Shown: piece by piece, positions 1 to 64,000 of the stretch | Layout: every line of letters begins with the position of its first letter | Numbering within the stretch: position 1 is the stretch's first letter | Assembly: GCA_021613535.1 (NCBI GenBank) | Contig: CP075494.1 | Coordinates: forward strand, 186,001-250,000 | DNA: 64,000 nucleotides | Reading direction: 5' to 3' | Origin: Adineta vaga | Lineage: Eukaryota > Animalia > Rotifera | Program-made: the position numbers and the translations under genes | Notes under the pieces: generated by a model | The model's input: the letters and a program-made list of their open reading frames with translations, nothing else | What the model was told of the DNA's origin: nothing | Database searches by the model: none

Positions 1-1335
1 TATTAACTTTAAATAAATAATATTCTATAGAAAAAAAACATATTGAGGGTATGAGTATTAAAGTGATATGAAGAATCAAACGCAGATTCACACTTTGACC
101 CATCTCCTCAAGATGATTGGTATTTTAAATATAGATTGTCATCTATGAATTTAAATTGCACAATTATAGGATTGATATGTAATATTGATCATTTTTAAAA
201 TGTAGTGTGAAATAATATGCAACATATTCTCCGTGATTTTTGAAAATCAACCATATTAATGAGAAAATATCTCTGCAATTGAAATCAATAGTTCTTAAAT
301 ATTCCATAAAAGTACATAAAACTTGTTTAAATGGAAGTAAATCTCTTAAATATTCTCTTCGACTGTTCATAAACTAAAGCAAAGACTCTCTTCTAATGAT
401 TTTCGATCTACAACGCTATATCAAAAGGATCACCAAGATCTAGTAAAGTCAGATACCTAATACATTTAATACTATCGAGCACTAACAGTAATCCAAACAA
501 ACACGTAATCCAAACAAACACAAAATACAAATCCTCAAAATGTGTCATATGAACCTTAAAATCATTCTTTATTGAATGTATTAAAAAATATACGCTGGAG
601 TAAATGAGTTCTGTATGTTCGCTCATTTAATGTAAAAGAATTAAATCGGCTTACATAATTACCTGGTTTTTTCCTTTCTTTCCTTTGGATTGTGCACAAG
701 TATATTGAAGATATAATGTATTCAATCTATTTTCTTTTCTGAAGTAACAAAAAATAGTGATACTAAGTCTTTTTCTTCCTACGTCTTATTCATATAGTAA
801 TACGATGTAATAAATGAACAAACTAAGACTGCGATGAAGATATAGTGATGATTAATTTCAATCTTGAGAGTGTGTGCATTTAAAGTTCTGACGCATATCC
901 ACGTTTCTTAGAATTCTGAAAACTATCAAAAACAACCACTGGTCAAGACTTAAGATATAAAATTTGTTTACCATAATTATCTATATTATGTAGATTGAAG
1001 CAATTGTCTATCTTAAATGACATGATCCGCGTCATTCTTATTCAATACTCTGATGAAAATAATTCCGCTATAAATAATTGTATCATCATAATATAAACTG
1101 CCGTTTAGAATGTATATGAATTTGATCTCTTTTCAGCAGAGAAAAATAAATCTATTAATAATTTACACTGACATACCTCTGTCATGAAATGTTGTCTTTA
1201 AATGACTCATCCAAAGTGTACGAGAGCGAACAGAAAGTATTTTTACATACGCTCGTTCAGTTTTTTTTCTTCCTATATAAGAATGCGGTGTGTTTCATAG
1301 TGCACAACTATTACAGTAAACAAGACATCGTCAGA

Positions 1336-2241
1336 ATGACAGAGCAAAAACGTGTAATTTTAGTGACTGGAGCAAATAAAGGTATTGGTTTGGAAGTTGT
1401 AAAGAAATTACTTGAACAATCTTCTTTAAATACCAATGATATTATTCTTCTTGGTAGTCGAGATATGAAACGTGGTCAAGATGCAATTCAACAATTAGGT
1501 TCTCCACCAAATGTACATTTATTACAATTGGATACATCATCAAAAGAAAGTATTATTGCTGCTACCAATGAAATTAAACAAAAATATAATGGTCATTTAG
1601 ATATATTAATTAATAATGCTGCAATTGCACCAAGAGAGAATACAATTGAAGCAACACGAACAGCATTTGCAACTAATTATTATGGTATTAAAATGCTTAA
1701 TGAACATTTAATTCCATTAATAGGTAAGAATGGTCGTATTGTTAATGTTGCTAGTACTGTTGGTCAAATGGTAGCATATCTTTTTTCAAAAGAACTTCAA
1801 GAAAAATATACATCACCAACATTAACAACACAAGAACTCGATGGTATTGTTGAAGATTTCCTTTCAGCATTCGAATCTCACAATTCTGAACGTATTGGAT
1901 ATTCTTCTGAAATACCTTTTCCAGCCTATACTATTTCAAAAACTGCATTGATTGCTCTTACTCGAAGTCAAGCACGTAAATATTTTAATGATAAATCTGT
2001 ATTTATTTATGCTGTATGTCCTGGTTTTTGTGCCACTGATCTTAATAATCATGCTGATGGAGCTCGATCAGCATCACTTGGTGCCGATTCTATTCTCTAT
2101 CTGATTAATACACCAACAAATGAATTAGAAAATGGTGCATTCTATCTAGATGGTAAAAAACTACCACAAATCTGTGACAATGAAGCTCAAGTAAAAGCAT
2201 TTGTCGAACACTCTAAGACATTATTGAAATCAAAACAATAA
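1336..2241 (+). CDS. Short-chain dehydrogenase/reductase, carbonyl-reductase-like
   Basis: TGANKGIG Rossmann motif, NNAA, YTISK catalytic YxxxK, VCPGFCATDL. Likely start is MTEQK at 1336, downstream of TATATAA (~1275). Confidence 0.92.
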   Translation: MTEQKRVILVTGANKGIGLEVVKKLLEQSSLNTNDIILLGSRDMKRGQDAIQQLGSPPNVHLLQLDTSSKESIIAATNEIKQKYNGHLDILINNAAIAPRENTIEATRTAFATNYYGIKMLNEHLIPLIGKNGRIVNVASTVGQMVAYLFSKELQEKYTSPTLTTQELDGIVEDFLSAFESHNSERIGYSSEIPFPAYTISKTALIALTRSQARKYFNDKSVFIYAVCPGFCATDLNNHADGARSASLGADSILYLINTPTNELENGAFYLDGKKLPQICDNEAQVKAFVEHSKTLLKSKQ

Positions 2242-2869
2242 TATTTAAGATGTTCATTATAAAATATATTTTGAACAATAGATTTCACGCCGATTAACAT
2301 ATTATTAATACATAATTATTTCTTCAGTATTTTTTACTGGTCATACTGCAAGGCCGTACATGTATTGCTTATTATAATTTTGAAAAACCTATTTAGAATA
2401 AACGTATCAAATCTTGAGGGTATGGGTGTGAGATTAATAGAATAGTTACACCCTTACCCTCGACCAAACGCTGAATATAATAAAACATAGTCATTGATCA
2501 CTTGATGTTACCCTATTCGTGCTATTCAAGTGTAGAAGAAAATATGAAAAAACAGAATGTTGTTTAATCGATTGAACTTAAAAAAACGATTTTAATGATT
2601 AGACTATTTACAAATTTGATTAAAATCAGATTTTTTCTGGCATTTTGTTTACATAAATAAAGAACGTGATAATACATTTTAAAAAATGTTCGATAAATAT
2701 CAGATCTTCTTGATTAACTGTGAGCAGTAAAGCAGATATACAATAGTTCGAATAGATTATGAGATTAATGAATGGAACCACTGGAATGAAAGATATAGGT
2801 ATAAGGAAAAATTATCCATAATTCGTTCATCATTTTGTTGATCAGATCCTGGCAGAGTTATTTTGTGCA

Positions 2870-3468
2870 TTGTTGAATTACATATAATGTTAATTTTATT
2901 TATTTCAATATAATTCGTCAAAGATTTTCGATTTCAAATGTTCCCATGATTGTTTCACTTGGTATAGATAAACAAGTTTATTTATATACGTTCTTTGAGA
3001 GTAATATCTTTTCGATTTTGATCACCGAAGATACTTGATTCTAATAATAATAGATTATTTAATGAAATGGTTTTCGATTATCGATTGTTGACTCATACTA
3101 AACATAATGAGTATAGAATTATCTATTCAAAAAAATCCTTACAGGTATCCATATTCATATAGTATCTCAATTGAATGAAAAGTATTTGTTTTATATTTTA
3201 GAAAACAAAGATTAGAAAATATGCAATCAGTTACATAATATCATTTATGCAGAAGAACAAAGAAAATTTTTCAAATCAGTTCATCATCTTGAGATAAGAA
3301 ATGAAGAGGCAATAAAGAAATGTTACTAAACTCACACTTGAAGATGGATTTTCTGCGAATTCTTGTCAATCGATTCCAATCCATATAATTCGTATTTTAC
3401 CTTTAAATCAATTACAAAGATTGATTATCACATGTGATCGTTTATCTCTTTTAAAAATGATTGAATTC
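2870..3468 (+). pseudogene. Degraded F-box/LRR-like gene fragment
   Basis: Broken frames resembling the C-terminal parts of the F-box-like genes later in the window (WFFDY, YPYSY, RILPLNQLQRLIITCDRLS). Confidence 0.45.
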
Positions 3469-4079
3469 TAGGATGTGGGTGTGGGTTAAGAAGATATACC
3501 CACACCCATACCCGATACGGACTCTAAAGAGGAAATACAATGATTAACTTGTTATGACAATTTCTTTAATAGATGTTCTCGTATCTTTCAAAATATGATC
3601 AATAAATTCATTTAATTAACAATTTATCTTAAATTCTGAATAATAAGCAAATTTTCGAATTAATACAATAGATACGATTTGATCATAAATGCTTTTTCTT
3701 TATAGTTTAATGATAAAATCTACTATTGGTTTATTTTTATAAATTATGAAACAAACGAAGTGTAATATTTCATTTAATTAAAACATTTTTTCTTTTATGT
3801 ACGTGTTTTTTTCAAAGTCAAGTAAAAAAATGAACTTATATTCTCTTTTAGATAAAAACCATAATTTGACACGTATTATATGTCGTTGACTTTTTTTTTA
3901 AACAAAAATATGACAAGATAAATAAGTTAAATATAAACTTTTTCTATTTTGTTTTATCTAACTTCAATTATTCTTAATTTATTCGTATAGAAAAACTCTA
4001 ATATAGATTTAATGATTACAATTATTATGATAATAATCACAATAAACTTATTGTTTTACTAATATTATAAAGATTGAAT

Positions 4080-5042
4080 ATGTCATTGTTATATATTACT
4101 CAACAATTGACTATTTATATTGGTATTTTTCTTTTAATCATTGGTGTAATTGGAAATGGAATTAATATTTTAGTATTTTTAAAAGTTCGAACATATCGTC
4201 AAACACCTTGTACATTTTATTATCTCATTGGTTCAATGTCAAATATGTTCTATATATTATTGAATATAACTGTTCGTATTCTAAGTGTAGGTTTTAATAT
4301 TGAAGTTACGAATACATCAACTGTCTGGTGTAAAATTCGACAATATTTTCTTGTTTTTCCCGGTATTTTATCAATGCAATGTTCATGTTTAGCTGCAATT
4401 GATCAATTTTTAGTTACATCAAAGAGTATTTATCTTCGATCTTGGAGTCAAATATATCGAGCTCATCGAATTTTGATTATTGTTACTATATTTTGGTGTC
4501 TTCATGGAATTCCTATTCTTATCTTTTTTGAAATTATACCTTCGAATAAAACTTGTTCAAATACAAATTCTATTTATGTTTATTATATAATATTTTATTT
4601 ACTTGGTATTATTTGTGGAATACCAATATCTGTAATGATTTTATTTGGTTATTTAACTTATCGTAATATTCATCAAACATTATGTTTGGCTGAATTACAA
4701 ATAGATCGTCAATTAATACGAATGACTTATACTCATGTTATACTTACAACAATTAGTTTACTTCCTTATGGACTTTTTCAAACGTATAGTTTTCTAACAA
4801 AAATTATTCCTAAAAATACAGATCGTCAATTAATAGAGAATTTATTCTTTACAATTCTTGTTTTGTCAACATATTTATATTTTGTTGTATGTTTATAGTT
4901 TTTTCTTTTATTATTTAATAATTTAAATTTGTTTTTTTAGGGAAGTTGTTATACATTTTTAGTTTCATCAAGACGTTTTCGTCAAAGAGTTAGAAATATC
5001 ATCTGTTCATGTCGACCACAAGTTCAAATACATCCACATTAA
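4080..5042 (+). CDS. Rhodopsin-like 7TM GPCR, 2 exons (intron 4887-4940)
   Basis: GVIGNGIN in TM1, WCKIR, CLAAIDQF in TM3. GTATGT...TTTAG intron restores TM7/helix 8 (GSCYTFLVSSRRFRQRV...). Confidence 0.88.
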
Positions 5043-5416
5043 GATTTATTCTAAGAGTATGAACTAACGTATATTTTAGTTGTGTTTACAATTGAAAATT
5101 CAATTATCTATATGATTGAATACCTTTTAAAACAGAATGTTCGTGTTACTTTCATTTTTCTAAAAGAATTCGTAACAAGTTGACAACCTCAATCTTGAAT
5201 AAAACAAATTATTTCATTTAATCAAATCGAAAATGAAAGAAATCGATCAATATATTCATTCATTTACACGATAGCTTTTTATTTTTGACAAAACTATAGT
5301 ATAGAGGGTCGGTGTGCATGTGAGATTTTTTTGTCTTCTCTCACTCTCATCTATAGTTACACCCACATCCTCAAACATTCTTATTAACTGTGGATCATCC
5401 AAAAATCTCATGTAGA

Positions 5417-6225
5417 TTACTTTAATCTTTTACATAATTTCGTTTTAATATAAATTAAGAATCTTCCAAAATAAGATATTTCCCAAAAATGTTCCATATA
5501 CAATTTTGATGGTAAAATTGTTGTTAAAAATGGAATAATTAGAACTAAATCTAAAAGGAATTCAAGTATGGTTATTAATTTTCCAATAACAAAATTATCC
5601 GCTGATGAACAAGTAACAATTTGAGTTAAGATAAAATATGGCATTATACATAATGTAAATACTAATGGTAACTAAAAGAAATCTTGATGATTATAGATAA
5701 TTAGTTGTATTGAAGAAAATAATGTCTCATTATGATTTGTGAAATATAATCAATGTTGAATAAGATGATGTAAAATTCAAGTGACAAAAATTAATTGAAG
5801 TATTTTCTTTTTTTGCACCAAAAATATTTATTAAAGTATTAATAATTAGTATTATAATAAATAATAAAATATATGAAATAATTTTTTGTTATACGAATCT
5901 TTATACTGAACACAAGTATTTGAACCATTAAACAATTTAAAATAAAAGCTAGAATTGAAATAATCAATCCAACTATTGTTTCAATCATTTGATGATTTGA
6001 AAAACGTTTATCATCTCCTATACTCAGATACCAAAGATTTTGAGAATATTTTTCTATTTCACAAACAGAACCTTTATAACATCGTGGACAAATACAAGTG
6101 AAATTACTGATGAATAAATTGAATAGAAAACATTGACCATTATTTTGACAAATGTTACTTACACACGATAAAGAATAAGTTGTGTTTAATATATTTATTA
6201 TAAAGAATTTTGAATTAAGATCCAT
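5417..6225 (-). pseudogene. EGF-domain/7TM receptor gene, frameshifted or fragmented
   Basis: EGF motif CQNNGQC...CICPRCYKGSVCE followed by hydrophobic TM segments split over several frames. Confidence 0.5.
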
Positions 6226-6533
6226 TCTTTTTATATGTATATCTTTCAGTTTAAAAAAAAAGAATAGTCATATAGTTGTAAAGAAAAAAGGAAGTAGTAT
6301 GAATGAATCATTTATAAAGATGAACCTAAAAACAGTAAACTATACTGAAAAGGTATCAATCATACATGATTGTATAGAAAAAGAAACATGATACACAATG
6401 AAAGATTAGGAAAAAATATATATTTGCCATAGACTGATTAAAATAAAACATTGACATTCAATTATATACAAAGAAAAAGGTATTTCTTAATTGCAGACAT
6501 TATAGCTCAAAAACAGAAAAAAATTTTGAATTA

Positions 6534-7331
6534 CGCAGGTCGAAAAATCCGGCCCAGCATCTTCCCGGAATTTCATGAAAGCAGTATTCCAGATCGGAAT
6601 TCCTCGGACAAAATCCGTTCGTTTCCGATCACATCCTCACGGAAATCATCGGAAACGCAAAGAAAATCAGCGGATCCTGGACAGGTTTTCCGCATTATTC
6701 CAATCATTTTTTCCTTTACTAATTGCATCATTATCCATCAAAAGCACTTTGAACTCCCATCTACACCCATGCTATTTTACCTAGCATGGTTTAGCCGAAT
6801 TCAGTCATGGATTATTCCGAGGATTAAAATCGGATTTTTAATTCGCTCAAAAGACCTATAAAAAAATCGCTGAGGACGGTTATTTTAGCCGGATTTTGTC
6901 GGAAGTTTTTGGTACCGTATGTATCCGGTTGCTCGGTTGCCGTCGGTTCTAGCTTTGGAAACCATTTGAATTTTCGTGGTTTTTGGTGGAAAATGCAGGA
7001 ATTTGAGGGAGTATTCCGATAAATTGGGATCCGGATGATTCCGTTTTGTTTTTCCTTGCGTTTCCTGTGTGATACGATAAGTGGGGAAAATGTTTATGAT
7101 TTTGTTTTTTTTGGATATTGACGGTTATGATGGGATCCATTCGGGAAGCCATGATGGGTTTTGTTCGGAAGTGGCCGGATCCTTGTCCAGCTTTTTCTGG
7201 TCTGCAACACTGCTTCCATTCTCTTGTGATTTTCCGGTTGGATATGATTGGGACTGGTCGGAAGGCTCCGGAAATGGCATGCTTTCCTGCGGGTTCCTGT
7301 CGGATCCAGAGGCCGGAACGTCCGTCCTGGT
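6534..7331. mobile_element. GC-richer MITE-like insertion with degenerate TIRs and CCGGA/GGATCC-rich interior
   Basis: Left CGCAGGTCGAAAAATCCGGC versus reverse complement of right ACCAGGACGGACGTTCCGGC; TA flanks; sharp compositional shift. Confidence 0.45.
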
Positions 7332-8195
7332 TATATCAAGGAAGCATTTGGCAAGTTCAAGTCTCGAGAATGAAATGTTCAGCCTAATATTCTCTATCAA
7401 TGACAATAATATTCAACTTCAAATTAGGAACGGTATGTGCTATAAAATCTATATGACGAAATAATTAATTAAATAATTAGATTATTATGAAATGATATCG
7501 AGACATCCTTTTTATGTCATTTCAGTATGTATACAATATTATATTATCCGACACATCTACCAGAATTTCAATTATTATTATTATTTTTATTAAGTCCACT
7601 AGAGAGATATGATCAACATGTATTCAATTAAATAATTCAATGATATTGAAAATGAAAAATGTATATTGAAGAAAGATATTTAAAACTGAATTAAAATAAT
7701 TTTAACAAAAAACAAACAAAATAAAAATATCTTTATTCTTAGATGAAGATAAATGATACGCACGTATTACAAAAAAGTAAACTATCTAATACAAGAATGA
7801 TAAGCTGTACAACCGCACACAAAAGCAGGAGAAAAACAAAACGAAAAAAAATTAATTATTACTATTTGTGATAGTGATATTAACGAATTATTGTGGTTTT
7901 TTCTCGACGATACATCGAGTGTTACACCAGCACGATCGTTATAAACAACGATGGTTGTCGCCCACTGTTCATTTTGCCGTTGATTATTTCCAGCAGTTGT
8001 TAGTGTCGGTGATCGTGGTACTAGTGGTAGACCAAGTGCACCTCGTTTACTTATATGTAAACGAGTGAAACGATTCGATGACTCTTAGTCTTTATCTCTT
8101 TTTTTTCTCTCTTAATTCTTTCCCTCGGTATTTTTACCAGAAAAAAGATACCGTTTTCTCTTCCTACAAAAAGATAATATATATATATATATATA

Positions 8196-10367
8196 TGTCG
8201 GAGTTGACTCTTAAATGAATAAGCGTAAACTTTTTATGCACTAATAAATAAGGAATACTTGGTAACTCGTGGATAGTTTTTGTTTTAATTTAACAAAGTA
8301 TTATTTGTTATCTATCGATTCATCATCATATTCGATAATGAAGGAAGCTTTTTACGAAAAACTGGAAGTTTTTTTGAATGATTTGGATGCTAAAAGACAA
8401 GAAAAGTATTTGATAAAAACTGAAACATATGAAAAAATTCTTCAAGAACTTACAACTGAAACGAAACTCGATGCTCAATTTAAATTTTGGGCTAAAAAAC
8501 GTTTTTCTGCTGTTAAAATTAATGGTCAATTTGTCGTACATTCAATCAAAGAGAAATTACCGGTCGTGAAATACGAAAATCTATTTGAAACTGTTCATGA
8601 ATGTCATTTATCGGTTGGGCATATGGGACGTGACAAAACCTGGCATGAAGTAGATCATCCTTAATTTGTTTTGTTTTCTAAAATATGTATTTGAAATTAA
8701 GGTTAAACGACGATATGCTCAAATACCACTTGAATTAATTAAATTATATATTAGTTTATGTGACGAATGTACAACAAGAAAAACCTTTCCTAAACCAATT
8801 ATTGGAAAGCCAATAATATCTATTGGTTTTATGACGAGGTTACAAATTGACCTCATCGATATGAGAAGTACTGAATTCAATAATTATAAATGGATATTCC
8901 ATGGCAAGGACTATTTCACCAAGTATTCCTGGTTGCATCCGATGGAATCTAAAGAAGCTATCAATGTAGCAAATATATTAAAGTCAATCTTCTATCCATT
9001 TGGACCGCCAAGAATCCTTCAGTCCGACAATAGCCATGAATTCACGGCAAAAGTGATCACGGATTTAACAAAGATTTGGCCAGGTTTAACAATAATTAAT
9101 GGGCGTTCGCGACATCCACCATCGGAAGGTTTAGTTGAAAGAGGAAACTCTGTTGTTCAGCAAATACTTGGCAAATGGCTAAGCACAAATAATTCGTCAG
9201 ATTGGCCGTCTGCACTTGGTCCAGTGATGCTGGCAATTAATACTAGCATAGCAAAAAGTATCCACAAAACCCCTTATGAAGTTGTTTTTGGCCAAGTTCC
9301 ACGTGCACACGATGATATATGGAAGTCCATTTTTACTCAACAACACGGTAATGCTAATGAAATTATTTTAGAAGAAAAGTTACCTGATGAAATTGCAAAC
9401 TCAATTAAAGAAACTCACGATGGAAGTGATGAATTAATTACTCCTGAAAGTAATGATTATAATGATTCATCAAATGTAAATGAAGAAATAATTAATGTTG
9501 AACATCAAACTATGGACCAATGCAGTAATAATGTAGATCAAGAAGTTGATGTTGATCATGAAGAATGTGTTGATGGAAATAAGTCAGTTATTGATGATGC
9601 TGATTTAAATCTCCATTTGAAGCCGAATGATAGGCATCGACGTGTTAGAGAAGAAGCTGAAGAATCATATCTCAAAAATGCACAATCACAATTAGTTAAA
9701 TTTAAAATGAATTTAGCTAAACGACAACGAACATATGCTATTGGTGATATTGTTGGTTTAAAAGTTTCAGACGTTGATCGTACAAACACTTCATCTACAA
9801 TTTTACCTTGTAAAATAGTTGACAAATCTCTCCATGATGATCAAATAATGTATACAGTTGCTACTGTAAACGGTATTATAAAAGAACGATTTGATCATAT
9901 GTCATTTTTGGATCTTACCACATCCAACTTTGCATCATTACGTTCTCTTAGTACTGATCAATTACGAGCAATTAGTTTTATTCAAGCTAGTCAAATTTAT
10001 ACAAATTTTAAATCACTAGAAACTTACAAGTGTTCCGGCAATTGTAGCACGAATCGGTGTTATTGTAAGAAAAATAATCGAAAATGCTGTACGAAATGTC
10101 ACCGCGATAATCATTCAAAATGTAAAAATTGCTAGATTTTCCTTTATATTTATCAACAGTAGATTATAGATTTTTTTTGTTTACTATAGTTGTTTTCTTT
10201 CATTAGTTTGCTTTATTTCTATCTCATCTACTCAATAAAATACTATTTATGATATCGAAAAAAGTTTACGATTATTCATTTAAGAGTCAACTAGCTTCAT
10301 CCTAGTTGATTCTAAAATCAACTAGTTGCCTTTTAAAGACAACCAGATTTTAGAGTCAACTCCGACA
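8196..10367 (+). mobile_element. Ginger-type (integrase-like) DNA transposon, TGT...ACA ends, TATA TSD
   Basis: TIR TGTCGGAGTTGACTCT (8196) / AGAGTCAACTCCGACA (10367); 4-bp TATA on both sides, within a (TA)n run. Confidence 0.88.
8338..10135 (+). CDS. rve integrase-type transposase (KRBA2/Ginger-like), intron 8650-8701
   Basis: H2C2 motif (CHLSVGHMGRDKT...CDEC), DDE core LQIDLID / QSDNSHEF / GLVERGN, C-terminal Cys-rich CXC-like domain. A 52-nt GT-AG intron joins the two ORFs in frame. Confidence 0.88.
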
Positions 10368-11931
10368 TATACATATGCTTCGGCTTATACGTGATTTCTA
10401 TCTATTGAATGTATAAAAATCGTATAAATATAAATATTTATTTCTTGCAGTCCACGACATATTTATGTTGAAAAGTCAATTAATATATTTGGTTTATAAA
10501 AAGAAATCGTTTTCCGCAATATGCATACATTCATTACCAAGCAACGTCTATAGTAAGAACCAGTTTTTAACCACTACTTATACAGTTTTAGGATCACAAT
10601 AATCCGCTTGAACTGCTTTTGAATTATCAATACTTAGTAAATCTATACTGTTAAACAAGCCACACTACAAAAAAAAACAGTATGATTCCAAAAACTACAC
10701 AGAAACATTAATCAACTGATTCAATACAATGCATCAAAACACTACTCATATAAAAATCAAACTCATTGAAACCCCATATCAACCCAACAGCAGAAAATGG
10801 TTCTAAACATATCCATTCATCACAACTATATGCAATATCTCCATTAACCTTTGAAATTGCGTCGTTCAAATCCAGCAATCTTCACTTGATTGAAACTGTT
10901 TAAATTTAATTGATTTCGACTTTTTTTAAGTTAAGATTAGCTAAATATAATCAATTTTGAACAAGAAACCATCTGATGAGAACTGCAGCGGATTCGAAAC
11001 TCATCATGGCTGCTAATAAACCCACACCCTCACTCTTATCAGTACACATCCTTCTATTGCAAGACAAGTAGATTGTACTTGTCTTTTCTTCAAGAGATAG
11101 GTCAATCTGTTTTTCGATTGCCATCACAGCTTTGTGTTTATCTTATAGATAAAGTTTTATACTAATATATCTCTATAATTAAGACACAACAGCTGATGTG
11201 TCGGTGTCCTTTAGGCAATGTTACCAAAAACTTGTCATGTCCGTTGAGTAGTCCAAGAAAATGCACAGAGATGTCAAACGAAGTAGGGCAACTGCTAATT
11301 TAAGCAATTGATGTCGCAAAAGATGGTGATTCTATCATTGAAAGCAGCGAAGACATTTTCAACCATACCAAAACCTATGAGAATTTTCGCCACACCGTCA
11401 GGATAATTTACAGCGCCTACCAAACGGTTGCACGTGACATCGATTAATCTGCTTAGTGGTACGTTCAGTATTTTGCCCCTAGCCGCATCCTTAGGTATGC
11501 AAGCATTTTGTATATAATCGAAGTCTTGTACCCAATGACCTAAACTAAATAAGTAAAAAACACATTTTTTGAAAATACCGCATACGCAGATGATTAATAA
11601 ATTAACTTACGCCGCCTTGATACCTGCTGAGCATACTGTAATGTTTCCTTTGAAGTTGAGGACGGCGTCTTTGAGTTTATCTAGTCGGTCATGCCATTCG
11701 TCTCTTTTTATGTCGAGACACTTGCAAGTGGCATTATTTGTTCTGTCGAAAATCATTCTACAGTCACGTGTTACACTAAACACGCCAGGAATGAAAAACG
11801 TTTAGCAAAAGACACGTATAAAAATCAGCTATATTTATTTAGCTCAACAAAACCAGATTTGTATCGCAGAGATCATCAAGTGCGCCAAATATAGATCGCA
11901 TCTGGAGTCTGCGACGAGCGATTGGATTATA

Positions 11932-12791
11932 CACGGTTAGAAATAATATTATTTCACGAGGGGGAGACGCCGATACATCCAGATAGCCGATACAATGAAT
12001 TTTATATCAAATGAAAACTCGTCAAAAATGGAATTTATTAGTACAAAATAGTGTGGGTTATGAAAATCTTTTTCTTGGATATCTTTACCCGGTTCGATAG
12101 AGTTTGTCGAGCTCTACAAAACTGTACATATTAAAAAAATTAAGTAATTTTTTGTGATAAAAAATTCAAAAAACTACTTGGAAAATGTTAAAATACCTCA
12201 TATTTTTCCTATGGAAGAAAAAAAATCTGATTATTCAATAAAAATAGCTTGTGTTAATTATTTTTACTTTTTCAGGCGTTTTGAAATGTACTCGTTTGAT
12301 GCAGCTTTTTACGCAGTAGCAAAAGAATATATTTTCAAACATCTTCAATAACAGTACTAATGGAAAACAGCTGAATTTATTGTAAAAAAAGACCACTTTT
12401 TTTGTCTATAAAAAAGTGTAAAAATGGTGGAATTTTCGCTATACTCTTTAGACAGTTTTTAGGAAATTTGAACCCAAGAACCTTATTTAAGAAATTTTTA
12501 ATATACACAGCTTTGCGAAGCTCGACAAGCTCTATAGAATCAGGTAGAAATCGCCAAGAACCAATATTTTACTTGATTTTTCAATATCTAGTATCTTAAT
12601 TTTCTATCCTCGAAAAAGTATAAAATTTCTGAAAGTCTTATAAGTTCAACATTAACAGATTTTCATAAAACAAACTATTTAGTACCAATAAACTCCAGTT
12701 TTGATCAGCTTTCATTTGATATAAAATTCATTATGTCTTCTATTTGAAATTGTAGCCGTGCCTCTCTAGTATAATATTATTTTCCACCGTG
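11932..12791. mobile_element. Foldback MITE with long imperfect TIRs (Tc1/mariner-like, CACGG ends)
   Basis: ACACGGTTAGAAATAATATTAT...ATGAATTTTATATCAAATGAAA mirrored at 12660-12791; internal arms also match. Confidence 0.75.
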
Positions 12792-13141
12792 TTTTTAGCT
12801 ATAGAAAGTAAAGGTGTCGTATTCATGTTAGTTTCAGTTAAGTTAGCCAGCGAGTGCCACTGCTAATTTAGTAAGTTTGTCGTCAGTACGAACTTCCAAC
12901 TTAAGAAGAAGCGCCTTTAGAAATATTTTTTTTACTTTTTTCGTCAGATTTCAACCAAAATTTGAGAGAACATTAGTCTTGATTAGAATAGATTGTGGTT
13001 TACATATCTCACTAAATCTCCAAGATACACAACAGTTTAGTCAATTAATTGGTCAAAAACACTCGTTACGCTGGGAACGTTTTCAAAATGAGGATATGAG
13101 TTAAACATGCTGGTTTAGTTTTTAAGTTCCAGCGTACACTT

Positions 13142-13640
13142 ACAATGGAGGTGTTTGCGTTGTCGGTTACAAATTCGAATAAAGCTCAGTGAAAATTATC
13201 ATAAAAGTGCCCAAACTCATAAACACAAAATATTATTGGCCATTGACAAGTCTGTACAGAGTTATGATTGTTTTACTGGATTTTCGATCTCTGACTAGGC
13301 ATACACGAATGAATCGAATTACGGAATTTCAACCCAAAAAGAGCATTTTCAAAATCTGATTTCTCAACAAGAAAACACTCTATTTTGGGTTGAAATTTTT
13401 AGACCATTCTAACGCCTATGAGACTTACCTGTGGGAAAAAATTCAGATTGAAATTCCGTAATTCGATTCATTCGTGTATATGTCTAGTCATATATCGAAA
13501 ATCCAGTAAAACAATCATAACTCTGTACAGACTTGTCAGTGGCCAATAATATTTTGTGTTTATGAGTTTGGGCCCTGTTGTGATAATTTGCACTGAGTTT
13601 TATTCGAATTTGTAACTGACAACATAAACATCTCCATTGT
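13142..13640. mobile_element. Foldback MITE with ~190-bp near-perfect arms
   Basis: ACAATGGAG...GGAATTTCAA is the reverse complement of TTGAAATTCC...CTCCATTGT. Confidence 0.85.
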
Positions 13641-13999
13641 CCCATCAGTAGTTTTCGCTTTTTCTCTAGTTATTTTCGAATGCTACTATTTTCTCAAAGC
13701 TCCATTCACATTGGAAGGTCGAATTAGACAACTCATGTACATACATTCAAAGATTACACGGAGTCCATGTCGATCATGCGAATGAGCTAATAAAAGTAAT
13801 GTGAAACTTCCTCTGCAAGTTAGTACTTAGTGCCAAACTAACGTCAATGTGACACCCCTAGCAGAAACCAAAAGAGGCACTATATATTCGCTACATTTTT
13901 GTGAAATTTTGTGTCGTACGCATGGTCTGAGCGAGATCGTAGTTCAATAAAAATATTTTACCAGGTATGTGCTTTTCAGCTGAACTGTTTTACGTGACT

Positions 14000-14303
14000 A
14001 GGGTTGTTTTGGAAAGGGCGTCATCTCGCTTTGGAATTTTTTTCACCTCCTCCCCATGGTCACTTTTTAGCAACTTTTCTAATTATCGTGACATTTCTCT
14101 CATGCCACTGAACAATCTCGTTCATTTATACGTTCTTTAATCCTTAATTCACATTCATCGAAACAGTTCTATCCTCTACCGAAAAGTAGCGAAATTGGCA
14201 CCATTTCAAGACCACCCCGACACCCATCTAAGTCACCGTTAATGACTTTCCTCACCGTCCCCTCGTACCCTCTAATGCATGGCGTCCCTTCCAAACGACC
14301 CCC
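14000..14303. mobile_element. Small MITE, PIF/Harbinger-like ends
   Basis: AGGGTTGTTTTGGAAAGGGCGTCA versus TGGCGTCCCTTCCAAACGACCCC. Confidence 0.5.
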
Positions 14304-14716
14304 AGCGCATGCTCATTTTCAGTGAGCACAACAATAAACAGATTTGCATCCGTAAATTTCACAACCGTGGATCTTATCGCAATATTGCAACATTAAAAAA
14401 CGTTTAAAATTAGTCTAACGATTCGCACAAAAAGCAGTTGAAAATGTTCGAAAAAGATCCGTGCACGTACCTGCTCGCTGCGGCCTTTTCAGAAATATTG
14501 CAGTGTTTATGGAATAGGCCCTGATAATTGTCCATACACTTTTGACTGGCTTGCGCTCTCTGAAGAGACCTTGCTGCACATTCATCCAATCGTGAGTAGG
14601 CCATTACTCGATGGCTGATACCACTAACATTAACAAAGAAAATGAATAAATATACGACAAAAGGAAATAATGCAAGTAGCTTTATGGCTGCATCCATAAA
14701 GTATAGCCCGTCTTTT

Positions 14717-15391
14717 CGGCGCCCACGCCCAAACCCTTTGAAAGTTTCAGGATTTGTAGAGTTTCTTTCCGCTGACCATTATGGTAATCAAATTTTTACT
14801 AGTAGACCTTATTTTCGTTAACATACAGGCCAAACACTATAAGCACTTTTTCGAATTTTTACAAAAAAGAAATACACTATTTGATAGAAAAATCGATAAA
14901 ATTTCACTATTATTCATATAAATTTTGAGACCCATAAGATATTCAGATTCCTCTTGAAAAATCGCATAAGATTTTATGAGAATCCATAAAAGTTTCAAGG
15001 GCTTTTGTGCAGTTGTCTTGGTGAATTAGTGAAGAAGAGTGTGTGAGGGTGTGAGTTTAGAACATTAAACAATACGACCACCCTCACCCACAACTGCACA
15101 AAAGCCCTTGAAACTTTTATGGATTCTCATAAAATCTGATGCGATTTTTCAAGAGGAATCTGAATATCTTATGGGTCTCAAAATATATGTGAATAATAGT
15201 GGAATTTTATCGATTTTTCTGTCAAATAGTGTATTTCTTTTTTGTAAAAATTCGAAAAAGTGCTAATAGTGTTTGGCCTGTACGTTTACGAAAATAAGAT
15301 CTAATACTAAAAATTCGATTACCATAAGGGTCAACGGAAAGAAACTCTGCAAATCCTGAAAGTTTCAAAAGGTTTTGGCGTGGACGCCCGA
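14717..15391. mobile_element. Foldback element with ~300-bp arms and a GGGTGT hairpin in the loop
   Basis: 14717-15017 is the reverse complement of ~15089-15391 with high identity. Confidence 0.85.
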
Positions 15392-15767
15392 CTGACCTTT
15401 CAATTATCTTTATCGAACCTTCATATGACGGGCCTCCGTACCACAAATCCTAAAAATATAGGAAAATATAGAATATGGAATAAGAATTTATAAAGGACTT
15501 GTTTAATAATACAGTACATATCCCTAATTTTGTCGGAAAATGTTTACCTGTTTTTGTTTCAGTTAGTGCGAGAGTACTTTACATCTGCTCAGAAATACTT
15601 TTATATATCTGGAATCTCTAGATTCTGTTCTTCAAAACGATATGTTATTGACCTTTCATTTTTCAGATTTTGATAGTGAAATTAGCGGCCTACGAATAAT
15701 ACTTTCATCTGATATAACAAGGTAGTGGTTCCCCAATTATGACGACCAGCACAAAAATGTCCCTAAT

Positions 15768-16311
15768 TATTCTCTTTCTCGTAGAGAAGAGTCCAGTAAA
15801 CATAAATTGTCTGATTGATTGCTTCTATGTCAACAGGGTCAAGAAAACATCGAAGACCGATTTTTTGGAAAAGACATCTCTAAAGGTATTTCGATGCGGG
15901 GACTTCAAATGTGCGTCTCATTTGCTCAGACTACTGAAGGGGAGGGGAGAGATGAATTGGCAGAAGTGACGTAGACTGATAGAAACCGAGTTTTTGGGTA
16001 ATGCATTTGTATGGGTATCCAAATGTTCCAATGTTTGTAGTGCAAGTGTGGCGATCATAAACTGTTGGCTTTTTTGCGTATAAGATTACTAACACCTCAC
16101 TTATTCATTAAAGGCTAGTTCGAGAAGCCACTGATGCCGCGCGCTCAAATATGTTTTGACCTGTATTTACCACTGAGTAAGATGCGAGTATGTGCTAAGA
16201 GTAGTGAACAACAGAGGAGAGCAAGATTTTCTATTGTTTCTCCAATAAATGTGAAGACGATGCATTTCTACGAGAAAGAGCTAAGCGAGTCCGCGGACGA
16301 GCGTTACTTGT
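15768..16311 (+). mobile_element. Helentron-derived non-autonomous element (HINE/DINE-1-like)
   Basis: Subterminal IR TTATTCTCTTTCTCGTAGA / TCTACGAGAAAGAGCTAA (~16267-16284), 3' GC hairpin GTCCGCGGAC, end TTACTTGT, no TSD. Confidence 0.7.
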
Positions 16312-16315
16312 GATG

Positions 16316-16538
16316 TAGGGGTGCAAGAAACCCAAAACTTTTGATTTGTTTTAACAGACTTGGATTTGGTTTCTCAGATTTGGATTTGGATTTGAGTTTT
16401 ATTTGGGTCTCATATGCCTGTAAATCATGTGACTTTGCTATTAGACAAGTTTAAGTTCAAAAACAAATCCTAACCCAAGTGCAAATTCTACCAACCAAAT
16501 CCAAATCCAAATCTTCACTAGGATTTGTTGCACCCCTA
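16316..16538. mobile_element. hAT-type MITE
   Basis: TIR TAGGGGTGCAA / TTGCACCCCTA, GGATTT subterminal repeats, 8-bp TSD TTATGATG (left copy split by the HINE). Confidence 0.75.
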
Positions 16539-17278
16539 TTATGATGCTTCTAAAAAAATATATAGAAAAACTCGATTTAAGGAAAAAAAACTTTTTTTTA
16601 ATGTTTGTTGAGGGAGATGAAGTGAAGATGTCTGAGACATTTTTATAGAGCAGACCAAGCTCTATCATAATCCAAAGTTTCGAGATAGCAGTGTTTTCTT
16701 TTATTAAGATGCAGATCTTGGAATGAAGACATCTAAATGTAGTGGGGGAAAAGTTGCCCCTGATTCGGAGGATCCGGACAATTTTCGTTCGTAATTATGA
16801 TTTGTATACTAGTTTTGTAATGAAATATTCCTACAGAAATAGCTGACTGTTATACTTTAGGACAAAAACACAAATTATCTTCGTAGTTAGCGACCAAAAA
16901 TGACTGAAAGTTCATAATACTACCGTGGAAATTAGAGACAAAAATTGTCTGAACCCTCGGAATCAGGGGCAACTTTTCCCCCACTACATTTAGATGTCTT
17001 CATTCCAAGATCTGCATCTTAATAAAAGAAAACACTGCTATCTCGAAACTTTGGATTATGATAGAGCTTGATCTGCTCTATAAAAATGTCTCAGACATCT
17101 TCACTTCATCTCCCTAAAAAAACATTGAAAAAAGAAGTTTTTTTCCTTAAATCGAGTTTTTCTATATATTTTTTTTGAAGCATCATAATTAGGGACATTT
17201 TTTTACTGGTCGTCATAATTGAGGAACCACTACCTTATTATATCAGAGGGTGTGGGTGTGAAGGTTTACATCTCATTC

Positions 17279-17470
17279 TTACCCACACACGCCCACTACA
17301 GGTAGGACAAACGTATTTGTACTTGCATTTTTAGTACTTTTTAAGTATTAAGTATTTAATTTGTACTTTCAAAAAATGTACTTGGTACTCGCCTATCGTA
17401 GTACAAATATTTTTCATAAAGTACAAGTTAGATACTTTTACTTACTGTACTTGTACTCGTCCTAGCTCTG
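17279..17470. mobile_element. Small MITE with GTACTT subrepeats inserted in a GGGTGT hairpin
   Basis: CAGGTAGGAC... / ...GTCCTAGCTCTG ends with many GTACT units. Confidence 0.5.
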
Positions 17471-17543
17471 ATACCCACACTCACATCCTCAAGATATGTC
17501 TAGGAGAGTGCCTTTTTTTTAACTTTTCTCGGTCAAATAGGAC

Positions 17544-18700
17544 TTACTTGATTAAACGCCTCACTTTTCGCTCACAAAATAGGATAATATCCGACCGCTT
17601 AAAACATAAAGGGAATATAGGATGATTACAAACCAAGATTGATATTGGAAGATTAAAGGTTTGATCGTTCAATGTAGATCTTATACACGGCTCCACGTCG
17701 TTGAGAACGGCCAATGCAAACTTATTGAAGAAACATTTTTTTGTGGCAGAATCAGCATCAACAATTCTGTTCCTAATATCAGTCGCCATTTCCACACACT
17801 TGTCACACCCATGAAGCGGACCGCCGTCGCCATAAAAATTAGCGTTTAGTTTATCATTCGACAAAACGCATTTCCTAAAAACAAAGTTAAAATTTATACT
17901 GAATGTGAGACAAACAACTTCGTGATTCCAAACTACGATGAATGTCAGGAAACTAGCTCGTAAAAAGCAAGCTTTACACATCGTCTCCGTAAACTAATTT
18001 CTATCGTGTATTTTGTAGAAATAAAATAATCCGACAAAGAAAACGGACCTCGCATCATGAGATGCACCCCCGACATTTAAAAAATCGGTATGTGATATGC
18101 GCGATAAACGTTCCTTGTCGAGACATACAGAAACGTTTACCCAGAAACATCGATAAATAACTTCATTTTTTTTTATCACCTGTTCCATACGTCATGCTAG
18201 CAAAAGATGCTCACTTGCTATCTGCAGTCTGATACGGATCAAAGCACTTAGCAACCTGTTTTACAAAATCAGTGTCAAATTCATCGTCAAGTTCACGACC
18301 ATATTCAGTAGCTTGCGTTGACAATGAGTTCAAGAATGCTGTAAAAGAACTGCTGCAACCAGAATCCTTCAACGCAACCTGTGAAAAAAATGAACGACCA
18401 AAAACTTGGTAACGCAAAGGTACAATTTTACAAAACTTACAATAGGAACAATAGCCAAAATTAGTAGTACAACCTTCATATTTATTTTAGCTCACCACCA
18501 ACGAACTCTCGAGTGCCAAATTTTTAAAACCAATAACTAAAATTTGCTGCGTAATTACCGTTGATATATTGACGTCAGGCTGAAAGTGGAGAAACAGACT
18601 GTCTAAAAACGATAGAAAGGAAGAAAACGAAATATAAATGAAAAATCATTTAAAATAAAGTATGGTGACTATTCATTCTGTAGAAACAAAATTTCCAAAC
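17544..18700 (-). CDS. Multi-exon gene or relic of unknown function
   Basis: Coding-like segments (17544-17870, 18211-18417) bounded by GT/AG-like sites; no family recognised. Confidence 0.35.
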
Positions 18701-19235
18701 AAGAGAAAGGCAGCAATGTCTTGAAGAAAACGTTTCTCTGTTCTCAATGTATGCATTTATGACCTAGGATACGATAGGTCAGAATTCGAGATTTTCCCCA
18801 GAATGAACTCCCAGCGAGATCACCAGCTCTCCAAGTAAAGGGTGCGTAAAAAAATTATTCTGCGCAGTAACACTCTCATTTCATACCAAATGAAAGCTCG
18901 TCAAAAACGGGATATATTGGTACTAAATCGAAAACGTTATCACAAATTTTTAATCTCGAAACTATGGAATTTTCCGAAATTGTATACCCTTTGGTGTAGC
19001 AAATTAAGGCGACACTAATTTAACAAGTAGCGCGAATCAAACGGATTCGTTGACCCTTTTCTGAAATAAAGAAAAATCAGTCCGACTGGTACCCAGTTAT
19101 GAATGGTGCATCCCTAGTCGTACGTTTTTTTCGTAATCAATACAGTCAAACTGTTCACAACATTTTATCGAGAAGTTCGAAGCCTGTTATTAAACTAGAA
19201 GCGTAGATTTAAAGTAAGACAGAATACATTGTATC

Positions 19236-19597
19236 TAGAGGTGGACAAGTCAGAGCTTAAATTAATTCTAGTGTAGTTTTCTCCTACTGTAAAACAGTCA
19301 AAATATAAACCGGTCATCCTTTTTCATGAGAGACGATCTTTCGACAAGATTTCATCAGAAATAAGAAAAAAATTAAGTAAAATAAAAAAAGAGGGATCAC
19401 AATTAATAAGTTTACGTTCACTCAAGAAACTAATATATCTTAGATAAACGGATTCTACTGCTCAAAAACATACAAATATACCACAATTAATCAATTTGAA
19501 TTCACATGAAACGCTAATATAATGTAAATAAACAGATTTAACTTCATAAGAATGAAAAATATACTATAAATTAACTGATTTGACTTGCCCACCTCTG
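19236..19597. mobile_element. hAT-type MITE with perfect 8-bp TSD
   Basis: TIR TAGAGGTGGACAAGTCA / TGACTTGCCCACCTCTG; TSD ATTGTATC at 19228-19235 and 19598-19605. Confidence 0.85.
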
Positions 19598-21846
19598 ATT
19601 GTATCGTACAACATTGGAATTAATGCTTAATGCATACCTTTCGAATAATAAAATAAATTTTTTTATGCTTTCGAATTTGCGCTACAACGTATCATAAACG
19701 TTTATTTCGAATTAGAAAATAAATACGTATGCCTGAAGGTCGCTTTACGTAGATAAATGGATATATGAATAATTAAGTACACTTACGATGGAAATTAATG
19801 TTGAAATGTATCGAAGTTGTCTTTTGGTATGTAAGAAGCAGGCTACTTCATATATTTATATTCAACAAAGTTACTTGGTTTTTTCCAAGTAATGTTTATC
19901 TAGGTGAATTAACGAAGCGTGCTATTTCATACACATGGTGATAACTTGGGTATGATTGTATACCTTTTACGCATGTCTTTTTTATTACACTCTACTACAC
20001 AGTTTTGTCTTTCCTTGGTATTCTTTGCTCGATATAAGAAAAAACAAACGTGTATATGCAACGTAGGTGTTCGTATAATACCTTCTTCGCTTGAACAAAT
20101 CGACAAATTTTAAGCAATTTGAAGCTCCATATAACCCTTTCTTTCTTGAGTGTGAGGGTGAGTAAGATCCCTAAACCTACGCCCATACCCTCAAGATATA
20201 GTTACGTGTTTCAATATTTTCAAATGATATTCGTCGTATATGTGGAATATAAGATAATATAAACTATCAAATTGATTTTTTGAAAATTTATTTTTAATAA
20301 TTAAATATTCAGTTGAACTAAATTGATATGTAGCAAGAGAAAAAATATTTAATGTTCGAAAAGTTTCTGTTGATATTTGAAAATATTAGGAAATATTAAT
20401 TCAAAGATTTTTATATAAATATCAATTGATTTTATTGTTAATGAATTTAAAATTATTTCTTGAGTGTGGAATAAATAGGGTACCCTCACCCTCTAGACGA
20501 ATATTCTTTTACATTTTGCTTCAACAACCTTCGTTCTGTAGTGTTATGCATAGTCTTTTAACAGTTATTTTTCATGATTAACTCAGTGCAAGGGCGTTAT
20601 TTTCTTCTACGTGATCTGCCCATTTGACTGATAATATAATTAGATTATTGTTCTAGAAAGTGCATTGGTGCACATTTCCCCAGTAGTAAAAAAATATACT
20701 GATGTATATGTTTCTTGTAATGCATACGTCTTCTTGAAAGAAACGCTAATTTCAAAGATTAAAGACATAATTATAACGTTGTGTCAAACAGAATATCAAT
20801 ATTACTTTATATTTCAAGTCATGGAAGGTCTCCAAGTGCGATTATTCGTTTTGAATTGCGTATAGAACAGCGAGGCTCAAATTTTCTGAACAACCAGTAT
20901 AAAATCATGTTATTCCTTAAAGTTCATCTTAGCAAGAAATTCTTTATACGTGGTTACCATACTCACTAATCTCTACAAAATGATAAGCATTCAATAAAAA
21001 ATGGACGATGGTACTTGGAGAATCCTTCTCTTGAGATGAGAGAATGTTTAAATGGTATCAAAGATTGATAAATAATAGAATATTATGAAAATAATTCCAC
21101 TATAGATAAACGATCCAACTATGTTGTATATTCGATAATGATAACGAAAATCGCTCTCTTGAAAATATCTGGCCGATGCAATACGATATTTCTTTGTGAA
21201 ATAAATTCGATGTATTTGTATTTTGCGCATTTACATAGTATTTGAAAAATGCAGGATGGTAATATTAAAAAATTGCGAGCTCTAAAGGTAATATTTATGA
21301 CCTATTTACGTTATACTAGGTGAGATGAGGGAAAGACAAATTATCATACGGATAATAGTGCCATTCGTAACTACAGGTATAGAGTGACACTTATGTCGGC
21401 GGCATGGGAGAAAAACCTGATTTAAATCACTTGAACTCATCATAAATATTTTTCAACATTCATTTTCTTCTATAGAGCCGAACAAGCAATTTTTTCAATT
21501 TGATTTGATGAGAAGCATGCAAGGGAGAAAAGTGCGAGCACCTGTGGACCAAAATTTATGGTAGGCGTTGAGGGTGTGGGTGTGGGAGTTAGAAGAGAAG
21601 ACCCACACCTATCGAAAGCATTGCATCAATAGAGAATTGAAATAGTAATAAAAAACAAAGCTGAAATACTTATAGTTTTAGAAGGAAAAACGCTGTTGCT
21701 ATCCAAATAGCAGTGGGAAACAAAGTGTCTCTAGAATGAATGCCATCGGTTCATTTCAAGCATTAGACTAGGAACATCGTTTTCTTCTTCGCTGATTGGA
21801 CGAGATCATTTCTCAAAGGCACACAGAATGTCGCTCGTTAATGCAG

Positions 21847-22238
21847 ACCATAGACCAAAGTGGACTCGACTCGTCAGACATTCCAACTAATATTTTCCTA
21901 AGATGGTACTTGCGACAGATATGTCATTTACTCTAGCGACTTTAACTACGGAGACACGTTACAAAACGCGCCTACTAAGTTTTGTAACTCCAAGCATGCT
22001 AGAAACCATTCTAGGATTCAATGCTAAGTTTAGTCTGATGAGAGCAATCAGAAAAACTGAATTACAGATATTTTCTTTCGCTTTCTCTTTCTCTATTCGT
22101 TCTTTTATACATTGAAATTTTTTTGAATTAATGAAAGAAGGAAGTAAGCTGATCCGATTTGAGTTAAGTCAGACCCTCGACTGATATGGATCGAGTCGAG
22201 CTGAGTTATGACTTTTATGACTCGTCTTGGTCTATGGT
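21847..22238. mobile_element. MITE-like element
   Basis: ACCATAGACCAA / TTGGTCTATGGT TIRs with GACTC/GAGTC subterminal repeats; no clear TSD. Confidence 0.55.
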
Positions 22239-22950
22239 ACGAACGATATCATAAAAATAAATATTGTAACAAATAATGAATCATTTTTGCATTATCGACT
22301 ACATGGGATAACAAGATTAATCCTCAAGTAGAATAAAATTATTCTTTTTGTGAGATATTTCTAATAAAATGCAAGCTAAAATTCCCATTTTCGTAACAAA
22401 ATGGGGTGGGTGTGGTTCTTTTCTTCTAACACTCACACCCATCGACATGATGTTCATTTTCAAGATACAGTTCTTTTAAAATGATATTATGGCGAGTAGA
22501 AGCGAGTCGAGGCGATGCGCATTACTTATTTCATATGTTACACTATAGGCCGGCATAAAGAAAAAAGGAAGCTCTTGAAAATAGTGGATGAGAATCGTAG
22601 TGAGGAAAAAATGATGTTTTTGCCTTCGGAACTAATTTGTTGATTCGATTCAGACACAACCTTTTTCTCTACGCAGCGTATGCATGCGTAGAAGAAAACA
22701 TGCATTATGAAACACATCAACATGTGCTTTATTCCTTTTTTGTCCGTTCGTTTGCAGCTAATAAATTTCTCCACTTTTTGCTCGTCGAAAGCGCATATGA
22801 AGGCAATAGAACGTCAACTAACGTCACAAACGAATCTAAAATAGGTGACACAGACTCCATAGCATCTCAGACCTTAACAACCACGACAAAGAATAATTAC
22901 CATTCCGCCTGTTGTTTTTTTTTCTGCAGCTTCTTTTAACCATAATCAGA

Positions 22951-23229
22951 ATGGCTGATTATAACCCAGTTAATGGAGTAGATCCCGATAATGTTGGTCC
23001 GATTATTCATCCTGGGATTACCATTAGTAGTATTCGTGATGTCGGTTATTGTACTGCTTTTTGCCGTTGTCTTCGATTCTTTTGTTGTTGTTGTAATGCT
23101 ATTATTACTGCTCCTTGTTTTGCGATTTGCGGTGAAGATTGTCTGCCTGCTTGCTGTACCAATGGTGGTACTTGTGATCCTGATGGTAATTGTTGTGAAT
23201 CTTGTCTTGGCGACGGTGGTTTCGGCTGA
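22951..23229 (+). CDS. Small cysteine-rich protein (92 aa)
   Basis: MADYNPV...FFCCCCN...CC...CC; T-ending codon bias like that of host genes. Confidence 0.65.
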   Translation: MADYNPVNGVDPDNVGPIIHPGITISSIRDVGYCTAFCRCLRFFCCCCNAIITAPCFAICGEDCLPACCTNGGTCDPDGNCCESCLGDGGFG

Positions 23230-24188
23230 GTCAGGTATGTTTTGTGAATAGCGTTTTGATGATAACTCTTAGAAGGAATGTTTCTGATATTTGATTCCAA
23301 CATTCGTAGTTTCTTTGAGATAAATATTTAGAATACTTTATGACGTTGAATTAGCTCAAAATTTTTGTTTGTAGACGTATGGCACAATCACGGACCCGCA
23401 TCGAAAATTAAATGTTCTGATTAGGGCTGGCACATTCTCTTTCCTTTTTCAATAACTACTAACTGTCACAATAAATATTTTCCTTCCAATAGAGCTTGTG
23501 GGTGTGGGTGTAATTTAAACTGAAGAATAACACCCGCCCTCACCCTCACCAACACACAATTAAGTTACAAGCATAATATCTAACTACGTTTTTGAAAGAT
23601 ATACAAAGATATATATTTCTCTCAATAGAGTTCAATATTTTCTTGTTAAACTCTTATTCTTTTTTTGTTATAAAATTAATGTTTATCAAATACAGAGAAA
23701 ATGATACTGAGTCATCTATATCGCATGACGTACATCGATGATTGCAGTGAAAGCAAATAAAATCAACGACTACCTTTATCGTTCTTTTATTTACTCATCA
23801 TATTTCTAATTAAAAAGTATGATTTTTTTATCTCAGTTTTGTGAATATGTCCTTCGTTTTTTTTTCTCATTAATACTATTCGAAAAATGTGGGCTGATAA
23901 TTTGATATCACATGAAAACTTTATGTATCGAATAATTTTCAACTTTCAATGATAAACGGATGAGTAGAAACAGTACGGAGGTGAAGAAAAATAATATATC
24001 TTAAAAGAAAGGTCAATATAATTAATCTCAAGGTCAGTCTTTCTTTGGGTATGAATGATTTATTCGCATAATGAAAAACAGAAAAATAAATAATTTAAAA
24101 GAAAATGAAAATCATTTTTCCTACGCTGTCATGGTTTAGTATATAAAATGATAAATAGTCAAACAAAAATACATCATTTTCAAGTAAA

Positions 24189-24630
24189 ATGCATCGTGCA
24201 AGTCTCATCGTTTCTGCTCTGTTTTTATTCATTGGATTAATAACAATATGTAATGGACGTTCAATCAAACCGATTTCCTTAGATGAAATGTCATTAGAAA
24301 AGCGAGAACATATTTATCGTAATCCAACAAAAGAAGCTCGTCATTCATCTTTGAAAAGAAAAAATGACGACAAAGAAGATAGTGATGAAGGGATGGCCGA
24401 AATTTACGCTGATATAGCTGAAAGTATCAAGAATGGTGTTCTCACTCTTGATGAAGTACTTAAAATAGCCGGTCCTACACACAAAGAAAAGGTCAAAGCA
24501 GAACTTGCTAAACTTGGTATTAAACGTTCAATTAAATCTTTCAAAATTCTAAATCATCTCAGAAAAAGACATATTTGTAAGTTATATAACTTTATTTCAT
24601 TGATATTTATTATTTTATTCGTATTTAGAA
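24189..24630 (+). CDS. Secreted prepropeptide-like protein; intron 24577-24628 splits the stop codon
   Basis: Signal peptide, several KR dibasic sites, upstream TATATAAA (~24140), GTAAGT...TTTAG intron yielding T|AA. Confidence 0.7.
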
Positions 24631-25492
24631 ATTATTTCATTAAACAATCATCTTTATTAGAAAAAAGAACTACGTTTTAATATATTTATTTTAATCTTCT
24701 TTTATTAACTTTTTTTTTTGTATCAATAAATTCTTTAGTTAGAAAAAAAAAAGAAATATTTATAGAAAAAATGCATTTCATATGAAAGATCGAATGATTC
24801 GTATTCTCTTCGGAGTTTACAGGAGAATAAACAAATACAAGACACTTATTAATTTTCAAAATACATTTCGATTATCATGAGTAATTAATGATTGGATCAA
24901 TAAACACGTGGAAAATATTTTGAATAAACATGATGAAAATATATTCATTTAAAGGAATTGATTATGCAAAACAATACTTATTGTCTTTCTATATACTTGA
25001 ATAGATAAATAACAATTTATACTTTAAAAAAAATTAGATCATTTAAGTAAATTAGTTCATAAAATTCTGAATAATATCTCAATATTTGATATTCTTACAA
25101 ACATATGCTTTGTTAATCATAAACAACTTTGTATAATTTCTCGTGACTATTGTCGCTTTCAAATTATTTCATTAAGATGTGATCATGACAATGATGCAAT
25201 CGATTGGTACATTTTCAAGGTTATGTATCTTGACTCTTAAATATCTTATAATAACTCTCACTGAAACTTTATCAAAATCCAATTGATATCATATATAACT
25301 CTGACATAATTGCAAAAATGTCTATGGTGGAATCCATATACAATGTAGATAATGAAAATCTTGTGGGTGTGGGTGTTAGTATTACATCTATCTATCACCC
25401 ACACTTGGTTTCAAGTCAGACTTGACTTGGAAATCTTTTTGAAAGCTATTGCTTGACTTGCCCATCTCTGTCTACGATATATGACAGAAATG

Positions 25493-26435
25493 CTACATAA
25501 AAGACTTGGAAAAACAAATAAATAATAGAATATATGTTGGACCCCAACCACCCATAAACGTAATAAACATAAGAATCATTTGTCGTAATAATGATATTTC
25601 TCGACGACTAATCAATGATTGTTGCTGTTGTTGAATGTTAGTTACCTTTGGAACTTTACTAACAGTAAATGCAGGTCGAACACGATGAGCTGATGATCGA
25701 ACATAAATAAACATGTGAATATTTAAAATAGCATTTATAAATGATGGTATCATAATAACCCAAATGCATAAATAAATGAGTACCCATGATGGAAGATGAC
25801 AATACTATTTTAAAAACAATTTCATGTTTAATTAAGATCTATCAAATTAAGATTAAAAAAGTGCGCAAATCAAGTAAAGAGCTTCACACTATAATCTATT
25901 AAAATCTTCAATAATGTAAGAGCATTTCTTTTCCTCCTATTAATCTATTTACAAATGCACTTTATTCTATAGTTAATTTTCTAAAATGTATTCCACTTAC
26001 ATCATGTGATAAAAGAAACAGTGGTGCTGAAATAACAAATTCACTAATCCATTGTCCACCAATGCATAATATCACCCATTTATTTGTTCGAAAGAAAGGT
26101 CGAGTATGATATAGTATTAAACAAAATCGATACGTAGTAAATGCAACAAATGCAAATGGTATTTGAATACTAGCTATGCAATATGTATAGTAAATTATAA
26201 GACAAACATCAGAAATAACGAATCGTCGAGAATCGAAGATTCCCGAAAGAATATATGTCATAAAGAAAATAGCACTTGCCATTATTGTAAAATAGATATT
26301 TAGTATAAACATATTATTTGGATGATAAAATCGACGATGTGATAGAATCGCAATTGAATAGATTGTTGTTAAACATAAAACTAAGGCCAGGAATATAATT
26401 TCAAGAATAACTAAAATATAGGTTATATTCACCAT
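25493..26435 (-). CDS. Divergent 7TM GPCR, multi-exon, 3' end possibly disrupted
   Basis: TM segments with NMFILN, YRFC, and TM6 FMGGWGP. Confidence 0.7.
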
Positions 26436-27918
26436 GTTGTTGACAGTTTAAAGATAACTTGGCAAAGAAGACAAGTATATACTCTTTTATATAAACACAG
26501 AGAATACGAAGTAAAAGAAAGAACGAGCAAAAAACACTTCAAAGACAGTGATAATCTGATTGATGAAAATCTAAAGGCATTCTACTGAAAGATATCAAAA
26601 GATTGTTAACACTCAGAGATAATAACTGAATATTATAATGTTAGCGCAAGACAAAATCCAATCAAATTTTTTTACGTGATCCGATATAATTTGACGCGCT
26701 GAATCCAACAATATGTATAATTCATTGAGATAAAAAGTAATTTTTGTAACAAAAAATTTATTATAGGTTTGGAAGTTTTTCCTCCTGATTCAGCATTAAA
26801 AACTGATTTTAGGAAACTATTTTTTTATCATTCGGTACACATATTTGTCAATATAAAGACTTATCGAATGTTTTCTTTCATCGTTTGACTCCTTTAATAT
26901 ACCAAAATATAATCTTCGTAGTTCTTTTTCGTTTCCCCTTTTGTATTCTTCGGTTAACCCTCGTTTATCAATCGAACACGTAAGGAAATTAGGAAAAATA
27001 ATATCGATAGAACAGATGAAATGTAAAATAATCGAAAAGAGTGTATTCGTCTTTTACTATTATGTGAAACTGAAACAACACACATTGAGAAAGGAATATA
27101 AATTATAAAGATTGTTGTCGTTATTTATATAATTATGTAGGATTTTTTTATCCGTTTTTGCTATTATCATTTCTAATGAGTTTTTTTATAAAAGGAAAAA
27201 GATAAAAAACTTAATACTAATCTATGCGAACATTATTTACTTCAATAATTGCAGATGAGAGGTTTGAATTTTATTGGACTGATTAGTTGAATATTTGAAT
27301 TCAACTATCGATTTTGACACTACTGATATAACTCGAATATATTAATCAAGCACTTATTTACGTTTTAACATATCCTGATTGCAAACAGTTATAGATTAAA
27401 AAAATGCCTAGTGTGTTATAATTGAACTATGATTCAATTTATTTGATATTTTTATAATTATTTTTGCAATTCTGGCAATGACACTTTATAATTTTCGTAA
27501 AAATGAAGTATATCTTATGATGCTAGTTGTCAACTTCTGTTCAACTGCACTAGTATTTGAAAGTACTATGCTTCAAGTGTCTATTTTTCAATTTATGCAC
27601 TAATTTGAGAAGAATAATTGTGTGTTACTCTTACATTAAAAGACAATATGAATGTAGAGATCTTTTTTCATTACAATTTGCAAATATGTAACAAGAGAAT
27701 AATTCTATCTGAGCCTGTTGGTTACATATTTTACTTGAAAATAAAATTATCAGTTAATATTTCATTTCATTTTAATCGATACACATACGCGTTCATGATT
27801 TTATAACGTATGTAAATCTCTAACTAACAGAAAGGAAGTCGATTTTTCTATGTATAAGAATAAAAATGAACATCTGCATTGAATAGTATTCAACTCGTCA
27901 TTTTTCAGTTGAAGAAAA

Positions 27919-28260
27919 ATGTTGCACATTAAAGGTTGGTTTTATTCAATACTAGTAAGTTATTTAATGGCTATACCTCAAATAAATCTCTATTTTACCG
28001 ATGAAGCTAATGAAAATACTGATGATGATGCCTTACAAGACGATTGTTTGTACGTATCATTATCTAATAATAATGAAAGTTTTCAAGAACAAATTACTCG
28101 TTATTGCCTGAGTGAATCATCAAGAAAATTTTCAATTGAAACTAATCACATGAATTTTCCTTCTTTTACATCTGATGAACTTGCAAAGAACAAAATCACT
28201 AGTAAACAATTATATATTTGATCTGCATCCATTGATCTCATCGAACAATATGAATGATAT
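27919..28260 (+). pseudogene. N-terminal fragment of a large receptor-type protein, truncated
   Basis: Signal-like start, IPQINLYFTD...DCLY...YCL, then in-frame stops and a TE end at 28263. Confidence 0.45.
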
Positions 28261-28262
28261 TT

Positions 28263-28310
28263 TTAACCCTTTCAAGTCGATGGGGCCCACCGGTGGGCCC
28301 CACTATATTT
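28263..28310 (+). mobile_element. piggyBac-like terminus with a perfect 22-bp GC palindrome
   Basis: TTAA|CCCTTT then TGGGGCCCACCGGTGGGCCCCA (28281-28302); partner end not identified. Confidence 0.5.
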
Positions 28311-29119
28311 TAACGAGAAACTTAATAGAAAAACACTTTCTTTTCACGTAATGAAAGTTAGCAGCAGATTCGACCTTTTCCTGCTGACATTCATTCCGAG
28401 ATCTGTGATGGATTTCTAATTGATTGTGATGGATGCAGAATTTAATTCTGCGTCGAATGGTGGTGCTTTCAAGTGGGGGGGGGGGGGGGGGTCATTGATG
28501 GAAACCAGGGGTTTTGGGTGGAAGTACTGGGTGGAAAGAGATCATCACTTTCAGATGGATGTTCTGTAGGGAAAACGTTTAAGGTACTTGTTTAAACATA
28601 GAAATAAATAAATATTCTAATAGCTATAGATATATCTTCATAAAGTCTTCAAATAAGCATAAACTGTAGTTCATGTCATTTATCTTGTGATTTTTATAAA
28701 GTAGTTTAAATATACCAGATCCTTATCATGTCAGGGTTGAAGTCAACAATAAATTCATACAATGGTTAACTATAAAATTTCCTAAATCAAATCCTGATTT
28801 TGATTATATATAGTAGATCAGATTTCTGGGAGAACATGAGTATACGAAATCAAAATATCAAAAAGACAAACATGATACGTAAAAAGCATATTGTGAACAA
28901 AATACATCTATAGATAGCGAAGCAAATGAGAAATAATTGTGAGAGAATAACGTTAATGATTGATTTGGCATATCTCAAAACATATCTGTGCAAAGATTCA
29001 GTAAATTTGTAAAATGTAGATAGCCAATTCGACAAGTACATGACTATCGTGTGCTATACAATCTAAACGATGAGTATCATCAAAGCGATAAAAAGTGTTG
29101 TTGTGTGATTTGATGATGC

Positions 29120-29196
29120 ATCTTGAGGGTGGGTGTGGGTGTGAAAGAAGAGGAGATACCCACAACCTCATCCACACCCACACCCACCCTCAAGAT
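29120..29196. repeat. Best-preserved copy of the telomere-repeat hairpin family (~25 copies in window)
   Basis: ATCTTGAGGGTGGGTGTGGGTGTG-AAAGAAGAGGAG...-CACACCCACACCCACCCTCAAGAT. Confidence 0.9.
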
Positions 29197-29681
29197 ACAA
29201 TAATATTTTAACCGAAATAAACAAAAGACATGAAGATATTGCTCAATAAATCTCAATGTGTTTCAACATTGTTTCTCCTTGCCTTTTTTGTCATAGATAA
29301 ATATATAACCGTGTGTTTCGTATTAGAATGAGGTAATTCTTGAGAGAAAGAAAGAAATAAAAACGTAATTCCATCAACACACGCATTTCTTCCATCGAAA
29401 AATCATGACATCTACAGATTTCTTTTTTTTCTTTCTTGAATGAGTAAGTTTTATTGTCTCAATAAACTGCTAATGAATCGAAAAAAAAACATCCATATTA
29501 TTAGGCATTCTAGAGCAAATAAGCCAATGGTAGTTGCATTCCTATAGATTTTTTAAAACTATTTTATTATATTGACTTTTACTCTCTCTTCGATAAAAAA
29601 TATGTATGCATTTGTCTAATATATTTATTGTCGAAAGTTGTTTTGATAAAGCAGAAAAAGAAAGTAATTTTCAACAACAAC

Positions 29682-31076
29682 ATGTCCGCAAATACAGGTA
29701 AATATGTCGAATGAAAATGAATAGTGTTGCTTTCATATTTCAGCATTTAGGAACAAAATTCGATTTGAATCAACCGACGACATCAATTAATGAAGAAATG
29801 AGCGAAGATAAAACTGGCGTGTATCCACATGATATTACATTCAATAGTAGAGGTATAAGTAAGATTTGCATTGTTATCAAGAAGTTCTGTTTTGTTTTTT
29901 TGTGTGATAAAGATGAACAAATAGGACAAAATCAGGAGACATTCGCGGTGCTTTTGGAAGAGCAACAGAGCAATCAAGAAAATATTCCTACACAAGGATC
30001 TTCAATAACACAAAGTGGTGATGGAAGTGGAGAAAATAACCAAACAGTAACAACAACAACAAATATCTCATTGAACGCACGAAAACGTATATTTGATGAT
30101 GGAGATGTTTTCATTCGAAATCTTTTGTGTCTTGTAGATATCAAGGAATGGGATGAAGATGAAATATTAGGATGGTTTCGATCTTATAAACTTAATCGGT
30201 AGATAAGAATTCAAATGAATTGACTATATAAATATTCGTTTATAGGTTATATAATACTGTCATTGCTACACATGAAACACAAAAAGATGGTGCAATGTTA
30301 GCAAAAATATTTGATTGTAAAGTTAAGGTAAAAACATTCTAAAATGAAATCATTTGATACGTATTTTTATTTAGAATTATGATCGTTATAGACATACCTA
30401 TGGAGGACGTTTACCAAAGAATGATAAAAATCTTTTCCAAGATTTTCATAGATTTGGAGAATTACTTGATTCATTTTTTATTGATAAACTTAATCATCGA
30501 TTTGACGTCGCATTTTCTTTTCCAGGAGATATACGTGAACGAGTCAAAAAAATAGCTGAAAAATTATGTCAAATAATTAATCGAGATGGTGAACAAAGAG
30601 TTTTCTATGATAAATATTATAAAGCAGAACTAGCTCGTCCTAATTTAGATCTTTATTTACATAATATATATCGATATCAATCAAGATTAATCGTTCTTTT
30701 TATGTGTCAAGATTATTCACGTAAAGAATGGTGTGGTTTAGAAGCACGTGCAATACGTAGTCTTAGAAAAACTTATCAAAATGAACGAATTATGTTATTA
30801 TCAGTTGATGGAACTACTATTGATGATATTCCAGATATCGATGGATATTGGGACATTTCAGAAGAAGATGATGATACTGTTGTTCAAGGAATTTATGAAC
30901 GTTTACAAGCACTTGGAGATTCTCAAATATCAATTCAAACACAGAATTTACCAAGAATAGAGAATTTATTTGAAAAAATCATTCGATTATTTAAAGAATT
31001 TCCACGAACAATATCGTCGTGGTATATTGTAGTGGCTATAGTAGCGTATATTTTAGGAACTTTCATTGGACGATAA
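29682..31076 (+). CDS. Multi-exon SAM-like + bacterial-type TIR (TIR_2) protein with C-terminal TM anchor
   Basis: FDVAFSFPG...VFYD...IY...S...IVLFMCQDYSRKEWCGLE TIR motifs; DIKEWDEDEILGWF SAM-like start; hydrophobic tail; several short GT-AG introns. Confidence 0.8.
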
Positions 31077-31361
31077 AATAACACGGAGAAAATATAATTT
31101 TTTTAAATAAAAATAAAATCTTTAATAAAATATGACTGTTGAATTTATATTCACATTATATTAGAAATTAAAACTGAATATTAATATTCAAAATAAATTA
31201 TTTCATGTTCTTCTATACAAACGGCATTTTATTTGTTTATTAATTCATAAGAAATTAAATAACTACTCAAAAAGTACCAATCAATACACTATAAGGTAGT
31301 AAACATCAGGGTTGCCAGATTGTCTGAAAAGTCAGGAAAGTGTCTGAATTTTGGAGGTTTT

Positions 31362-31526
31362 TCAACTATACGAAAAAGAAAGCAGTTGGTTATTTCCTGT
31401 TCGAAAGAAATAACCGATTTATCAAAGAATAAAATGTTTGAGATAGAAAAGAAAAAAAAAGAGTTGTTTTGTTTTATGTAGTTTATTGACTAGTTTCTGT
31501 CAAGTTAAGACTTGACTTCATCAGAA
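31362..31526 (-). repeat. 3' pseudo-LTR (165 bp), directly repeated at 35644-35808 and inverted at 40070-40234
   Basis: Match read by eye from TCAACTATACG to CATCAGAA. Confidence 0.92.
31488..31524 (-). ncRNA. Minimal hammerhead ribozyme core, copy 1
   Basis: CUGAUGA - stem II GUCAAGU/ACUUGAC - GAAA - palindromic ACUAGU - GUC cleavage triplet. Confidence 0.85.
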
Positions 31527-31729
31527 CTTATATACAAAAAAACTCTAATTAAATTATAAATACAAGAAAAAACTTGGAATGAAAAAATGCAAAGAACTAT
31601 GCTAGGGCTTGAAGAGCCCATGACAATGCAAACTAGGGCTAGATGAGCCCTTAGTTTTTCAAACTCTGTTTTAATTTCTTCTTCTTACTTAGGAAACGAG
31701 AAGAAGATGTGGGTAGGTTTGCTTGCAAA

Positions 31730-33586
31730 TTATTTTAGGAATACTTTATTTGGTTTTTTATGTACTAAATAATCTAGAAGATTGTTTAATCTTCTAGAAC
31801 CAACGATAGGTTTCCTATTACAAATTGGTGTATCCGAGAAACATTCATTCCAGAGTTTATGAAAACTGGTCGTAAATTCGCTCATACCTTTACAAAAGGA
31901 AAAATGGCACATTATGTTGACCTCGAAATCAATTTTCTTTTCTGTTTTTTCATTTCTTTTTTCATTTAGAAAAGTTTTTCTTATATGCAAGAAATTCTTT
32001 TGTGTCGGAACTGCACAATGAAAAGCTTGCGAGACTCTTTCAAATTGTTTCAAAATGAAATTAAGTGGATATTGGTTTAAGAGCAATGACATGCATATAT
32101 GCGCTTCTTCTAGTTTGTAATCATCATAACTTGAAGAGTATCTTATTGCTCGAACGAGAGCAACGAAAGGAATATTCCTTTTTATATGTTGTGCATGTAC
32201 ACTAGAGAAAGGGAGAAAATATAATTCATGTGATGGTTTATGATAAACTTTTGATATTAGTTTTCCTCCTCTGTTCTCAAATTCTACGTCAAGATATTGA
32301 ACGTTCTTTCCTATTGATTCAGAAAAAACGATATTTTTATCAATTCTATTCCAGAATTTAACAAGACCTTTTAATATATCTTCATGTATGTTTGACATGA
32401 TGAATAAGTCATCGATATATCTATAGTATAATGAGAACGTTCTATTAGCCCATTTTGCAATGGGACGTTCAACGAAATACATATATGTATTAGCTATGGT
32501 GAGGGTGAGTGGCGAACCCATGGCGCCTCCTCTTATCTGTTTGTAATATGACCCGTCAAAATAGAAATAATTATTAGTTATAACAAATCTGGTAAGAGCT
32601 AAGATAATTTCTTTCTTAATGCCGTCAATTTGTTTTAGATTATGTTCTTCTAATAATCTTTTTATAGCTACCACTCCCCCTTCTTGCGGGATCATTGTGT
32701 AAAGATCAGTCACATCCATAGATATGAATGTAGTTGATGATGTGAGATAATTATCTGACCATCTTTCAACTGACTTAATCAATTGAGTACCGTTTTCAAT
32801 TGCTATATCAAGAGCTAATTGATTGAATAACGGTCTTAATAAATCATCTAACCATTTAGATATACCTATAGTTGGTGATTTCATTCCAGCTACTATGGGT
32901 CTTAATGGTGTATTAGGTTTATGTGCTTTTGGCAAAAAATACAGGTGAGCTAATTCTGCTTCTTCCCGTTGTACTTTTAGGTTTTCATAATGTTTCTGGG
33001 TTATATGTTTATTAACCCATAGAGCATATAGAAATTCATTTGTACGTTTAACTAATGCATCAAGTGGGTTTATTCCTTCTAAATCTTGATATGCATCTGT
33101 TTTTATCATATATGTTCGAGCTTTAAATATATGATCATCAGTTGTACCGAGATGAAAAACTTTTGATTTATCTGTCTTTCTGATGATTGTTTTCGTTGCT
33201 TCGAACTTTCTTTCTAGATTTTTGATTATCTTTAAATGATCTGATGGAAGATATTTATTATGACAATTAGTCAATATCTGTGTTAATGAATCTTTAAAGA
33301 ATTCAAAACGTTGAACAGGTAATATCCATCCATGTTCACCAAAAATCTTATTTATTTTTCTCATAACCACATCTATCTCATTATTCATACGTTTATGTGC
33401 AAGATGAGGGTTATCAGGTATATATTTAGGGCCGAGTTTTAATAGATCATATTCGACCCTATCTAAATTTATGTTAGTTTCATTAATTATATTTGGAGCG
33501 TGAAATCCTTTCGTAATACTGGATTCATTTTTCGTGCTTCCTGTATTTCGAAGGGCGTCTCTTTGACGCTGCGTTCGTCTAAAAAA
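31730..33586 (-). CDS. PLE/Athena reverse transcriptase; N-terminus entered by predicted -1 frameshift
   Basis: LLKLGPKYIP, LYFLPKAHKP-PLRPIV, DVTDLYT, GAMGSPL, YRYIDD, YLDV, VYHKP. The frame is open upstream of the annotated ATG (33388) as far as the slippery site. Confidence 0.93.
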   Translation of the reverse strand, partial: FFRRTQRQRDALRNTGSTKNESSITKGFHAPNIINETNINLDRVEYDLLKLGPKYIPDNPHLAHKRMNNEIDVVMRKINKIFGEHGWILPVQRFEFFKDSLTQILTNCHNKYLPSDHLKIIKNLERKFEATKTIIRKTDKSKVFHLGTTDDHIFKARTYMIKTDAYQDLEGINPLDALVKRTNEFLYALWVNKHITQKHYENLKVQREEAELAHLYFLPKAHKPNTPLRPIVAGMKSPTIGISKWLDDLLRPLFNQLALDIAIENGTQLIKSVERWSDNYLTSSTTFISMDVTDLYTMIPQEGGVVAIKRLLEEHNLKQIDGIKKEIILALTRFVITNNYFYFDGSYYKQIRGGAMGSPLTLTIANTYMYFVERPIAKWANRTFSLYYRYIDDLFIMSNIHEDILKGLVKFWNRIDKNIVFSESIGKNVQYLDVEFENRGGKLISKVYHKPSHELYFLPFSSVHAQHIKRNIPFVALVRAIRYSSSYDDYKLEEAHICMSLLLNQYPLNFILKQFERVSQAFHCAVPTQKNFLHIRKTFLNEKRNEKTEKKIDFEVNIMCHFSFCKGMSEFTTSFHKLWNECFSDTPICNRKPIVGSRRLNNLLDYLVHKKPNKVFLK

Positions 33587-35532
33587 AGAACTTCTCGTTC
33601 TATTTCTAGTAATGCTTTTTTGTACGAAATTTCAACATATTCTGTAAACATTTCAGAACCTTTTGATTCAATTATATCTATTTGTGTTCGTACTCTTTGC
33701 GTGAAACAACCATTATTATCAGCTTCATCACCGTCATTTTTATCGATTGCCGCCGCCTGCTGTATTTGTGTCAGTGGCACATCATATGTATCTGGTGGAA
33801 AATCTCTCAGAAGTTTATCTAATCTTTCATTCTGAAAATCATATTCACCTTTAGCAACTTTCAAATATAATTCCGTTGCTTTTATACGAAAATCTTTCGA
33901 TAATTCTTCTATACTTTTCTTATTCTTTAGGATTTCTTCAGCTGATAGTGAAGATTCATCCATGGGAAGAGAAAAATCATACTGTGGTAAGTTTTTCGGT
34001 ATAATATCATTTGAAATATGAGCTGCTACCAATTCAAAGTTTTTCTTCTTTTTGTGGTAGGCTTTCAAGGCTGGTCTACAGAAGGTATTGGCATATATTT
34101 TCTGTTGTTCAGTTGCCATATTTTCAAATGCCTTCAATGCAGTCCATTCATCTTTTTCTAAAGATGCACGACGTATTCTTATATTGTTCATTTTCGTTAA
34201 TCCTATTGTAGATTCTTTAATATAGTCAAGCATTAGATCATGTACTCTTTTAGGAGCATTGGCTATAGCTTGTATATTTTGATTAGAAGAGAATTTGTCG
34301 ATGGTTCGTGTTATGATGTCATTTGCATCGATACATGCTGATGTAAAATGTGATATTTTATTTTCACATAACGATAAATTTCTTTTATCATCACGGGTAT
34401 GTGTTTTATCGACAATTTCTTTGGCCCAATGATCTTTATTCTTTCCTAGTTCATAGAATTGTTGCCAGACCTGGGCTTCATAATGATTATATACCCATTT
34501 ATCGTATGTCGGAAGAGTGTCCTTCGCATACTTGTATATTTCATTGAAGGAATCTTTTAAATCTTTCATTTTTCTGTCATTTAGTTTGACTTTTAGATAT
34601 GAAAGAATTTTATAATCTTGTAAATATAATTTCAATTTACGTTTATCTGTAGGTGATCGTGATGATACTTCATCACTACTACGATCTCTGTCATTTACAG
34701 TAAGAAAAAGATCGTCACTTTTATGTTGATTTATTCTTATTCTATCTGTATTAACTTCGTTTGTTGTGTTAGTTTGTTTAGCAACAACAATATTATCTTT
34801 TCGCATATTCGAAGTAGGTTTTCTTTTTTTAGGTGATTTATTTTTATTCATGGCACGTATTTGATTATTATTATCTGCTTCAGCCTCTGAATTATCTGCT
34901 TCTGTATCATCATCATTTTCTGACAAAATAATGAAACGATTATCATTTAATCGACCTAATTCTTCATTACGTTTATTAGGTAAGAATGCTCGATTTCTCT
35001 GACGTCTTTCTCTTCTTCGAAGAGTGTTGAGATGAGCTTTGTCTGATGTTTTCTTTTTCTTGGATTGTACATCATTATTTTTATTATTATTCATATTCTT
35101 CTGATGAATGGGCATCGTCTTTGATTGCCTACTATTATCAGGTAAATCTATTTGATTTAAATTTTGCCATGTTTCAGGCATGAAATCAACTAAACGTCTT
35201 TGCTTTGGTGTATTACGTTGACGATTGTTTTTGAAATTTCCACGTCGTGGAGTTACTGATCGTTTTCGATTATCATATGATGGCTTTCCATCCTTTCTAC
35301 TATATTTAGACTGATCCTTATTCCATGATGATGAACCATCAAATGGATAGAAAAATGGTGGTGGTGCTAATGGAAAGGGCATTTGCTGCCCATTAACCAT
35401 ACCTCCCGACCAATTCATTGGTATATTATTTGGACCAAATACAGATGATTGAAAACCATAACCATGTTTTTGTGGTTGTTGAATACCATATGGATAACCA
35501 ATTGGATATTGTTGATCATATGTTGGAAACAT
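33487..35532 (-). CDS. ORF1 of the Athena-like element: P/Q/G/Y-rich N-terminus, basic region, helical coiled-coil C-terminus
   Basis: ~680-aa ORF directly upstream of and overlapping the RT frame; first ATG at 35532. Confidence 0.85.
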   Translation of the reverse strand: MFPTYDQQYPIGYPYGIQQPQKHGYGFQSSVFGPNNIPMNWSGGMVNGQQMPFPLAPPPFFYPFDGSSSWNKDQSKYSRKDGKPSYDNRKRSVTPRRGNFKNNRQRNTPKQRRLVDFMPETWQNLNQIDLPDNSRQSKTMPIHQKNMNNNKNNDVQSKKKKTSDKAHLNTLRRRERRQRNRAFLPNKRNEELGRLNDNRFIILSENDDDTEADNSEAEADNNNQIRAMNKNKSPKKRKPTSNMRKDNIVVAKQTNTTNEVNTDRIRINQHKSDDLFLTVNDRDRSSDEVSSRSPTDKRKLKLYLQDYKILSYLKVKLNDRKMKDLKDSFNEIYKYAKDTLPTYDKWVYNHYEAQVWQQFYELGKNKDHWAKEIVDKTHTRDDKRNLSLCENKISHFTSACIDANDIITRTIDKFSSNQNIQAIANAPKRVHDLMLDYIKESTIGLTKMNNIRIRRASLEKDEWTALKAFENMATEQQKIYANTFCRPALKAYHKKKKNFELVAAHISNDIIPKNLPQYDFSLPMDESSLSAEEILKNKKSIEELSKDFRIKATELYLKVAKGEYDFQNERLDKLLRDFPPDTYDVPLTQIQQAAAIDKNDGDEADNNGCFTQRVRTQIDIIESKGSEMFTEYVEISYKKALLEIEREVLFLDERSVKETPFEIQEARKMNPVLRKDFTLQI

Positions 35533-35608
35533 ATTCTCACTATTCTCAATAGTATTATTCAAGATAAAAGAAGAACTACTTTCGAGCTACTTTAAGATCT
35601 TACGACTC

Positions 35609-35646
35609 TATATAAAATAGCTAACTAACGACAAACTAAATACTCA
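35609..35646 (+). promoter_or_regulatory. Putative antisense TATA/Inr promoter at the pLTR boundary
   Basis: TATATAAAA at 35609-35617, ~30 nt before TACTCAACT where the pLTR begins. Confidence 0.45.
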
Positions 35647-35769
35647 ACTATACGAAAAAGAAAGCAGTTGGTTATTTCCTGTTCGAAAGAAATAACCGAT
35701 TTATCAAAGAATAAAATGTTTGAGATAGAAAAGAAAAAAAAAGAGTTGTTTTGTTTTATGTAGTTTATT

Positions 35770-35806
35770 GACTAGTTTCTGTCAAGTTAAGACTTGACTT
35801 CATCAG
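35770..35806 (-). ncRNA. Minimal hammerhead ribozyme core, copy 2 (upstream of ORF1)
   Basis: Same core as copy 1. Confidence 0.85.
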
Positions 35807-36153
35807 AATCTAGAAGAAAAAGCAATGGTTTAGAAAAAAAGTAAAGAATTTTATTAAAAACAAATGTTTATAAGATCGGTTCTCGTAAGGGAAGCTATAT
35901 ATGTTTATCTTATCCTGTATACCAGGAAGATCTTATGTGAATTGTTGAATTTCATTCAGTATTTATAGTCCCCGATACTGATCCTGATTGGTATTTTAGA
36001 AGAGATATTAATGGATCAATCAGATGTCTAGTCTTAAACGACTAATAGGCGTCGAAGATAGACTATTCAAGGTGTTAAAAATGTTCAAAGGTTATTTGGT
36101 AAAACTTTGATGTAAAAAAAGGAAAATTTCAAGAAAAAAAACATTAATAAAAG

Positions 36154-36229
36154 TGGTACCGGATGCGAGATTCGAACTCGCCGTCATCGGTGTGACACAC
36201 CATTGATCCACTCAATCGTCTAGTACGGT
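36154..36229 (-). tRNA. tRNA-like sequence, 76 nt, GTC at anticodon positions, encoded CCA, imperfect stems
   Basis: U8, A9, G10, A14, U33, A37 in register; perfect T-arm GCGAG-TTCGAAT-CTCGC; A73-CCA, then C-TTTT. Mismatches in acceptor (2), D (2) and anticodon (1) stems. Confidence 0.7.
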
Positions 36230-36544
36230 TATACACGCATTCAAAATCTCACTTAATTATTGAAAGCATTAATCTATGTTATAGGATAGAATACTTCTTA
36301 AGTTTTCTTTGATAGAATGGAGAAAACATTTGATTGAACAGTTAAGGAATTTCTTAGAAGACCAATCATTTTGATCTGTGTGTGCTATATAAACAGACGA
36401 TTTCGTTGTAGTTGACACAAGATCATCACTTTCCTATAGACATCATCTCGAATATCAGAGAATGTATTTAGGGAATTTTGAGCCTTGATTAACAGCATAG
36501 TCGTTGGAATGACTTTATTAATCCTTTTCTTTTTTTTACTCTAG

Positions 36545-37261
36545 ATGACACCCACTTCGAATGCTCAAAACTCTGCTGTCTCGGGCGATGATGGAGTAGC
36601 GCGTGATGTTGCTTTTCAGGCACTGAGTCCATTCTCCGGAGCCTTCTCTCCGACCGAAGTTCGAGAGCAACTGGTTGGTCCGATTCTAAATGGTCCACCA
36701 ACGTCCATTTGGAGGAGGACCACCATTTCGCATTCCAATGCTGACGGGTCCTTCTGTCTGTATGCTTGTGAGAGAACAGGAGAAGCCATGTGGGTACCTA
36801 GTGGCGAGCATTTTGTGGCCGACAGGTCACAAAGAGGGCAGTCAACTGGAACTGTCATGGACTACCTGTTCTCACGAAGTGGTCAGACAACTGGACCACG
36901 AGGCTATGGGTTTCATCATACTGGTCGTACGGTTTCTGGCGAGAACAGGAATGTTCATCGACCCAGAAATATTCATGCCAGTATGGTGGATAGATCGGAG
37001 AGAACCGGGTCTACTCGACTGATTCGCTTCAGTCCAATGGCTTGTCATCAACCATCTGCGGCCGGAATGGGGACCAGGAGAACGATAGCCCGGCGAGAAC
37101 GCAGAGAAAATGCACGCAGTTCTGGCGGTACAACAACACCACAACCACCAGTAACTCCATCAACCAATTCTACAACCACCACCACCGTTACCAATAACTC
37201 TATAAATGAAACAAGTCCACAACTCCAACAGCTGAATTTATCAGACGAAGAGGCGATGTGA
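36545..37261 (+). CDS. Antisense accessory ORF of the retroelement (238 aa, unknown; Thr-rich tail)
   Basis: GC-richer ORF preceded by TATATAAA (36386) and a polypyrimidine-AG acceptor directly before the ATG. Confidence 0.55.
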   Translation: MTPTSNAQNSAVSGDDGVARDVAFQALSPFSGAFSPTEVREQLVGPILNGPPTSIWRRTTISHSNADGSFCLYACERTGEAMWVPSGEHFVADRSQRGQSTGTVMDYLFSRSGQTTGPRGYGFHHTGRTVSGENRNVHRPRNIHASMVDRSERTGSTRLIRFSPMACHQPSAAGMGTRRTIARRERRENARSSGGTTTPQPPVTPSTNSTTTTTVTNNSINETSPQLQQLNLSDEEAM

Positions 37262-37632
37262 AGACGTGTGGCACATTAGGCCCTCGTCTTCCTCCCTCTT
37301 CCATATCTCTTGCTCTCATTCATTGTTCATTCGACACTTTCTAGTGTCAGGTTAGAGAGGCCCATATGGCCATCAACCCCCATTTCGTTTCATCAAATAC
37401 AACCGCATAATCACTAGAATTATCATCTAAATCACCAGCACATAATCCGAAAAATATTCTAAAAAGAAATACTCCACTAAAAGTAAAGAGAAATGATAAA
37501 CATTAGAAATCAAATACCTTTCGAAGAAAATTGAATAGAAAAGTTAATCTCTTACTTCACTCAAAAAGATCAGAAACCAACACAACTAATATATATCATA
37601 CAACTCATGCCACTAAAATATAACATCTTCCC

Positions 37633-38109
37633 ATGGATGAATCTTCACTATCAGCTGAAGAAATCCTAAAGAATAAGAAAAGTATAGAAGAATTATCGAA
37701 AGATTTTCGTATAAAAGCAACGGAATTATATTTGAAAGTTGCTAAAGGTGAATATGATTTTCAGAATGAAAGATTAGATAAACTTCTGAGAGATTTTCCA
37801 CCAGATACATATGATGTGCCACTGACACAAATACAGCAGGCGGCGGCAATCGATAAAAATGACGGTGATGAAGCTGATAATAATGGTTGTTTCACGCAAA
37901 GAGTACGAACACAAATAGATATAATTGAATCAAAAGGTTCTGAAATGTTTACAGAATATGTTGAAATTTCGTACAAAAAAGCATTACTAGAAATAGAACG
38001 AGAAGTTCTTTTTTTAGACGAACGCAGCGTCAAAGAGACGCCCTTCGAAATACAGGAAGCACGAAAAATGAATCCAGTATTACGAAAGGATTTCACGCTC
38101 CAAATATAA
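37633..38109 (+). pseudogene. 5'-truncated ORF1 in the inverted copy
   Basis: Identical to the last 158 aa of ORF1; identity starts abruptly at 37626. Confidence 0.85.
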
Positions 38110-39866
38110 TTAATGAAACTAACATAAATTTAGATAGGGTCGAATATGATCTATTAAAACTCGGCCCTAAATATATACCTGATAACCCTCATCTTGCACA
38201 TAAACGTATGAATAATGAGATAGATGTGGTTATGAGAAAAATAAATAAGATTTTTGGTGAACATGGATGGATATTACCTGTTCAACGTTTTGAATTCTTT
38301 AAAGATTCATTAACACAGATATTGACTAATTGTCATAATAAATATCTTCCATCAGATCATTTAAAGATAATCAAAAATCTAGAAAGAAAGTTCGAAGCAA
38401 CGAAAACAATCATCAGAAAGACAGATAAATCAAAAGTTTTTCATCTCGGTACAACTGATGATCATATATTTAAAGCTCGAACATATATGATAAAAACAGA
38501 TGCATATCAAGATTTAGAAGGAATAAACCCACTTGATGCATTAGTTAAACGTACAAATGAATTTCTATATGCTCTATGGGTTAATAAACATATAACCCAG
38601 AAACATTATGAAAACCTAAAAGTACAACGGGAAGAAGCAGAATTAGCTCACCTGTATTTTTTGCCAAAAGCACATAAACCTAATACACCATTAAGACCCA
38701 TAGTAGCTGGAATGAAATCACCAACTATAGGTATATCTAAATGGTTAGATGATTTATTAAGACCGTTATTCAATCAATTAGCTCTTGATATAGCAATTGA
38801 AAACGGTACTCAATTGATTAAGTCAGTTGAAAGATGGTCAGATAATTATCTCACATCATCAACTACATTCATATCTATGGATGTGACTGATCTTTACACA
38901 ATGATCCCGCAAGAAGGGGGAGTGGTAGCTATAAAAAGATTATTAGAAGAACATAATCTAAAACAAATTGACGGCATTAAGAAAGAAATTATCTTAGCTC
39001 TTACCAGATTTGTTATAACTAATAATTATTTCTATTTTGACGGGTCATATTACAAACAGATAAGAGGAGGCGCCATGGGTTCGCCACTCACCCTCACCAT
39101 AGCTAATACATATATGTATTTCGTTGAACGTCCCATTGCAAAATGGGCTAATAGAACGTTCTCATTATACTATAGATATATCGATGACTTATTCATCATG
39201 TCAAACATACATGAAGATATATTAAAAGGTCTTGTTAAATTCTGGAATAGAATTGATAAAAATATCGTTTTTTCTGAATCAATAGGAAAGAACGTTCAAT
39301 ATCTTGACGTAGAATTTGAGAACAGAGGAGGAAAACTAATATCAAAAGTTTATCATAAACCATCACATGAATTATATTTTCTCCCTTTCTCTAGTGTACA
39401 TGCACAACATATAAAAAGGAATATTCCTTTCGTTGCTCTCGTTCGAGCAATAAGATACTCTTCAAGTTATGATGATTACAAACTAGAAGAAGCGCATATA
39501 TGCATGTCATTGCTCTTAAACCAATATCCACTTAATTTCATTTTGAAACAATTTGAAAGAGTCTCGCAAGCTTTTCATTGTGCAGTTCCGACACAAAAGA
39601 ATTTCTTGCATATAAGAAAAACTTTTCTAAATGAAAAAAGAAATGAAAAAACAGAAAAGAAAATTGATTTCGAGGTCAACATAATGTGCCATTTTTCCTT
39701 TTGTAAAGGTATGAGCGAATTTACGACCAGTTTTCATAAACTCTGGAATGAATGTTTCTCGGATACACCAATTTGTAATAGGAAACCTATCGTTGGTTCT
39801 AGAAGATTAAACAATCTTCTAGATTATTTAGTACATAAAAAACCAAATAAAGTATTCCTAAAATAA
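38010..39866 (+). CDS. Second identical copy of the PLE reverse transcriptase
   Basis: Protein identical to that of 31730-33388; slippery heptamer at 38010-38016. Confidence 0.9.
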   Translation, partial: FFRRTQRQRDALRNTGSTKNESSITKGFHAPNIINETNINLDRVEYDLLKLGPKYIPDNPHLAHKRMNNEIDVVMRKINKIFGEHGWILPVQRFEFFKDSLTQILTNCHNKYLPSDHLKIIKNLERKFEATKTIIRKTDKSKVFHLGTTDDHIFKARTYMIKTDAYQDLEGINPLDALVKRTNEFLYALWVNKHITQKHYENLKVQREEAELAHLYFLPKAHKPNTPLRPIVAGMKSPTIGISKWLDDLLRPLFNQLALDIAIENGTQLIKSVERWSDNYLTSSTTFISMDVTDLYTMIPQEGGVVAIKRLLEEHNLKQIDGIKKEIILALTRFVITNNYFYFDGSYYKQIRGGAMGSPLTLTIANTYMYFVERPIAKWANRTFSLYYRYIDDLFIMSNIHEDILKGLVKFWNRIDKNIVFSESIGKNVQYLDVEFENRGGKLISKVYHKPSHELYFLPFSSVHAQHIKRNIPFVALVRAIRYSSSYDDYKLEEAHICMSLLLNQYPLNFILKQFERVSQAFHCAVPTQKNFLHIRKTFLNEKRNEKTEKKIDFEVNIMCHFSFCKGMSEFTTSFHKLWNECFSDTPICNRKPIVGSRRLNNLLDYLVHKKPNKVFLK

Positions 39867-40071
39867 TTTGCAAGCAAACCTACCCACATCTTCTTCTCGT
39901 TTCCTAAGTAAGAAGAAGAAATTAAAACAGAGTTTGAAAAACTAAGGGCTCATCTAGCCCTAGTTTGCATTGTCATGGGCTCTTCAAGCCCTAGCATAGT
40001 TCTTTGCATTTTTTCATTCCAAGTTTTTTCTTGTATTTATAATTTAATTAGAGTTTTTTTGTATATAAGTT

Positions 40072-40108
40072 CTGATGAAGTCAAGTCTTAACTTGACAGA
40101 AACTAGTC
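40072..40108 (+). ncRNA. Minimal hammerhead ribozyme core, copy 3
   Basis: CTGATGAAGTCAAGTCTTAACTTGACAGAAACTAGTC; predicted cleavage after C40108. Confidence 0.85.
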
Positions 40109-40313
40109 AATAAACTACATAAAACAAAACAACTCTTTTTTTTTCTTTTCTATCTCAAACATTTTATTCTTTGATAAATCGGTTATTTCTTTCGAACAGG
40201 AAATAACCAACTGCTTTCTTTTTCGTATAGTTGAATAATCTCCTTTTCTTTTGAATTCTAATCTTTTCTATATATTACAGCTTTTTTAAATGAAATTAAA
40301 GACTATATCATAA

Positions 40314-40439
40314 TCATTAGTTAGTGCTGAACTTAAGATAAGAATGAATGGTAATTATTCATGTAAACAATTTTATAAACATGTTTTAGCTGAAACTCAT
40401 TTGTTGAAACAAATTCGAAAAAATGGAAAATATGAATAA
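40314..40439 (+). pseudogene. C-terminal remnant of hAT transposase
   Basis: SLVSAELKIRMNGNYSCKQFYKHVL...LLKQIRKNGKYE* resembles the C-termini of hAT transposases and lies inside the right TIR. Confidence 0.6.
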
Positions 40440-41622
40440 TAATATTCAATCGATGCTATGTAAACTTCAACTGTTTTTGATGAAATCTCATAACTTGTAT
40501 AATAATATTGTGATTTATTTTTGTATTTTTTTGTGAACCAGTTTTTGTTTAGCGAAAGAATCCGACACTAAGTGTCTTCATTTGTTCTTTCTTGTTACTT
40601 AAACAGTATACTCATTGTATTTTTTTTTATCATAGTGGAATATCTTTGAAAATAAATTATGAATTAATAAACCACAGCTCAATAGAGAATTTTATGAAGA
40701 CCATAAAATACAATTATCGTCAGATTCTTTCAAAAAATACCCTTTCTGATTTTTTTCTGATTTCGTCAAAAAATCTTCTGACGACTTTCTGATTTTGAAA
40801 AAAAAATTTCTGATTTTTCATTTTTTCATCTGGCAACCCTGGTAAACATATCGTTCCATTCTTCGTAATTCTGTCTTATATGCTCAAAGTATGGAAATAG
40901 TGAATCTAAAAGAATCTTTTTACTAGAAAAAGAAGTTCGTTTTGAAGAAAGATAAAGACAATATTCTTACTTGTTACTATGTTTGCTCATTTTCTGATGA
41001 AAAACTTTGAATGTAAAATATTTCTTTGTTCTATGAGTTCTCGCGTGAAAAATAGAAAAACGTGGAAAAATGCCAGTTTTCATTCTATTATTTTTTAAAA
41101 ATATATTATTCAATCACGCGAATATTTTTCTCTTTAAAAATATAACTTCTTCTTTTCCCGTTGATTGAATATAGTTATAAAAAGCTGAAATGTGTGTGTG
41201 TGAGGGTGTGGGTGGTTGTGGGTGTGGGTGTGATTGCTTCATGTTAGTTTACACCCACACCCACCCACACTCTCAAGATGCGTGTCAACAATAAGGTGCG
41301 TAGAAAAATACATGTGGATGTGGTATCATTTTTCGTTCTTTGAATTGAAGGTGCATGAGTTGCAAAAGTGGCGTTGTATGTCTCTCATAGCCGTTGTTCT
41401 GTTATTCTCTCTTGACTCATATTGATCTTTCTCGCTCAAGAGCTGAGAAAAGAAAAGAAAAGAGAAGAATGATCTGATAACTGCCCCACTCTTTGACTCA
41501 TTGTATTCCATTCTCACCAGCAGCCGGAAAAAACGAACATCTCACGAGAGAGAAAAACTACCAACCTGTATAATAACGCGATAAAAGACATTATTACCTT
41601 CACTTTACTTTTGTGACCTGCA

Positions 41623-42702
41623 ATGGCTTTTCTCCAACGACCTTGGCAACGCGCAAAGGGAATTGAATGGATGTGGCAATCGAACGAGAATCCATTCGAT
41701 CTATCGCAAAAATCAGAATGGAAGAGTTATTCAGATGTTGAAACTATAGTCATAGAAGAAGCGTATCAGAAGAAACAGTCAGCAGTGTTGCTCGATCAAT
41801 ATCATATTAATTTAGAACAACTTATTCAAGTTTCGAATATCGATGAGAAAAAACAACGGCCCGTCAAACGAATTGCTCTGAGTACTGCACAGTGGAGGGT
41901 AAGAAAAGAACGCTTTCTTGCCGATCCTATTGAACCTTCTAAACCGTTTTCTACAACCCGTTCGCATGATTTCCTTGTCGAAACAGTGGCATATTATAAC
42001 CTTTGGTACACCGATGAATCTCGTTTGCTCATAGAAAAAGCAGCAGAAGGACTTACCGTCGAAGGCAAACTGCTTGGTACAGAATGGGAAGGACGACAAA
42101 TGGCAGAACTGTTACTCCTCTACAAAGATTATTCTCGGGAAGAAATTGTACAAATGTGTGCCTATCTGTATTCGTTTGACTCATTTCTCTATCGAAAACT
42201 AAATGAAATCATGCGTCTTATTGAAGACAATTGCTATGAACATGTGTGGAAGAGTAAAGTACCCACTTTGGGTCCTTTCGCTTATCTGCTGAACTGTTTG
42301 GCTACAGGAATAAAGTATTCAATAGATTTACCGGTAGAATCCATGACAGTCTATCGTGGATGCAACCTGTCTGCGGAAGCAATTGAAAAATTCAAAGCAT
42401 TTCATACGGAACACCAGGCACATAATTATCATACATCATGGATTTCATTTTTATCGTTTACATCGACCAGCCGAAGTAGAGAAAAAGCAGAATTTATAGG
42501 TGGTAATGCACTCTTCATAATTAAAATTTGTACTCATTACGAAGGTTGTGATATTTCTCCATACTCGCGATTTGATGAAGAAGAGTTTCTTCTCATACCA
42601 ACATTCTCATTCTTGATTGTTTCATGTAATTACGACGAGCATGTTCATAAATGGATTATTGGTCTTGAATCAGCTAATTCTTTTCATAATTCGAGATGTT
42701 AA
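41623..42702 (+). CDS. WWE-domain mono-ADP-ribosyltransferase (R-S-E type)
   Basis: WMWQ...WKSYSD...IEEAY WWE domain; LYRKLN, VYRG, FTSTS, EEEFLL. Confidence 0.88.
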   Translation: MAFLQRPWQRAKGIEWMWQSNENPFDLSQKSEWKSYSDVETIVIEEAYQKKQSAVLLDQYHINLEQLIQVSNIDEKKQRPVKRIALSTAQWRVRKERFLADPIEPSKPFSTTRSHDFLVETVAYYNLWYTDESRLLIEKAAEGLTVEGKLLGTEWEGRQMAELLLLYKDYSREEIVQMCAYLYSFDSFLYRKLNEIMRLIEDNCYEHVWKSKVPTLGPFAYLLNCLATGIKYSIDLPVESMTVYRGCNLSAEAIEKFKAFHTEHQAHNYHTSWISFLSFTSTSRSREKAEFIGGNALFIIKICTHYEGCDISPYSRFDEEEFLLIPTFSFLIVSCNYDEHVHKWIIGLESANSFHNSRC

Positions 42703-43588
42703 TCACTTGTTTATATCAAAGAATGCCTAGAAAGTAGGATCTTATACTCAAGAAGGTAAAGAAGTGTAACTAAAATAAAATACGCCATTAGCCTGTTTGA
42801 AACTCTTGTTATGCTTGACTAGTAATAAAAACGGCATTGCTGTCACTACTTATCATTAGTGTCTGTTCTTTGGGTATGGGTGGGTGTGGGTGAAGGTGAA
42901 GAGAAGAGTATTACCCACACCCACTCACCCTTCTCAAAGTTGCAAAGGAACATTTCGAACTGTCTGCTCGATATCTACTACTTTTTCATCAGGTGTTAAT
43001 TTTACTGCTTCACAATTTTTTAATCGAATTAATAAATCGTCTGTATTACAAAAAGTCAAATGTGAAGTGAATAAAAATAATCTTCATTCCCCACAACATC
43101 ATAAATTCTTAAAAACCAATCAAAATATTGCAAACCCACGAGATTTATCGATGCTTACCATAACGGCCATTGAGAAGAAAGTGCTTGAAGCTTATGAATG
43201 TAATTAAACTTTATAGTCCATTAAAAGTCAAATAACTTTCATCGAATGGTCGAATAATATCGATTTCAGTAGTGAGTGACATCATCTCACGATATATGGA
43301 TAGATTTTGGTCTACCGAACTTGGTGATATCAATAGTTTGAGTGTGAAATTAGATAACGAATCGGACAATCTTGAGGGTGGGTGTGTGTGTGTCTTTATA
43401 TAAAAGAAATCCACATACACTTCCACCCACACCCACACCCACCCACACCCACACCCACACCCACACCCACACCCACCCTCAAGATGGCAATAACTTGTTT
43501 TTTTTATACACTTGAATTACATTGTTATATCGTTACAATTCGACAGAATCACAAATTTTTTATATTTATTTTAAAATGTCATCTCAAT

Positions 43589-44399
43589 CTACTTTTGTTT
43601 GTCATTAAAAAATCTATTAAAATTGAACTGAATTGTACTTTTTTCTCGAATTAATTGCATAGTTTCAACTCCATTACAATTTTTTGATTGACAATCAATA
43701 AATGAACGATCATTGGATGTTCGATCAGTCATATTAAATTCAATATGACGAATTAAAGATAATGTACGAAGACGATCAGTAAAACAACCAGCACACATTC
43801 GATTTCCTTTTGAATCTTGCATATATTTTGTTGAACATAGTTTACAATTTGTTGGATCAACTGGTATTTCTACATAACAGGTATCACTAGATGTTTTATT
43901 TGAAAACATCAAACACCAATGACCATCAAATGGTTCAACTGGTATTAATCGATCTTTAATATCAATAAATTGATCATTAATAGTTAATGAATATAATAAA
44001 CGTTTAAATGTATTCATATCATTACATCGATCAGTTGAACAATAATAAGTAAATGAATGTTGTAATTTTTGTTGTTGTTCTACACGACTAAGATCGACAA
44101 AAGCACTAAGAATATGTTCAGATGAGAAGAAAGAAGAAAGAAGAAGAAGAAGACATTTTTATTCCATCACCAATTGATCTGACATAAATTCCCGTTTGAT
44201 TTGAAGTCAATAGCCATCGTAAACTAATATAACACATATCTTGATTACTTTTTATTGGACAATCACCAAACGCTTTAGGTATTGTATCAATCGTAACTAA
44301 ATAATTGTAAAAATCACGTACAGATGAACAATCATAACAAGATATTTTAGCAAATAATGAATGAAATAATGCAAATGCAATGAATACACGAAACAACAT
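43589..44399 (-). CDS. Secreted Cys-rich Ly6/three-finger-like protein, intron-containing
   Basis: Signal peptide, ISCYDC start, terminal C-x4-CN motif. Confidence 0.6.
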
Positions 44400-45192
44400 G
44401 TTTGATATTAAAATAATATTACCGCGAGAACAACATCAGAATATATATACACAGAATAGAGAATCTTATCTTTTAGATTATTTAAATAAATATTAAAACT
44501 AAAAGAAGATGAAACATAGATAAATATTCTCTATATCAAAATAACTCAAGTAATTGAAATGATGCACACAGCAGGTCCATCTTTTAGATTATTACGAAGA
44601 CACGAATATATCGAAAATTTTAAGATTAAAAATACTCAAGTTGAGTTACGCTTCCAATTACATTATATATGTTGACTCTTAACAAACAAATAGATTTTGC
44701 CAATAAGAAAATATTTGATAATAATGTTACGTTAGTTAATCTATATATAAGAAAAGAATTTGTATTTTTTTTTGTTTCTTTTGTTCTTGATCTAACGATT
44801 ATACAATGAGATTCGATTAAATAAAAATCTGAAGATTATTTACATTCTAATACATATCAATAGATTCTGATTTATAAATTGAGGGTGTGGGTGTGGTGTG
44901 GGTGTGGGTGTGGGTGGGTGTGGGTGGGTGTGGGTGGGTGTAGGTTGAGAGTATAGCCTGACCCACATCCATCCAATCACACCCTCAAAAAATATAACTA
45001 TAAGTAGGCGAACAGTCTCTTCACAATATCACATATAAATTTTTTTATTTGAATGAATTATTTTGTGGTTGCCAAAAATTTTTTTTATTGATATTGATAA
45101 TTCAGCATTGAATAGATAGATACGAGTCATTTTAAGAGTAGGTGAGCTACGGTATGTGTACATATTCGTTGTGAACAAGTCTATGCACACCA

Positions 45193-48100
45193 TTATGTTA
45201 TTGAACATTGACCTAGCCAGCCTGTTCTAGTTGCGTGACTGGATGATGTTGTATTTGTCGTAGCTGGTAACGTCCTTCTTGTAGCTGGTAGAGTATTGTT
45301 TATGATTGGTGGAGTGTTAGGTTGATTACCATAGGTAATAATTGCCACAGGTAAATTATAAGAATAAGACCAATCTTTTGGATTATTAACCACATGACAG
45401 AAGCCAACTTTAGTATAAACTTGAGTACAGTATAAAATAAAAGTAACAAGCATATGCCTGGTTCCATTTATTGTGTCTGCATTACAATAACCATGAGATA
45501 TAGCTGCAGTAACACCAAAATACTCGCCTTCGCCGTGTAGTTGACGCTGGCGAAGACGAGGATCGAATCCATCGGTACAAATTGCATCTATTGATGTTGG
45601 ATCTGTTCCATGAAAGGCAAAGAAACCATCAGCTAAATCAGGTACTGGTTCATTTTTGAGAACTTTTACACCTTCATAGAAACGATCCAATGACAAACAC
45701 TTTTCGATAAGATGTAAATTGGGTTTAAAATTAATGATCGGTGGTAAATCAGGTGTCCAGTGTTTGCGTACATATCTTTCGCTCTCAAGAAACAGATTTT
45801 GAAGAAATCCTCCCATTTTACTGACCTGACTCTTTCGTTCAGCACATGTTCGTCCTTCATGAAGATCGTCATTAATTATATGACAAAGAGCGCAGACACG
45901 TTCTCCACAATTCACACATGTCTGATAACCTTTACTGCTTGTGACTAATCCATCACATTTGTTATTTGGACAAAATATTCGATCATCAACATGAGTTAAT
46001 AAATAATGTTGAAGCGATTGTTTGCATAATTGAGTGATTTCGTAAGGTTTATAAATCTCTCGTAAATCAGTAATATCGATGTTTGCCTTGCAATTAGTAT
46101 CAGGGCATTTCAATGGTAGAGTTTGTGCTAATAGAGTTGGAGTACAATGACAATAAACATGTCCACAAATACGGAATCTTCTGAAAGTGGTTGTTCGTCC
46201 ACAAAATGAACATTGTCGATTACTTTCGTCACAATTATTGTTAGCTGTGATTTTGGAGATCAACTGTTTCAATTCTTTTAAACATTCATCGGCAATAGTA
46301 ACTGATATTTGTGGTAGGCAGTAGATTACAATAGACTTTATCTTACGCATATAGACAATATAACAATCCTTTTCTAACCATTTCTGTGCCAGTTGATCCA
46401 ATTTTGTGCTTGCTGATTTGTGGGGTCCAAAAAAGTTAGCTAATTTTGAATTTAATTCGTAGACATGAAATCGACTGTCGAACTCATCTGAATAATCGGC
46501 AACTTTTCGCATGAGTTGACCTTGCTGAATTTGAGGACCTCTAATTTCGATCGTTGAATGCAATTCGTCTTTTTCTTCACCTGCAATATCTAGATTTAAT
46601 TCATGAGACCACATTTGAATTAATTTTTGTCGGAACAGTTCATCGAATAAATACTTTTGTCGATAGTCACTAATTTTGATAATCAAAGGTCGTGTAAGTT
46701 GAGCAAGCATGGCTGCTGCTGCAGCTGTTTTTGGTGGAGATGCACCACTGAAGACACAGCGAATAGCATTTCTTTCTAAGTCATATTGCTGGACTTTGGT
46801 ACCAAACTGTTTACAAATATTATACATCCATTGATCAAAATCGGGATAGATATCCGGCTGTAAGACTGTTACTATGGCTGAACTTTCCACTTGCCATGTC
46901 GGTTCTTTGTTAGGAAGGATATTTTCGAAAAGTTGCAATGCCATATCTTTATTTACGGCTGTTATACGAAAAGTTTGTGAAGATGTTGATTTACTCTCAA
47001 CGTTTCTAATCTTTGGTAAAATGGTCGTTGCTTGTAGCATGCGCGTTTTTGGATGGCGAATTTGGATTTTAATCCGTTGCTGACAGAGACCTGATCTAAG
47101 AATATTGCATGCATCTTGCTTTTCCTTTTCACTGACGAAAAATATTCGAGCAGACGAAGATCCCGTATCATCTATATTTCCTCGTTCAAGACTAACTTTC
47201 ACTGGATGAATTGGTCTAATTGCATTACGTATGAATGTTTCATCAGTATCTAATGGTATATCGCTTAAACAAATACTCGATTGAGACTGGCGAATTTTCT
47301 TGCCACATTCTCGGCAGTCGACTATGTATGAAGAAAATGTATCTGCTACTTGTTCAGCACTTATTACGTGACTCTTAGGTCGCGTACTTATGGTTAATTG
47401 ACGGCCCCACATATTTTTCGTATTCATATATGTCCTTGTGGTTGATGAAAAGAGTACTGAATTTTTTGGATGAATATAATATGATGGTATACGTTCTGAA
47501 GCTCGTTGAAAAGCCTCAATGGAATTAAAAATAATGTCAAATGGTAATGCCTCATATTCAACATTATTATTTCTGCCTGTACGCCTGTGGCTGGGTAGAA
47601 AATTATTCTTTTTAATATCTTGACGGTGGATGTCAAATTTTCTTTGAAGCCAATAATAAAGTTCGTCTATAGTATCACATGGTACATGTTGAAGATCGAG
47701 CCGCAATTGATCGTCTATCTTTTCAATGTTTGTACATATAAGACCACTTTTGAATGAAGCGCAAATGGGACCACAATGAAGTCTTTGTGTCTTCTCTAAT
47801 AATTCTGAGCGAACTTTTTCTAAGATTGATTGTAAAATTGGTTTAACAGTAGGCTCATCTGAATCCATACCCCAAATATTTAACTGACAGATAGTTTGAT
47901 CGTATTCATATACTACCCATTTGTACCAGGGTTGCTTACGATATTCATTGAATTTTTGACGTATTTTACAATTGACTAACCAACCTATGTTTTTTTCACT
48001 GAAGACAATACATATTGGTACAGAATTTAAATCCTGAGATGGTACTGGATGCAATACATCGACAAGATAATCACCTGCTGGCAGTTGAGTAATCGACATC

Positions 48101-50789
48101 GATACAAAATATTGATGACCATGATCGTGAAGTCGTTGCATAAATACGCTAGTATTAGTGATTTGTGCACATATATTACTATTGATTAGACGCACACCTG
48201 CGGCCGGTAGATGACAGACAAGAAGATGACCCAAATGTTCTGGAAAAAGCTCATAAAGATATTTTCCGATTATATCTCGTTCGTTATCCGTGGAAGATAT
48301 GTCCCTACCTACGGCTAGTTTCCATTTTAGATTCGTAATCGTTTGTATGTAAAATAGAACCGAATTATCAATGATTTGAAGGATTTTATTGTTTAGACCG
48401 TTCCTATTAGCATATTGTGCTCGACATGTTTTGCAAGCATCGAAATATTTTGAAACTGATTTATCGCATCTCAAACACTTTTTAGCTATTTGGTCGATAG
48501 TACCTGTCTCCTTCCAACGCTGATATACGTCACATAAATGAAACAAATCACTATCATATTGATGAGCACTCAGAGCCACGAGAGCACGAGCTTCATCTTT
48601 GGTTTCTTTTGTAACTCCACCCATGTAAAAAAGCGAACCTGGTGCTGACAGAATAGCAACGATTGTAGCAGTGCGAGTTAAAAGATACTTGCCACCAATA
48701 CCAGTATAGGCTTTGGCCATCAATGCACTAAAACGAGGATCAAGTGATAATTCGGAAAAGAGTTTGCCACGCATTGTTAACGTTTTATTACCATCAACGC
48801 AAGATAAACGAGTAAGTAAATCAAATGTATTCGTGATTAAATTCAAATCAGGTTGGTCAAGAAATGGAAAGGTTTTTGGATCGAGACCTAACCGTAATAT
48901 TTGAAGAATAGTTAAATCTAGGAAAGAACGAAGAATTTCAGGTTCAATATGTTCTCGTTTGAAGTCATTTTTATTGTAGAGACGTACACAATGACCATTA
49001 ATAGTTCGTCCTGCTCGACCTTTTCGTTGCTGTGCTGACGAAGATGAAATTTGTACAGTTTCTATAACTGTTAGACGACGTTTTATATCAAAACGAGCTT
49101 CTTTAGCCAGACCAGAATCGATTACGAGACGAACATTGTTTATAGTGAGCGACGTTTCCGCAACGTTAGTACAAAAAACGACCATTCGTCGTTTCCCATT
49201 TTCATCATCAAAGTTCAATACTTTATCTTGTTCTTCAAGTGACATCGATCCATAGAGTGGCAAAGCTACACAATCTTTTGGAATATCATGGCTAAAAAAT
49301 TTTAATGCTTGTTCAATATCACGTTGTCCTTGTAGAAAGACAAGTGTATGTCCTTCAAACTTGGGATAAAGCCGTCGTAATGTTGGAACAACATGTTTTT
49401 CGATTAAATTCTGATTACTACAGTTACTGGGTGGTGGAAGATATTCTTCAGATACATTATAGAGACGACCGGGTACTGTTAGTAGTTGACTCAATGAACA
49501 ATCGAAGAACTGCAAGAATTGAGTTGGATCGATTGTTGCCGAAGAAACAACAACGAAGAAGTCTTGCGAACGTTTCTTCAATAATGATTTGGCAATACCA
49601 AGCACTACATCTGTATTTAAGGTACGATCATGAGCTTCATCTACAATTAATACACGTACTTTGCTCAAATTTGGATCGAATTGAGTTTCACGAATGAGAG
49701 CAGCATCGGTCATAAACATGATACGAGTACCAGATACATAAGTATTTCTTTCATGACCTCCTCGTATTCGATAACCTACGGAATGACCTTCAGATTCACC
49801 ATCATACTCATTAGCTACTCGACGAGCTAATGACATAGCAGCAACAGCACGTGGCTGAGTACAAACAATAAGACCATCTCGGAAATATTCAGCTGCATAT
49901 TGAGGTAATTGAGTGCTCTTACCACTACTTGTTTCGGCTCTTACAATCAATACCCTTTCAGTCTTCAATCGTCGACAGAATTCAGTACATGAATTAAAAA
50001 TAGGTAAGTTTGCTCTCATGCGTTCTTTCATACGTTGTTCTAATGACCTCAATTTCTGTCGATCAGAATATGCATTTCCCAAAACTTCAGTATTTACTGA
50101 ACCAATATCGTCACATTGCATTTCATTATCAATTGAGTTCTGACGAAGTGAATCATTAACTGATGATTGGCGAGCTACCTTCCTTGGTGGTGATGTACTT
50201 GATCGTTGACTTCTTTTCTCATTATGTGAACGCATACTGTATCGTCTATGTTCATAGTCTTTCCCAGTAGAATTCCTCTGCACGTACTTGTTGGATATTC
50301 GCTCATTGTTTGTTGCAACAGAAGGATTTTCTAAAACAATAACAAATTAAAAATGAAATTCTATATGTTGATCATTTCTCAATTTAGGATACGACAGAAA
50401 ATGTCCTCCTGTCTCATAAGAGTTGATAGTATATATTTACGAGAATGATAATTTCTTTTGAGTTGTCGATCACGTGAATAATTAGATTCTGTATGCCAAA
50501 CTGAACTTGAGCTGTTGATCAGTTCTATATCAAAGTTCTCAGTGACTTTACATTTGATTCGATGTTTACTGTAGTACATTTTATTCCATTGAGAAACAAA
50601 CGTTCTCGCTTTTTGTTCATTATCAAATTTAATAATCCATGCGTAGCAACCATTTTGATCAGGTTGCTCATTTGGTATGATGACTCGATCTTTGACAACA
50701 TCAAAGTGTTTAGATATGTCCAAAATAGACACATTTTTCGGCAGATCGGTGATTTTTACACACCACCGATGTGTAGTTGTTTGTGCCAT
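45193..50789 (-). CDS. RRM + DEAH RNA helicase + RRM/KH-like + RING-IBR (RBR-like) + PARP catalytic domain protein, 2 exons
   Basis: SGKSTQ, TQPR, DEAH, SAT, TNVAETSLTI, QRKGRAGR; CGHVYC and FCPNNKC zinc fingers; FHGT...HGEGEYFG PARP motifs; upstream RRM exon 50440-50789. Confidence 0.88.
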
Positions 50790-51584
50790 ATTTAACACAC
50801 AAATGAAAAATGTAACAAAACACTATATTTGATATAGGGTTTCACTGGGAAAAAACCAACTTCTTTAAATGTTTATAGTGCCATTATAAAAAAAGAAAAA
50901 TTTTGTTCTTTTCTTCTAACAACGCGTTATTAATATTATCAGTTTGAGGGTGTACTTGTATTGACAGGAAAAAAAGTGACTTTTCTTTTTAAAAATTTCT
51001 TTTACCTTTTTTTCTCTCTCTCTCTTTCGCAAGTGAGTTTGCATAAGTGGGTAGGCATACTCGCACAGCAAATGACTGAAGTACGTCATGTAATCGTAAA
51101 CTATTCGAGTATGGTTTGATTTCAATATAAAAGAATCAGTGTAAATTGAAGTAAAGATATGCATGTACAAGTGTATGAGTGTAGATGTAAATATTAATAC
51201 TGAATATCTTAGGCCAAATCCTGTTATGGAATTAAATTTTTATCGAACCAAGACAAATATAAAATATCTAACTTTTTCATAGATATTGTATTTCCTATAG
51301 AAATCGATTGATATAAATCACTCAACTTTTTATATAATCTAAAGACGATAAATTATATTTTTACTTTTACATCTATATAAAGTACTAGCGGAAGTACCCG
51401 ACGAGGGTCTAGAACTTGAGGGTGTGGGTGAGTAATACTCTTCTTTTCACCCATACCCACACCCTCGAATATATTAATCGAAAGCATTTTTATATCTTAA
51501 GAATTATAAAAGACAATCTAATCAGTTAAATCTTATTTATTGTTGGAATCAATTTTAAAAAATCGGCTATAAAAAGTTGAATAT

Positions 51585-51761
51585 TTATCGTATTCGAACC
51601 ATTGTTTGATAATATTGAGTAATACGACGTGGGCCTAAACAAGGATCACAGCAGATGCGTTCAACACAACAACACACTGGAACACACACAGGTTGTTGTG
51701 ATTGCGGTGGTAGTGGAACAGGAGGAGAACAACAAGGATTGACATTTGGACCAAAAGCCAT
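51585..51761 (-). CDS. Small Cys/Pro-rich protein (58 aa), below the ORF-track cutoff
   Basis: MAFGPNVNPCCSPPVPLPPQSQQPVCVPVCCCVERICCDPCLGPRRITQYYQTMVRIR*; TATA-like run upstream. Confidence 0.6.
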   Translation of the reverse strand: MAFGPNVNPCCSPPVPLPPQSQQPVCVPVCCCVERICCDPCLGPRRITQYYQTMVRIR

Positions 51762-52750
51762 ATTGAAATTATTTCCTGTTATTGATATTCTTATATGAAT
51801 GAAAATATATATTCAGATATGACATGTATATATATATAGTTTAAGAAATTTTTATAGAGAGACGTAGGATCATTCAAGCATAACGGGTGGGTGTGAGTGT
51901 TTTTTGAAACTGTTACTCCTAATTACATATGAATTGTGTAAGAATTAATTATTTGTTAATAATGAATATGATTATTCATTCTTACGTAGGAGTAATTATC
52001 AAAAAGAAATTAAATGCATTCTATTTTTTATCAATTAATGTTATTGCATCATAGAATGGTAAGAAAAAAAAATATCATTACTATTTGTTTATGAAAGAAT
52101 AAGTTTGAAGAAAAAGATATTTCATATACAGATCATTCGATATATTTATTCTTAATCTTTTATTTATGTACCATAAACAAAATATGTAACAGAGTTCAAA
52201 ACAAAACAATATTTACCGTATCGATCACTTCTCAACTCGTGTCATCTCGCTTCATGATTCATTTTAAAAAGTCTGTCTTGGCCCCGTCTCGCTTCGGTAT
52301 TTCTAGATACTATCAAAATCGATCGTTAATAGATTTTATTTATTTAGCGTGCAACCTATTTTTGCGATATTACCCATCTGGGCTGTATGACATTTTCAAT
52401 AATTTATATTACAGTTCCTTTTTGATAGTCAAAAGATGTATAAACACAAAAAAAAACTAATAAATAAAAAATTTGGATGTGGGTGTTGGTGACAGAAGAT
52501 AGAAGTACTCACACCACACCTACGACTACAACACCCACACCACACCCACCCTCAAAGCGATGCGATTCTTGACAGAAAGAAATAGATATAGGCGTATATA
52601 GTACCATCAACACATACTTCTCTTTATGAATCATATGAAGTTGATGAGAATTTCTTAAATTATGGATATAGAAAATATATTCTTAAGATAAATCTCAATA
52701 AATCATTTGAAGAAAAAGAAAATATATTAATAATTTAACAAAAAATAATT

Positions 52751-54667
52751 TTATTTCCATATATAAAATTGTTGATTAATAAATATTTGTTTCCATTTGC
52801 AAGATATCATTCCAGAGTTAATTAAATGTTGAAAATATCTCAAAGAATGATTATTACCATTAAGAAATTTCAATAAAATCATCTGTTGAGTATTTTGATT
52901 ATTATCATTGAATAGAAATGGTAATATTAAATTCATATCTTTCGTTTTTTCTAAATACATTTCTAAACTTTGTAAACGAGGAAATAACATAACAAGTAAT
53001 TCAACTCTATCAATTCCACATTTGTTTCGACAAGAAAGATTTCTAACTGAATTTGTACGTGATACTAATTGAAATAATTCAGTATTTTCTAAAGTAGTTT
53101 TATTATCTCTATAAAGTGGCATTGTTTGAAATATTAATGTTTGAATATTAAATGCAAATGATAAGAATTTCATTAGATATATAAAAGGAAAATGATTACA
53201 TTTAATTATAAGAGTTTTTAATTGTTCCATCGATAGAATAGACGAAAGATTAATTAATAATGATTCAGAAGAAACAATAATAAAATCTTTTTTGAAAGTT
53301 ACTTTTTTAACTCGTGGAAAATGATATAAACATTTATCAATTACTTTTTGATTTCCAATTTGAATATGATCAATGGATTCGAAAACACGTTTCGTATCAT
53401 TCAATGGATAAGATAATTCATAATATTTTCGTCTAAAAAAAACAAATAGAAAAGATTTATTGAAGATATATAATCATAATGAATTATACCTATATGGATT
53501 TATTGAATAGAATATTAAATAATCACCAGACATATCTGAACTGATTTGATATTCAAAAAACCATTGTCGTTGAATCCAAAATAAAGAATTAAATAAATTC
53601 ACTTCTTGTTTTAATGATTCTTTTAGCGAATCAATATGTGCACGTAATTCAAATCGGACATCAAAGATACGCAAATTTGGTAGAGATAATGATATGATTT
53701 GTTCCCATGCTTTTGCATTCATATATTTATTTTCCAATCCATTAAGATAAAAAACTTGAATAGAAGAAAAATAATTCATAAATTGTTGTAGTTGATTGAA
53801 ACTCCATCGGAAATCTAATGTAAGATATAAATGTGTTAAATATTTCAATGGAGAACAATGCGATTGATTTTGAATTGCTCGTTTTTCACTTAATAGTTGT
53901 AATGATAAACGATGAAGATTAGGAACATATGAAAATAGTGCATCTAACTGATCGAATCTTATGTCATCATTTATGATTAAATGTTCGATTGAACTATGGT
54001 TATTTATTGTTAAAGAAAGTGTTTCAGTTGGAAACCATTTTCCTAATGATAATTTACAATATTTTAATACAGATAAACAAAAGATTTGTTGATAAATAGA
54101 ATTCATATTTTCAACGCGATCAACAGTAGAAATGCTAAGTGAAGATAAATGTGGTAATGAAGTTAATTGATGTAGAATATTGTTAAGAGATTTTGGTGCG
54201 ATATTTTCCAGGATTAATGTTCGAAGAGATGTTTTTTCAGATAATATAAGTACATTTTGATCAAACATAAAATGATTTGAAATTCGTAGAGTATCAATTC
54301 GATGTGTATTGCAGAGGATTATATCACGATTGTATTCGTCAAAGTTGATTTGAGTCATTAGTAAAAGATTGATTTTAAGTGGAAAAATAGGTTTTTTAAT
54401 AAGAGAACGAAATCGATGGTTAAGATTGTAAAATACTTGATAAATATGATAATAATCAAAATATTCGAATATTTCATATAAAAGTTCATTAGCAAGATCT
54501 TCAAATTGTAAAATATTTATTATTGTAACACTAAAAATATTAGAAAAATTTATTTTTAATTTATATTTTCATTTGATTTACTTATTCGTTGTTAATTTTA
54601 ATTGTTTGTTATTATTCTTTATTTCATCATTAAAATTATAACTTCGTTGTCGTTTGAGTTGTTCCAT
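52751..54667 (-). CDS. F-box/LRR-like protein, 3 exons
   Basis: FEDLANELLYEIFEYFD F-box-like start, WEQII, FWIQRQWFF, YSINPY family motifs; short introns. Confidence 0.8.
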
Positions 54668-55676
54668 GTATTGTTATTACTCAACAAGATGAAAAAATGA
54701 CTATCATCTTATTTTCATCTGTTATCTTTTGTTGATTATTTATTATAAAAAGAGAAAATAATATGATTCATAAAATTATAAATAGATGTCCTAGTATAAC
54801 TAGAGAATCAGAAAGAATTTTATAGAGAAAATAATATTGTTTCATTATTTTTATTAATAAATTATGATATGATTAAAAAGTGTTCTTTTCTATTTAGAAG
54901 ATAATAATCCAAAAATCATCGATTACTTGAATAAATATAAATTATTCTTCGTTTGTATTGTTTTTCATTGATTAACTATTAAATCTTTGGATTTGTTTGT
55001 TTTGTTCCAATATTTAAAATAATTTTCTTTTTTTTTACATGAAACACATAATGAAAAGTAGATTATAGTTGTATTTTTCTTATTTGTAATCAATAAATAT
55101 TTCAAAAAAAGATGCGATATCAATCCATTATTTTTTTTATTCGAAAATATTTCATTTGTAGAAATAACATAACAAGTAATTGAACACAACTCGTTCTTTC
55201 AAAGAAACATTCTTAATTATATTTGTCTTCGATATTATGATTGGAATAATTCGTTTTGTTTAATATTTCTTCTATCAGTCCTATAGGAATTGACATAAAT
55301 TTGAACTCGAACGTTTGAATATTGAGTGCAAGTGATAATAATGTGAGGATATTCATGAAGGAGACATGATCAGATTTAATAATCAAACTTTTCAATTATT
55401 TTAAAGGTAATATTCGAATGAGATTTATTATTATTGATTCAAAACTGTCAAAAGAACGTACATCTTCCGGAGTAAAGTTTAGTGACGTGTGGGTGTGGGT
55501 GTTGTTCAAGGTATCTTTTCTTTCCCCACACCCACACCCACACCCTCACCCTTATTATTGACATTGATTCGTCCTTATTTTATCTTATCTACATACATAA
55601 ACAAGTGAAATATCATTATTATTTCATATGCTTCCTTTTTCTTACAACATTCACACTGTTAAAATCATTTTTAGAA

Positions 55677-57261
55677 ATGGCAACGTCACCTACTGAAACA
55701 CAATGTATCATTTGTAAAAAAGAAAGAGGCACTTTTAAATGTAATGAATGTTTACAATCTTTTTGTTATGAACATATACCAAATCATCGACAAGAACAGA
55801 ATGAACAACTCGATGCAATCGAAGTTACTATAGATCTTTTTCATCAAACACTCACAGACTATTCAAACAAACCTAATGAAAATGATGAACTCTTTCAACA
55901 AATTAATCAATGGGAAGAAGATTCAATTAAGAAAATTAAACAAACAGCTGAAGAAACAAGACAAATTTTACAAACATACATAAATGAATTATTACCTAAA
56001 ATTGAAGTAAAATTAAATAAATTAACAAAACAACTTCAAGAAAGTCGAGATAAAAATGATTGTATGGAAAAAGATTTTCAACAATGGAATCAGCAATTGA
56101 TTCAAATGAATAATGAATTGAAGAAACCATCGAATATCCAAATTAAACAAAGTTCAATACCGTTGATAAATAAAATCAATATTGAGATATTTACGGGTAA
56201 GATATGAGATTTTATAAAAAGGGAAAGAGAGAAGAGAATAAATATATTAATGATATTTGTGAATGATCAATTCTAAAAAGATTTTTTGAAATAATGATTA
56301 AATTGTGAAAATAATTTCTTATGTCTGATTAAATATAATTTTTTTAGGATCGTTAGTTAAAACAAATCTTAGTGTTGATTCAAAATGGATACAAAATGGT
56401 ATTACAATAGCTGGTGGAAATAAAAAAGGGAACGAACTTAATCAACTAAGTCATCCATACAGCGTTTACATTTATAAGGATGAAACTATTTATATTGCTG
56501 ATTATTATAATCATCGTATTGTAGAATGGCAAATTGGAGCAAGAGAAGGTTGTATTGTTGCTGGAGGAAATCGAAGTGATCAACTGAATTGTCCAACAAA
56601 TGTTATTGTAGATGAAGAAACTGATTCTCTTACTATCTCTGATTTTAAGAATAAAAGGATAATGAGATGGTCTCGTCGAGAAAAGAAAAGTGGAGAAATA
56701 ATTATTTCTGATGTTGGATCTTATGGAATAATAATGGACAATGAAAGATATTTATATGTTTCTGATTGGGATAAACACGAAGTACGACGATGGAAGATTG
56801 GTGATGAAAATGGAAAATTAGTTGCAGGTGGAAATGGAAAAGGAAATCGGCTTGATCAACTGAGTGCACCCTCTGGTATATTTGTTGATAAAGATCATTC
56901 TTTATATGTTGTAGATCGAGAGAATCATCGTGTAATGAAATGGATGAAAGATGCAAAAAAAGGTATTGTTGTTGCAGGTGGTCAAGGTAAAGGAAATGGT
57001 TTGTCACAATTGTCTAGACCTTGGGGAATAGTTGTGGATGAATTAGGAACTGTTTATGTGGGTGATCAAGGGAATCAACGAGTAATGAGATGGTGTTTAG
57101 GTGCAAAAGAAGGAAGTATAGTTGTTGGTGGAAACGGAGTTGGACAAGAAAGTAATCAATTGTATTGTCCTATGAATTTGTCATTTGATCGACAAAATAA
57201 TTTGCATGTTGTTGATCAGTATAATCACCGAATACAAAAATTTCATATTGATTCACATTGA
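55677..57261 (+). CDS. B-box/coiled-coil + NHL-repeat protein (TRIM-NHL-like), 2 exons
   Basis: CIIC...CNECLQSFCYEH zinc finger, coiled coil, repeated VAGGNG.G....QL..P NHL units. Confidence 0.88.
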
Positions 57262-59159
57262 AGTGGATAATAGCGTAACAGCAAAAGTTAGACCAATTAG
57301 GCTTTATTTGATTTTCTTTTTTTAAATTGTTTAAGTTAAGAATAAATAAAGAGAAAAGAAAGTTGAATATATTCCCTCGACTGTAGAGAGGGTCTTACGA
57401 AATAAAATGGGTGTGGGTGTGGGTGTGCAAGGGCAAAAAAGTGAATCCTATAAAACTTTCGAATCCTCATGGCTTCCTATAGATCCTAGTATCTAAAAAA
57501 GACGAATCCTCGTTGATCCTGATAGATACTCATGGTTTCCATGAGTCAACATGAATAGTACGATCTCAGAGACTATGAGAATCCAGGATCCGCCTTTTCC
57601 CCTCCCACCGTGGGACGAAGATTTTTTTAAGATCCCATTCAGGGTTGCCAAACCTCCTGATTTTTAATTCTTTTCTTATGTTTAAGTTTATACGACGTTT
57701 CATATACGAAGAATGAGAATAAAGAGAATAGTGACAACTAGATATATATGGCACAGTTGACATGAGAATTCAGTTGAGATTGGAATGTGCGAAAAAAATA
57801 GACAAAAAAAGAAAAACGAAAATTAAATATAGACAGAGATTCAAAAACAAAAAATAGAATAAAAATAAAATGTATTTCTTCACCAATAAATCTAACTGAA
57901 TCGAATGGAATATTATAAACGGATTTTCATAAAGAAACATTTTCGTCATTCATACCGTTTTCTTTTTATCAAAGAATAGTTTCATTTTCGCTTTGTTCGT
58001 AAGATTATACATAGACTATATTTATAAGGATTCCATTTGATTGATAATAATAAATGAACAATTCATAAAAGAGTGTATTTCAAAATATTATTATGTAAGA
58101 GATCTAAGTGATACAATCATTTCCTTACTTTATATTCTCTTAGTAGATGTTAGTTCCTACAAAACGAAGATTTGGCGATAGTCCTATGATAATCTTATTA
58201 AATTAAGTTATTAAATTCGTTGTTTCATGTTTAACTTGTCAAATTTTGTAGAAATATTTACTTCATTAACCAAATATACTCCCTGTCTTTCTTACCTCCT
58301 ACTCGAAATTATTTCGTCTAAACTATTTCAAATTTATTTTGATTTCAACGGGCACTAAAAAACGATATTCCTATTCCTCAAACTGAACTGCTTTATTTCT
58401 CGTTTTAATTTATGTCGCCATTTTCATGAGCTCTCTGCTCGTAATGTTTCAAACTTCTCTAAATTTTTATTAATATCTAAAGTAGTGTACCACTCATTAC
58501 ATTCTATTTCCAGTCAGTCAATAAAAATATTTAACAAAACCTCTATTTTCTGAAAAAATATCTGATAGATAATTCATTTTTCACCCCTATAATTTATGCG
58601 TCGCAAATATTTATTCTATGCATACAAACATATTTTCTTATACATTGAAACATTCGGAAGCAGTCTCATCTATATTCTAAATAAGAAATTGCAGAAAACT
58701 AATTTTTAAAAAAGGAAAAGAGAAAGATTTATTAAAATCAGTGGGCAAATATACCGTAACAGGAAAAATAGGTAGCAGAAATCTTTCTCTTTATGCAAAA
58801 CGAAAGAAAATTCTATATGTCGCATTTCTCACCTAGAAAAGAAAACTATTTTTTCTACGAAAATCAGTCTCTTCTTTTTATACAAAAATCAACATCCTCT
58901 TTATAAAACAATTATTTAACGATTCATAACTTAATTAAATAAATTATAATTGTTTTCTTTAATATACAATTATCAATTCTATTTTTCCTCTCTACAAATA
59001 AAAATATAGATTTAGATAGTATTTTTCTATATTCCAATCTCAACTAAATTCCCTAATCGACTGCCACATATATCTACAATCATTTATTTTCCCAAGATCC
59101 TACGTATTGTAATTATTGAGGGTGTGGGTGTGGGTGTGGGTATAGCACACCCACCACAC

Positions 59160-59500
59160 GCTGGAACTAATCTGGCTGCAGCATTTTCTCGTCTAAATTT
59201 TCTAACTTGTTGTTCGTATAAGGATGAAACTGGTGTTACAGGATCTTCATCAATTCTTCGTTTTATTGATCTAATAATTCATACACATATCTAGATTCAT
59301 TTTTTGATCATGTTCAAATTCATGATGTTCATCTGCTTTAATTGATGACGTTTTTGTAACTGAACCTTCACGCATCACAATTGAAGCATTGCATAATTTG
59401 TGCGTACATATCCATACCTCACTTCCGTTTTTATTTGTACGTTTTTTTCCGAAAAGATAATTTTTGCACATAATTCCTCCATTACCAGATTGTGTGGCAA
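59160..59500 (-). pseudogene. FLYWCH/MULE transposase relic
   Basis: NYLF...NKNGSEVWICTHKLCNASI...H...H FLYWCH-like motif. Confidence 0.5.
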
Positions 59501-60038
59501 TAAAGGAAATGTTTCTTTGGTTTACGATAGAAATTTTATGAACTGTTTATTTCTATTTTGGTTGCTTTAAATAGGTCTATGTCTAGTATACACTTTCGAA
59601 AAAAATGACCTGGAAAGCACTCATGTATCCAGCACCACATCATTTCACTAGCGATAATTTCGTCTACACAATTTATTAAAATGTCCTACACTTATCTGTC
59701 GATTTCTTTCTTTTCGGTAATTCTATAATGCGGCCATTCTTTCCTCTTACCCCCTGTTTCTTGATTGTGGACATATTCTTTCGTCAATTAAGGAAAAATG
59801 ACCACAATCAAGAAGATACGGTTTTTTGTTCATACACTCTATTCCCTAATATAAAAGTACGTTTCATATCAGATCTATTAAATATAATAGGTTTTGAGAC
59901 ATAAGGCGACGTTATGAGTCATTTTAATCGTAACTCAAACATAAAATTCTACTGTAATGTTTACCCACACTTTCTTTCCATGTAAACAGAACAATAAAAG
60001 CACATTTCTTTCACAATCTGAAAATTCTTTTCAATACA

Positions 60039-61754
60039 ATGTCACAAACAAAATTTGAAATTTTACCAAATGAAATTTTACTTCAATGCTTTCATTATCT
60101 TAATATCATCGATATTTTTCATTCATTTGATCAATTAAATCAACGATTCAATTCTCTTATTCGAAATATTCCATTTTGCTTAACTTTTGAAAATATTCAA
60201 AACAAATTCCAGTGTAAAGAATTTTGTCAGAAACTATCAACTGATGAAACAGTTCGAAATCAAGTTTATTCAATACATTTATCCAACAAAGAAACATGTT
60301 ATCCAGTTCATTTATTTCTTTCAAAATTTTCACTTTTACAATTTCCTCGTCTTCGTTCATTAACTTTACACGAAATAACAACAAATAATTGGAAAAATAT
60401 TCGACCTACATTATCATCGATAAGTGAATTATCTTCTTTTCATATGATGAATTGCGATAAATTTTTCGATAATCCAATATCTCAACTGCCAATGTCACAA
60501 TTACAAACATTGATCATACCTCAACAATTATTTCCAAGATCGATTTCATATATTGAATTTTCATCAATTATCGATTTATCGATTTCTCTATATTATTTCA
60601 ATGATATATGTATTATATTCAATGATGTAATAAAATTAAAATATTTAAAAATAAATAGGGTCGTTCACAAAACCATAAATGAGACCGAAAACAATGTTAA
60701 GTTTCTAAATAGTTCTTCTAATACGCTGATAACATTCCATACTAACAGTTTTGACAATGACGTTTCTTATCTTTTTATGCTACTGAAAGGAACACCTAAT
60801 TTGGAAAATTTAATAATATCAAGTAATAATAATTCAAGTATGATAAATGCTTCAGAATGGAAACATTTCATAATTTCTTCATTAACTCATTTAAAGAATT
60901 TCAAGTTTCATTTTTCTATCGATACATTTTCACAAAACAATATTAATGAACAAAGTTTAAAAGAATTTCAAAATGATTTTTGGTATAATGAACATCATTG
61001 GTATACAGAATATATTATATCGACATGTTCAACATTACTTTATACTATACCCTATTCATATGTAACATTTACAATTTTACCAAATAGTCATAGATATTAT
61101 AATGAATCAATAAATCATCAAAAAACATTCGATAATGTCAAATATTTAAGACTGGAGTTTCAAGTATTAACAAATAGAGTTCAATATTATTTTCCTAATG
61201 TTGATTCTTTATCAATTGTAACGCACGCTTCGTCATTAAGTGGTGATATTGAGATGAATTATTCACATTTAAAATCTCTGAAAACTATTGTAAATTTATC
61301 AAATATCAAATGTTTGATTGTAAACGATGACGTACGATGCGAAGCAAAATATGCGATCAAAGAATTATTCAAATCTGCAACACAACTGACGACCTTAAAC
61401 ACGAACTTATCTAATATAATAAGTTGGTTTGATGATGATGAATTATGCAAATATTTGAAGAAAACGATCAAGAAATTGGATATAGGTGTCGATCTATTAC
61501 AGAATTCAGATGATTTAGAACGATTTTGTGAAATATTCTCTAATCTTGAACAACTTGAATGCTCTTCAAATGAGTTGAATACTTTATTTTTAATCGAACA
61601 TTTACCCAATTTAATCTATATGAAAATTTATCCACATACAAGTTATAAAGGATTATTTTTGTTCAAAGAAGAAGTAAAAAAAGTTAATTTAGATATGATC
61701 CTTGATTTTGGTAATGATGATTATCCTTTTATTTTATTCATTTGGATCAATTGA
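60039..61754 (+). CDS. F-box/LRR-like protein, intronless
   Basis: FEILPNEILLQCFHYL, WKHFI, FQNDFW...HHW, LYTIPY. Confidence 0.85.
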   Translation: MSQTKFEILPNEILLQCFHYLNIIDIFHSFDQLNQRFNSLIRNIPFCLTFENIQNKFQCKEFCQKLSTDETVRNQVYSIHLSNKETCYPVHLFLSKFSLLQFPRLRSLTLHEITTNNWKNIRPTLSSISELSSFHMMNCDKFFDNPISQLPMSQLQTLIIPQQLFPRSISYIEFSSIIDLSISLYYFNDICIIFNDVIKLKYLKINRVVHKTINETENNVKFLNSSSNTLITFHTNSFDNDVSYLFMLLKGTPNLENLIISSNNNSSMINASEWKHFIISSLTHLKNFKFHFSIDTFSQNNINEQSLKEFQNDFWYNEHHWYTEYIISTCSTLLYTIPYSYVTFTILPNSHRYYNESINHQKTFDNVKYLRLEFQVLTNRVQYYFPNVDSLSIVTHASSLSGDIEMNYSHLKSLKTIVNLSNIKCLIVNDDVRCEAKYAIKELFKSATQLTTLNTNLSNIISWFDDDELCKYLKKTIKKLDIGVDLLQNSDDLERFCEIFSNLEQLECSSNELNTLFLIEHLPNLIYMKIYPHTSYKGLFLFKEEVKKVNLDMILDFGNDDYPFILFIWIN

Positions 61755-61905
61755 AATTAAATGAAAATATTTTATATTCACAAATAAACATGTTTTATGA
61801 GAAAATTTCAAATTTCAATAAAAACGATTCTCTTTTTTCAGTGATTTTGAGGGTGTGGATGTGGGTGCGAATCTCCGTCCTATATATATATTTACACCCA
61901 CACCC

Positions 61906-62178
61906 TCAAAGCTGTACTAACATCTGCAATTCCCAATCGAATCCATTTACTTTTGACACAGGTTCATGATTTCGTACAAGCCATAATTCTGTTGGTATAA
62001 AAAATTCACTATCATATAAAGTAGTTAATGGTGCTTCGCAATTAAACGGATGTACTCCTGCGTGTCGAATAAGTCTAATATATATTCGAACATGTGCATC
62101 AGGTGTTTTTTCTTCATATTGTAATACTTTTGATAGTTTTTCTGTTTCTGAAAGAAAAACGAAGAACAATTGAATCAA
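61906..62178 (-). pseudogene. Fragment of eukaryotic assimilatory nitrate reductase (Moco domain N-terminus)
   Basis: TPDAHV...RLIRHAGVHPFNCEAPLTTLY...F....LWLVRNH.PV matches the NR motif TPDxxVxRxxxLIRLTGxHPFNxEAPL...VRNHGPVP. Confidence 0.75.
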
Positions 62179-62349
62179 GCCACATTTGACTACTTTATTG
62201 TTTTATATAATGTTCAACGGGGATTTGATCTATTTTCATTAAAATCAAGAGACTATTCGTGCCGCCCATTCAGAAATGTTCCCATATTGAAAAAATTGGG
62301 GAAACATTGAAAACGTTTACAAAACAATTAACATTTTTAGGGCTTTTTC

Positions 62350-62960
62350 ATGCGAGATCTACATCAACAAATACAAGAAAATCACTTAAATGTTGTTAAT
62401 AGTGAGACGTTCATTGTCTATAGAGAGCAAAAAATGTTTCAAGATGAGTTTGAAAAGTTACGAAATAGCAAGAACGGTCTATTATCATTTAATAATATCC
62501 TTTTAACAAGCTTAGACAAAGATATATCATTGAACTTTGCACGCATTGCTCACGATAAATTTGGTTCACTTGATATTCTTTTTTTTTAAAGAAAATCGAT
62601 GCAACAAATATAACAACACCGTCTATGTCTGTAGACAATGTTAGTTATTATGTAAGTATAGAAAAAGAAATTCTTTTTTCTCTGCATACTATCTTCTAAA
62701 TCTGTGATATAAAAAAATCGATAATCAAAAGCTTCGACGAGTCATTGATCAGGACAGTTCGATCATGGAAGTCGTTCATCTTAATAATCAACTGGCTTCT
62801 TATATTTATAGAGAAAAAAGAAAGCTGCGAAAAAACTTACCGTTTTTACCAAAAAATACTTGAAATGAACGAGAAAATGTTTCCTCCGACTCATATTTGA
62901 TTAGCTAATTTTTACCATAATATAGGTAACGTAAGCAAAATAGTAGAAGATTAACACACA
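62350..62960 (+). pseudogene. Degraded ART/TPR gene
   Basis: DLHQQI...VYRE(G)Q...GLLSFNN..TS, EKEILF; frameshifts. Confidence 0.6.
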
Positions 62961-63288
62961 CACCCACCATCAAGATGCTTTGCCAATTGTCTAAATTTAA
63001 ATGAGAAAATACTAGAAAAAGCCGTTCCCACATGACATTAATTTCTATGAATCACTTATTGTCTTGCTACAAATTGATAGTCGTGCTAGCTTCACATCGA
63101 TTAGTACAGAGGGATTTAAAATGATTCATATAAAATAAATGAAAAGTCTACAGTTATGAAGTTGATTATTAAGGAATACTAGAACTGTTGGTCGAGACGA
63201 TTGGTGTCATCGATTCATCTTTAATCAATGGCTAAGGAGAGAACAATAACTTGATCAAGTAAATAATATAATTATATATATACATATA

Positions 63289-64000
63289 CATAGGGTGATC
63301 CAAAAGTTCCCGGAACACCTCCTTTTTTATTGATTAACGAAACTTAACAAAAAACTTATTTCATTAAATGTTCGAAGTACTCGCCCTTGTTAGTTACACA
63401 AAGTTTCGTTCGTTCAATCCATTTGTTAAATGTCTTTCGAAACTCATTTTGTGGTATTGTCCGAATCTCCTTGGTTACAGCTTCTTGTAAGCTTTTAGAA
63501 TCAGAATAACTACCCAATTGATGTTTTAAATAACCAAATAACCAAAAGTCTGATGGTGCTAGATCAGGTGAATATGGTGGATGAGGCATCATCATGACTC
63601 CTTCTTGTTGAAGAAATATTTTAACATCTTTTGCTTGATGTGGTCTTGCATTGTCATGATGCAATTTAATTGCATGCAAACCAGATTTTGGTCTTTGTTG
63701 TCGGATATTGTCGAATAAAGGTTTTAGACAATTATCTTCGTAATAAGCACCAGATATCGAGCCACCCTTATCAACCATGTGAATAAGCTCTGGGCTTGTA
63801 GTTTGGAAGAAAACCACAAACATGTTTTTCGCATCGTATTGGCTTCGTCTAACCACCGTTGGTGGACTTGCACCTTCAGAACACCATGCCATATTTGATT
63901 GCTTCGATCCAATACTACGATGGTAGATCCATGTTTCATCACCGGTGACGATATCGCACAATCTCCATTGACCGGATTCCAGTTTTGCAAGATTATCTTC
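63289..64000 (-). mobile_element. Mariner element (DD34D transposase, CDS 63356 to beyond window end)
   Basis: IVTGDETW, LHHDNARPH, YSPDLAPSDF; terminal TAGGGTGATCCAAAAGTTCCCGGA next to a TA run. Confidence 0.92.

Follow-up and report, generated by a model that had tools for sequence, protein, structure and literature searches.

The hAT Frame and Its Setting

In the analyzed stretch of the Adineta vaga genome (the window; 64,000 nucleotides in full), positions 31307 to 40841 are bounded by a perfect pair of 14-bp terminal inverted repeats (TIRs) and a perfect 8-bp target-site duplication (TSD). The left TIR, CAGGGTTGCCAGAT, lies at 31307-31320 and its exact reverse complement at 40828-40841; the TSD, GTAAACAT, occupies 31299-31306 on the left and 40842-40849 on the right. 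hAT DNA is present as two plus-strand arms: a left arm of 56 bp (31307-31362), consisting of the TIR and subterminal sequence with two TCTGA motifs, and a right arm of 608 bp (40234-40841), which holds a decayed relic of the transposase C-terminus (approximately 40290-40440), TCTGA repeats, and the second TIR. Five TCTGA motifs fall within the final 142 bp, where the window average predicts 0.18. The relic was recognized by the match of 40212-40433 to residues 138-210 of a transposase fragment of the same family (47% identity, three stops, E 1.8e-11). A sequence-only reading of this DNA had proposed the TIRs, the TSD, the subterminal TCTGA repeats, and the transposase relic, and all four proved correct.

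The exact 14-bp TIR occurs five times in the 100.8-Mb genome, two of these occurrences being the ends of this very element. When one mismatch is allowed, there are 30 genomic sites, several of them paired, relative to two for a reversed control pattern. The hAT target pattern is nTnnnnAn, and GTAAACAT conforms to it, as do the TSDs of two relatives, one of 800 bp (CTTCTGAA) and one of 24.5 kb (perfect TSD, GTTTATAT). The frame is a genuine hAT element; relatives in the same genome have 8-bp TSDs of their own, and one of them carries a dimerisation domain.

The locus is situated 217-227 kb from the contig end. It had been described as gene-rich interstitial DNA, a description that does not hold: at least 10 short telomeric-repeat tracts and relics of other TEs lie among the host genes, and the locus is a patchwork subtelomere studded with telomeric repeats. 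No paralogous empty site was found in the genome; relatives of the left flank break off 340 bp before it, and telomere-like repeats are all that the right flank matches. Two assemblies labelled Didymodactylos carnosus contain a locus with 91% identity to a neighboring ART/WWE gene. This homology starts at 41355, past a telomeric tract, and is thus uninformative with respect to the hAT site.

Relatives of the hAT Frame

The 56-bp and 608-bp arms are collinear with the 800-bp relative, and for this reason the shell is regarded as a short, MITE-like deletion derivative of approximately 0.66-0.7 kb rather than a gutted transposon. The earlier estimate that about 55 bp of left and 600 bp of right hAT sequence remain was accurate as to length, but the hAT was already short before it received its insert, which cost it a few tens of bp at most. 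Like other non-autonomous hAT derivatives, it combines short TIRs that start with CAG, an 8-bp TSD, short subterminal repeats, and a relic of the transposase C-terminus within about 0.66-0.8 kb; only the nested insert sets it apart from such elements.

The 24.5-kb relative includes a Dimer_Tnp_hAT domain (PF05699; E 5.7e-8; C2:176287-176916), the domain whose decayed relic the window retains, and the sole transposase-bearing family member found in the assembly is interrupted, out of frame, and decayed. The left arm is homologous over all of its 56-57 nt to five metagenome relatives (84-91% identity) and two genomic relatives. Beyond position 56, all seven carry on with TCTGA repeats that are absent from the window copy. 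The right TIR was not found in the contigs of the metagenome relatives at up to two mismatches. Copies of the family are approximately 80% alike, which suggests that it is old. A 3.3-kb hAT at C5:988500-991778 has a near-identical TIR and different subterminal repeats.

Architecture of the Retroelement Insert

The insert (31363-40233; 8.9 kb) is made up of a full-length retroelement and an inverted, 5'-truncated second copy. The full-length copy is a Penelope-like element (PLE) of approximately 6.3 kb that lacks an endonuclease (EN), lies on the minus strand, and has three ORFs and two 178-nt pseudo-LTRs (pLTRs). Starting from its 3' end, it comprises the 3' pLTR (31363-31539, minus strand; the 178-nt repeat itself spans 31362-31539), with a hammerhead-like motif at 31488-31524; a 552-aa reverse transcriptase (RT) ORF with an RVT_1 match and no endonuclease domain (ORF552; 31730-33388, minus strand); an upstream, ORF1-like frame of 691 aa that belongs to no Pfam family (ORF691; 33487-35562, minus strand); and an internal, upstream pLTR (35644-35821, minus strand) that is 97% identical to the 3' pLTR and has its hammerhead-like motif at 35770-35806. 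The remainder is the 5' region (35822-37625, minus strand), in which a tRNA-like stretch (36154-36229, minus strand) and a third frame antisense to the RT (ORF238; 36545-37261, plus strand) are located. A Terminon, by comparison, is a multi-ORF unit of tens of kilobases, a description that this element does not fit.

A contig of Adineta ricciae (L024) is collinear with 31375-37397 at 84% identity and possesses a copy of the internal pLTR at the corresponding place (3231-3415). The collinear stretch ends at 37397, and 37398-37625 has no counterpart in it.

The second copy (37626-40233, plus strand) is identical to 31363-33970 over all 2,608 bp and contains the last 160 codons of ORF691, the RT ORF (38208-39866), and the 3' pLTR, with the hammerhead-like motif at 40072-40108. 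The two inverted arms are separated by 3,655 bp of asymmetric sequence, which belongs to the element itself, as the collinearity with A. ricciae demonstrates. The sequence-only reading had called the whole an 8.9-kb Athena-type palindrome; the size and the perfect arms stand, whereas the center is no part of a palindrome. Template switching, with capture of a tRNA, was considered as the source of a mosaic center and rejected because A. ricciae conserves all of it in collinear order, down to the tRNA-like piece. The perfect match of the arms need not mean youth, as gene conversion or assembly polishing could have produced it.

The RT genes point outward, toward 31363 and toward 40233, such that both outer junctions are element 3' ends adjoining hAT DNA and the 5' ends adjoin each other. 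The 3' terminus was defined from the three copies in the window together with one at C2:16121652, and it reads ...CGTATAGTTG(A) in all of them. Ten bases outside each 3' end were considered as element sequence; on the left this was rejected, as they are hAT sequence. The insert has no TSD around it, and there are no TGTGGG or CCCACA runs within 31307-40841.

Proteins, Relatives, and Motifs of the Retroelement

All three ORFs of the element are under purifying selection. Relative to the A. ricciae counterparts, ORF552 is 90% identical (dN/dS 0.10), ORF691 has 77% amino acid identity (dN/dS 0.31), and ORF238 has 84% (dN/dS 0.30), the latter also having a relative (49%) at C2:186684-187343. No exact protein match was returned for the RT or for either of the two flanking ORFs. 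Among the best 120 homologues of ORF552, the named close ones are all from bdelloids (Adineta and Rotaria); its homologues have DUF8422 and HTH_animal domains, and PF01541 is absent from the precomputed Pfam domains of these 120. A Pfam search found no GIY-YIG domain in ORF552 itself, and the 367 bp from its stop codon to the element end contain no long ORF. ORF552 aligns with the RT part of a GIY-YIG-bearing, 1310-aa Penelope ORF of the same genome at 27% identity over 343 aa (E 6e-31).

Each of the three pLTR copies begins with a motif of the form CTGATGA-stem-GAAAC-TAGTC, which is also kept in A. ricciae and in the copy at C2:16.12 Mb. It is a candidate hammerhead, and no Rfam hammerhead model reached E = 1. 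Neither Rfam nor ARAGORN reported a tRNA in the tRNA-like stretch. The layout could not be read from an interstitial relative at C1:1.27 Mb, which has decayed to a fragment.

Origin of the Nested Arrangement

The arrangement is probably the outcome of two steps, in which the hAT came first and an EN-less, Athena-type element later filled a break within it. A non-autonomous hAT derivative of approximately 0.7 kb, retaining only the last transposase codons, would have inserted by cut-and-paste and created the 8-bp TSD. The hAT DNA would then have broken 56 bp from its left end, and the element would have primed reverse transcription of its own RNA from the exposed 3'-OH on both sides of the break, yielding the full-length copy of approximately 6.3 kb at the left broken end and the 5'-truncated copy of 2.6 kb at the right. 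Joining of the two cDNA heads at 37625/37626 would complete the insert, with element 3' ends outward and no TSD around it, at the cost of some 40-50 bp of subterminal hAT repeats. Double-strand breaks are the presumed priming sites of EN-deficient PLEs (PMC3846280), and PLEs usually occur as a complete copy next to an inverted one that is truncated at its 5' end (PMC8557442).

A break inside the hAT had been one of two possibilities offered by the sequence-only reading, and the anatomy supports it: element 3' ends face outward at both junctions, the expected result if each broken end served as a primer; neither a TSD nor telomeric repeats accompany the insert; and a small part of the target appears to have been lost. 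About 40-50 bp of repeat sequence seems to be missing by comparison with the relatives, all seven of which continue with TCTGA past position 56; since the hAT before insertion is known from relatives that are 80-91% identical and vary in length here, the size of this deletion is approximate. From the observed anatomy we infer the break and the priming at both ends. The order of events follows from parsimony, as a single copy fits entry into a resident hAT and the landing of a ready-made composite alike. Two observations were counted against a filled break of this kind, namely that the reverse-complement telomeric repeats reported from the 3' ends of Athena are missing from the element, and that the element's hammerhead-like motif falls short of E = 1 with the Rfam models.

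The other possibility offered was that the 9.5-kb composite moves as a unit: the retroelement would have entered the hAT elsewhere, and the composite would have been excised and re-inserted by a hAT transposase acting in trans, giving rise to the GTAAACAT duplication. The perfect TIRs and TSD and the TCTGA repeats kept on both sides are consistent with this, and the 24.5-kb relative with its perfect TSD indicates that large family members can have intact ends, although its cargo may equally postdate its insertion. Each available test of the idea was negative, however. The same junctions with different TSDs were looked for, and the haploid assembly returned only self-matches for either junction and for the insert, so that each junction, like the retroelement family itself, occurs once in it. 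Further, the only family transposase found in the assembly is interrupted and out of frame, the hAT at C5:988500-991778 differs in its subterminal repeats despite its TIR, the likeness of only ~80% among copies suggests an aged family, and the insert sits within the left TCTGA array, part of which was apparently removed. Movement as a unit is thus very unlikely, and the broader claim that the hAT ends are still functional, such that the composite arrived or can leave by cut-and-paste with transposase supplied in trans, deserves hardly any credence; if true, working ends would open a DNA-transposon route to new sites for an EN-less retroelement. Overall, the earlier interpretation holds for the break and lacks support for unit mobilization and for a gene-rich interstitial setting.

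Under healing followed by rejoining, each of the two free chromosome ends left by the break would have gained its own Athena-type cap before a later head-to-head fusion, and the 3' ends would likewise point outward. Ends capped in this way are reported to acquire telomeric repeats (PMC3846280), but none occur at the joint (37625/37626) or elsewhere in the insert, and the identical arms suggest a single episode, which leaves this course of events unlikely. A GIY-YIG endonuclease supplied in trans by a canonical Penelope might instead have cut the hAT and integrated the EN-less element: EN-bearing Penelope ORFs are present in the genome, and EN-bearing elements have the same layout of pLTRs and an inverted copy (PMC3846280). 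The insert without a TSD, the inferred target deletion, an RT just 27% identical to that of the EN-bearing element, and a published survey with no sign of Penelope co-mobilizing Athena (PMC3846280) all make such help highly improbable. Finally, tandem and inverted PLE structures are known to trouble assemblies (PMC8557442), and 2,608 bp of perfect identity could point to a fold-back or polishing artefact of long-read assembly. However, the arms are flanked by the halves of a single hAT whose TIRs and TSD match, which an artefactual arm would not recreate, and the center is asymmetric and conserved in another species; the chance of an artefact is accordingly minute.

Relation to Known Systems

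In the passages devoted to them in PMC3846280, PMC8557442, and PMC6431247, Athena elements are EN-deficient PLEs of bdelloid rotifers (Gladyshev and Arkhipova 2007). The likeness seen here was drawn from published descriptions and consists of a PLE-type RT without GIY-YIG, an ORF1 and an RT ORF in a unit of 4-6 kb, a bdelloid host, a subtelomeric location, and a related family in the same genome (L022) that adjoins TGTGGG repeats on its 3' side. Unlike Athena, which has reverse-complement telomeric repeats next to its 3' hammerhead, the element has none at its 3' end, and this copy is free of telomeric repeats at either end, being neither attached to them nor capped by them at the 5' side; it also has a third, antisense ORF and an upstream tRNA-like stretch.

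The canonical Penelope layout (PMC3846280, PMC8557442) is matched by the 178-nt direct pLTRs that bound the element body, by the hammerhead-like motif that starts each pLTR, and by the inverted truncated copy on the 5' side. It differs in that the present element lacks an endonuclease, a TSD, and the 30-40-bp tail. Since pLTRs and an inverted truncated copy are found here in an element without an endonuclease, the PLE layout apparently does not need the element's own endonuclease, which bears on the idea that endonuclease cleavage properties shape that layout (PMC8557442).

The matching TIRs and TSD let the hAT frame serve as a ruler, which shows that a few tens of base pairs once separated the sequences now flanking the retroelement. 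The locus thereby provides a clean natural record, legible at both junctions, of an internal DNA break filled by an EN-less PLE. As nested insertions go it is ordinary, and it does not demonstrate a new mode of mobility. Morrish et al. reportedly described in 2002 the endonuclease-independent insertion of LINE-1 at DNA breaks. There, too, retroelement cDNA fills a break, no TSD is formed, and target bases are lost; the RT is of another class, and in the present case both broken ends apparently acted as primers, producing a head-to-head pair. The locus also agrees with a recent report in which deletion breakpoints of A. vaga lines carried fragments of Athena (PMC13564844).

The hAT frame and its relatives

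The frame that encloses the retroelement (31307-40841) begins with the 14-bp TIR CAGGGTTGCCAGAT at 31307-31320 and ends with its exact reverse complement at 40828-40841, and the 8-bp TSD GTAAACAT is present on both sides, in line with the 14-bp TIRs and perfect 8-bp TSD of the sequence-only reading. The subterminal TCTGA repeats of that reading were likewise recovered as an enrichment of the motif at both hAT ends. Genome-wide, the exact TIR 14-mer occurs five times, and 30 sites match it with at most one mismatch (versus 2 for a control pattern), several of them in pairs. Members of the family are ~80% alike, and two relatives on contig C2 of the same assembly, one of 800 bp (C2:15069042-15069841; TSD CTTCTGAA) and one of 24.5 kb (C2:153955-178510, sequences L005-L007; perfect TSD GTTTATAT), settle the family of the frame as hAT.

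The 24.5-kb relative contains a hAT transposase in broken pieces, the last open frame of which matches PF05699, the hAT dimerisation domain (E = 5.7e-8). Because window positions 40212-40433 match the last 73 residues of this frame (47% identity, three stops), the C-terminal transposase relic proposed earlier is real. With the insert taken out, the two hAT arms (31307-31362, 56 bp, and 40234-40841, 608 bp) can be aligned over their full length with the 800-bp element, and the hAT was already a MITE-like deletion derivative before any insertion. The 24.5-kb relative is itself packed with tandem repeats and foreign ORFs, including a zinc-finger ORF and a weak, below cut-off KDZ-transposase match, and ~17.8 kb of this content lies between its left end and the transposase remnants.

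Another hAT, of 3.3 kb (C5:988500-991778; sequence L019, 4501-7779), bears the TIRs CAGGGTTGCCAAAC and CAGGGTTGCCAAAT, almost identical to that of the window hAT, together with three open frames of 216, 202, and 390 aa. Unlike the window hAT, this element has subterminal repeats of the CTCCTGG type; it lacks a matching TSD and represents a different family.

The retroelement insert

The insert (31363-40233) consists of a minus-strand retroelement comprising a 5' region (37625 to 35822), an internal pseudo-LTR (pLTR) of 178 nt (35821-35644), ORF691 (35562-33487), the reverse transcriptase ORF552 with an RVT_1 match (33388-31730), and a second pLTR ending at 31363, joined to an inverted copy of the element's last 2,608 bp (37626-40233; 0 mismatches). 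An Adineta ricciae contig, L024, is collinear with window 31375-37397 at 84% DNA identity and has both the internal pLTR and the antisense ORF238; the asymmetric centre is hence part of the element itself rather than filler. The 8.9-kb palindrome reported earlier thus stands as regards its inverted copy, although not its centre. The closest other piece of the retroelement family in the assembly is a 776-bp fragment of 86% identity.

In both species the reading frames of ORF552, ORF691, and ORF238 are uninterrupted (dN/dS 0.10, 0.31, and 0.30, respectively). ORF238 (36545-37261, plus strand), antisense to the RT unit, has 84% aa identity in A. ricciae, a 49% relative at C2:186684-187343, and no Pfam match; to all appearance, this endonuclease (EN)-less Penelope-like element (PLE) family has in ORF238 a third gene, oriented divergently. 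ORF552 aligns with the RT part of the same genome's 1310-aa GIY-YIG Penelope ORF (27% identity; E = 6e-31), and an endonuclease domain was neither found in ORF552 nor listed for its 120 best homologues. The retroelement is an Athena-type PLE without EN. The Athena 3' end has been described with a telomere-complement tag (PMC8557442); because this tag is absent here, the element is named Athena-like, not a proven clade member.

Every pLTR copy starts with a hammerhead-like core, consisting of CTGATGA, a 6-bp stem, GAAAC, and a palindromic ACTAGT followed by C (CTGATGA-stem-GAAAC-TAGTC), at 31488-31524 (minus), 35770-35806 (minus), and 40072-40108 (plus). The core is kept in A. ricciae and in an 86% relative at C2:16.12 Mb; Rfam covariance models at E up to 1 did not report the pLTR cores. 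A tRNA-like stretch at 36154-36229 (minus) has a CCA end and a TTCGAAT T-loop, and neither ARAGORN nor Rfam called a tRNA there. Its capture at the window insertion was rejected, since the stretch is part of the element and is conserved to ~88% in A. ricciae, where one T-stem change is compensatory and CCA has become CTA.

Origin of the nested structure

At each outer edge of the insert lies an element 3' end, whose terminus ...CGTATAGTTG is defined by three window copies and the retroelement relative at C2:16.12 Mb. Homology between the left hAT arm and seven relatives extends up to 31362, beyond which TCTGA repeats continue in 7/7 relatives and are absent from the window; at the right junction, ~11 nt precede the return of hAT homology. 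Some 40-50 bp of hAT were probably lost at insertion, in a region where family copies vary. No TSD accompanies the insert. Directly outside the element ends, two 10-nt stretches (31353-31362 and 40234-40243) form an imperfect inverted pair (8/10 matching; P ~0.0025), the left member of which is hAT sequence.

The outward 3' ends, missing TSD, and apparent target loss favour the first alternative of the sequence-only reading, in which the RT element used a break inside the hAT, and we regard such break repair as the probable origin. A 3'-OH on each side of the break would have primed cDNA from the 3' end of the element RNA; each extended strand would then carry an antisense copy, and genes would read outward on both sides, as they do in the insert. 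The left copy would have reached full length and the right halted after 2.6 kb, with the cDNA heads joined at 37625/37626, where neither telomeric repeats nor a palindrome were found. We infer break priming and head joining in agreement with published work: priming at breaks has been proposed for EN-deficient PLEs (PMC3846280), a full copy with an inverted truncated copy is the usual PLE layout (PMC8557442), and in A. vaga lines Athena fragments have been recorded at the breakpoints of deletions (PMC13564844). Alternatively, the two ends may have been capped and fused later, which is less likely because telomeric repeats are missing at the joint; break repair and this variant taken together are very probable.

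The second alternative, movement of the composite as a unit with transposase supplied in trans, found no support and is highly improbable. The partner search did recover a transposase-bearing relative with a TSD, the 24.5-kb element, but its transposase, the only one found in the window hAT family, is interrupted and out of frame. The 3.3-kb hAT on C5 combines its near-identical TIR with different subterminal repeats, and family copies share ~80% identity. The junction search also yielded no further copies: left junction, right hAT arm, insert body, and insert centre returned self-matches only in the haploid assembly (100.8 Mb, 6 contigs). As a whole, the observation is confirmed. The structure is a neat yet unexceptional case of nested insertion within the subtelomere of a bdelloid, and its clear frame makes it a useful illustration of how a PLE can integrate independently of an endonuclease.

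Genomic setting

The window corresponds to C5:186001-250000 of the assembly. At least 10 short TGTGGG telomere-type tracts lie in both orientations between genes and TE relics at window positions 21569-61865, and those nearest to the hAT (29171-29188 and 41195-41234) bound a 12-kb block holding it. The relics include an integrase relic and a mariner-like relic, and the host-type genes comprise SDR, GPCR, ART/WWE, helicase-IBR-PARP protein, and F-box protein genes; best protein matches come from Adineta and Rotaria. These matches, the many telomere-type tracts, and the 84% DNA identity to A. ricciae indicate a bdelloid of the genus Adineta, probably A. vaga. The locus is a patchwork subtelomere as described for bdelloids, rather than the plain gene-rich interstitial DNA supposed earlier.

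Starting from the genes nearby, look-ups led no further than a relative with 91% identity. The ART/WWE gene segment (41355-42851; sequences L032 and L033) shares this DNA identity with two assemblies labelled Didymodactylos carnosus (GCA_905250885.1 and GCA_905249995.1), the homology starting just beyond the telomeric tract at 41195-41234. The match could reflect cross-species contamination of the D. carnosus-labelled assemblies or a mobile fragment in common.

Follow-up and report, generated by a model that had tools for sequence, protein, structure and literature searches.

A tRNA-shaped module upstream of ORF-A in Athena-type retroelements of bdelloid rotifers, possibly a Pol III-type gene

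The window, that is, the whole 64,000-nt stretch of Adineta vaga DNA analysed here (G000:C5:186001-250000), was studied together with its genome, of which 101 Mb in six contigs were searched. The telomeric dodecamer is found 51 times in the window against 0.04 matches expected; no telomeric tract abuts the unit that concerns us, the nearest ones lying at 29129-29187 and 41202-41264. On the minus strand, ORF1 and a reverse transcriptase (RT) gene are bracketed by two 178-nt pLTR copies, and a pair of perfect inverted arms carries the RT twice (Table 1); the arm junction at 37626 is also found in the homologous locus L056. A candidate hammerhead core (CTGATGA / 7-bp hairpin / GAAAC) is readable in the pLTR, at about 35775-35812 of the upstream copy, and a permissive Rfam search to E <= 10 called no hammerhead in the window pLTR. 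The RT has 579 homologues, typically of 550-600 aa; all those with an organism name belong to Adineta or Rotaria, and most are unnamed metagenome sequences. On the basis of its RVT_1-only RT, and of the rotifer-specific family to which this RT belongs, we would class the element as Athena-type (EN-less) Penelope-like.

The module that is the subject of this study is found in the spacer that separates the arms, a unique stretch. It is 333 nt distant from the pLTR, which lies downstream in the same orientation, and 316 nt from ORF-A, from which it is directed away. A previous model-made annotation, hereafter the sequence-only reading, had described it as a 76-nt tRNA mimic ending in CCA, placed upstream of and co-oriented with the pLTR/hammerhead-ORF1-RT unit, and both its coordinates and this arrangement are confirmed in the window. 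ORF-A has no Pfam domain and no usable ESM Atlas match, and its AlphaFold model is poor (mean pLDDT 51.7). Its protein family has a member with 83% identity in A. ricciae, many other contigs of rotifer origin encode members with 41-63%, and in module-bearing relatives the protein is conserved at 240-290 aa. Two further stretches were recognised by comparison of upstream regions: segment S, which in canonical relatives forms the leader immediately before ORF-A and in the window faces the pLTR-ORF1 unit, and island U, which is retained also in relatives without the tRNA-like module.

Table 1. Features of the locus and of the tRNA-like module, in window coordinates unless another contig is named; for the module, raw n = window 36230 - n.
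Feature	Coordinates	Strand	Remarks
Inverted arms	31353-33970 and 37626-40243	second arm (+)	2618 bp, 100% complementary; hold ORF1 C-terminus, RT, pLTR
RT ORF, one per arm	31730-33388; 38208-39866	(-); (+)	552 aa; RVT_1 only, no endonuclease domain
Downstream pLTR copy	31362..31539	(-)	178-nt direct repeat
ORF1	33487..35562	(-)	691 aa; no Pfam domain
Upstream pLTR copy	35644..35821	(-)	candidate hammerhead core; direct repeat with 31362-31539
Segment S	35870..36046	(-)	BLAST of upstream regions
T-runs	36134..36152	(-)	Pol III terminator-like, directly 3' of module
tRNA-like module	36154..36229	(-)	sequence read; limits as in the sequence-only reading
Conserved fold core	36156..36226	(-)	raw 4-74; RNAalifold consensus
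Outer stem	raw 4-8/70-74 and 10-12/66-68	(-)	
D-like stem	raw 14-17/25-28	(-)	7-nt loop
Anticodon-like stem	raw 29-31/39-41	(-)	short, 3 bp
T-arm	raw 49-53/61-65	(-)	
A-box-like segment	36207..36218	(-)	raw 12-23; alignment A7
B-box-like segment	36168..36178	(-)	raw 52-62; AGTTCGAATCT, in T-arm
Island U	36323..36366	(+)	44 nt, conserved; ORF-A upstream region; BLAST of upstream regions
ORF-A	36545..37261	(+)	238 aa; GC-rich; divergent from module
Window copy of module			model R2 score 98.6 bits
Second genome copy	C2:187709-187794		model R2 score 80.3 bits
Third genome copy, decayed	C3:2015804-2015889		model R2 score 57.5 bits; T-stem mismatches; ORF-A absent beside it

The window copy has a perfect T-arm (GCGAG / TTCGAAT / CTCGC), GTC at positions 34-36 and CCA at its 3' end, beyond which follow a T4 run (36149-36152) and a T8 run (36134-36141). 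The T-arm, the GTC, the CCA and the T4 run had been seen correctly from the letters. The claim of an exact fit to canonical tRNA numbering does not hold: the Rfam alignment in that register has two mismatches in the acceptor, two in the D stem and one in the anticodon stem, RF00005 gives 21.6 bits in a permissive scan against a gathering score of 29, and the minimum free energy is not better than that of dinucleotide shuffles (z = 0.07). At gathering thresholds Rfam called nothing over the window, and default ARAGORN made 0 tRNA calls on the 64-kb window and all 11 copies described below; with relaxed thresholds the window module is named tRNA-Asp(gtc). No convincing inverted repeats surround the module in the window, and a scan for bacterial-type promoters and terminators, whose models are foreign to a eukaryote, came back empty. 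Taken alone, the window module is borderline as a tRNA, and it is the homologous copies, not the single sequence, that settle the question of whether it is more than chance.

According to the family structure model R2, the genome holds three copies of the module only (Table 1), the intact ones scoring 80-99 bits against 25-28 bits for genuine host tRNAs. BLAST and pattern searches of the genome with the 76-mer, the complete 1.8-kb spacer and the T-arm gave no second occurrence. The head of a dispersed host SINE, which the sequence-only reading had named among the findings that would undo it, or another dispersed repeat is ruled out by this count of three copies, obtained from BLAST of the 76-mer and of the 1.8-kb spacer, from the T-arm pattern and from the structure model, and the module stands as part of a retroelement. 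The comparisons with host tRNA-Asp and bacterial tRNAs that had been proposed gave no parent: a recent derivation from the former is ruled out, the 12 host tRNA-Asp(GTC) genes having a canonical eukaryotic sequence that is very different, and a bacterial tRNA origin is rejected, as the D-arm 16-mer occurs in at least 120 prokaryotic contigs, which is about the chance level, and in none of them in a tRNA D-arm.

Homologues were found at 14 loci representing 11 distinct sequences, from A. vaga (three), A. ricciae and environmental rotifer contigs; a pattern scan of metagenomes added a single locus, L078. At E <= 1 Rfam matched neither the A. ricciae loci nor L056, whose copies its tRNA model is too weak to recognise. 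The A. ricciae contig L054 is colinear with the window over 31375-37397 at 84% identity, a span that takes in RT, ORF1, pLTR, spacer, tRNA-like piece and ORF-A, and L056, 90% identical, has 35647-37856 in common with the window. These copies bear directly on the idea that the module is a chance resemblance or an assembly artefact, which the sub-threshold single-sequence scores, a fold energy equal to that of shuffles and the position of the locus within a perfect palindrome, where the assembly might be doubted, could have favoured. However, homologues with the same neighbours occur in independent assemblies and species, and up to 93% of the words of the stretch are present in DNA runs; by the cross-species copies this explanation is effectively refuted. 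On the evidence of these homologues the module is real, and has long been inherited within one lineage of bdelloid-rotifer Athena-type retroelements.

The position of the module is best understood relative to ORF-A. In distant relatives (L059, L057, L058 and L077) the order is ORF-A, pLTR/hammerhead, ORF1, RT and pLTR, all on one strand, so that ORF-A is the first gene of a three-ORF unit. Where ORF-A is present, every detected module occupies the other strand and precedes the ORF-A start codon by about 300-760 nt. Module and ORF-A occur together in the window, in L056, L054/L055, L208, L078, L059-L061, L068 and L062/L063, and at the C2 copy, and the antisense placement upstream of ORF-A holds even at an ORF-A identity of just 49-61%. 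All three ORFs of the canonical relatives, ORF-A, ORF1 and RT, lie antisense to the module. The window lineage has the ORF-A block inverted relative to pLTR-ORF1-RT, and for this reason the window module is co-oriented with the RT; the orientation to ORF1/RT flips between lineages, whereas that to ORF-A is fixed. An RNase P/Z signal that cuts the multi-ORF transcript, one of the functions that had been proposed, can therefore not be general, the module being antisense to all three ORFs in the canonical relatives. No module was detected upstream of ORF-A in L057, L058, L076, L077 and L207, so that it is dispensable for some relatives.

Between lineages, the regions upstream of ORF-A are otherwise alignable only in islands S and U, and past the T-run homology mostly ends. 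What abuts the module beyond this point differs: S, pLTR and ORF1 in the window group, an RT copy that starts at residue 89 and is 75% identical to the window RT in L068, an RT fragment at the C2 copy, and unrelated DNA in L059 and L062. This stop in homology, together with the different abutting sequences, puts the module at the outer limit of the unit headed by ORF-A, in many cases where another RT-bearing copy is joined head-to-head.

The fold was evaluated on alignment A7, which contains the 11 distinct copies. Read in the canonical register of the earlier annotation, 69.3% of the cells are paired (acceptor 58%, D 61%, anticodon 67%, T 93%). The RNAalifold consensus is a shifted fold with 91.8% of the cells paired over 20 pairs and 11 sequences, or 94.8% when nine sequences and the 17 pairs of three helices, without the short anticodon-like stem, are counted; slid-register controls reach 28-48%. 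The shift amounts to five positions in the outer stem (pair sum 78 vs 73), and in the new register G4 pairs with the first C of the window 'CCA'. The alignment of related copies that had been recommended thus finds the module in sister copies and with covariation, but the 69% against 92% of paired cells speaks for another register than the canonical one. The same shifted register is picked by the Rfam tRNA model on L059 (RF00005, 17.9 bits against a gathering score of 29) and by relaxed ARAGORN on L059, L060 and L068.

Seven pairs of the shifted fold covary. Compensatory changes are seen at 49-65 (G-C to A-T in the A. ricciae copies), 52-62 (A-T to G-C in L068), 50-64 (C-G to T-A in the C2 copy), 14-28 (A-T vs G-C among copies), 8-70 (T-A to C-G in L056) and 10-68 (G-C to A-T in L208). 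The observed value is attained by 0 of 500 shuffles on four of five measures, a result whose significance is overstated, as the copies are few and phylogenetically structured. The sense strand is favoured by model R2, with 94 bits against 14 bits for the antisense strand; the sense-strand cells hold 10 G.U vs 5 A.C, a weak asymmetry. Among six lineages, mean pairwise identity is 0.93 in the 5' outer stem, 0.90 in the T-loop, about 0.8 in the D stem and the T stem, 0.54 in the anticodon region and 0.29 in the 5' flank.

The two features that gave the sequence-only reading its name fare poorly in this comparison. A 3' CCA is present only in the window and L056, other copies ending in CTA, CAA, CGA, CTT and so on, and the anticodon differs from copy to copy in the relaxed ARAGORN calls (gtc, gtt, gta, tac or cat). 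In the window copy the CCA end and an anticodon for Asp are accidental, and the idea of a 'CCA-ending tRNA mimic' is therefore no basis to build on. Capture of a tRNA cDNA is likewise unlikely for the window copy, which has orthologous copies without CCA and is followed by a T-run of genomic type. None of the marks of a functional tRNA gene that were looked for was found, namely calls by default detectors, a kept canonical cloverleaf (7/4/5/5 bp), a conserved anticodon and similarity to a host isoacceptor. As far as the alignments tell, conservation concerns not the anticodon or the CCA but a fold in the shifted register that is non-decoding, tRNA-shaped and Pol III-gene-like.

A neutral relic has to be considered at this point. 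A tRNA gene acquired once by the ancestor of the element lineage, slowly decaying and functionless now, would explain why the anticodon arm, the anticodon and the CCA are decayed and variable, why the module is lost in several relatives and why the C3 copy, with its 57.5 bits, its T-stem mismatches and no ORF-A, is plainly degenerate. Among the closest relatives (window, L056 and L054), moreover, conservation of the module is no higher than that of its flanks, at about 87-90%. Yet decay alone would hardly leave about 92% of the cells paired around an unpaired central region of just 54-60% identity, nor both sides changed in seven pairs, and it does not account for a conservation focused on the stems, the A-box/B-box regions and the terminator while the flanks are unalignable between lineages. 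We regard a functionless relic as rather unlikely, though as a possibility to be taken seriously.

Signals of the Pol III type lie within and next to the fold. In most relatives the A-box-like segment reads TGGTTGAATTGG, which fits TRGYNNARNNGG, the A-box consensus of type-2 Pol III promoters; the window copy is off at two positions. Raw positions 52-62, which make up the B-box-like segment, are AGTTCGAAYCT across copies. The A-box and B-box regions are the best-conserved parts of the module, and their spacing is tRNA-like, as a pattern match only. A run of at least four T starts 1-7 nt past the outer stem in 7 of 10 copies examined, from 5 of 7 lineages, for a background probability of about 0.08-0.12; it is absent in L059 and L060, and 17 nt off in L081.

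Possible traces of transcripts come from two runs, neither of which is recorded as RNA. Run X2, guessed to be RNA, has low-depth Logan contigs, which may be DNA, at 36152-36302, 36351-36550 and 36739-36889, the first of which (151 nt) consists of the module plus 73 nt upstream and terminates in the T-run. Run X1 has one low-depth Logan contig of 672 nt, which may also be DNA, starting from the ORF-A ATG and spanning 36545-37215. None of the X1 and X2 contigs lies on ORF1. For transcription of the module these contigs are suggestive only. An element-encoded Pol III promoter or RNA is the one among the functions offered by the sequence-only reading that fits best, on its promoter side through the A/B-box regions and the T-run, whereas on the RNA side the transcript evidence is weak.

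The location of the module at the edge of the unit, where between-lineage homology ends, could also indicate a cis-acting structure at the terminus of the element RNA or of the first-strand cDNA, rather than a separate gene. At the 5' edge of the ORF-A unit it might act as a tRNA-shaped handle for RNase P/Z cleavage, RT recognition, self-priming or template switching. The covarying stems would suit such a role, as would the RT copy or fragment that starts shortly after the module, in the same orientation and head-to-head, in the window, L068 and the C2 copy, and so would the relationship of the RT family to telomerase (PMC8557442). However, the orientation that flips relative to ORF1/RT and is fixed relative to ORF-A means that the element RNA of canonical copies would carry the antisense strand, which scores far lower on model R2. 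Besides, the CCA is not conserved, and a structure of this kind has no need for a conserved T-run or conserved A-box and B-box regions. On these grounds we consider a cis-acting structure improbable.

The reading that we prefer, with a probability of roughly 0.5, is that of a Pol III-type gene of tRNA origin which the element carries at the outer edge of the ORF-A unit. Beneath it lie several observations: homology across species, a position and an orientation that stay the same with respect to ORF-A, covariation, and the conservation pattern with its T-run. The module would then be an old gene belonging to one Athena-type (endonuclease-less Penelope-like) lineage of bdelloids, located at the 5' (outer) margin of the transcription unit that ORF-A leads, and directed away from ORF-A. 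Selection would keep the A-box/B-box regions and the T-run terminator, the outer stem of 8-9 bp stacked on a canonical T-arm, and a D-like arm whose loop has GG in most copies, thereby preserving a tRNA-shaped 'top half plus elbow', and would leave the anticodon arm, the identity of the anticodon and the 3' CCA to drift freely. Binding by TFIIIC and Pol III would presumably yield a transcript of about 70-80 nt without a decoding role, which could be treated like a pre-tRNA (La, RNase P/Z). As for its role, the module may form a boundary, bound by Pol III/TFIIIC, through which the neighbouring ORF-A promoter stays usable in subtelomeric chromatin, or the small RNA itself may serve the element. 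The covariation outside the A and B boxes argues that the RNA product matters. A more specific version, in which the element-encoded tRNA-shaped RNA would offer its acceptor/T-arm 'top half' as a primer, a template-end tag or an RNP handle to the telomerase-related Athena RT, or to the ORF-A protein by way of an arginine-rich helix, strikes us as a long shot.

Compared with eukaryotic nuclear tRNA genes, the module is alike in its A/B-box-like segments at the usual spacing, in the T-run directly downstream, in its perfect T-arm with a TTCGAAT/C loop and in its D-like arm with GG in most copies. It differs in that it falls below gene-caller thresholds and is unlike every host tRNA, in its outer stem of 8-9 bp, which contains an internal mismatch and is joined to the D arm by a single linker nucleotide, and in its anticodon region, which is about 3 nt short, poorly paired and of variable identity. 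With the heads of tRNA-derived SINEs it shares a tRNA derivation, a predicted Pol III promoter and an association with retrotransposition; unlike them, it has three copies in a 101-Mb genome and no SINE body or tail, and it is embedded in an autonomous element, beside ORF-A where ORF-A remains, instead of being dispersed.

Selfish elements with tRNA-shaped units of their own are known among viruses. Murine gammaherpesvirus 68, for example, encodes non-decoding tRNA-like Pol III units that are linked to downstream pre-miRNA hairpins, transcribed and processed. The module resembles them as the tRNA-shaped unit of a selfish element, non-decoding and with its acceptor/T-arm half kept, but it has no conserved downstream hairpin, and its transcription is putative. 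The tRNA-like structures that replicases or RTs use, as in the Mauriceville retroplasmid and the TLS of plant viruses (compare the 'genomic tag' idea), stand at the 3' end of the template and terminate in CCA. Here too a tRNA-shaped fold goes with a reverse-transcribing element, one whose RT is telomerase-related; the module lies, in contrast, at the 5' edge of its unit and antisense to the ORFs in canonical copies, and its CCA is not conserved. Chromatin boundaries formed by tDNAs or TFIIIC sites (ETC) require only TFIIIC binding for their function. Similar to these, the module puts B-box DNA beside a Pol II promoter, in a heterochromatin-prone (subtelomeric) setting and at a fixed position to the gene that would be protected, but its covariation extends outside the A and B boxes.

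With Athena elements and Terminons (PMC8557442, PMC6431247), the element shares an endonuclease-less RT of a rotifer-specific family, telomeric tracts in its surroundings, a pLTR with a candidate hammerhead core, and modular ORFs split by repeats with this candidate core. Accounts of Penelope-like elements and Terminons describe hammerheads and reverse-complement telomeric repeats (PMC8557442, PMC6431247). No tRNA-like module is described in these accounts, and on that footing the module is provisionally new for these elements.

Among retroelements, Penelope-like and Athena elements are the nearest kin of telomerase, and accounts of their RNA biology have so far dealt with hammerhead ribozymes and with tails of telomeric repeats. 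If the 'top half' version were true, the module would be a living tRNA-like 'genomic tag' working with a telomere-attaching reverse transcriptase. The preferred reading, that of a selected, tRNA-derived Pol III-type module, would, if true, mean that these elements possess a second class of structured RNA, and it offers a concrete handle on Pol III transcription, pre-tRNA-like processing, binding by element proteins and insulation of the ORF-A promoter at subtelomeres.

The element is laid out head to head, as two inverted arms that both contain the C-terminus of ORF1, the RT and the pLTR, a 178-nt direct repeat with a putative hammerhead core (see the table). An independent contig that is 90% identical (L056) shares the junction of the arms at 37626, so this layout is more than an assembly artefact of the A. 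vaga genome. A 69-nt imperfect telomeric inverted repeat lies on either side of the whole palindrome. Moreover, the telomeric dodecamer GTGGGTGTGGGT has 51 matches in the whole window, against 0.04 expected with one mismatch allowed, and these are scattered over the window in both orientations. Two ORFs near each other, one of them with telomeric-repeat tracts on both sides, look like genes captured in the subtelomeric retroelement array.

Features of the element and its surroundings in the window
Feature	Position	Strand	Remarks
Inverted arms	31353-33970 and 37626-40243		2618 bp, 100% identity
Telomeric inverted repeat	29124-29192 / 41201-41269		
ORF-A	36545-37261	+	238 aa
WWE + ADP-ribosyltransferase ORF	41623-42702	+	359 aa; flanked by telomeric-repeat tracts
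Helicase-IBR-PARP-like ORF	45193-50283	-	1696 aa

In the related locus L068, a palindromic MITE-like insertion (2354-2595) in which TAGAACC/GGTTC motifs are abundant directly adjoins the tRNA-like module, and a similar motif follows the module in L059 (about 990-1058) and L060, both of which are devoid of the T-run. This insertion may be a small element targeting the surroundings of Pol III-type genes. Many RT homologues from several rotifer species (P0051-P0066) are 450-475 aa long, and their first residue corresponds to about residue 89 of the window RT, which has 552 aa. This suggests a recurrent exon boundary, an alternative start or a frameshift site. In L068, an RT of this type (756-2171, minus strand) has its start some 70 nt beyond the tRNA-like module.

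ORF-A, oriented divergently from the tRNA-like module, belongs with proteins P0001-P0027 to a conserved, uncharacterised family of 240-290 aa from bdelloid retroelements. The family displays a core of some 70 N-terminal residues (IWRRTTI...CLYACERTGEAMWVP...FVADR), an arginine-rich RRERRER helix, a Pro/Thr low-complexity region, and an acidic C-terminal motif, LNLSDEE. A Pfam search with ORF-A returned no match, and its AlphaFold model is poor (pLDDT 52). Furthermore, X1, a small sequencing run from 2013, contains a 672-nt contig covering 36545-37215; since its first base is exactly that of the ORF-A start codon, it looks more like cDNA, an amplicon or CDS-derived sequence than random genomic coverage. 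Finally, in A. ricciae (L062/L063, 4576-5983), a solo cassette composed of the tRNA-like module, ORF-A and a pLTR fragment lies between large host-like genes, and neither ORF1 nor RT was found near it. Thus the ORF-A cassette is able to exist apart from the RT unit.
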